Assembly: GCA_016839815.1 (NCBI GenBank)
Contig: JAEOTM010000067.1
Coordinates: 1-17,526 of the forward strand
Source of the DNA: Candidatus Hodarchaeota archaeon
GTDB lineage: Archaea > Asgardarchaeota > Heimdallarchaeia > Hodarchaeales > Hodarchaeaceae
Direction of reading: 5' to 3'
DNA length: 17,526 nucleotides
Part shown: positions 1-17,526 of the stretch, piece by piece
How positions within the stretch are numbered: the first letter of the stretch is position 1
Layout of the letters: the number at the start of each line of letters is the position of its first letter
The notes under the pieces: generated by a model
Told to the model about the DNA's origin: nothing
What the model saw: the letters and a program-made list of their open reading frames with translations, nothing else
The model's database searches: none
Made by a program: the position numbers and the translations under genes

Positions 1-28
1 CAATTCTTGCTCTAGCAAATCCTGCCAT
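1..28 (-). CDS. Archaeal histone paralog, N-terminal fragment only (runs off the left edge)
   Basis: Reverse complement of 1-28 reads ATG GCA GGA TTT GCT AGA GCA AGA ATT G = MAGFARARI, nearly identical to MAGFARARV of the histone at 709-912. Same upstream TTGAGAAAAGGTG RBS block. Not in the ORF track. Confidence 0.85.
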
Positions 29-104
29 TTTTCTTTACACCTTTTCTCAATGTAATTAGTTGTGAGTTGTTGATTTTTCTCACACTAGAAGGGTTTAAAT
101 TCAT

Positions 105-120
105 CCTATATAAATCTTCC
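105..120 (-). promoter_or_regulatory. Putative BRE/TATA promoter of the left histone gene
   Basis: Minus strand GGAAGA-TTTATATA-GG about 79 nt upstream of the ATG at 28. Matched by GGAAGG-CTTAAATA-GG about 80 nt upstream of the other histone. Confidence 0.6.
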
Positions 121-624
121 CTCTGCTGGGTTCAGTGTTGCCAAGCCTTACACCCTATGAGTGATCATGAAGATCATCATAAGCTGACAGAGGTATAAAT
201 GGTTGTGAACATTATTGTTGCATAGATACCTAGGGATGTTGACGTACTTATCCACCTAACTAGTGAGTCATGCATGCTACGAGAATTCATGATGAGCGAT
301 TGGATAATCTGTTAGAAAACCTTTCATGATAAAAACTCTCCTATCCTTCAATTTAATATTTAATGTTCTTGTTAGAAGTGAAGTACTTGTTCCAGTTTGT
401 ACCTCAGCAGAGATTACTCACTGATGTTTGGAGGTTTTATAAAGCGGAAAGTCACTAGCTTCTAACCACATAGTCATCAATATGCGTTAATAGTTAGGAA
501 GTTTATATTATTCCCAACTCCAAGTAAAATAGTCGTGAGAATAGATGTTAATCCATTTGCAGAATGTGGGATATATCACCCAAAAGTTGAAAAAAAGAGT
601 CAAAAAAAGCTGAAAATAAGTCTT

Positions 625-682
625 TTCCAAGGAAAAAAATATCAAAAATAAGAAGAAATGGGAGGAAATAAATTTCCTCCCA
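625..682 (-). terminator. Hairpin plus T-rich tract after the histone gene
   Basis: Inverted repeat TGGGAGGAAAT (659-669) / ATTTCCTCCCA (672-682) lies 26 nt past the stop codon and is followed on the minus strand by TTTCTTCTTATTTTTGATATTTTTTT. Confidence 0.65.
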
Positions 683-708
683 ATCTAAATTCAAGAAACC
701 TGTATTCT

Positions 709-912
709 TTATTTGGTTGATGCGAGTTTAATATCAGATTCTTTGACAGTCTTCCTTCCAGAGTGTTTTGCAATATCAACAGCGTATTTAGCCATATTCA
801 TTGCGTAATCAGTTAACACTTCATTTAGACGATCAATAGCACCAGCAGATACCCTAAAAGCGCCTGCGGTACGAATCAGATTTTCAACTCTTGCACGTGC
901 AAATCCTGCCAT
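709..912 (-). CDS. Archaeal histone (HMfA/HMfB family, 67 aa, no tail)
   Basis: Histone-fold signatures AGAFRVS (G17, R20) and AKHSGRKTVKESDI (H50, R53, T55, D60). RBS AAGGTGA upstream. Confidence 0.95.
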   Translation of the reverse strand: MAGFARARVENLIRTAGAFRVSAGAIDRLNEVLTDYAMNMAKYAVDIAKHSGRKTVKESDIKLASTK

Positions 913-989
913 TTATGTATCACCTTTTCTCAAATGAAAATTTTCGTGGATAGATATTTTCGTTCCACATTGAAGTGATAATTTCTTCT

Positions 990-1005
990 CCTATTTAAGC
1001 CTTCC
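990..1005 (-). promoter_or_regulatory. Putative BRE/TATA promoter of histone 709-912
   Basis: Minus strand GGAAGGCTTAAATAGG, positionally homologous to the element at 105-120. Confidence 0.55.
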
Positions 1006-1183
1006 TTTAGTTGATAAGGTATTTCAAGGTTCGGAAGTCTGTGAATACCTTTTCGGGAGAGGTAAAAAATTTGATAAATGGGAAAATTCGCTATCACTTT
1101 AATGCAAAGTATCTTACAACACAAGTTTTAAGATAAGGAATAATGGACTCTCTAAAAAGCACTATAGTAGGAAATATGAAAGT

Positions 1184-2889
1184 ATGGCAGATTTGCTCCA
1201 ATTCATTTTAATACTCTCCCCTTTTGCCTTGGCGATTTATTTGTTGGTTATAAAACGCCGGAAAGCAGACTCAACAGGAGTTTTAATCTGGTTAATAATA
1301 TCTATACTTGCATTTTTCTTTTCAACTTCAGTTCCCGACATTATGATAATTTCTATTGCTGGGATCATAGATTCATTTAAAATAACGTTAATGGTTGGAA
1401 CATCTATCTTTATGATTACCTACATGGGAGAAGCTGGAGCTTTAAAGCGAATAATCATTTTTATCAAGACCCTAAAGGATCTCATCTTGCATGGCAAATT
1501 TTATTCCTGAATTTTGGTTTTGGATGTTTTCTTGTAGCAATTGGTGCTACACCAGTCTCAATCTTACCACCGATTATGATCGCTCTTGGGTTTCCTCCAG
1601 TTGTAGCTGTAGCTATACCAGCAATTGGATATGACCCATTAACTACTTATGCATTACTTGCTATTCCAGTAGTTGCATTTACAGGTGAAATGAGTGTTCT
1701 ATCAGATCTTGGTATTCTACAATCATCTGCACCTACCCTCCAAGAGGTTGGAATGACTTTCAGTTTATACATGCCCCTGGTATCTACAGGTATCGCAATA
1801 GCTATGCTATATTTAGCAGGTGGAGGGAAAATGATAAAAGATCCTAACTCAATTATTCTAGCTTTATTAACAGGAACCACAGCTGGAGTAATCGCTGTTG
1901 TGTCAAATTATCTTGGTGTAGTCACATTAACAGGTATCCTCTCAGGAATTGCTGTAATTATAGTTCTAGGTCTATATGCCAAATCTCAAGGATACCACAT
2001 TATTAATCGGACGGGTTTATCGGAGGAAGAGAGATTGTTTGAAAAACAGATGTCTTTACGGACAGCTTTCTCACCATGGATACTCTTAATCATTTTTGCT
2101 TGCATAACAAATTTGATTCCATTCGTTTTTCATGTTTTATTTAATGAATTAACTCTTCCAATTCATATAGGTAGTTTTACTGTAAAAACAAGACTTTTTT
2201 GGCAAGCTTATACCTGGGTAATGGTTGCTGTATGTATATCATTCCTTATTATTCCTACTGATAAGGATATCATCAAGAAAACGATTTTAAAAATTAAAAA
2301 ACGCGCTTTTTGTCCAATGATCGCCTCCACGGCATTCTTTGCAGTAGCTTGGATAATGAATAACTCCTCTCCAGAGAATCCATCAACGAATATGATCGCA
2401 ATACTTTCAGAATTTACCTCAACGAATATGGGTTTAATATTTCCTTTATTAGTTCCCCTTATTGGTTTTTTTGGGGGCTTTGTTTCAGGAAGTGAGACTT
2501 CTTCCATTGTAATGTTTACACGTTACCATGTAAAAACAAGTAATTCCCTTGGATTAGATCCTATGACAATTTCTACAGCAAATGGAGTAGGAGGAGGATT
2601 GGCAAGTGTCATAACTCCTGCAAAAGTACAGAATGCCGCAGCTACTATTGACCAAATTGGTATAGAAGGACAGGTGATAAGAAAAACCCTGCGTATCTCT
2701 TTGATGATGATTGCACTATTATCTGGAGTTACACTTCTTTGGGCTGTCACCTTCCCTACAATTGATCTGATACTTGTTTCAATACTAGCACTTATGTATT
2801 TGATTGTACTTACTTTCCTATTCAGTTTTGGCCGTTACTATAAACACAAATCGTTTCAAACACCTATTCCGGATATGACAGACCTGTGA
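1184..2889 (+). pseudogene. lctP: L-lactate permease (LctP/LldP family) split by a single -1 frameshift near 1474-1477 (pseudogene, sequencing error or recoding)
   Basis: ORFs 1184-1510 and 1576-2889 join into one ~568-aa polytopic protein. The -1 frame reads GSHLAWQILFLNFGFGCFLVAIGATPVSILPPIM into the second ORF. LctP-like motifs GGFVSGSETSSIVMF and ANGVGGGLASVITPAKVQNAAA. Confidence 0.8.
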
Positions 2890-4235
2890 CTTTGCGAGAA
2901 AACCGATATGTTATTGGAATTCTTTTTCCATTTATGTATGAAATCGGATTAATTGAAGCTTATCTTTTCTTTATGGCAAAGAGAGTGGAGTTATTTCTCT
3001 TCTTACCAGCACTATTTCTTATATTTCCATCCTATATGTTTTATGTATATAGCCCATATATTATCCTAAAAGTCACAAATGCCGCAGAGAAGTATCACAA
3101 GGAACTATCTGAAGATTTAGACAAAATTTTCTACCTCGATACAATCAATCTTGAACCTGATATAAAGGAAGATCTCAGACAAAATATTCGCTTAATACTT
3201 CTTCCTGAGCTAAAAAATGTATTCAGACGAGGGTATATTAAACCATATTTTACCAGAAATGATGCAATCCCCAATGAAAGACTATGTTCTTTCCGAGAAA
3301 CCCTGTTCTTATTTTCAATATCTTTTGGTTTAATCAATGTAGTTAACACTGCAACGATTGCCTATCTTCACTATTCGTCTATAGACCTAGATTTCCTGTA
3401 CATCGATCAAATCGTAAATCTTCAAAATGTATTATTCTTTGGTTCATTGTTTCTCTCATTTGTTTTAGTGTCAGGTTTCTTATTTTTTCACTCACGCAAG
3501 ATTGTTACTACATTGATCAACCAATTATCTTATAATCTTGTTGTAACAGCTCATAGTGAAACTTTTAAGGATCAATCCAGGCATATAGAGCTTGAATCTC
3601 TTCGAAAATTTCCATTAGAAGATCGTTTGGGTCGTAAATTAGCTAGTAATTGGGATCTTGTATCAAAATTATATTTTGAATTTATCGAATCACCATTAAG
3701 TGAGGAAATTCGTGAATTCTCACAGAGAGAAGTAGCCAAAACCTTGGTTTTGAAACAATATTCCCAAATGCTAAGTAAAATGGATTTGTCACCTGACAAG
3801 CGTAAAGAACTGGAATTACAATTCTATCTTGGACAAGAAATCACGGGAGTTATCGAGGAGCTAGTGTCAACAGAAGAAGAAACCGAATCGATTAAGATAG
3901 ACATCCTTTACACAAGAAAAAAGCTAGAACAGTGGGAAGAAAGTACTAATGATGAACAAATCTCTACATTCCTATTTCTCTGGAGATCCGTTGAATCGCT
4001 CTTTCGTCACGCTCTTTGGAAACGAAATGCTTATCCAAAAGACGATCAATCATGGATTTCAATTGTAAATAGTCTATTACGAGAACGTTTACTGACAGTA
4101 CAAGAAAATAAATCCCTAAAGTTCATTCGACAGCACAGAAATGGTTTATTACACCGGTCTCAAGATCGATATGTCACTAAAGAAGATGTGGAAATTCTTC
4201 TGAAAATTCTGGAAAGAGTGTTGGATCGAGTGTAG
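2886..4235 (+). CDS. Membrane protein (about 4 TM) with helical region and C-terminal HEPN/DUF4145-like domain
   Basis: Two pairs of hydrophobic segments in the first ~200 aa. C-terminal WRSVESLFR followed by RNGLLH (R418-x4-H423). GTG start overlaps the permease TGA; true start uncertain. Confidence 0.65.
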   Translation: MTLRENRYVIGILFPFMYEIGLIEAYLFFMAKRVELFLFLPALFLIFPSYMFYVYSPYIILKVTNAAEKYHKELSEDLDKIFYLDTINLEPDIKEDLRQNIRLILLPELKNVFRRGYIKPYFTRNDAIPNERLCSFRETLFLFSISFGLINVVNTATIAYLHYSSIDLDFLYIDQIVNLQNVLFFGSLFLSFVLVSGFLFFHSRKIVTTLINQLSYNLVVTAHSETFKDQSRHIELESLRKFPLEDRLGRKLASNWDLVSKLYFEFIESPLSEEIREFSQREVAKTLVLKQYSQMLSKMDLSPDKRKELELQFYLGQEITGVIEELVSTEEETESIKIDILYTRKKLEQWEESTNDEQISTFLFLWRSVESLFRHALWKRNAYPKDDQSWISIVNSLLRERLLTVQENKSLKFIRQHRNGLLHRSQDRYVTKEDVEILLKILERVLDRV

Positions 4236-4246
4236 GAAGCAGTTCA

Positions 4247-5053
4247 TTGTCAAACGAAAATAACAGACAATCATGGGATAAACTCAGCGAATATTATCAA
4301 TCTAGCACTGGTATCTCGTTAACAGACATTCATTACGCTCCGTATAGTCCAGGAGAGAAGGATCTCAAAGTAATTGGTGATGTCAGGGGACTGGATGTCA
4401 TCGAACTGGGTTGTGGAGGAGGACAGATAGCAATAGTACTTTCAAAAATGAGAGCAAAGAGTGTAACGGCTTTAGATATTTCAGAACAGCAACTTATTCA
4501 TGCCCAGAAACTCGCAAACAGAGAGAATGTGAGTATTACATTTCAACAAGGTGATATGGAGGATCTCTCAGCGTTTCAGGAGGAATCTTTTGATTTGGTT
4601 ATCTCTATTCACGCTATAAGTTATGTTAGAGATGTTCAGAGAGTCTTCACTGAAATCGGAAGAATTCTCCGTAAAAACGGACGAGTTGTCATTTGTACAA
4701 TCCATCCTCTGCAATATGTCTTATGGGAAGCATTAGAGGAAGACTCTCTAACCAAAATCCAGTCATATTTTAGTAATGAATCCTCCTCATGGGACTGGAT
4801 TGATAATACAAAAACTCCAATTGCTACATTCACTGATAGAGCGCATCGCTATGAGGAATTTGTGAATAGCCTTATAAAGAATGGTATGAAATTAGAAAGA
4901 GTAATTGAACCAAGAGGTTACTCTCTTGACGAATTAAAGAAAATGGACCTTCAGGAAATTCCTTATCACAATCATATGGTCGATGAAAAGTTTACTCGAA
5001 TCAATCAGATTATTCCATTCTCAATAATTTATTCTGCAAAAAAAGAGAAATGA
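4247..5053 (+). CDS. Class I SAM-dependent methyltransferase
   Basis: Motif I VIELGCGGG, acidic beta2 end ALDIS, GDMEDL, FDLVIS and RILRKNG. TTG start. Confidence 0.92.
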   Translation: MSNENNRQSWDKLSEYYQSSTGISLTDIHYAPYSPGEKDLKVIGDVRGLDVIELGCGGGQIAIVLSKMRAKSVTALDISEQQLIHAQKLANRENVSITFQQGDMEDLSAFQEESFDLVISIHAISYVRDVQRVFTEIGRILRKNGRVVICTIHPLQYVLWEALEEDSLTKIQSYFSNESSSWDWIDNTKTPIATFTDRAHRYEEFVNSLIKNGMKLERVIEPRGYSLDELKKMDLQEIPYHNHMVDEKFTRINQIIPFSIIYSAKKEK

Positions 5054-5083
5054 ATTGAAATCTATTCTGTTTCTTAAAATCTT

Positions 5084-7681
5084 CTAGATTTCACTCATAT
5101 CGTATAAAATATAAACTTGTTCGTCCTTATCTTCTCTTATCCAAAAACTATAGTGTTCACCGACCATCGCTGATGCAGCCATTGTATAGATTGCACCAGT
5201 ATTGGCTTCGTTTTTCCTGACTAAGATACGCCACTCAGTATCATTATCGTTATCCCAAACTCGCATAATATAAATCTTCCAATCATTATTGTCTTGGCCT
5301 ATCCAATCATGATAAATTATAGTTCCATTTCTAATATACTTTGTTAAAGTCTGTCCAGTTGTGTTGTCAGTTCCAATTATCTGATAAGTCTGTTTGATGT
5401 TAGAGGTTAATCTTTGTTTAAAGACCACACTAGGTTCGGCATCAGAACGAGTTGTATACCCAATTATGTTTGGATTTGCTGCATCGACGAAAACTGCTCC
5501 TTTTAATTTATCTGCACCATTATTGACATAAATTATAAGAGAAACCCAAATAAGAACTGAACCATTATCAACTGTTGCTTTATAAAGGGTGGGTTGACGA
5601 ACTCGGTAATTTGCTAAGGACTCTCCAGGTTTCAAGGTAAGACTTCTTTCAAATTCGTTTTCTAGATCATCCATCACATCATCAGGGGTATGAACTCCCT
5701 TTAAACCACCCCGTTCATAATGCCGAAGATCAAACATCGTCATGGTAGTGTTTTCAACAGTAATGGCAATGACATTCTCAACATTACTTGTAGTAGTTTT
5801 CCTGTAATAGATTCTCCCAAACCAATTTCCTTCTTTCAGTAAATAGTGATGAGGTCTGAGGTAGTAATCATCTTCCTCAAATCCTGTTTCAAATCCAATA
5901 TCAATAAATCTGTCAGGACTCGTGGGAACTGTAAATAATCCTTTGGAGCTAAAATCAAATTCAAATTCTCCTGTTTGTTGATTTGATCGAATATAATTCC
6001 CAGCACGGTCTGCTGTGGCTATAAAAACGGAATCAGAAATTGCCTCAGGATCAAACTTTGTAGCTTCTTCTACTGTAAGCTTTTCATAACTTCCATCTCC
6101 TTTAATTATTAATACCCCAGCAGGAACTTCAAGCCCCCATTCATTATATTTCGACATTTTCAAGAGCCATACTGGTTCACCAACATCACTAGGATATCTT
6201 CTGTACGGATCAATAAAGGAAATGCCATCATTACCAATGAAAGCGTCGGGCATGATATTCAAGGCTAGGTAGGAGATGTCGTTATAACCATTTAATCCCC
6301 AGCCATATTTCATTTCCTTAAAGTTGATTTCAATGTGTTCAGGGATAGGATCATCTAGAAAAACTCTTACATAACCCGCGATGACATTTGCATCAGGATT
6401 GAATTGTGATTCATACTTCATGGGAATAATCCAAGCAGGTCTTCCGTCAATCATTCCAACCATATCTTTATCATCCATTATGGTTAGAGCATACGGTTTA
6501 GGAGGACTAGAGGGACTTGCTTTAGAGATATCTCGTGCTAAATCACTAGAAACCAGTCTTAAATTTGATAAATTAACTGGAAAATCGTCTATTGGATTAT
6601 CTGCAATTTTGATGTCAGAAAAAGCTGTTTGATGAGTGAAAAAAGTAGGAGTAGTTGAAAAAATGGGTTGTAGGACGGTGAATGAAGTTAAAGTAACCAT
6701 TGAAATGAGAAGAAGACTGTAAAATTTCATCCGATCTTGATCTGAAGGAGTTTTTATCTGAAAACTCATTAAACCAAATTTATCTAGAGGGAAAAATAAA
6801 GTAAATGCAATAATACATAATTCTATTAGAATTAATATGAGCATTATTATTATTGTGAACTCTACAGCTTTCCCAGAATATATTGACTCCCCAAAGTTAT
6901 GAATGCTATTAAGTAAATCATGAATGATTAATAGGAAAGCAAAACCACCAATAAAACTACCAAAAATCCAAAAATACACTCTCGATTTTGTTTCTTCAAA
7001 TTCTCCTGCGTACCTCTTACTATCCTCTACACTACTAAATCGATATTTAATGACCTTTAAGGGAACTAAAACTGTTAAAATCAGGAACAATGTGAAGAAA
7101 ATGTCATTAAACAAACCAAGAAGCAGGGCAGATAAACGATGAACATAACTAATATTCAGCGAACCACTACTCGCAATTATCGACTGGAATAACCATAAAT
7201 CTATTGCAGTACCAGCGATTAAGGGGATCCCACGATTATAAATTTGTGTAAAATCTTGAAAGTTATTATTAAACCAACGAGTTAGTATGTTCCTATCTGA
7301 GCTTCTCTCCAGAGGCTCTTGTGGAGCTGTAAAGAAATCTCGAGCAATAATTATAGCAAAAATGAATACTAAATACCATGGTATTGCATTTAAAGTCATC
7401 ACCAGTGTTCGAAGGAAGATGTGTTCCAGTGAGGGAGTGAATCGTCCTGTATATGAGAATGATAATAGGTACTGGACCATGCTACCAGCAGTAATCAATT
7501 CAATTAGTAACCAGAGTATGTTTACAATAGCTACTCCTAACGTAATCCAAAAAAGTCCAAGTAATCCGCTTTTCAGCCTCTCCTTTTTCGTATCGTGTTT
7601 GAAAAAAGCTTCAGAGATAATTATTGGAATAATCAAGATCACATAGAATGGGAGATTAAGAATCAATAAGATATCTAGCAT
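5084..7681 (-). CDS. Large uncharacterised membrane protein: ~8 N-terminal TM helices plus ~520-aa beta-rich soluble (probably extracytoplasmic) domain
   Basis: 865-aa ORF; hydrophobic segments to about residue 342, then a hydrophilic aromatic/Gly-rich domain. No catalytic motif recognised. Confidence 0.8.
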   Translation of the reverse strand: MLDILLILNLPFYVILIIPIIISEAFFKHDTKKERLKSGLLGLFWITLGVAIVNILWLLIELITAGSMVQYLLSFSYTGRFTPSLEHIFLRTLVMTLNAIPWYLVFIFAIIIARDFFTAPQEPLERSSDRNILTRWFNNNFQDFTQIYNRGIPLIAGTAIDLWLFQSIIASSGSLNISYVHRLSALLLGLFNDIFFTLFLILTVLVPLKVIKYRFSSVEDSKRYAGEFEETKSRVYFWIFGSFIGGFAFLLIIHDLLNSIHNFGESIYSGKAVEFTIIIMLILILIELCIIAFTLFFPLDKFGLMSFQIKTPSDQDRMKFYSLLLISMVTLTSFTVLQPIFSTTPTFFTHQTAFSDIKIADNPIDDFPVNLSNLRLVSSDLARDISKASPSSPPKPYALTIMDDKDMVGMIDGRPAWIIPMKYESQFNPDANVIAGYVRVFLDDPIPEHIEINFKEMKYGWGLNGYNDISYLALNIMPDAFIGNDGISFIDPYRRYPSDVGEPVWLLKMSKYNEWGLEVPAGVLIIKGDGSYEKLTVEEATKFDPEAISDSVFIATADRAGNYIRSNQQTGEFEFDFSSKGLFTVPTSPDRFIDIGFETGFEEDDYYLRPHHYLLKEGNWFGRIYYRKTTTSNVENVIAITVENTTMTMFDLRHYERGGLKGVHTPDDVMDDLENEFERSLTLKPGESLANYRVRQPTLYKATVDNGSVLIWVSLIIYVNNGADKLKGAVFVDAANPNIIGYTTRSDAEPSVVFKQRLTSNIKQTYQIIGTDNTTGQTLTKYIRNGTIIYHDWIGQDNNDWKIYIMRVWDNDNDTEWRILVRKNEANTGAIYTMAASAMVGEHYSFWIREDKDEQVYILYDMSEI

Positions 7682-7827
7682 AAATTTCTGCCTCTATTAA
7701 TTTAGAATTGATCAGAGGTTGGATTTTAAAAACTAATAGGAAATAGATCTGTAAATACTGACTTAAATGATTGTAGTATTTGGGTAATTTCAAAGCCTTG
7801 TAGGCGTATCTGAAAGTAAGTTGACTC

Positions 7828-9099
7828 TTATGATGAAATTCCTAATGAAATGCTCTTCTCACTTTCGCGTCTTCTAATGTAGAATGCAATAAAAACTTGG
7901 ACAATTCCAAAACAACCCGCTATTAAAAAGGGAACTCCACCTCCAAAGAAGGTAAACTGGTCAATAATGATCCAGACTGTTTTGTTTGTATAGAATTCGT
8001 AAATCCCAGCTCCAACCAAAGGGCCAAGTACTGAACCAACATTAAAGGACGACTGAATTCTTCCCATTATTCGTCCTCGTATCATAGGAGGAATTTTATC
8101 AGCTTGAAATGCCCTATATGCTGGAAGATAGGCTTGAAAAGCCATTTGTCGGAATATGAAAAAAACTATAACCATAATTAGAGAGGTACTGATCGCTACT
8201 CCAATAAATCCTAAACCAGCGAAAATCATACCAATGATAACGATATTCATCCGATTTATCTTATCACTCAATCTTCCTGCAGGATAATTTACAAGTAATG
8301 CAGCGGAACCACTTATTGTGAAAACGAATCCTATCGTACCCTCGTCCAGAGAAAAAACATCAGTCATGTACAAAGTGAAGATTGGAATAACTAATCCGAT
8401 TGCGAAACCTGAAATAATACCGACAAGAATAAACGATGACATATAGGGAGTGACAACATTAAAACCTGTTGTTGATCTATCTGATAAATAATTCGCTGGT
8501 TTCTCAACAACTACGTCATTAACAAATAGGATTATAAAAATTGTTGCCATTAAACCTAAGAATCCCGTAAACGCAAACGGAACAATAAATGCGGTAAGAA
8601 TATTCAAGTTAAGAATGTCCTTACCGAACGTAAACAGAAGTCCTCCTAGAGCTGGTCCAATGATAAATCCAAAAGAAAACGTAGTAAAATATTTTCCCAT
8701 CCACGCCCCACGTTCTTCTATAGAAACCGAATCAACCAATAAAGCTTCAGCAGTAGGAAAAGCGGTTCCAGCTGCCGCTCCTTCAATAATTCTTAGAATT
8801 AAAAGTGATTCAAAACTACGAGCAATACCTAAAAGTGCGGTACTAATTGAATAAGTAAATAATGCACCAATTAATATGATCCTCCTTCCTGTTTTGTCCG
8901 AGATTGCTGGGACGATTGCTGCGGATATTGCCCGTGATACCGCAAATATTGAGATTACAATTCCAATCTCGAGGGGACGAAGATTTATTTCATCAGCAAG
9001 TAAGGTAATAAAGATTGCAAGTAATCCAAAACCGATATTAACAATCTGAGAGGCAAAAAGAAGCATATAAGCGTTTTTAACTGACGTAGTTTGAGCCAT
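7828..9099 (-). CDS. MFS transporter (DHA1/TetA-like)
   Basis: 423 aa, ~12 TM. Motif A in both halves (ISDKTGRR, GRLSDKINR), LRIIEG, and motif C-like GFIIGPALGG. Confidence 0.93.
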   Translation of the reverse strand: MAQTTSVKNAYMLLFASQIVNIGFGLLAIFITLLADEINLRPLEIGIVISIFAVSRAISAAIVPAISDKTGRRIILIGALFTYSISTALLGIARSFESLLILRIIEGAAAGTAFPTAEALLVDSVSIEERGAWMGKYFTTFSFGFIIGPALGGLLFTFGKDILNLNILTAFIVPFAFTGFLGLMATIFIILFVNDVVVEKPANYLSDRSTTGFNVVTPYMSSFILVGIISGFAIGLVIPIFTLYMTDVFSLDEGTIGFVFTISGSAALLVNYPAGRLSDKINRMNIVIIGMIFAGLGFIGVAISTSLIMVIVFFIFRQMAFQAYLPAYRAFQADKIPPMIRGRIMGRIQSSFNVGSVLGPLVGAGIYEFYTNKTVWIIIDQFTFFGGGVPFLIAGCFGIVQVFIAFYIRRRESEKSISLGISS

Positions 9100-9262
9100 A
9101 TTTATTCATTCACGTTCTTCTGGGTAAAAAGAGAAAAACACGGTGAATATAAGTACTAAGTGGTAAAATTTACAGAGAACCTACTGAAAGGTCCTCTAAA
9201 CAATCTAAACTGAGTTTCCCTTTAGATAGTTCATGACTTATGAATAATTATAACAAAAGAAT

Positions 9263-9757
9263 TCAGAGTCTCTTTAACGCGCTCCGAAGACGATCTCCTG
9301 AAGTAGGTGTCGTATCAATAGAAATATCAACCTCAACACCAGGTTTAATCTCTAAGATTTTATCGGGAGGAACTTTATGTAATTTTGGAACTAGTTCTTT
9401 CAAAGATGGGACATCTAAGCATCCATACTTCGAACATACAGATGCTATTGTTTTCAACATCGCATTATAAGGGGTAGGATTTGTTTCCTGACTTATTAAA
9501 ACTCCGAAAGCGACAAATGAATCGCGTTTGTCATAACCACTTTCAAATGCTGGGACAAGGAGAAGGACTGAAACAGCTTGGAAATCTTGAATACTCACTG
9601 ATACAAAGTCTCCCTCTTTTCCAGACATAGGGATACATTTCATGGCAATTTCTTTTTTTAATTCATCGGAAAATTGTCTTCCATTTGAAAAAGCGATAGT
9701 ATCGGGACCTAATTTTGTCAATCCAGCAAGAAAAACTCCGAGCAATACATTCACCAA
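9263..9757 (-). CDS. Putative longin/uDENN-like domain protein
   Basis: Hydrophobic beta1 then KLGP turn, a helix ending KCIP, three further strands with a DKRD loop before FVAFGVLI, then helices. Pattern recognition only. Confidence 0.5.
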   Translation of the reverse strand: MVNVLLGVFLAGLTKLGPDTIAFSNGRQFSDELKKEIAMKCIPMSGKEGDFVSVSIQDFQAVSVLLLVPAFESGYDKRDSFVAFGVLISQETNPTPYNAMLKTIASVCSKYGCLDVPSLKELVPKLHKVPPDKILEIKPGVEVDISIDTTPTSGDRLRSALKRL

Positions 9758-9905
9758 TCCTTCAAAGCTATATTGTTTTTTGTAAAAATACTGTTTTAAA
9801 TGATTAAAGTAACTTTAATACTAAAAGAATTCCATATTCATTTAGGATTAATTGAAATACAAAATATCCCTAGAACATAGATTATCAAAGAAAAGGTGAA
9901 AATTC

Positions 9906-10238
9906 TTGGCAGATGATTCGGTATTATTCATTATACAGGTTTTTAATGCAATTTGTTGTTTAATTGGATTTATCTTCTTTTTTTCTGCATTTAGATACGC
10001 TCAGAAGATCTCGAAATTGTTAGAAGAGACTCGTATCGTTAAAAGGTGGAGAATTGCGACTATGTTAGTCGGGGGGTTTTCGATAGGGTATCTTGGCAAT
10101 ATTGTATTAATTTTTTTCGTAGATTTATCAGTTCTTCTTATAATTGAAGCTCTTGTCTTTCTTGGTGGATCAGTATTTGTTCTCTTGGTCTTTACACTCG
10201 CCTATCAAACTTATGAATTAATCTATACTATCCCATAG
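9906..10238 (+). CDS. Small 3-TM membrane protein
   Basis: Three hydrophobic segments; TTG start preceded by AAGGTGA. Confidence 0.75.
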   Translation: MADDSVLFIIQVFNAICCLIGFIFFFSAFRYAQKISKLLEETRIVKRWRIATMLVGGFSIGYLGNIVLIFFVDLSVLLIIEALVFLGGSVFVLLVFTLAYQTYELIYTIP

Positions 10239-10263
10239 AAATTGAAGTCCTTGGATTGAAAGG

Positions 10264-11133
10264 TTATTTTAAGCGTTTTCTTAGAATTATTAGGACAAGC
10301 ACAGAAATTGTAACTACCCCCAATCCTCCCAAAATTGGAAGAAAAATCTGAAGGGGATCAAAAGGCTTAGTAATAATACTAATATTATCCAGTGATTCAG
10401 AAAATTCACCTGCATATTTGTAATATGAAACCGAGGTGAAAGCTCCAAAAAGAACGATTGAAAAAACCGTGATGACTATCATATAGGCTTGAATACCAGT
10501 GCTAGTGTCATAACACAGAGTCTGGTTAACTTTGACACTCGAAAGGTATAGTTTCAATTTGTTTGGAATGGTGGATTTAAAAAGTATAGAGGATTTAAAG
10601 GTCTGTTCTGATAAAGAATAGTGATAATCGATAATTTTTTTCCCATCAATTGAGGATAGTGCAGCCAAAGAATCAATAACTAGCATCCATTCTTGCCAGT
10701 CTGTAGAGACAACGGGTTCACCTAGTGAATTATTCAGGGGAAGTTGATAATTGATTCTACCATCAGAAATATTCTCATTAACTTGAGAGGAAATGTTCAG
10801 TGTCCCCTCCCTGGTTGATTCCTCTAATTCGACTATTTCAACAGTAAAATTTGTATTTTCAGGAGGAAACGGATCAAATATCGGTTGAAGAATAAAATTG
10901 TCAGTGATTAACTTGGATAAGGCTCTTATGTCACTAAGACTGATACCCAGAGGAAAATCGGAACCCTCGGTAAATCCTGGTCTTTTTGGTTTATCAAGGG
11001 ATGTAAATTTTAACATTTCTCCCTCGTTCACTCCAAATGAGTTAGAACCAGCGCGATTAATAATGAAATGAGGATTTACTAACAATAAAGTAGTAATGAT
11101 TAGACTTCCTATAACACGATGAAGTTTACTCAA
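10264..11133 (-). CDS. Secreted/cell-surface protein with N-terminal signal peptide and C-terminal TM anchor
   Basis: Basic-hydrophobic N-terminus; FGVNEGE and YDTSTGI motifs recalled from Asgard surface proteins; C-terminal TM followed by RKRLK; GGTGA before TTG. Confidence 0.75.
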   Translation of the reverse strand: MSKLHRVIGSLIITTLLLVNPHFIINRAGSNSFGVNEGEMLKFTSLDKPKRPGFTEGSDFPLGISLSDIRALSKLITDNFILQPIFDPFPPENTNFTVEIVELEESTREGTLNISSQVNENISDGRINYQLPLNNSLGEPVVSTDWQEWMLVIDSLAALSSIDGKKIIDYHYSLSEQTFKSSILFKSTIPNKLKLYLSSVKVNQTLCYDTSTGIQAYMIVITVFSIVLFGAFTSVSYYKYAGEFSESLDNISIITKPFDPLQIFLPILGGLGVVTISVLVLIILRKRLK

Positions 11134-11345
11134 CGCTAATTCACCAATTCTTTGTGTAGAATACTCACTTTATAACAACAAGTTTGAATTTCATCAATTA
11201 TTATAATCTAAAAAACAGTAGGTAATCTTCTTAACTCATTATATATATTTAGCTTCTGAAAACTGATGTGAGAAGATATTAATTTAAACCTAATCAAATA
11301 ACTCCAGACCTAAAACATGTCATTTACTGAAAGGAAGGAAAATCT

Positions 11346-11798
11346 ATGCTAAAAATTGGAGATACTGCCCCTGAATTTGAAACAACAACTCATTCGGGAT
11401 CTGTTGTCAGTTCTAAAAATCAGAAAGATACAAAATATGTCCTTTATTTCTATCCTCGGGACAATACTCCAGGATGTACCAAAGAGGCCTGTTCATTTCG
11501 TGATAATTTTCAGGTATTTTTGGATAAAGGAATCCAAGTGTTTGGAGTTTCAGGTGGAAATTCAAAATCCCATCAAAAGTTTATTGATAAATATTCACTA
11601 CCATTCCCTTTACTTATGGATGAGCAGCTTAATCTTGCTAAAAAATATGGTGCTTATAAACGAGGAAATAGAGTAGCACGGATAACTTACCTTGTAAATG
11701 AAAATGGCATTATCGAGGGAATCTATGGACTTGAGGGACATGAGAAAGTTAAGTCTGCAGAACATGCTTCACAGATCATTGACTTCTGGAAATTGTAA
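11346..11798 (+). CDS. bcp: Peroxiredoxin, BCP/PrxQ subfamily (CxxxxC)
   Basis: LKIGDTAPEF, YFYPRDNTPGCTKEACSFRD, FGVS, LPFPLLMD and catalytic Arg in ARITYLV. Confidence 0.96.
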   Translation: MLKIGDTAPEFETTTHSGSVVSSKNQKDTKYVLYFYPRDNTPGCTKEACSFRDNFQVFLDKGIQVFGVSGGNSKSHQKFIDKYSLPFPLLMDEQLNLAKKYGAYKRGNRVARITYLVNENGIIEGIYGLEGHEKVKSAEHASQIIDFWKL

Positions 11799-11826
11799 CC
11801 ATATTCAATTATGTAGGTAAAAGCAC

Positions 11827-12207
11827 TCACTTTAATCGTGGTGGGATACTCTCCCAAATTTTTTCATTTTGTTTAATAAGAAATTCAATAGCATCAGAAA
11901 AAGTATACTCTGATTTATTACTCTCAAATTTCAGACGTCTTAAGATATCGTGAGCATCGGGCCTCAAGAGGATTGTCTTTGAACTCTTCGTTACTTTATT
12001 TTCTCCTGGATTTTTCGATTCAATTCTATGACGTTTTTCATCGAAATTTGTGAGTTCATTTTCTAAGGTTTGAGAACTATTTTGTATCTTACCATCTAAT
12101 TTTAGGAGAACATCACTATAAGATTTCTCCTTTAGCTCAAATTTTGCCCAGCGTAGCATTTCCCATGCCTTACTAGAAATCTTAACATTTTGGGCTTCTT
12201 TTGACAC
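11827..12207 (-). CDS. Tandem-duplicated ribbon-helix-helix (VapB/CopG-like) DNA-binding protein
   Basis: Two internal repeats: NVKISSKAWEMLRWAKFE..KSYSDVLLKL and TILLRPDAHDILRRLKFE..YTFSDAIEFL, both matching the archaeal RHH pattern TI.I...A...L...K....SFSD.I..L. GTG start with GAGGT RBS. Confidence 0.75.
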   Translation of the reverse strand: MSKEAQNVKISSKAWEMLRWAKFELKEKSYSDVLLKLDGKIQNSSQTLENELTNFDEKRHRIESKNPGENKVTKSSKTILLRPDAHDILRRLKFESNKSEYTFSDAIEFLIKQNEKIWESIPPRLK

Positions 12208-12244
12208 AAGTCTTACCTCTTCTGAATATTATTGTTCCATTCAC

Positions 12245-12254
12245 TTTTATAAAA
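12245..12254. promoter_or_regulatory. Palindromic TATA-like element TTTTATAAAA between divergent genes
   Basis: About 38-47 nt upstream of the RHH start codon and abutting the repeat array. Confidence 0.5.
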
Positions 12255-12334
12255 CTTTCGGGTGTTACGGGTATTTCGTAAGGTATATATATGGCATGTG
12301 TTACGTATGTTACATGAATTCCATGTATAACTTC
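12254..12334. repeat. Degenerate tandem array of nine 9-bp units, consensus TRTTACRTR (putative operator)
   Basis: Units in exact 9-bp register: ACTTTCGGG, TGTTACGGG, TATTTCGTA, AGGTATATA, TATGGCATG, TGTTACGTA, TGTTACATG, AATTCCATG, TATAACTTC. Confidence 0.75.
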
Positions 12335-12376
12335 TCATCTGGAATTCAATAAATAAAAGGAAAAAGTGAACTAAAA

Positions 12377-12730
12377 ATGAGTGACTTTGAAGATTTAGAT
12401 TTTGATCTTGAAGAAACAGCAACTGTGAAGGCTAAAACACCTGCACAGTCGAAAACACCCGTAACTGGGGTTCAGGCTGGTCCAAAGAAGAATATTTTCT
12501 TTAAATCAACTGTTGGTCCAGAGAGAACTGAAAAACTCTCCGTTGGTGAAAACACTCCTGTGAGAGACGTCCGAGATACTCTAGCAAATATCTTTGGATT
12601 AGATCCTGATGATTTCCATCTTTCTCACGCTGGAAGAACTCTTGACGAAAGTGCTCCAATAGGTGAGTATGGAATAGAAAATGGTGATGAAATCCTCTTA
12701 ATTCCCCAGTCAACTGCAGGTTGGAATTAA
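12377..12730 (+). CDS. Ubiquitin-like modifier 1 (beta-grasp; acidic N-tail; C-terminus STAG-WN)
   Basis: Ub-like AGRTLDESAPIGEYGIENGDEILL; G115 followed by a 2-residue extension; first gene of the E1-E2-JAMM-RING cluster. Confidence 0.88.
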   Translation: MSDFEDLDFDLEETATVKAKTPAQSKTPVTGVQAGPKKNIFFKSTVGPERTEKLSVGENTPVRDVRDTLANIFGLDPDDFHLSHAGRTLDESAPIGEYGIENGDEILLIPQSTAGWN

Positions 12731-12892
12731 TCAGAGGATTAATTCACATTTTCTCAATTTTTCTAATAGGAAAATCCCACTTACAAATAAATCCAGAATT
12801 AAACTCTACTCTTCCGATTAAACAGTATTTAATTAAAAATTCAGATAGATATTTATGGATTGATTGTTATGAAAATGATTGTATTCTCGCTA

Positions 12893-12908
12893 CAGATTTT
12901 AAAATCTG
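12893..12908. promoter_or_regulatory. Perfect 16-bp palindrome CAGATTTTAAAATCTG with TATA-like core
   Basis: Directly visible; 72-87 nt upstream of the likely Ubl2 ATG, in a 249-bp intergenic gap. Confidence 0.5.
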
Positions 12909-12979
12909 GAACACCTTCATTATCAACAGATGAGAGTTTTCCAGATCTTATCCTAGAGAATACAAGGAACGATGTAATC

Positions 12980-13330
12980 ATGTCGGAAAATGAAGAGTTT
13001 ATTGAATTTGAGGAAGAAGAGGAGGAGGAACAAACTGATCCATCAATTCAATCCAAAGTTCCACGATCCAAGGTTCCAAGTGGAGAGCGAATTTCATTAT
13101 TCTTTCGGTCGACAATTGGACCAGGGGAAAAACAAGAAAAACTAACAGTTGACCCTGAGATGCCTGTTCGGGAACTAGCGGAGACAATTGGGGAAATTTT
13201 TGCATTAGATCCACAAGATTTTCACCTTTCAATCAGTGGTCGAACTCTGGATACTGATGATGTTTTATCGAATTACGATCTTGAAAATGGGTTAGAAGTT
13301 CTTATTATTCCTGTAAGTACTGCAGGTTAA
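12980..13330 (+). CDS. Ubiquitin-like modifier 2 (116 aa; acidic N-tail; ends STAG-stop)
   Basis: 42 of 78 aligned core positions identical to Ubl1 by manual count. Start moved from 12860 to ATG 12980 because MSENEEF parallels MSDFEDL, the lengths then match (116 vs 117 aa) and AAGGA lies upstream. Confidence 0.88.
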   Translation: MSENEEFIEFEEEEEEEQTDPSIQSKVPRSKVPSGERISLFFRSTIGPGEKQEKLTVDPEMPVRELAETIGEIFALDPQDFHLSISGRTLDTDDVLSNYDLENGLEVLIIPVSTAG

Positions 13331-13354
13331 ATTATTCTTAAAGGTGGATTCACT

Positions 13355-14593
13355 ATGTCAAATTTCACGAGTAAAACGCTGTCAAAGGAAGAAAAAAGAC
13401 GCTTTGATCGTCAATTTCGACTTCCTGGATGGAATCAAGAGATTTTAAAACAAAGCTCTGTCCTGATAGCAGGGATCGGAGGTTTAGGAGTAGAAATCGC
13501 TAAAAACCTAGCCATGGTTGGTGTTGGGCACTTAGTACTCGTGGATCTTGATACAATTGAATATTCTAATTTAAATAGACAGATATTGTTTATTGGCGCT
13601 CCTGAAGGTGCTCCAAAAGCTGAAATGGCTGCAAAAAAACTTCGGGAGTTGAATCCCTTTATCAAAGTTGATGCGTTTAATTGTCCCCTCCAAGATGTTC
13701 CTCCTCACATTTATAGTGAGGTTGATCTGTATATCGGAGGCCTTGATTCTATTGAAGCACGTTCGGAATTAAATCGCAGAGCAGTACATAATAAGAAATT
13801 TCTTATCGATGCAGGCACAGCGGTCTATAATGGACACGCGTATGTGGTTTCTCCGTTTAACAATGCATGTTTGGAGTGTGATCCATTAACTGAAAGGGCA
13901 CAGGATCAACTTGGAGCATGTACACTGGTGGGAAAACCTCGTAGACCTGCTCATTGCATACTTAAGGGACAATTACATTTTGAACAGAAGAAAGGAAGAC
14001 CAGTCAACATTTTACATTCAAATGAAGTTCAAGAAGTTGTAGCTTATGCAAACAAGCTTTTGAGGAAACACTTCCCTCGGGAAGACCCCTTTTCTGTGAA
14101 TCAGGTTATCCAGATCATTGACAACCATGAACCTACTGTTATTACCATTAATTGTGTTATGGCATCAATTCAATCCCAAGAAGCAGTTAAGATATTACAT
14201 CATCTTCGCACACCTAAGACAGAGGATAGTTTAGGTAGTATCCAATTGAATTATCTCATATATAATGGTTTAACAGGAAAATTTTACGAAATAGAAAAAC
14301 CTCGAAATCCTAAATGCGAAATGTGTGGAGAACGCAGAACCCCTATTTACCGTATTAAGGTAAAGAAAAAATATCCTCTAGTACAGTTAATAAAAAGATT
14401 CTCTGAGGATAAAAAGTACCCTATTGATTCTGAATTTCCCCCAACGATTTTTAAAATTGATTCTTCTGAACTTGGGGAAATTTCTTTAGAGCAAACTGTA
14501 TCCAAAGCAGGAATCAAGGATTGTGAGACTGTTCTTGTGACAGGTTTTGATGATGGATCACAAGTCTACCTTACATTAAAATTGGATGGTTAA
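13355..14593 (+). CDS. Ubiquitin-like activating enzyme E1 (ThiF/UBA family, UBA3-like architecture)
   Basis: RFDRQ, GIGGLG, DLDTIEYSNLNRQ, Zn pairs CLEC (172-175) and CEMC, catalytic Cys189 in ACTLVGKPRRPAHCI, probable C-terminal ubiquitin-fold domain. RBS AAGGTGG. Confidence 0.93.
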   Translation: MSNFTSKTLSKEEKRRFDRQFRLPGWNQEILKQSSVLIAGIGGLGVEIAKNLAMVGVGHLVLVDLDTIEYSNLNRQILFIGAPEGAPKAEMAAKKLRELNPFIKVDAFNCPLQDVPPHIYSEVDLYIGGLDSIEARSELNRRAVHNKKFLIDAGTAVYNGHAYVVSPFNNACLECDPLTERAQDQLGACTLVGKPRRPAHCILKGQLHFEQKKGRPVNILHSNEVQEVVAYANKLLRKHFPREDPFSVNQVIQIIDNHEPTVITINCVMASIQSQEAVKILHHLRTPKTEDSLGSIQLNYLIYNGLTGKFYEIEKPRNPKCEMCGERRTPIYRIKVKKKYPLVQLIKRFSEDKKYPIDSEFPPTIFKIDSSELGEISLEQTVSKAGIKDCETVLVTGFDDGSQVYLTLKLDG

Positions 14594-14599
14594 TATATT

Positions 14600-15127
14600 A
14601 TGTCGATTCGCATTAAACGTATTGCAGAAGATTATAATCAATTAAAAACCCTCTACAAGCAGAAAACAATTAAACAGTTGAAAGCATTTCCTGGAGAGAA
14701 AAAAAGCGTTGAGCACATAGCTGTACTGCTTGAAGGACCCAAAGGAACCCCCTATCAAGGGGGGAAGTTTATGCTTGAAATTAAGTTTGGACCAAATTAC
14801 CCATATTCTCCACCTTTTGTCCGTCTCCATACTCCAATTTGGCACCCGAATTTCTGGCCAAAACCAGACGAATATAAAGGAAAACGAAATATTTGTCTTG
14901 GATTAGTGGATCCCGACTTAATTGGAAAACCACAAGGATGGTCTCCATCAAAAAATATAACTACGGTAATTTATTCAATTTTAGCCATGTTTAATATTGA
15001 CGAGGCTTACACTAATCCTCATGATGTTTTTAACAAGAAAGCGGCAATGGAATATCTAAAGGATAAAGGAAAATTCAAAGAAAAAGCACGAAAAATTACC
15101 AAAAAATACGCAAAGAAGAAGTGGTAA
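14600..15127 (+). CDS. Ubiquitin-conjugating enzyme E2 (UBC fold)
   Basis: GPKGTPYQGGKF, NYPYSPP, WHPN (HPN at 82-84), sole Cys99 in NICL, WSP, and FNKKAA. Confidence 0.94.
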   Translation: MSIRIKRIAEDYNQLKTLYKQKTIKQLKAFPGEKKSVEHIAVLLEGPKGTPYQGGKFMLEIKFGPNYPYSPPFVRLHTPIWHPNFWPKPDEYKGKRNICLGLVDPDLIGKPQGWSPSKNITTVIYSILAMFNIDEAYTNPHDVFNKKAAMEYLKDKGKFKEKARKITKKYAKKKW

Positions 15128-15172
15128 TTGATACATGAAAATCAGAAAGAATCACAATAAGGAAGCACAATA

Positions 15173-15985
15173 ATGCCAAGTAAAAAGGATTCTCAAACAA
15201 AAAATTTGTTTGAATTGCTTCTCAGAGATACTGCTATGAACTATAATCCTGATAACTCCACTTTAACTTTAAAATTTCCAACAGCTTCTGAAACCAAAGA
15301 AGTTCCTCAAACAGAGGAAACTCTCACCTTAAAAAAGGATATCTCAGATCAGAGAGAACAGATACAAGAAGATGATGACCTAGACCCTGAGGTTGATCCA
15401 GTTAGAGTTAAAATTCAATTAAGAGCTTACATTCGACTTAGCCTTCATGCGTTAAAGTATGCCAATTCTTCTATTCCACAATCAGAGTGGGTTGAAGTCA
15501 TTGGCCTTTTGACAGGTCATATCGAAAACAAAGATACACCACTTGCGTGCTTGGTAATAACCGATGCATTTCCTGTAGGACATGGAACGAATGTGAACGC
15601 TGAAATCGAGGACCCCCAAAGTATGGTTCGAGTATTTAACGAAAGTCGGAAAAAAAGGGAATTAATACTTGGATGGTATCATTCACATCCTTCATATGGA
15701 GCATTCATGAGTTCGACTGATTATCGAACACAAGTTCGATATCAAAGACTAGGGACAAAAGGATCTCAGCTTTCTGCACCAATAGCTCTTGTTATTGATC
15801 CAACTAGAATATCTAGACGAACTTATGGTTTTAAAATCTTCAGATTGAAAAAAGATTTGAAAAACTGGGAAGAACCTCGCTATGAAGTTTTAAATTGTCC
15901 TTTAGAAAGTCTTCCTGAATTAATCAATACACTACTACCCTTAGCAGAAGGGAAAACGATGTTCTTAGAATATGATTATGAATGA
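15173..15985 (+). CDS. JAMM/MPN+ metalloisopeptidase (Rpn11/CSN5-like)
   Basis: E108 in EVIGLL; GWYHSHPSYGAFMSSTD (H170, H172, S180, D183); TQ..YQ; ALVIDP; ~75-aa charged N-terminal extension. Confidence 0.93.
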   Translation: MPSKKDSQTKNLFELLLRDTAMNYNPDNSTLTLKFPTASETKEVPQTEETLTLKKDISDQREQIQEDDDLDPEVDPVRVKIQLRAYIRLSLHALKYANSSIPQSEWVEVIGLLTGHIENKDTPLACLVITDAFPVGHGTNVNAEIEDPQSMVRVFNESRKKRELILGWYHSHPSYGAFMSSTDYRTQVRYQRLGTKGSQLSAPIALVIDPTRISRRTYGFKIFRLKKDLKNWEEPRYEVLNCPLESLPELINTLLPLAEGKTMFLEYDYE

Positions 15986-16008
15986 GAAGATGAGGTCGTG
16001 AAATCTAT

Positions 16009-17121
16009 TTGGTCGGAAGAAATGTTTATATCTCCGTTTTTCTTACGGGATTGGTCTTTGCAATCTTAAGCCAAATTGCTAACCCGGAAACTACGGCCTC
16101 TATCACACTAATTTATATTTCAATTGTAAGTATCTTATTGATTAAGCTCATAGACGAATGGCGTTATTATCGTTCATATAATGCCCCTCTTGCATCAGCC
16201 ATTTTTGTTACCGTACCTGCTGTAATTGCAATTGGGGGATCTCTAATTGCGTTTTCCGCAACATTAGGAGATCAAGAAAATTTTCTACAGAATTTATTGA
16301 TAGAGATGAGTCTGAATTTAGAAGTACTCCAATTAGAGTCTTTTTATCTATATCTAAACTTATTTAGTTTATTCTTCTGTTTACCTTTCTTCATCATTCT
16401 ATCAATCGTATTTAGACGATACTATTCAGGACGGTATCCTAATATTTTCATTTATAGACGTCGATTTCCATCCGAGTCATTAATTGCCCTTAATGTTGGT
16501 ATTCTGATAATCTTTATAGTTTTCTGGTTTGATCAAAAAACAATAGAGATTAGTTCTTTATTATTCCTACTCTTCACTATTCTGACCTTTATTCAAAATT
16601 ATATTATGAAATTCGTCATCATCCCATTTAGACGTAGTCCTAGGCCTTCAAGAAGTGAATCCTTTACACGAAGAAGATCAACTAGTCCTTCACAGGTTTC
16701 TAGGACAACTACTCAATCGAATTCACGAATCTCTCCCACCAGTAGATCTCAAAATGCTATTAGAAGCACTCCACGAAGATCGACGATCCATATAGCGCCA
16801 CCAGTCCAAGTTACAAGAAGAAAAAAACGAAAATTGACCCCTGCACTTATAGCGAGCTTAACCCCAGCAGGTCAGAATATTACAATGGAAAATTTTCGCT
16901 GCATTCAATGCTATGAATATCTAACTGACACCGAAAGACAAGTTGTCATCTGTCCTCACTGTAAACATCCCAGTCATGCAGATGAGTTTCAGAAATGGCT
17001 GGAAGTTTCCAATATTTGTAGTCGGTGTAATAAACCAATTAATACAGTAAAAATGATCAGGATTTCGGGGCCGAGTTATCAGAAAATAATTCAAATGTTT
17101 CGGAAGAAGTACAACAATTAA
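16009..17121 (+). CDS. Polytopic membrane protein with C-terminal RING-H2-like finger (putative E3 ligase)
   Basis: About 6 hydrophobic helices (aa 1-207), Arg/Ser-rich linker, then CIQC-x13-CPHCKHPSHADEFQKWL-x5-CSRC. TTG start, exact start uncertain. Confidence 0.82.
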   Translation: MVGRNVYISVFLTGLVFAILSQIANPETTASITLIYISIVSILLIKLIDEWRYYRSYNAPLASAIFVTVPAVIAIGGSLIAFSATLGDQENFLQNLLIEMSLNLEVLQLESFYLYLNLFSLFFCLPFFIILSIVFRRYYSGRYPNIFIYRRRFPSESLIALNVGILIIFIVFWFDQKTIEISSLLFLLFTILTFIQNYIMKFVIIPFRRSPRPSRSESFTRRRSTSPSQVSRTTTQSNSRISPTSRSQNAIRSTPRRSTIHIAPPVQVTRRKKRKLTPALIASLTPAGQNITMENFRCIQCYEYLTDTERQVVICPHCKHPSHADEFQKWLEVSNICSRCNKPINTVKMIRISGPSYQKIIQMFRKKYNN

Positions 17122-17139
17122 ACAGGGTTTGAATCGATT

Positions 17140-17526
17140 ATGGCTATACGGCATTCTATCGCTTGGTTTATCATGCTTATTGGTGTATCGGCAACAATAT
17201 TCTTTTTTATACAAGATGATGATGCATTAGCTCTTAATATTCTATTTCTATCAATCTATACAGCCATCACAATTCTTTATTTCTTACGAATATTTTATTA
17301 TGTAGATCATCATGCATCATTAAACGAAATCTATTTTCTCTCTCTGGCCAACATCATTCCACTGGTAATTATCCTCGTAAGTCCCTATTTTCCAATATTT
17401 GAAGAAGTTCTACTCTCTTTTGAAGTAAATATGTTACCCTCGAATGAATATATTGAACTTCAGATCGCAGTGACTTCACTACTCGCTTTTCCTTATTTAG
17501 TGGTTTCCACTGCATTGTTAATCAGA
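17140..17526 (+). CDS. Membrane protein, partial (runs off the right edge); apparent paralog of the TM domain of the upstream RING protein
   Basis: Manual translation gives 129 open codons from ATG 17140: MAIRHSIAWFIMLIGVSATIFFFIQDDDALALNILFLSIYTAITILYFLRIFYYVDHHASLNEIYF...SLLAFPYLVVSTALLIR. Starts 18 nt after the RING stop; not in the ORF track. Confidence 0.8.
   Translation, partial: MAIRHSIAWFIMLIGVSATIFFFIQDDDALALNILFLSIYTAITILYFLRIFYYVDHHASLNEIYFLSLANIIPLVIILVSPYFPIFEEVLLSFEVNMLPSNEYIELQIAVTSLLAFPYLVVSTALLIR

Follow-up and report, generated by a model that had tools for sequence, protein, structure and literature searches.

A seven-gene cluster of a Candidatus Hodarchaeota archaeon probably encodes a ubiquitin-like conjugation cascade that is self-contained and forms no part of the organism's own Gly-Gly ubiquitin/ESCRT system. 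The window, meaning the whole stretch of DNA analysed, is 17,526 nt long. From the gene content, gene order, catalytic residues, predicted folds and motif enrichment, as read in sequence and structural models, we infer every chemical step discussed below, along with the E3 function, the membrane topology and the targets. The Ala-Gly pathway of this cluster is regarded as separate because the same genome also encodes the characterised Gly-Gly type: another contig carries a Gly-Gly ubiquitin with its own E1 and E2, a 70-aa soluble RING and UEV/Vps28 (ESCRT-I), and proteins of the two sets share only ~30-33% identity, in line with the claim of a sequence-only reading that the pathway is distinct from the characterised Asgard ubiquitin operon. 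Altogether, the genome holds three eukaryote-type E1-E2 sets and a fourth cluster with bacterial-type E1/E2-like proteins.

The locus, its modifiers and its enzymes

The seven ORFs of the cluster, at 12377-17526, all lie on the plus strand (Table 1), in the co-oriented series from Ubl1 to the TM paralogue that had been proposed earlier. The gaps from Ubl2 onward, given in that proposal as 6-45 nt, measure 24, 6, 45, 23 and 18 nt, and ~250 nt separate Ubl1 from Ubl2. The putative divergent promoter/operator region contains TATA-like TTTTATAAAA (12245-12254) and TATATATA (12284-12291), GTTAC(G/A) repeats and, 29 nt upstream of the Ubl1 ATG, a perfect 9-nt inverted repeat, TGAATTCCA/TGGAATTCA (12315-12348).

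Table 1. Coordinates of the cluster, its flank and the domains of the TM-RING product within the window
Feature	Position	Strand	Remarks
Tandem ribbon-helix-helix (RHH) regulator (probable)	11827-12207	-	126 aa; divergent from Ubl1; weak Pfam VAPB_antitox/MatP_C matches
Divergent promoter/operator region (putative)	12208-12376		TATA-like boxes and repeats; function inferred
Ubl1	12377-12730	+	Ubiquitin-family modifier, 117 aa
Ubl2	12980-13330	+	Ubl1 paralogue, modifier, 116 aa
E1 activating enzyme	13355-14593	+	ThiF, 412 aa
E2 conjugating enzyme	14600-15127	+	UQ_con, 175 aa
JAMM/MPN+ isopeptidase	15173-15985	+	JAB, 270 aa
TM-RING gene	16009-17121	+	370-aa product
Six-helix membrane domain of TM-RING	16009-16620	+	Residues 1-204; AF2 pLDDT >90
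Disordered Ser/Arg/Thr/Pro-rich linker	16621-16839	+	Residues 205-277; pLDDT <50
RING/U-box-fold domain, candidate E3 module	16840-17121	+	Residues 278-370; fold and conserved ligands
RING-less membrane-domain paralogue	17140-17526	+	129 aa visible; contig end interrupts ORF

Ubl1 matches the Pfam ubiquitin model above its curated cut-off (E 3.4e-8); Ubl2, 46% identical to Ubl1, matches it weakly (E 2.5e-3). The translation start of Ubl2 is most likely the ATG at 12980 (MSENEE..., 116 aa), which the orthologue alignment favours, and a start at the TTG at 12860 found no support. The AF2 model of Ubl1 consists of a disordered tail (residues 1-29) and a beta-grasp (residues 37-110, pLDDT >90) whose closest solved structures are Caldiarchaeum ubiquitin (the best), ISG15 and ubiquitin, with 6fno among the fold matches, and a profile search with the modifiers matches ubiquitin, ubiquilin and Caldiarchaeum Ub. 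These are ubiquitin-family beta-grasp modifiers whose invariant C-terminal Gly is exposed or can become so: Ubl1 ends in ...IPQSTAG-WN and Ubl2 in ...IPVSTAG-stop, the S-T-A-G end is present and a C-terminal di-glycine absent in all 18 aligned orthologues, IPxS[T/I/V]AG ends ~100 of 130 Ubl-family genes, and a stop codon directly follows the Gly in 60 of 89 STAG genes. With their disordered N-terminal tails and invariant Ala-Gly ends, the modifiers agree with the earlier description of tailed single-glycine modifiers. Hodarchaeales Ubl1 and Ubl2 fall into two distinct, well-supported clades of the tree (100/96 for the Ubl2 clade); on the sequences compared, they are old paralogues, each conserved on its own line, and as such new for the Hodarchaeales lineage.

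The catalytic motifs of E1, E2 and JAMM, previously called intact, proved invariant across 17 orthologues. The E1 matches Pfam ThiF (E 1.5e-51), has UBA1, UBA7 and UBA3 as its nearest solved relatives and aligns with residues 30-327 of UBA3; its invariant residues are GxGxxG, R19/Q20/R22, D131, the catalytic-type C189 and the zinc pairs C172/C175 and C321/C324. The E2, a UQ_con protein (E 6e-27) closest to UBE2R2/Cdc34 among solved structures (E 2e-17), keeps H82-P-N84 and C99 throughout. The JAMM protein, which has an acidic, disordered N-terminus, matches Pfam JAB (E 4.8e-16) and, among solved relatives, is nearest to Rpn11, CSN5 and the Caldiarchaeum Rpn11-like protein (E 1e-11); E108, H170, H172, S180 and D183 make up its E...HxH...S..D motif.

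A membrane protein with a probable RING domain and a recurrent lysine motif

AF2 models the TM-RING product (mean pLDDT 85.8) with helices at residues 4-24, 30-56, 65-83, 118-140, 156-176 and 181-204, a membrane domain for which Pfam, NCBIfam and Atlas gave no match. Under the positive-inside rule, its Arg/Lys-rich loops would place both termini, and hence the RING, in the cytoplasm. The linker composition is R16, S16, T11 and P9 among 81 residues. We regard the C-terminal domain as a probable RING because of its fold matches, not its Pfam score (zf-RING_2, E 0.04, under the cut-off): VIA gave Z 9.0 (3lrq) and 7.9 (Ring1b), within a RING/U-box range of Z 7.3-9.0, CHIP, Rad18 and TRIM RINGs are also among the fold matches, and the top Foldseek matches are exclusively RING/U-box. 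Of the membrane-embedded RING E3 announced by the sequence-only reading, the polytopic nature of the candidate ligase is supported.

Eight residues of this domain are invariant (C298, C301, C315, C318, H323, W330, C337 and C340), and E326 is found in 69 and I299 in 63 of 70 TM-RING sequences. The eight ligand positions would be the seven invariant Cys/His and Glu326 at position 6, as paired from spacing and secondary structure, yielding a C4-H-E-C2 pattern in which Glu replaces the sixth Cys/His ligand of RINGs. Ile299 and Trp330 occupy positions that touch E2s in known RINGs, and no basic residue stands immediately past the last Cys. The RING-less protein, ~181-199 aa long in orthologues, is encoded 3' of TM-RING in 34 of 80 loci, each of the Heimdallarchaeia type; its earlier description as a TM-RING paralogue was confirmed at the family level by hhalign (probability 95.9%, E 6e-9, 162 columns), and a single pairwise BLASTP comparison was not significant.

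The Ubl1 tail carries two K-T-P motifs (residues 19-28) and the Ubl2 tail two K-V-P motifs. An RHH orthologue (family f16), probably the operon regulator, lies in divergent orientation to Ubl1 in 10 of 16 Hodarchaeales loci, and the linker between its two RHH units reads HRIxxK[T/I]P in 10/10 orthologues; that of the window's own RHH protein reads SKNP, that is, KNP and not K[TVI]P. The motif is also carried by a Lys/Pro-rich protein whose gene is a conserved downstream neighbour in relatives; here the gene would lie past the contig end, and it was not found elsewhere in the 89.5%-complete assembly. As far as the loci compared indicate, the divergent RHH gene and the downstream Lys/Pro-rich protein gene are conserved operon neighbours, new for the Hodarchaeales lineage. 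Five families contain 5-28 times as many K[TVI]P motifs as composition-preserving shuffles do, statistics that overstate within-family significance because related sequences are not independent; six control motifs were not enriched in the same comparison. We regard K-[T/V/I]-P in the modifier tails, RHH orthologues and Lys/Pro-rich protein as a candidate attachment code.

Distribution, proposed pathway and alternatives

The sequence-only reading had called for a synteny search across Asgard genomes, and gene order turned out to be conserved well beyond close relatives. In 80 named Asgard loci, belonging to Hodarchaeota, Heimdallarchaeota, Loki-type, Hel, Hermod and Sigyn, the genes follow one another as Ubl-E1-E2-JAMM-membrane RING, and the operon order is kept in 16 loci from at least nine GTDB families. 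A survey of 80 loci anchored on TM-RING recovered JAMM in 76, E2 in 69, E1 in 67 and Ubl in 64, falling short of 80 mostly because of contig ends, and the TM-RING protein occurs in 223 of 400 Asgard genomes. By this sampling, the operon is phylum-wide and not confined to the Hodarchaeales lineage, and among the E1-E2 sets examined the Ala-Gly set is the most widely conserved.

How might these parts act together? The E1 would adenylate the C-terminal Ala-Gly of Ubl1 or Ubl2 and form a thioester on Cys189, from which the E2 would take over the modifier on its Cys99; TM-RING, through its cytoplasmic RING-type domain, would then recruit the charged E2, leading to the tagging of lysines on the cytoplasmic side of the membrane. 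JAMM may trim the short, variable C-terminal tails of the modifiers (WN in Ubl1), although removal of the tag would be its more important role, and the probable partner of the ligase's membrane domain is the RING-less paralogue. K-[T/V/I]-P most likely marks acceptor lysines, and if so, the tail could bear chains, some proteins could be dedicated substrates and the operon could feed back on its own regulator. A more ambitious version is tentative and on the whole doubtful: SUMO-style, motif-directed tagging by Asgard archaea, in which a dedicated E1/E2 and a membrane RING ligase place an Ala-Gly modifier on K-[T/V/I]-P lysines, the tails form chains, the operon's own regulator is modified and the ligase is a prokaryotic forerunner of eukaryotic membrane RING ligases.

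Is the cluster just the known Asgard/Caldiarchaeum-type ubiquitin operon, with its Ala-Gly end and membrane anchor as minor lineage details? Its part list is identical to that of the reconstituted Caldiarchaeum operon (PMC5654768, PMC6043591), the ubiquitin of which is the modifier's best solved match, and surveys list Asgard E1, E2, Ub and JAB as signature proteins (PMC9192718, PMC13037920). We nevertheless consider this unlikely, since the type that has been studied (10.1101/2023.07.25.550441) is represented in the genome by the separate, divergent ESCRT-linked Gly-Gly set, and the Ala-Gly end and membrane RING are conserved across the phylum rather than being lineage noise. Moreover, a full-text literature search found no paper describing an operon with either feature.

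Instead of acting as an E3, the TM-RING protein could also have its zinc domain serve as an anchor, receptor or substrate, with the E2 modifying motif-bearing targets directly. Ubc9 is able to modify SUMO targets in this way, and the E2 itself could read K[TVI]P; the sub-threshold RING, the Glu at ligand position 6 and the far stronger conservation of the E2 across the phylum (mean column identity 74% versus 25% for TM-RING) fit such a role. We find it quite improbable, however, because the TM-RING gene is the operon's most constant partner, the zinc ligands, Ile299 and Trp330 vary little or not at all, and every fold match is an E3 RING/U-box domain. It is scarcely credible that the operon serves antiviral or stress defence, in the manner of bacterial Bil or CBASS-Cap2 modules, rather than housekeeping: bacterial Ubl-E1-E2-JAB operons do work in defence (10.1101/2023.09.26.559546), the E1 adenylation domain matches PADLOC E1-E2 models and a dedicated regulator suggests inducibility, but the PADLOC matches are limited to the generic ThiF region and leave E2, Ubl and RING unmatched, within families nearly every genome has the operon, in synteny (19/21 and 116/135 genomes), unlike patchy defence islands, and housekeeping genes flank the Loki-type operon.

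Current accounts of Asgard ubiquitin describe one ESCRT-tied cascade (PMC9192718, PMC13037920). The conjugation cascade proposed here unites features usually treated as eukaryotic elaborations, namely parallel modifier pathways, a membrane-integral RING ligase and a tail-borne lysine motif, the last of which hints at targeting to consensus sites and at the building of chains. Should the biochemistry be borne out, diversification of Ubl pathways and membrane-localised ligation would be older than eukaryotes, and in vitro work would gain concrete candidate natural substrates. The Hodarchaeales are often placed as the order nearest eukaryotes. Strains of this order have now been isolated (10.1101/2025.02.26.640444), and in-cell testing may therefore be possible.

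Comparison with known conjugation systems

A likeness to UFMylation, raised in the sequence-only reading, did not hold up. Pfam Ufm1 (PF03671) matches neither Ubl at E <= 0.1, whereas the ubiquitin model does, and elsewhere in the genome gives a chance match only (E 0.63); UFM1 is missing from the modifier fold rankings, by itself a weak test. The E1 ranks with UBA1/UBA7/UBA3 (E 1e-34 to 1e-29) and not with UBA5 (4e-12), the E2 has the HPN that UFC1-type E2s lack, and the E3_UFM1_ligase model finds no UFL1 homologue in the 89.5%-complete genome. Membrane-protein quality control, suggested in the same reading, would be a putative role. The ERAD parallel drawn there is reduced to architectural analogy: HRD1 (9uav_B) is the third-ranked match to the membrane domain (Z 7.9, 113 residues, 7% identity), within helical-bundle noise, and sequence homology of this domain to Hrd1, gp78, MARCH or Doa10 is not detectable. 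As in Hrd1/gp78 (ERAD) and MARCH/Doa10 (RING-CH), a polytopic membrane domain is joined by a flexible linker to a RING-type domain of predicted cytoplasmic location; the Trp lies four residues past ligand 6, as in RING-H2 and RING-CH, and the C3-x2-C4-x4-H5 spacing is in the style of C4HC3 (PHD/RING-CH). Unlike these eukaryotic membrane RINGs, TM-RING has six helices (eight in Hrd1, two or more in MARCH) and Glu at ligand 6, giving C4-H-E-C2 against the RING-H2 C3H2C3 of Hrd1.

In the SUMO system, Ubc9 reads psi-K-x-E and SUMO2/3 chains form via tail Lys11. The sole likeness, again an analogy, would be a flexible N-terminal modifier tail bearing a short lysine motif also found in candidate targets; the K-[T/V/I]-P motif, the Ala-Gly end, an E2 that is not particularly Ubc9-like and a JAMM instead of a Ulp/SENP cysteine protease all differ.

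The ESCRT-linked Asgard cascade (Gly-Gly pro-ubiquitin, E1, E2, small RING E3 and UEV-Vps23/Vps28; PMC9192718, 10.1101/2023.07.25.550441) shares phylum and enzyme families with the Ala-Gly operon, of which it is a paralogous set. Its soluble RING in this genome passes the Pfam cut-off, in contrast to the sub-threshold membrane RING, and it adjoins ESCRT-I, Yip1 and small GTPases, with no JAMM in the neighbourhood examined. The Caldiarchaeum subterraneum operon, which encodes an Rpn11-like protein, Ub, E2-like and E1-like proteins and a small RING finger protein and has been reconstituted (PMC5654768, PMC6043591), has in common with the Hodarchaeales cluster a ubiquitin-family modifier, a single-chain E1 with a small Cys domain, an HPN-Cys UBC E2, a JAMM and a RING-type protein. 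The present cluster departs from it in having two modifier paralogues, which end in Ala-Gly instead of Gly-Gly and bear a 35-aa lysine-motif tail, in a RING that terminates a six-helix membrane protein with C4-H-E-C2 ligands rather than being small and soluble, and in a different gene order with an additional RING-less membrane paralogue and a dedicated RHH regulator.

Operon layout and distribution across Asgard archaea

Seven co-oriented ORFs run from modifiers through enzymes to membrane proteins at the 3′ end of the contig, as the sequence-only reading had described, and the tight packing that it reported from Ubl2 onward (6-45 nt) holds, with successive gaps of 24, 6, 45, 23 and 18 nt. 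Ubl1 and Ubl2 are separated by about 250 nt, and the start of Ubl2 should be the ATG at 12980, since orthologues align from that point. The window is an entire 17.5-kb contig. Among named genomes, Hodarchaeota and "Heimdallarchaeota B3_Heim" MAGs are closest to it, and no operon protein receives a name from NCBIfam. A ribbon-helix-helix (RHH) regulator gene diverges from Ubl1, directly 5′ of which lies a perfect 9-nt inverted repeat (TGAATTCCA ... TGGAATTCA, arms 16 nt apart), a likely operator for the RHH protein.

Coordinates of the operon, of other features in the window and of related loci
Feature	Location	Strand	Content
Operon	window 12377-17526	+	Two ubiquitin-family proteins (Ubl1, Ubl2), ThiF-type E1, UBC E2, JAMM protease, TM-RING (370-aa hydrophobic protein with Cys-rich C-terminal domain), start of a further hydrophobic protein (TM-RING paralogue)
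Divergent intergenic region	window 12245-12348		Two TATA-like elements and GTTAC(G/A) repeats
TM-RING membrane part	residues 4-204		Six helices (AF2)
TM-RING linker	between helices and C-terminal domain		Disordered, Ser/Arg/Thr/Pro (AF2)
TM-RING C-terminal domain	residues 278-370		Compact (AF2)
865-aa ORF	window 5084-7681	-	No Pfam match at E <= 0.01
449-aa ORF	window 2886-4235	+	No Pfam match at E <= 0.01
Lactate-permease-like ORF	window 1576-2889	+	Covers profile positions 131-520 only
108-aa ORF directly upstream, with the preceding entry	window 1184-2889	+	108-aa ORF without Pfam match; together possibly a split or frameshifted transporter gene
110-aa ORF	window 9906-10238	+	Sub-threshold match to STING transmembrane domain (E 5.8e-4, 20.7 bits vs cut-off 28.1); probably merely a small membrane protein
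Set on contig C135, same genome	L015:1636-13641		80-aa ubiquitin ending TGG-TNR, 373-aa E1, 150-aa E2, 70-aa soluble RING; also UEV, Vps28, Yip1, small GTPases (Rab/Arf-like)
RING of C135 set	L015:10354-10566		70 aa, passes Pfam's cut-off
Set on contig C122, same genome	L016:4702-10872		Third, eukaryote-type: JAB and E2 divergent from 262-aa protein, 109-aa Ubl, 412-aa E1
Set on contig C189, same genome	L017:4271-9592		Fourth, bacterial-type: Prok-JAB, ThiF-type E1, two small E2/RWD-like proteins
Loki-type ~264-aa protein (example)	L115:2016-2837	-	N-terminal membrane segment, C-terminal Ubl domain
Ubl-domain proteins beside operon, non-Heimdall Asgard	L049:12072-13814; L055:9691-11448	-	HerA-like ATPase with C-terminal Ubl domain ending IPSSRAG; VWA-domain protein with Ubl domain

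Is the operon special to this genome? It is not; it is phylum-wide. TM-RING is detectable in 223 of 400 Asgard genomes, including 19 of 21 in the window's own family and 116 of 135 in the largest family, and is absent from some families. At 16 loci from at least nine families it is flanked by orthologues of the window's Ubl, E1, E2 and JAMM. A search with the RING domain led to 80 named loci, of which 76 have JAMM, 69 E2, 67 E1 and 64 Ubl, with shortfalls mostly at contig ends. Gene order, which the earlier reading had left to a synteny search, is conserved across these loci in three arrangements. In Hodarchaeales, a divergent RHH gene is followed by Ubl, Ubl, E1, E2, JAMM, RING and TM paralogue, then a 233-aa Lys/Pro-rich protein; other Heimdallarchaeia have E2, JAMM, RING and TM paralogue, a 242-aa protein on the opposite strand, then Ubl and E1; and Loki-type loci have a divergent coiled-coil protein, Ubl, a 264-aa protein whose Ubl domain is presumably non-conjugatable, and a winged-helix regulator, after which come Ubl, E1, E2, JAMM and RING, then housekeeping genes.

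Further Ubl domains occur around the operon. The conserved Loki-type protein of ~264 aa sits between two conjugatable Ubl genes and ends ...LIPSRKEKN, and is presumably not conjugatable because it has no terminal Gly. In non-Heimdall Asgard loci, a HerA-like ATPase and a VWA-domain protein, each with a Ubl domain, adjoin the operon.

Modifiers and conjugation enzymes

The modifiers combine a beta-grasp core, confidently modelled by AF2 at residues 37-110, with an invariant C-terminus, ...L-I-P-x-S-T-A-G, and a disordered N-terminal tail in which an acidic block precedes S-K-T-P-like motifs (18 aligned orthologues). A profile search and two fold searches group the family with ubiquitin, ISG15, ubiquilin, NEDD8 and SUMO, and Caldiarchaeum ubiquitin is its top Foldseek match. 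In the last 29 residues of Ubl1 no Lys or Arg follows a GR, so that trypsin would leave a long remnant on targets, one that anti-K-GG enrichment would miss. Both Ubl1 (ending IPHSTAG in Hodarchaeales, IPQSTAG in the window) and Ubl2 (ending IPVSTAG) occur in each of the 14 Hodarchaeales loci whose 5′ side is intact. Maximum-likelihood analysis of only 85 columns, which leaves deep nodes unresolved, recovers each as a clade (support 99/97 and 100/96), nests both in a Heimdallarchaeia clade (99/98) and places the two Loki-type copies apart; the Hodarchaeales and Loki-type duplications are therefore independent and old.

The three enzymes have the intact catalytic motifs first read from the sequence. 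E1 has a ThiF domain (Pfam E 1.5e-51) and ranks beside UBA1, UBA7, UBA3 and UBA2 (E 1e-34 to 1e-27), far above UBA5 and MoeB-only enzymes; across 17 orthologues there is no change at its nucleotide-binding glycines, Arg/Gln/Arg, Asp131, Cys189 or either CxxC zinc pair. E2, a UBC-domain protein (Pfam E 6e-27) nearest to UBE2R2/Cdc34 (2e-17), is very strongly conserved across the phylum (57-86% identity), with HPN and Cys99 invariant among aligned orthologues. JAMM (Pfam 4.8e-16) is Rpn11/CSN5-like, also matches the Caldiarchaeum Rpn11-like protein and has a complete metal site.

Several other readings of the modifiers can be weighed against these data. A sulfur-carrier role of the ThiS/MoaD/SAMP kind is rejected, since E1 lacks a rhodanese domain and the operon encodes a canonical E2 and a RING domain. 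A switch between a pro-form Ubl1 and a mature Ubl2 is likewise rejected: C-terminal extensions are short (0-6 residues) and not bound to either paralogue, tails swap between Ubl1 and Ubl2 across Hodarchaeales, and most copies of either stop at Gly, so no fixed pro-form/mature split is supported. The need for JAMM more likely lies in deconjugation than in maturation. The likeness to UFM1 raised earlier is not borne out, given the rank of UBA5 behind the other E1 enzymes and the Pfam Ufm1 model, which matches neither Ubl1 nor Ubl2 and nothing convincing elsewhere in the genome; the top 50 fold matches to the modifier also lack UFM1 in both fold searches, an absence from the list rather than an exclusion. 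A 2026 paper describes, on structural grounds and in text without accessions, "Ufm1 homologues" in nine Asgard clades (PMC12962969); if the proteins so described there are the present Ubl family, our sequence tests would not bear out the Ufm1 assignment.

A membrane RING protein and a recurrent lysine motif

TM-RING belongs to a compact family, as just 98 proteins reach E <= 1e-30 in a profile search of 1.84 billion representatives, from which an alignment of 70 sequences was drawn. The AF2 model built on this alignment has three parts (mean pLDDT 85.8). Basic loops follow helices 2 and 4, and helix 6, so that by the positive-inside rule both termini, and hence the C-terminal domain, would be cytoplasmic. 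All matches to this domain by VIA and Foldseek are E3 domains of RING or U-box type (VIA Z 9.0 to 3lrq, 7.9 to Ring1b, then CHIP, Ufd2, Rad18, TRIM and TRAF6); the Foldseek top 50 for TM-RING are all RING/U-box, although a PDB search with the whole model returned nothing at E <= 0.001. C298, C301, C315, C318, H323, W330, C337 and C340 are invariant, Glu occupies position 326 in 69 of the 70 sequences and Ile position 299 in 63 of them, whereas His317 and His320 vary and are thus not ligands. The pattern, C-x2-C-x13-16-C-P-x-C-x4-H-x2-E-x3-W-x6-C-x-R-C, taken together with the secondary structure of the model, suggests a cross-brace in which Glu takes ligand position 6 and the spacing is C4HC3-style; the ligand pairing is our inference. 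A predicted complex of E2 with the RING domain (residues 285-370) scored 0.21 against a mark of 0.32, which speaks neither for nor against binding.

The membrane domain had no informative match. An ESM Atlas feature search gave nothing usable, and an Atlas shape search found nothing beyond hypothetical proteins of Asgard archaea and RING proteins, at TM <0.5. Its relative is the RING-less protein encoded directly after TM-RING in 34 of 80 loci, all Heimdallarchaeia-type; this kinship is visible only by profile-profile comparison (probability 95.9%, E 6e-9, 162 columns), pairwise BLASTP with a full-length paralogue being non-significant (E 0.81).

A K-[T/V/I]-P motif, of which each modifier tail in the window holds two copies, recurs in the operon's surroundings. 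Counted across loci against 300 composition-preserving shuffles, it occurs 172 times in Ubl tails (shuffled mean 6.1), 92 in the Hodarchaeales 233-aa protein (19.9), 98 in the 242-aa analogue of other Heimdallarchaeia (12.3), 152 in the Loki-type coiled-coil protein, where its positions are conserved and include both ends (6.3), and 11 in the RHH regulator, as a single copy in the inter-domain linker of 10/10 orthologues (1.0). No shuffle reached the observed count in any family (0/300), and six control motifs (the motif reversed or permuted, with Arg in place of Lys, with other middle residues, or with Ala in place of Pro) showed no enrichment, except for a slight excess of P[TVI]K in modifier tails. 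Across the whole genome the motif has a background of 0.06 per 100 residues, and just 19 of 8566 open frames, both Ubls among them, carry two copies within 12 residues. Because sequences inside each family are related, the weight lies in recurrence over five unrelated families. Common to the modifier tail and its genomic neighbours, the motif would most simply be an acceptor lysine site; the alternative is a docking motif. The window's own RHH regulator has KNP at the motif position, and the expected place of the Lys/Pro-rich gene lies past the contig end.

Relation to known ubiquitin-type systems

The same genome encodes three other ubiquitin-type sets. The one on C135 is a canonical ESCRT-linked set, an arrangement known from Hodarchaeia and reconstituted for Helarchaeia (10.1101/2023.07.25.550441; PMC9192718). 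On C122, the 109-aa Ubl ends IKGG, and a 596-aa protein ends CxxC-x11-CxxC-x4-CxxC-x11-CxxC (C4C4), possibly a RING. The C189 set adjoins a MoxR AAA ATPase and a DUF4129 protein. PADLOC matches in the present operon are confined to E1, in its generic adenylation region, and to a weak match in the JAB domain; the operon does not read as a defence module.

The suggestion of an ERAD-like system stands only loosely; the fold match of the membrane domain to HRD1 (Z 7.9, 7% identity) is within chance for helical bundles by the tool's calibration. Recent reviews link the Asgard ubiquitin system to ESCRT alone, and full-text searches turned up no Ala-Gly modifier or membrane RING described for Asgard archaea. 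As a predicted pathway, the operon is clearly of interest to the question of how eukaryotic ubiquitin signalling arose. The earlier observation is confirmed and its interpretation partly borne out: the pathway would be distinct and complete, pairs tailed modifiers that end in a single Gly with a membrane RING, and stands apart from the Gly-Gly, ESCRT-linked set on C135.

Follow-up and report, generated by a model that had tools for sequence, protein, structure and literature searches.

The window analysed here, one entire 17.5-kb contig (17,526 nucleotides) of an Asgard archaeon, carries two genes for ubiquitin-like proteins, Ubl1 and Ubl2, whose chains end in a single glycine, which raises the question of the branch of the ubiquitin family to which such tags belong. 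An earlier note had taken them for UFM1/ubiquitin hybrids, intermediate or ancestral forms linking UFM1 to the ubiquitin clade. The evidence points with good confidence to another answer: Ubl1 and Ubl2 are probably paralogs within an Asgard-wide modifier of the ubiquitin family that is served by a dedicated conjugation operon, and their tail, Ser-Thr-Ala-Gly (STAG), would be a variant of the archaeal Thr-x-Gly-Gly tail and not the end of a UFM1 mosaic.

The tags and their operon

The nearest named homologues are found in Hodarchaeales. Both tags end in IP-x-STAG and not in GG, as the earlier note had stated, and all the segments that it quoted are present. Ubl2 repeats the layout of Ubl1 (Table 1), with a tail of ~35 residues, acidic and then K/T/P-rich, followed by an 80-residue core, and the two cores are identical at 42 of 79 positions. 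The start of Ubl2 was placed at ATG 12980 rather than at TTG 12860 because orthologs start at the matching MS-acidic site. The tandem pair is present genus-wide, whereas the other lineages examined have one copy per operon. Against the ubiquitin model PF00240 (cut-off 25.4 bits), Ubl1 scored above the threshold (33.6) and Ubl2 below it (18.9). A read-through fusion of the two genes was considered and rejected, as they share a frame but are separated by several stops, and the frames differ in orthologs. The promoter scan gave no signal exceeding shuffles.

Table 1. Position and main attributes of the features of the window
Feature	Position	Strand	Attributes
Histone gene	709-912	-	archaeal histone (PF00808)
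Consecutive membrane ORFs	1184-2889	+	108 and 437 aa; by eye, lactate-permease-like transporter halves, possibly frameshifted
Divergent small gene	11827-12207	-	two weak antitoxin/RHH-like matches; possible regulator
Ubl1	12377..12730	+	117 aa; ends LIPQSTAG, then WN-stop
Ubl1 N-tail			~35-36 aa; acidic, then K/T/P-rich
Ubl1 core	from 12485		ubiquitin fold, ~80 residues
Ubl1 C-terminal end	Gly codon ends 12721		candidate reactive Gly; propeptide WN, 2 residues
Ubl2	12980..13330	+	ATG start; 116 aa; ends IIPVSTAG-stop, no extension
E1 activating enzyme	13355..14593	+	ThiF fold; GxGGLG, NLNRQ, catalytic Cys in ACTL
E2 conjugating enzyme	14600..15127	+	HPN, catalytic Cys, two conserved insertions around Cys
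JAB/MPN+ metalloprotease	15173..15985	+	intact Glu and HSH...D motif; candidate maturase/deconjugase
TM-RING protein	16009..17121	+	six predicted TM segments and C-terminal RING-like finger; candidate membrane E3
Small membrane protein	17140..17526	+	truncated at contig end

The locus is a conserved Asgard version of the archaeal ubiquitin operon in which the tag does not end in Gly-Gly. Its E1 is UBA1/UBA3-like by profile scores (UBA1 121 bits, UBA3 107, UBA5 49), and the E1s of STAG operons form a family-specific clade of their own (support 100/99). The E2 is of the UBC type, with UBE2R2/Ubc13 as best matches, and no match to the UFC1-type E2 (PF08694) was detected in this genome. The RING-like finger gave weak Pfam RING matches, below cut-off, and has Glu at one ligand position. 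The cluster of Ubl, E1, E2, JAB and TM-RING genes is kept in Hodarchaeales, Heimdallarchaeia and Loki-type genomes, although one family has the E1 rearranged; orthologs retain the catalytic motifs of E1, E2 and JAB. The small membrane gene downstream of the TM-RING gene is also found in Hodarchaeales and Heimdallarchaeia operons, and other Hodarchaeales likewise have a counterpart of the divergent small gene ahead of their operons. At some loci (L196, L199) a lone STAG gene occurs without the enzymes.

Relatives of Ubl1 were found in 198 of 400 Asgard genomes, with identity still at 53-58% in Loki-type genomes. A score of 75 bits or more on the family profile was reached by 156 distinct, full-length units; of these, 154 end in Ala-Gly (STAG in 140) and none in Gly-Gly, a count with a small circularity as the tail columns belong to that profile; the two others are a unit truncated by a contig end and a divergent sequence. 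The Ala-Gly Ubls are therefore a distinct, conserved single-glycine family, their ending is no product of chance, and the absence of Gly-Gly reported by the earlier note extends to the orthologs. No published description of this family was found in the literature searched, which left out most subscription journals. The C-terminal extension varies, being absent from 80 units and two residues long in 42; roughly half of the units are encoded in mature form, the other half with a short extension. In addition, head-to-tail precursors (P0067, P0068, P0007 and P0014), in which the Ala-Gly tail of each unit runs into the acidic start of the next, parallel polyubiquitin. These tandem precursors and the variable short extensions imply cleavage after the glycine of Ala-Gly. 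Fusions carrying the STAG domain at the C-terminus and keeping its Ala-Gly end were also observed (P0083, P0089, P0133 and P0166), their partners being zinc-finger-like, Roadblock-like, ATPase-like and others, with domains named by eye.

The position equivalent to Ile44 of ubiquitin is Ser in 83 of 89 family sequences, and lysine is found at the equivalents of positions 48 or 63 in none of the 89. An S/T-K-T/V/I-P motif is present in 58 of 60 N-tails, with 99 occurrences against 0.9 in shuffles. Many genomes also have a STAG-operon-linked gene (L194:8587-9315, L206:2817-3563 and L203:10843-11997, for instance) with K-T/I-P repeats as in the Ubl tails, whose basic, disordered or coiled-coil product is a candidate substrate; no copy was found in this assembly, in which the operon's contig stops first.

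Ubiquitin and UFM1 compared directly

Comparison of the family with both modifiers revealed no preferential profile similarity to UFM1. A Pfam scan of 39 members matched ubiquitin in all 39 and Ufm1 (PF03671) in none at E<=10. The STAG profile scored 64.3 against eukaryotic ubiquitin, 63.2 against Asgard ubiquitin, 35.5 against Asgard UFM1-type tags and 19.8 against eukaryotic UFM1 in HHalign, with a probability of 98% to ubiquitin versus 9% to eukaryotic UFM1, and global profile scores followed the same order (48.3, 47.6, 23.5 and 22.6). Nor was a preferential structural similarity to UFM1 observed: for the AlphaFold model of Ubl1 (pLDDT 88), the top Foldseek match was Caldiarchaeum ubiquitin (CsUb; E 3e-8, TM 0.86) and the top ranks were ubiquitins, UFM1 being absent among the 50 Foldseek matches listed and among the 60 PDB sequence matches listed. 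The model has a 4-residue turn (59-62) where that of the Asgard UFM1-type tag has an 8-residue helix before the last strand. VIA-align listed UFM1 for neither the STAG model nor the positive-control UFM1-type model, and is hence uninformative. By every direct measure, the structural one being the Foldseek ranking, STAG appears closer to ubiquitin than to UFM1.

The resemblance to UFM1 that had been seen by eye is above chance (21 of 79 identities between Ubl1 and vertebrate UFM1, z 6.8 against shuffles), but Ubl1 resembles eukaryotic ubiquitin (z 12.8) and its own genome's Gly-Gly archaeal ubiquitin (z 7.9) more strongly. Region scores of the STAG profile against archaeal ubiquitin, eukaryotic ubiquitin, Asgard UFM1-type tags and eukaryotic UFM1, in this order, were 11.7, 2.1, 11.1 and 5.9 bits for the hairpin; 15.3, 15.6, 14.1 and 9.2 for the helix; 8.3, 9.9, 4.5 and 0.4 for strands 3-4; 12.7, 15.4, 1.3 and 4.4 for the segment before strand 5; and about 9.0-9.1, 5.2, 3.0-4.9 and about 10.7-10.8 for strand 5 and the tail. 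Since archaeal ubiquitin fits the hairpin and helix better than eukaryotic UFM1, no contribution from UFM1 has to be invoked for the N-terminal half; the hybrid impression arose with a comparison to human proteins only. The tail match between STAG and eukaryotic UFM1 is real but small. However, its IP-x4-G spacing is probably ancestral and not diagnostic, since archaeal ubiquitin shares the register (LITRTEGG aligned to LIPQSTAG) and 10 of 13 Asgard ThiS/MoaD-like carriers have Pro at position -6. The two-residue extension, also cited as a link to UFM1, is confined to Ubl1 of the pair and varies across the family.

An Asgard family with the properties of UFM1 does exist. In 400 Asgard genomes no protein exceeded the Pfam Ufm1 cut-off, so this model alone cannot define Asgard UFM1, and a control family was built from tags adjoining or fused to UFC1-like E2s in Asgard genomes. 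These tags end in R-x-x-V-G. All five that were submitted to Pfam fell below the Ufm1 cut-off, Ufm1 being the sole match for two of them; the top 13 PDB matches of the control profile were all UFM1, as were Foldseek ranks 1-7 of the control model, and all trees containing both grouped the tags with eukaryotic UFM1 at 99-100%. This family is distinct from STAG and is a true UFM1 relative; a search of this 89%-complete genome did not detect it. Asgard Ufm1 homologues have already been published (PMC12962969), and the control family presumably corresponds to them, as it fits the description given there. UFC1 had previously been described as eukaryote-only (PMC10183829). The UFM1-type tags (L118-L122 and L125-L153) have UFC1-like E2s, JAB and E1 genes close by and a patchy distribution.

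The genome holds two further Gly-Gly Ubl systems, each with its own E1 and E2, one of them in the ESCRT cluster, as well as separate ThiS/MoaD genes. The ESCRT-linked one (G000:C135:21729-37640, L117) comprises a canonical Asgard ubiquitin ending in TTGG followed by TNR, together with E1, E2, UEV protein, small RING and ESCRT-like genes. The second (G000:C122:13701-17631, L116), nearly restricted to Hodarchaeales among the genomes searched, consists of JAB, E2, a Ubl ending in DQIKGG and E1; this Ubl was UFM1-like by eye, but it was rejected as UFM1 with no Ufm1 match and an HHalign probability of 14%. A Loki-type Ubl family ending in TQAGG (L154-L157 and L185-L187) is its kin (HHalign 95%). 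Another cluster (G000:C189:65270-68357, L115) contains JAB, E1 and two E2-like genes, and was discarded as a UFM1 cassette because no Ubl tag gene was found nearby and PF08694 gave no match.

Alternative origins and roles

A different history has been considered, in which the mechanism is unchanged and the lineage formed by eukaryotic UFM1 and the Asgard UFM1-type tags has the Ala-Gly family as its slowly evolving sister, the penultimate glycine having been lost once in their common ancestor and the UBA5/UFC1-type cascade acquired later by a diverging UFM1. Among the ubiquitin-like families compared, STAG has the highest score with the Asgard UFM1-type tags (HHalign 35.5 versus 10-23 for the others; 28.8+-4.6 versus 10-21 after jackknifing), and both end in an aliphatic residue followed by Gly. 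STAG plus UFM1 was the best split in six of nine tree builds (UFBoot 72-96), which are not independent, span ~80 columns, are unrooted or ThiS-rooted, and took in no SUMO, NEDD8, Urm1 or ATG8. This maximum-likelihood split was recovered under three alignments (94, 96 and 86), when Asgard tags alone represented UFM1 (96), when ThiS/MoaD served as outgroup (89/94) and in one resampled set (72); ThiS/MoaD alone was not drawn to STAG, which is therefore no universal attractor. However, support drops to 27% without strand 5 and the tail, to 14% without the hairpin and to 15% with eukaryotic UFM1 only, so the signal resides in the hairpin and strand 5/tail, the regions that the earlier note had singled out. 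In the hairpin, moreover, archaeal ubiquitin scores on par with the Asgard UFM1-type tags, and the alignment offers only 80 columns and has a long UFM1 stem. AU tests rejected no alternative (p 0.31-0.44), whether UFM1 was set outside the ubiquitin group, STAG was joined to ubiquitin, or UFM1 was paired with the C122 family, whose Ubl was the sister of UFM1 in two of nine trees. The best E1 tree places the STAG E1s apart from those of UFM1 cassettes (AU p 0.25, not decisive, with the base of the tree unresolved). Of the proposed link between UFM1 and the ubiquitin clade there thus survives the highest profile score with the Asgard UFM1-type tags and a sister position to UFM1 in most of the trees, and we regard the sister relationship as possible but doubtful. 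If true, it would place the origin of UFM1 among ubiquitin paralogs, inside their Asgard radiation. The term 'ubiquitin clade', when applied to STAG, is a statement of similarity and not of proven descent.

It is improbable that the STAG tags carry sulfur or act as non-conjugated adaptors instead of modifying proteins. The missing Gly-Gly, the long disordered tails and the many fusions placing the domain at the C-terminus would suit such a role, but an E2 with a catalytic Cys, a JAB with an intact motif and a RING protein are co-conserved with the tags, the terminal Gly is invariant even in fusions, tandem precursors exist, and the genome has distinct ThiS/MoaD genes. Most improbable of all is that Ubl1 and Ubl2 are true mosaics, with UFM1-like ends and a ubiquitin-like middle, or Asgard UFM1 itself: the above-chance alignment and the tail score speak for this, but the C-terminal match is not common to Asgard UFM1-type tags, Pro -6 recurs in ThiS/MoaD-like carriers, archaeal ubiquitin suits the N-terminal half better and the UFM1 hallmarks and UFC1-like neighbours belong to another Asgard family. 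Pfam, Foldseek, HHalign and region scores largely refute this reading.

Proposed pathway and known systems

The Caldiarchaeum ubiquitin cascade has been reconstituted (PMC5654768, PMC6043591), and by analogy with it a pathway may be proposed for the ubiquitin-family modifier of this locus. The JAB protease would trim WN off Ubl1, cutting after Ala-Gly, and Ubl2 would need no trimming; the operon E1 would then adenylate the terminal Gly and hand the tag to the operon E2. The membrane RING protein, as putative ligase, may steer transfer onto lysines at the membrane, and JAB could remove the tag again, reversing conjugation. Asgard ESCRT-I UEV domains require the Ile44 equivalent (PMC9192718), and the Ser at this position together with the absent Lys48/Lys63 equivalents is consistent with a separate pathway. 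The Ala-Gly tail, the loss of the Ile44 patch and the dedicated E1 would probably insulate it from the two Gly-Gly systems. Chains, if any, would be more likely to form on lysines of the S-K-T/V/I-P motifs of the N-tail, in a SUMO-like manner, since Lys48/Lys63 equivalents are missing. The S/T-K-T/V/I-P tails and the K-T/I-P repeats of the linked gene are candidate acceptor sites.

These observations suggest that multiple Ubl cascades, each equipped with an E1 and E2 of its own, were already operating side by side in the archaea most closely related to eukaryotes; in one of them the tag does not end in Gly-Gly, polyprotein precursors occur and the RING protein sits in the membrane. Together they offer a compact, testable system for the evolution of tag specificity.

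Among known systems, UFM1 shares with STAG the single terminal Gly after an aliphatic residue and, in eukaryotes, Pro -6, and the Asgard UFM1-type tags show weak profile similarity across the first 56 columns. In contrast, STAG lacks the Ufm1 profile match, the second helix and the R-x-x-V-G tail, its E1 is not UBA5-like and its E2 is not UFC1-like. It resembles SUMO in a flexible N-terminal segment where lysine motifs recur, in the lack of Lys48/Lys63 and in Rad60-SLD matches, which stay below cut-off; however, SUMO ends in Thr-Gly-Gly, and STAG scores higher on ubiquitin profiles (SUMO being absent from the trees). The remaining comparison is with the Caldiarchaeum subterraneum operon, composed of CsUb, E1, E2, a small RING and Rpn11 (PMC5654768, PMC6043591), and with the Asgard Ub-ESCRT ubiquitin (PMC9192718). 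The STAG system shares with them the ubiquitin fold, a related hairpin loop motif, the tail register, the E1-E2-JAB-RING set and a precursor with a short C-terminal extension, and differs in its Ala-Gly tail, its ~35-aa acidic/SKTP N-tail, the change of the Ile44 patch to Ser, a membrane-embedded RING, tandem paralogs, head-to-tail precursors and a location outside the ESCRT cluster.

Follow-up and report, generated by a model that had tools for sequence, protein, structure and literature searches.

A probable ubiquitin-like precursor and its candidate JAMM maturase in an operon of a Hodarchaeota archaeon

In eukaryotes, SUMO, NEDD8, UFM1, Atg8 and the last unit of polyubiquitin are made with short, poorly conserved C-terminal extensions whose removal exposes a glycine, a single one in the case of UFM1 and Atg8. 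The maturation of such modifiers is carried out by cysteine proteases of the ULP/SENP, UCH, UfSP and Atg4 types. The ubiquitin gene of Caldiarchaeum subterraneum encodes a nine-residue propeptide past the Gly-Gly motif; the Rpn11-like JAMM protease CsRpn11 removes this propeptide from the modifier (CsUb), and uncut CsUb is refractory to E1 (PMC5654768, PMC6043591), in line with what an earlier note on the DNA studied here had stated about this protease. In assays of CsRpn11, an Ala at the penultimate position strongly slowed processing, and bulky residues just past the cut (Cys79Glu, Gly80Trp) blocked it (PMC6043591). Among Asgard archaea, a pro-ubiquitin of Helarchaeia ends in GG-SPKN, and its describers took off the extension to make the tag active (bioRxiv 10.1101/2023.07.25.550441). 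In the literature that we searched for the modifier family described below, which ends in Ser-Thr-Ala-Gly (STAG), or for its tails, no description was found.

Ubl1, Ubl2 and their operon

The DNA analyzed here (the window) is a stretch of 17,526 nucleotides, positions 1 to 17,526 of contig JAEOTM010000067.1, from a Candidatus Hodarchaeota archaeon of the order Hodarchaeales, the Asgard group to which the names of close homologues also point. It contains an operon with the gene order Ubl1-Ubl2-E1-E2-JAMM-RING-like, all on the + strand and tightly packed from Ubl2 through the JAMM gene. Ubl1 (12377..12730, +) is an ATG-initiated open reading frame for a 117-residue modifier of the ubiquitin family, scoring above the curated cut-off of the Pfam ubiquitin model (PF00240; 33.6 versus 25.4 bits). 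Its 116-residue paralogue Ubl2 (12980..13330, +) scores 18.9 bits, under that cut-off, and the two proteins are 52% identical across 93 residues. For neither was a Pfam match to the Ufm1 family found at E<=0.01. We placed the start of Ubl2 at the ATG at 12980 (MSENEEF...) and not at the TTG at 12860 because its orthologues begin with MSENE.

Re-reading of the two gene ends bore out the difference between the paralogues described in the earlier note, whose residue numbers (G115 of Ubl1; E108 and H170 of the JAMM) were also correct. Positions 12710-12730 of Ubl1 read TCA ACT GCA GGT TGG AAT TAA, that is S112 T113 A114 G115 W116 N117 and stop, and a second in-frame TAA follows at 12740-12742. The S-T-A-G motif with the predicted conjugating glycine, G115, thus occupies 12710..12721 (+), and the putative two-residue propeptide with its stop codon 12722..12730 (+). 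Ubl2 ends in AGT ACT GCA GGT TAA (13316-13330) and is translated in what would be its mature form, STAG-stop. The assignment of G115 draws on the conservation of the motif and on an end-to-end alignment with CsUb, in which residues 46-115 of Ubl1 match residues 10-79 of the 88-residue chain 2mqj and G115 falls on the final residue of the mature Caldiarchaeum modifier. Ubl1 therefore encodes residues past a glycine that aligns with the terminal glycine of a characterized modifier, as a ubiquitin-like precursor does.

The remaining genes complete the likeness to Caldiarchaeum, where a modifier with a short propeptide past the conjugating Gly is likewise encoded in an operon with an Rpn11-like JAMM, an E1, an E2 and a RING protein. 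In the window these are an E1-like activating enzyme of the ThiF family (13355..14593, +; PF00899, 175 bits), an E2-like conjugating enzyme (14600..15127, +; UQ_con, PF00179, 94 bits), an Rpn11-like JAMM metalloprotease that is a candidate for both tail removal and deconjugation (15173..15985, +; Pfam JAB, 59.1 bits) and a membrane protein without a Pfam match whose C-terminal end is Cys/His-rich and RING-like (16009..17121, +). The differences lie mainly in the modifiers. The di-glycine C-terminus of canonical ubiquitin and CsUb is replaced by Ala-Gly in Ubl1, the tail comprises two residues (WN) with a bulky Trp at P1' in place of nine, there are two paralogous modifiers, and both begin with an acidic extension, some 36 residues long, that CsUb lacks. 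The Helarchaeia modifier is also an operon-encoded Asgard protein with a short C-terminal extension, but it has a di-glycine end, is a single modifier and belongs to another Asgard class.

The spacer between Ubl1 and Ubl2 (12731-12979) is 249 nt long, with oligo-T runs just past the Ubl1 stop (ATTTTCTCAATTTTTCT), and that between Ubl2 and E1 measures only 24 nt; the former ranges from about 110 to 800 nt in relatives. Ubl1 may be a separate transcription unit. A promoter and terminator scan of 12200-13400, which models bacterial signals only, gave nothing above chance. In some lineages a conserved open reading frame of about 70 aa lies between the modifier gene or genes and E1 (L055:5459-5671, +; L058:5497-5709, +), with the common motif ...DPD[LF]TI.SADYYIK...; no counterpart was found in the window. 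A 70-aa open reading frame at 12721-12933, overlapping the tail codons, is unrelated to it, and we took it as spurious.

Distribution and turnover of C-terminal tails

Because a change of one base, TGA to TGG, would suffice to create the tail, we considered an assembly or sequencing error at the Ubl1 stop codon. Four further genomes of the same clade encode STAG-WN (G054, G049, G052) or STAG-WR (G053), and the metagenome proteins P0001 (representing a 51-member cluster), P0002 and P0003 end in WR, WN and WGK, respectively. Since five genomes, each assembled independently, and several protein clusters from metagenomes agree on this TGG, the tail is no sequencing slip, and the chance of an artefact is negligible. 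The check on orthologues proposed in the earlier note gave a divided answer: the closest orthologues keep the extension, and more distant ones in the genus stop at the Gly.

A homologue search with Ubl1 returned 66 homologues, and of 83 genomes searched in the class to which the window's genome belongs, 55 have the modifier, with the tandem Ubl1/Ubl2 pair in nearly every genome of the window's genus. Pooling the homologues with all fetched loci gave 100 distinct C-terminal sequences. STAG is present in 98 of them and SSAG and SIAG in one each, so that all 100 end in Ala-Gly. Half stop directly after the Gly; the other 50 carry 42 distinct tails, of one (5), two (32), three (5), four (2), five (5) or twelve (1) residues. 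Tails often begin with a bulky residue (W 6, F 6, I 5, L 4 and Y 4 of 50). As far as sequences can tell, such a combination of a fixed reactive motif with a short, hypervariable and dispensable extension is the signature of a ubiquitin-like precursor. The 12-residue tail belongs to the metagenome homologue P0050 and is unusually long and basic (AGKKVPIKFKTK); relatives of this protein bear the tails AGRVA, AGLFR and AFRR.

A maximum-likelihood tree of concatenated E1, E2 and JAMM sequences from 17 genomes of the genus restricts the Ubl1 tail, within the genus, to a single clade with 100/100 support (the window's genome G000, with G052, G053, G054 and G049), throughout which Ubl2 has no tail. 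In the other genus clades Ubl1 is tail-less, with TGA or TAA straight after the Gly codon, and Ubl2 ends in SIN, FDF, SSNRS, I, IYY, IK, L, Y or no tail. The genus thus comprises five genomes with a tailed Ubl1, eight with a tailed Ubl2, four with a tail on neither paralogue (G060, G061, G065 and G048) and none with a tail on both. Outside the genus, L054 has the tail FE on Ubl1 and a tail-less Ubl2, and both modifiers are tailed in L055 (RY and KI) and L028 (K and VW), one being a metagenome operon and the other a genome of the same class. There are also operons or genomes in which the sole STAG modifier is itself tailed, among them L056 (IN), L023 (AI), L024 (RGY) and L030 (WI).

Comparison of close relatives indicates that the tails are altered by single-base mutations of stop codons on either paralogue. 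The Ubl2 genes of the sister genomes G067 and G057 read ATC TAA TAC TGA (tail I) and ATC TAC TAC TGA (tail IYY), and in G055 a CGA in place of the TGA of relatives lengthens the tail from three to five residues. For the WN tail itself, Ubl1 of genus clades A and B ends in GGA TGA where the window has GGT TGG, and L013 reads TGA GGT CAG TAA, in which a change of TGA to TGG would yield W-G-Q, close to the WGK of P0003. An origin of WN by stop loss from TGA to TGG is plausible, yet TAA stands at this place in the nearest outgroups, whose 3' flanks are unalignable, and we did not adopt it. In the DNA set the observed tails have a median length of two and a maximum of five residues, and a median of 11 would be expected if the tail-less genes lost their stop codons. 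Selection thus seems to remove long extensions, although the formal p-value overstates the contrast, the genes compared being related. Asp and Glu are missing from the first tail position (0 of 50). We did not use this as a sign of protease constraint; by eye, the first post-stop codon of tail-less genes never encodes them either, so composition may explain it.

Two loci encode in-frame head-to-tail fusions of STAG modifiers, resembling eukaryotic polyubiquitin (L057:2386-3129, +; L058:4628-5432, +). The first reads ...IPQSTAG-AG-DDFEDF...IPHSTAGLN and has an in-frame TGA in unit 1, at a conserved FF[KRQ]ST position. The second reads ...IPHSTAG-S-DDEDDFD...IPHSTAG, with a second unit that lacks an initiator Met, and has a 100-N scaffold gap within unit 1. 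If real, these fusions would, like polyubiquitin, have to be resolved by an endopeptidase, here one cutting after STAG. A third candidate (L059:734-1165, +) repeats the L057 junction on a contig that looks chimeric or palindromic, and was not counted as independent.

The window's genome also encodes, on contig C135, an 80-aa ubiquitin of canonical type that ends in TTGG-TNR (L051:1480-1722, -), next to a second E1, a 373-aa ThiF-type protein (L051:233-1354, -). By its sequence this protein is another precursor in the same organism.

The operon JAMM and other proteases of the genome

The JAMM encoded in the operon has a complete Glu...His-x-His-x7-Ser-x2-Asp motif, with E108, H170, H172, S180 and D183 invariant in 17 orthologues. 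Its nearest solved chains are Rpn11 (8amz_V, 1.2e-12), CSN5b (9is6_E) and CsRpn11 (6fjv_A; CsRpn11 chains match at E 1e-11). It is closer to this group than to SAMP-type JAMMs, and Prok-JAB scores below JAB. The gene adjoins the modifiers in every assembled operon of the genus, tail-less ones included, which fits deconjugation as its primary role and maturation as a second activity. N-terminal to the catalytic domain, residues 1-76 (15173-15400) contain a motif of which F13, E14, L17, R18, D19, P26 and T32 are invariant in the 17 orthologues, joined to that domain by a linker whose length varies between some 30 and 75 residues. This motif may serve in docking.

We modelled the JAMM domain (residues 76-270) together with Ubl1 (residues 36-117) in three runs. 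The complex scored 0.89, against 0.38 for the best control, and passed a mark that 58 of 80 solved complexes and 2 of 110 mismatched pairs attained; at least 96% of the contacts were common to the runs, and the partner pLDDT was at least 89. In the model, JAMM residues 108, 170 and 180-183 contact Ubl1 residues 107-117, and the G115-W116 bond is placed at the metal site. Since Rpn11-ubiquitin and CsRpn11-CsUb complexes have been solved, this outcome may mirror likeness to them only, and it is proof of neither binding nor cleavage. The cut site itself, with Ala at P2 and Trp at P1', counts against easy trimming, judging by the CsRpn11 assays. For the operon JAMM to do the trimming, its pocket would have to be unlike the one in CsRpn11.

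The genome was also searched for proteases of other types. Unlike in eukaryotes, no cysteine maturation proteases were found: Peptidase_C48, C78, OTU, UCH and C12 all gave no hit in the genome searched, which is 89.5% complete, and for four of these families, C78 (UfSP) among them, the control genomes gave no signal either. Two further genes with JAB domains are present. One, on contig C112, encodes 302 aa (L049:1498-2406). The other, on contig C122, encodes a 192-aa JAB protease (L050:1330-1908, -) directly beside a second E2-like gene of 183 aa (L050:1983-2534, -); an Arf-like small GTPase (L050:1-447, +) lies near this pair.

Readings of the Ubl1 tail

With two residues past its reactive glycine, Ubl1 probably has to be trimmed before it can act. 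We consider it likely that Ubl1 is a precursor that loses WN, and the foremost candidate for removing them is the operon JAMM. Under this proposal, Ubl1 would be made as a 117-residue protein in which Trp-Asn blocks the carboxylate of Gly115, and WN would have to go before the operon E1 could adenylate it; by analogy with CsUb, untrimmed Ubl1 would be inert toward E1. Trimming would most likely fall to the Rpn11-like JAMM three genes downstream, an enzyme that probably serves mainly to untag targets. Cleavage after G115 and the identity of the protease are both inferred. Ubl2, translated with a free Ala-Gly end, would not require trimming. The asymmetry between the two would then be a recent, lineage-specific state, in which tails of one to five residues are gained, lost and rewritten by point mutations of stop codons on either paralogue, and these tails would be tolerated thanks to the constant presence of a hydrolase able to cut after STAG. 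Operons whose sole modifier is tailed, and the fusions between modifiers, count in favor of the view that some processing of this kind would have to exist.

Who does the trimming is a separate question, and we regard it as unlikely that another JAB-domain protein of the genome or an unspecific carboxypeptidase takes this part. A tail of two residues is within the reach of carboxypeptidases, the genome has three JAB genes of which one sits beside a second E2, and bulky residues right past the cut site block CsRpn11. Against this, the operon JAMM alone is syntenic with STAG modifiers in all genomes, the complex model sets the G115-W116 bond at its metal site, and in-frame fusions of modifiers call for an endopeptidase and not a carboxypeptidase; in Caldiarchaeum, moreover, the JAMMs are each specific to their own modifier (PMC6043591). 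It is very unlikely, by contrast with the trimming that both of these alternatives assume, that the tail is never removed and that Ubl1 of this clade is a non-conjugatable protein acting non-covalently as a decoy or adaptor, an option that the earlier note had also raised. By analogy with CsRpn11, Trp at P1' may make a poor substrate, and Ubl2 could handle conjugation alone. Within the WN clade, however, pairwise dN/dS of Ubl1 is 0.04-0.08 at a dS of 0.63-0.88, a sign of strong purifying selection, and synonymous differences occur in the codons for T, A and G of STAG (ACT/ACC, GCA/GCT, GGT/GGA) with no change of amino acid. The reactive end has thus stayed under selection since the tail arose, a point against a decoy; in addition, the orthologues of sister clades are tail-less and hence conjugatable, and some operons have a tailed modifier as their only one.

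The earlier note had gone beyond a precursor and proposed a two-modifier switch, in which conjugation of Ubl1 is gated by the JAMM and Ubl2 is always ready. The precursor half of that proposal gains indirect support from the invariant Gly motif, the variable tails, the tailed sole modifiers and the intact, Rpn11-like operon JAMM, at whose active site the tail is modelled; the switch half is not supported. As an exploited design we find it quite improbable, including in a weaker form in which one gated and one ungated tag are needed and the tailed gene is interchangeable. What speaks for it is that exactly one paralogue is tailed in 13 of the 17 genus genomes and both in none, a tally that reflects few independent events; that the window's clade gained a tail on Ubl1 while its Ubl2 is tail-less; that Trp116 is conserved clade-wide; and that the gap of 249 nt after Ubl1, as opposed to the tight packing from Ubl2 to the JAMM, would make separate expression possible. 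However, the tail changes from one paralogue to the other inside a single genus, the JAMM is kept in four genomes without any tail, and the hypervariable sequences of the tails are unexpected for a regulatory element. A rule of exactly one tailed paralogue, which we rejected, is broken by those four genomes and by the doubly tailed L055 and L028. All four tail combinations occur, and the sequences do not support the two-modifier switch as a conserved design. Codon 116 is TGG in all members of the clade at a dS of 0.6-0.9, and codon 117 varies (AAT or AGG), which weakly suggests some constraint on the first tail residue. We give a slim chance to the idea that the tails are a selected, interchangeable gate that hops between paralogues and keeps one modifier JAMM-dependent and one JAMM-independent. 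The gate may then have moved from Ubl2 to Ubl1 in the window's clade, a preferred hydrophobic first residue such as Trp116 may tune the rate of cleavage, and maturation rate would be a regulatory layer of this archaeal ubiquitin-like system.

Most likely, then, Ubl1 is an ordinary precursor, a putative pro-Ubl with a candidate JAMM maturase, of a kind known from Caldiarchaeum. Biochemical work on this operon should use a Ubl1 that lacks WN or is incubated together with the JAMM, and should not treat its asymmetry with Ubl2 as a regulatory design that is conserved. Asgard ubiquitin-like systems attract study as forerunners of their eukaryotic counterparts, and this locus adds a family of tags that end in Ala-Gly, about half of whose members have short precursor tails and in which fusions resembling polyubiquitin are also seen. 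Taken together, these features suggest that one JAMM served both maturation and tag removal before eukaryotes recruited cysteine proteases.

Follow-up and report, generated by a model that had tools for sequence, protein, structure and literature searches.

Two archaeal RING ligases (E3), the srfp of Caldiarchaeum subterraneum and the RING E3 of Helarchaeia, are soluble proteins that have been reconstituted (PMC5654768; bioRxiv 10.1101/2023.07.25.550441). The former was described as a RING-H2 finger (C3H2C3) with an extra Cys, named C3B, ahead of the classical third ligand, and this Cys was suggested to bind the second zinc (PMC5654768). We analyzed a RING protein of a different build, called TM-RING below, which is encoded by a Candidatus Hodarchaeota genome (GCA_016839815.1; 4.24 Mb, 89.5% complete). 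The whole stretch of DNA that was analyzed, hereafter the window, is an entire 17.5-kb contig (JAEOTM010000067.1; 17,526 nucleotides). Like the two soluble ligases, TM-RING is encoded with ubiquitin, E1, E2, and a JAMM/Rpn11 protease, and has the conserved Ile and Trp residues that contact the E2. The C3B position of srfp is equivalent to the invariant C315 of TM-RING. However, while the srfp type is small and soluble, TM-RING has 370 residues, six predicted transmembrane (TM) helices, a long basic tether, and a Glu at the sixth ligand position. Unlike srfp and the Helarchaeia E3, it is also paired in Heimdallarchaeia with a RING-less membrane paralog.

The eukaryotic ligases Hrd1/SYVN1, gp78/AMFR, RNF145, and TRC8 share with the predicted layout of TM-RING a multi-span domain at the N-terminus and a cytosolic RING at the C-terminus, the latter with an H-x2-X-[hydrophobic]-x2-W helix, and they act with a cytosolic E2. 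The likeness of TM-RING to the ligases of ER-associated degradation (ERAD) is one of layout. The TM domain matches no Pfam family, either in this protein or in 32 family members, and its profile gave 0 matches at E<=10 against all PDB sequences. Foldseek retrieved nothing from the PDB (E>1), and in the ESM Atlas the fold search remained at TM<=0.43 and the feature search gave no usable match. A preliminary description of the locus, made by a model from the sequence alone, had called the analogy to Hrd1 and gp78 architectural. This wording is apt: six TM helices and a C-terminal RING, predicted to be cytoplasmic, were found, and no homology of the membrane domain emerged from Pfam, the PDB profile search, Foldseek, or the Atlas.

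Other comparisons concern the finger itself. RNF24 (PDB 2ep4) shares with TM-RING the motifs C-P-x-C...H-x2-X-L-x-K-W-L...C-x2-C and is also a membrane-anchored protein with a cytosolic RING, but it has Cys at ligand 6, His at ligand 4, a single TM helix, and no operon context. The RING-CH/RINGv (MARCH, Doa10) and PHD fingers (C4HC3) have the same first five ligands as TM-RING, C4-H, but have Cys at ligand 6. MARCH and Doa10 are membrane E3s, as we propose for TM-RING. The RING-CH finger has the spacing C-x-C-x7-H and lies N-terminal to the TM helices. Prokaryotic RING families, including prokaryotic RING finger family 1, were reportedly delineated by Burroughs, Iyer and Aravind in 2011. The corresponding Pfam model, Prok-RING_1 (PF14446), gave sub-threshold matches in 7 of 32 family members (best E 8.4e-5). 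Its threshold of 29.1 bits is narrowly missed by soluble relatives that have His at ligand 6, whose scores go up to 29.0. TM-RING itself has no match to PF14446 at E<=0.01, and the model has no membrane domain. The genome under study also encodes a 70-aa soluble RING (L002:1435-1647, plus strand, which is G000:C135) with the C-P-x-C-x4-H-x2-X-x3-W layout and a His at ligand 6, and this protein exceeds the Pfam threshold for zf-RING_2 (29.7 vs 27.3 bits).

A study that surveyed the ubiquitin-ESCRT machinery of Asgard archaea relied on another E3 signature and did not discuss RINGs (PMC9192718). We found no account of a membrane-integral RING E3 in Asgard operons in the literature, in a search that was thin on subscription journals and supplements. 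The best reading of TM-RING is that of an operon-encoded archaeal RING ligase of an unfamiliar, membrane-integral form, widespread in Asgard archaea.

The operon and its distribution

The window carries on its plus strand two ubiquitin-like modifiers followed by the genes of a conjugation cascade. The first modifier (12377..12730; Pfam ubiquitin, E 3.4e-8) is a pro-form that ends in S-T-A-G-W-N. The second (12860..13330, as the maximal ORF) has a weak Pfam ubiquitin match and ends in S-T-A-G-stop. These ends mean that the modifiers have Ala-Gly rather than Gly-Gly C-termini. Next come an E1-like activating enzyme of the ThiF family (13355..14593; Pfam ThiF, E 1.5e-51), an E2 of the UBC fold (14600..15127; Pfam UQ_con, E 6e-27) whose HPN motif and Cys99 are invariant in the alignment, and a JAB/MPN (JAMM) metalloprotease (15173..15985; Pfam JAB, E 4.8e-16) with the motif H-S-H-P-x7-S-x2-D. 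The genes are co-directional and spaced by 6-129 nt, and TM-RING is the last of this Ub-Ub-E1-E2-JAMM operon, where it fills the E3 slot; no other E3 is present in the operon. Elsewhere in the window, we observed an archaeal histone-fold gene (709-912, minus strand; CBFD_NFYB_HMF, E 4e-12) and a 110-aa ORF (9906-10238, plus strand) with a sub-threshold match to the STING transmembrane domain (E 5.8e-4, 20.7 vs 28.1 bits).

According to the ORF list and its translation, the TM-RING gene spans 16009..17121 (plus strand, stop codon included) and encodes 370 aa from a TTG start, which is backed by homologs that begin with M/L-V-x-R-N at the equivalent position. A search at E<=1e-3 returned 43 homologs, all from Hodarchaeales or Heimdall-type Asgard sources, and the family comprises 116 representative clusters at 50% identity. 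Where a homolog is named, its source is one of the metagenome-assembled genomes (MAGs) of Hodarchaeota, Hodarchaeales, Heimdallarchaeota, or Promethearchaeota, and TM-RING is labelled hypothetical in all the named records found. DNA of the window was found in sequencing runs of marine sediment metagenomes from one study (29-47% of words), and none of the sequencing runs searched was an RNA run containing the window sequence.

Using the proteins of the window in tblastn, we found the order Ub1-Ub2-E1-E2-JAB-TMRING-downstream ORF in 16 loci of Hodarchaeales/Heimdall MAGs. The same operon, again ending in TM-RING, is present in four sampled distant Asgard genomes, where E1 and E2 have 35-44% and 58-64% identity to those of the window. 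Of 400 Asgard genomes searched with a profile, 270 gave some match and roughly 185, as counted from the table, gave a full-length match (model positions 1 to ~381). Full-length relatives occur in at least 12 family-level groups, one of which has matches in 121 of its 135 genomes, mostly full-length. The named members of the distant branch are labelled Lokiarchaeota or Promethearchaeia. In the one genome checked (G022), the TAA flagged inside the match proved to be the normal stop of the gene, located where the match ends. The homologs found with a profile of the RING were mostly fragments. In a Promethearchaeota MAG (L023:5192-7697), the gene after a ubiquitin-like one encodes a RING-only relative of 220 aa with a Thr/Arg-rich N-terminus and no TM helix, and the next gene encodes a protein of 313 aa that weakly matches a C3HC4-type RING.

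Within the operon, TM-RING evolves fastest. Among the loci L004-L019 with a full-length gene aligned, it has 38-72% identity to the protein of the window, against 81-98% for the E2. In the comparison of L004-L019 with positions 12377-17526 of the window, the identities of Ub1 and JAB are 81-93% and 57-87%.

The RING finger and its predicted zinc ligands

The RING-fold zinc finger (aa 286-347; 16864..17049, plus strand) was delimited using invariant columns, statistics on 149 relatives, the alignment with RNF24, an AlphaFold2 (AF2) model, and fold matches. It is followed by a strand and an amphipathic helix (aa 348-370; 17050..17118, plus strand; AF2 secondary structure). This flank holds the invariant R351, G354, and Y357, and its helix corresponds to residues 83-97 of the domain model. 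The pattern of the finger is C-x2-C-x13-C-P-x-C-x4-H-x2-E-x3-W-x6-C-x2-C, and the spacing of ligands across the family is x2, x(10-17), x2, x4, x2, x10, x2. The residues listed in the preliminary description (C298, C301, C315, C318, H320, H323, E326, W330, C337, C340) are all present at these positions of the translation, and each of them, including H320, is invariant in 24 close homologs. When the comparison is extended to 32 diverse homologs, down to 19-25% identity, C298, C301, C315, C318, H323, E326, W330, C337, and C340 are still invariant, and H320 is not. As judged from these alignments, the invariance of the ligand set is far beyond chance.

The same description had assigned the finger to the RING-H2 layout, with C315 as a spare ligand. 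The 149 relatives contradict both points. Position 320 is H in 76 of them, Y in 41, R in 11, F in 11, and K in 7, so that the His expected at ligand 4 is replaced in 73/149, and C315 never varies. At ligand 6, where RING-H2 has Cys, the relatives have E in 140 cases, H in 8, and A in 1, and Asp is found at this position in further tandem-RING relatives. Since H320 is dispensable in about half of the relatives and C315 in none, the finger is better written as C4-H-E-C2 than as a RING-H2 with a spare Cys, and the alignments give C-x2-C ... C-P-x-C-x4-H-x2-E ... C-x2-C as the conserved ligand set. The placement of E326 at the position of the RING-H2 Cys was correct, as the profile search of the PDB aligns it with the sixth ligand Cys of RNF24. 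The broader proposal of an archaeal membrane E3 with variant zinc coordination thus stands as regards the membrane RING and E326 at ligand 6, and falls as regards the RING-H2 scheme.

RINGs use a cross-brace topology. Combined with the conserved ligand set, this topology would assign C298, C301, H323, and E326 to site 1 and C315, C318, C337, and C340 to site 2. Glu is an unusual ligand at structural zinc sites, and the strongest argument supporting E326 as a true metal ligand is that its position is limited to Glu, His, and Asp, all with metal-binding side chains, plus one Ala. It is nevertheless conceivable that the domain holds a single zinc, as in U-box-like or SP-RING-like domains, with a metal-free site 1 where E326 stabilizes the fold by hydrogen bonds or salt bridges; TM-RING would remain a membrane E3 in this case. 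We regard this as unlikely, because C298, C301, and H323 are invariant in all relatives, which is unexpected for a dead site, and because of the same restriction of position 326 to metal-binding residues with one Ala. If E326 does complete a two-zinc finger, an invariant Glu at a structural zinc position would amount to a natural experiment in RING metal coordination.

The class of the fold was addressed by structure and profile comparisons. The AF2 model of the RING domain has a pLDDT of 86, and its best 50 structural matches (Foldseek, VIA-align) are all RING or U-box E3 domains, some of them with an alignment that reaches into the flanking helices. None of these 50 matches is a PHD, FYVE, zinc-ribbon, or RING-CH chain. 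The family RING profile has RNF24 (2ep4) as its best match among PDB sequences (E 4.5e-5). The finger remains below all Pfam RING thresholds, with 14.6 bits against the gathering threshold of 27.3 for zf-RING_2, a family matched at E<=0.01 in 7 of 32 family members.

The positions expected to contact the E2 are also conserved. Over the 149 relatives, Ile follows C1 in 130, Pro follows C3 in 142, and the Trp is found in 149/149, even though the pattern used to gather these relatives did not include the Trp. The retention of W330, already noted in the preliminary description, thus extends to the whole set, and the central helix bears the RING-type motif H-x2-X-[FYL]-x2-W. The equivalent positions in the Caldiarchaeum srfp, I30 and W58, are required for ubiquitylation, as revealed by the mutants I30Q and W58A (PMC5654768). 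A complex prediction with the operon's E2, the RING domain, and 2 Zn scored 0.28 against a mark of 0.32, which counts neither for nor against an interaction. In RINGs, the position right after the last Cys is usually a basic "linchpin". Here it is mostly Asn, Asp, or Ser, with a Lys at +2 in only 76/149 relatives, and as the linchpin is not basic, the allosteric activation of the E2~Ub thioester by TM-RING may differ or be weak. Taken on its eight-position cross-brace ligand pattern, the comparison of the modeled fold, and its E2-contact residues, the finger classifies as a putative RING/U-box E3 domain.

A different view of these data is that the finger is a PHD-like or other treble-clef module with C4HC3-type spacing, which binds ubiquitin, the JAMM protease, or a membrane partner, so that the protein would act not as a ligase but as a receptor or scaffold. 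Its spacing indeed fits the PHD consensus (C-x2-C..C-x2-C-x4-H-x2-X..C-x2-C), and the weak Pfam and PDB matches to IFT144/WDR19 zinc ribbons and zinc_ribbon_16 point in the same direction. Yet the absence of PHD, FYVE, and zinc-ribbon domains among the best 50 fold matches, the H-x2-X-[FYL]-x2-W helix with the conserved Ile and Pro at E2-contact positions, and the location of the gene in the E3 slot of an operon otherwise devoid of E3 make a non-RING module very improbable.

The membrane domain, the linker, and the RING-less paralog

The membrane domain (aa 1-205; 16009..16623, plus strand) was defined from hydropathy, charge counts, and AF2. Hydropathy gives six hydrophobic segments (6-24, 30-48, 61-84, 111-135, 158-174, 181-205), and an AF2 model built on 23 homologs (pLDDT 81.8, pTM 0.79) shows the same number of long helices, with a beta-hairpin in loop 3, in agreement with the bundle of about six TM helices proposed beforehand. 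The mean net charge in 24 homologs (K+R vs D+E) is +1.0 at the N-terminus, +4.9 in loop 4, and +4.8 after TM6, and it is -1.4 in loop 1, -3.9 in loop 3, and -1.0 in loop 5. Following the positive-inside rule, these charges place both termini, and hence the RING, on the cytoplasmic side; this predicted N-in, C-in topology, drawn from hydropathy and charge bias only, runs counter to an extracytoplasmic RING. The acidic loop 3, with its beta-hairpin, is predicted to lie outside. Conservation within the domain is highest in the motif E-W-R-Y-Y-R-x-Y-N-A-P (aa 50-60), which is in the TM2-TM3 turn, predicted to be cytoplasmic, and is still discernible in relatives at ~22% identity. That the membrane domain is the functional core of the protein, be it a transporter, a channel, or a retrotranslocon related to the Hrd1 family, with a RING devoted mainly to autoregulation by self-ubiquitylation, seems to us very unlikely.

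The membrane domain and the RING are connected by a disordered basic linker rich in Arg, Ser, Thr, and Pro (aa 206-285; 16624..16863, plus strand), as indicated by composition, alignment variability, and pLDDT. Its 80 residues include 16 R, 16 S, 11 T, and 9 P, which is in line with the Arg/Ser/Thr-rich linker with SP/TP sites reported before, and the AF2 pLDDT is below 50 from aa 203 onward. The length and the sequence of the linker differ across the family alignments. SP/TP dipeptides are present, and their positions are not conserved. Only K275, P278/A279, L284, P286, and G288, near the end of the linker and just ahead of the RING, are conserved.

Directly downstream, the contig end cuts a gene of which the window holds the 5' part (17140..17526, plus strand; 129 of ~194 codons). 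The full-length protein (L005:7131-7715) has 194 aa and is a membrane protein without Pfam family. It lies directly 3' of TM-RING in 18 loci, and the adjacent pair is found in the class families f1, f2, f4, and f6. The pairwise BLASTP comparison of the TM domain with the downstream ORF is not significant (E 35), and hhalign with the close-family alignment gives a weak match to the downstream family (prob 11-18%). A clear signal appears only with the wide TM alignment, which matches the 194-aa family over 129 colinear columns (prob 95.3%, E 2.2e-8); the reversed-sequence controls have scores of 13-16 and P of 0.14-0.36. Together with its adjacency, the hhalign match identifies the downstream protein, in Heimdallarchaeia, as a distant RING-less paralog of the E3 membrane domain at the level of profiles. 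In the four loci sampled from more distant Asgard groups, the paralog is missing. Given the paralogy and the conserved adjacency, it is a reasonable inference that the two proteins would form a hetero-oligomeric membrane ligase. Two genes past the paralog, the L005 locus encodes a protein of 206 aa whose C-terminal part is a zinc ribbon (8498-9118, plus strand; Zn_Ribbon_1, E 2.6e-6).

Proposed mechanism and implications

We consider it likely, though well short of certain, that TM-RING is an E3 dedicated to the ubiquitin-like cascade of its operon, anchored in the membrane and equipped with a RING whose zinc site includes Glu. The six TM helices (N-in, C-in) would anchor the ligase in the cytoplasmic membrane, and the basic disordered tether of ~80 residues would let the RING range over the cytoplasmic face. 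The RING would be a cross-brace finger with two zincs (C4-H-E-C2), in which the carboxylate of E326 completes site 1. Its surface formed by Ile299, Pro316, and Trp330 may recruit the E2~Ub thioester of the operon, and the RING would then promote the passage of the modifier, with its Ala-Gly end, to lysines of membrane proteins, of membrane-proximal proteins, or of TM-RING itself. The JAMM protease would mature the pro-modifier and reverse the conjugation. In Heimdallarchaeia, the adjacent RING-less paralog probably pairs with the E3 in the membrane.

Archaeal ubiquitin operons are regarded as models for the ancestor of the eukaryotic system, and the Hodarchaeales are a proposed closest relative of eukaryotes. 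A bolder scenario would tie the principal ubiquitin cascade of the Asgard archaea to the membrane through a complex of TM-RING and its paralog that chooses membrane proteins for tagging. This complex would be a prokaryotic forerunner, by descent or by function, of eukaryotic systems that ubiquitylate membrane proteins, such as ERAD ligases or the tagging of ESCRT cargo, and its membrane domain would be a true, if distant, homolog of the Hrd1-family domain. We find this scenario quite improbable as a whole.

The archaeal E3s studied to date are small soluble RINGs, but in this operon, which is widely conserved in Asgard archaea, an integral membrane protein fills the E3 slot. As the last gene of the operon encodes a six-helix membrane protein with a RING predicted to be cytoplasmic, the likely ubiquitin ligase of the cascade would be located in the membrane. 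If TM-RING is active, ubiquitin-like tagging in these archaea would be organized at the membrane. Since Asgard ESCRT subunits bind ubiquitin (PMC9192718), such an organization would be relevant to how ER-associated degradation and ubiquitin-dependent sorting by ESCRT arose, and TM-RING provides a concrete protein with which to test it.
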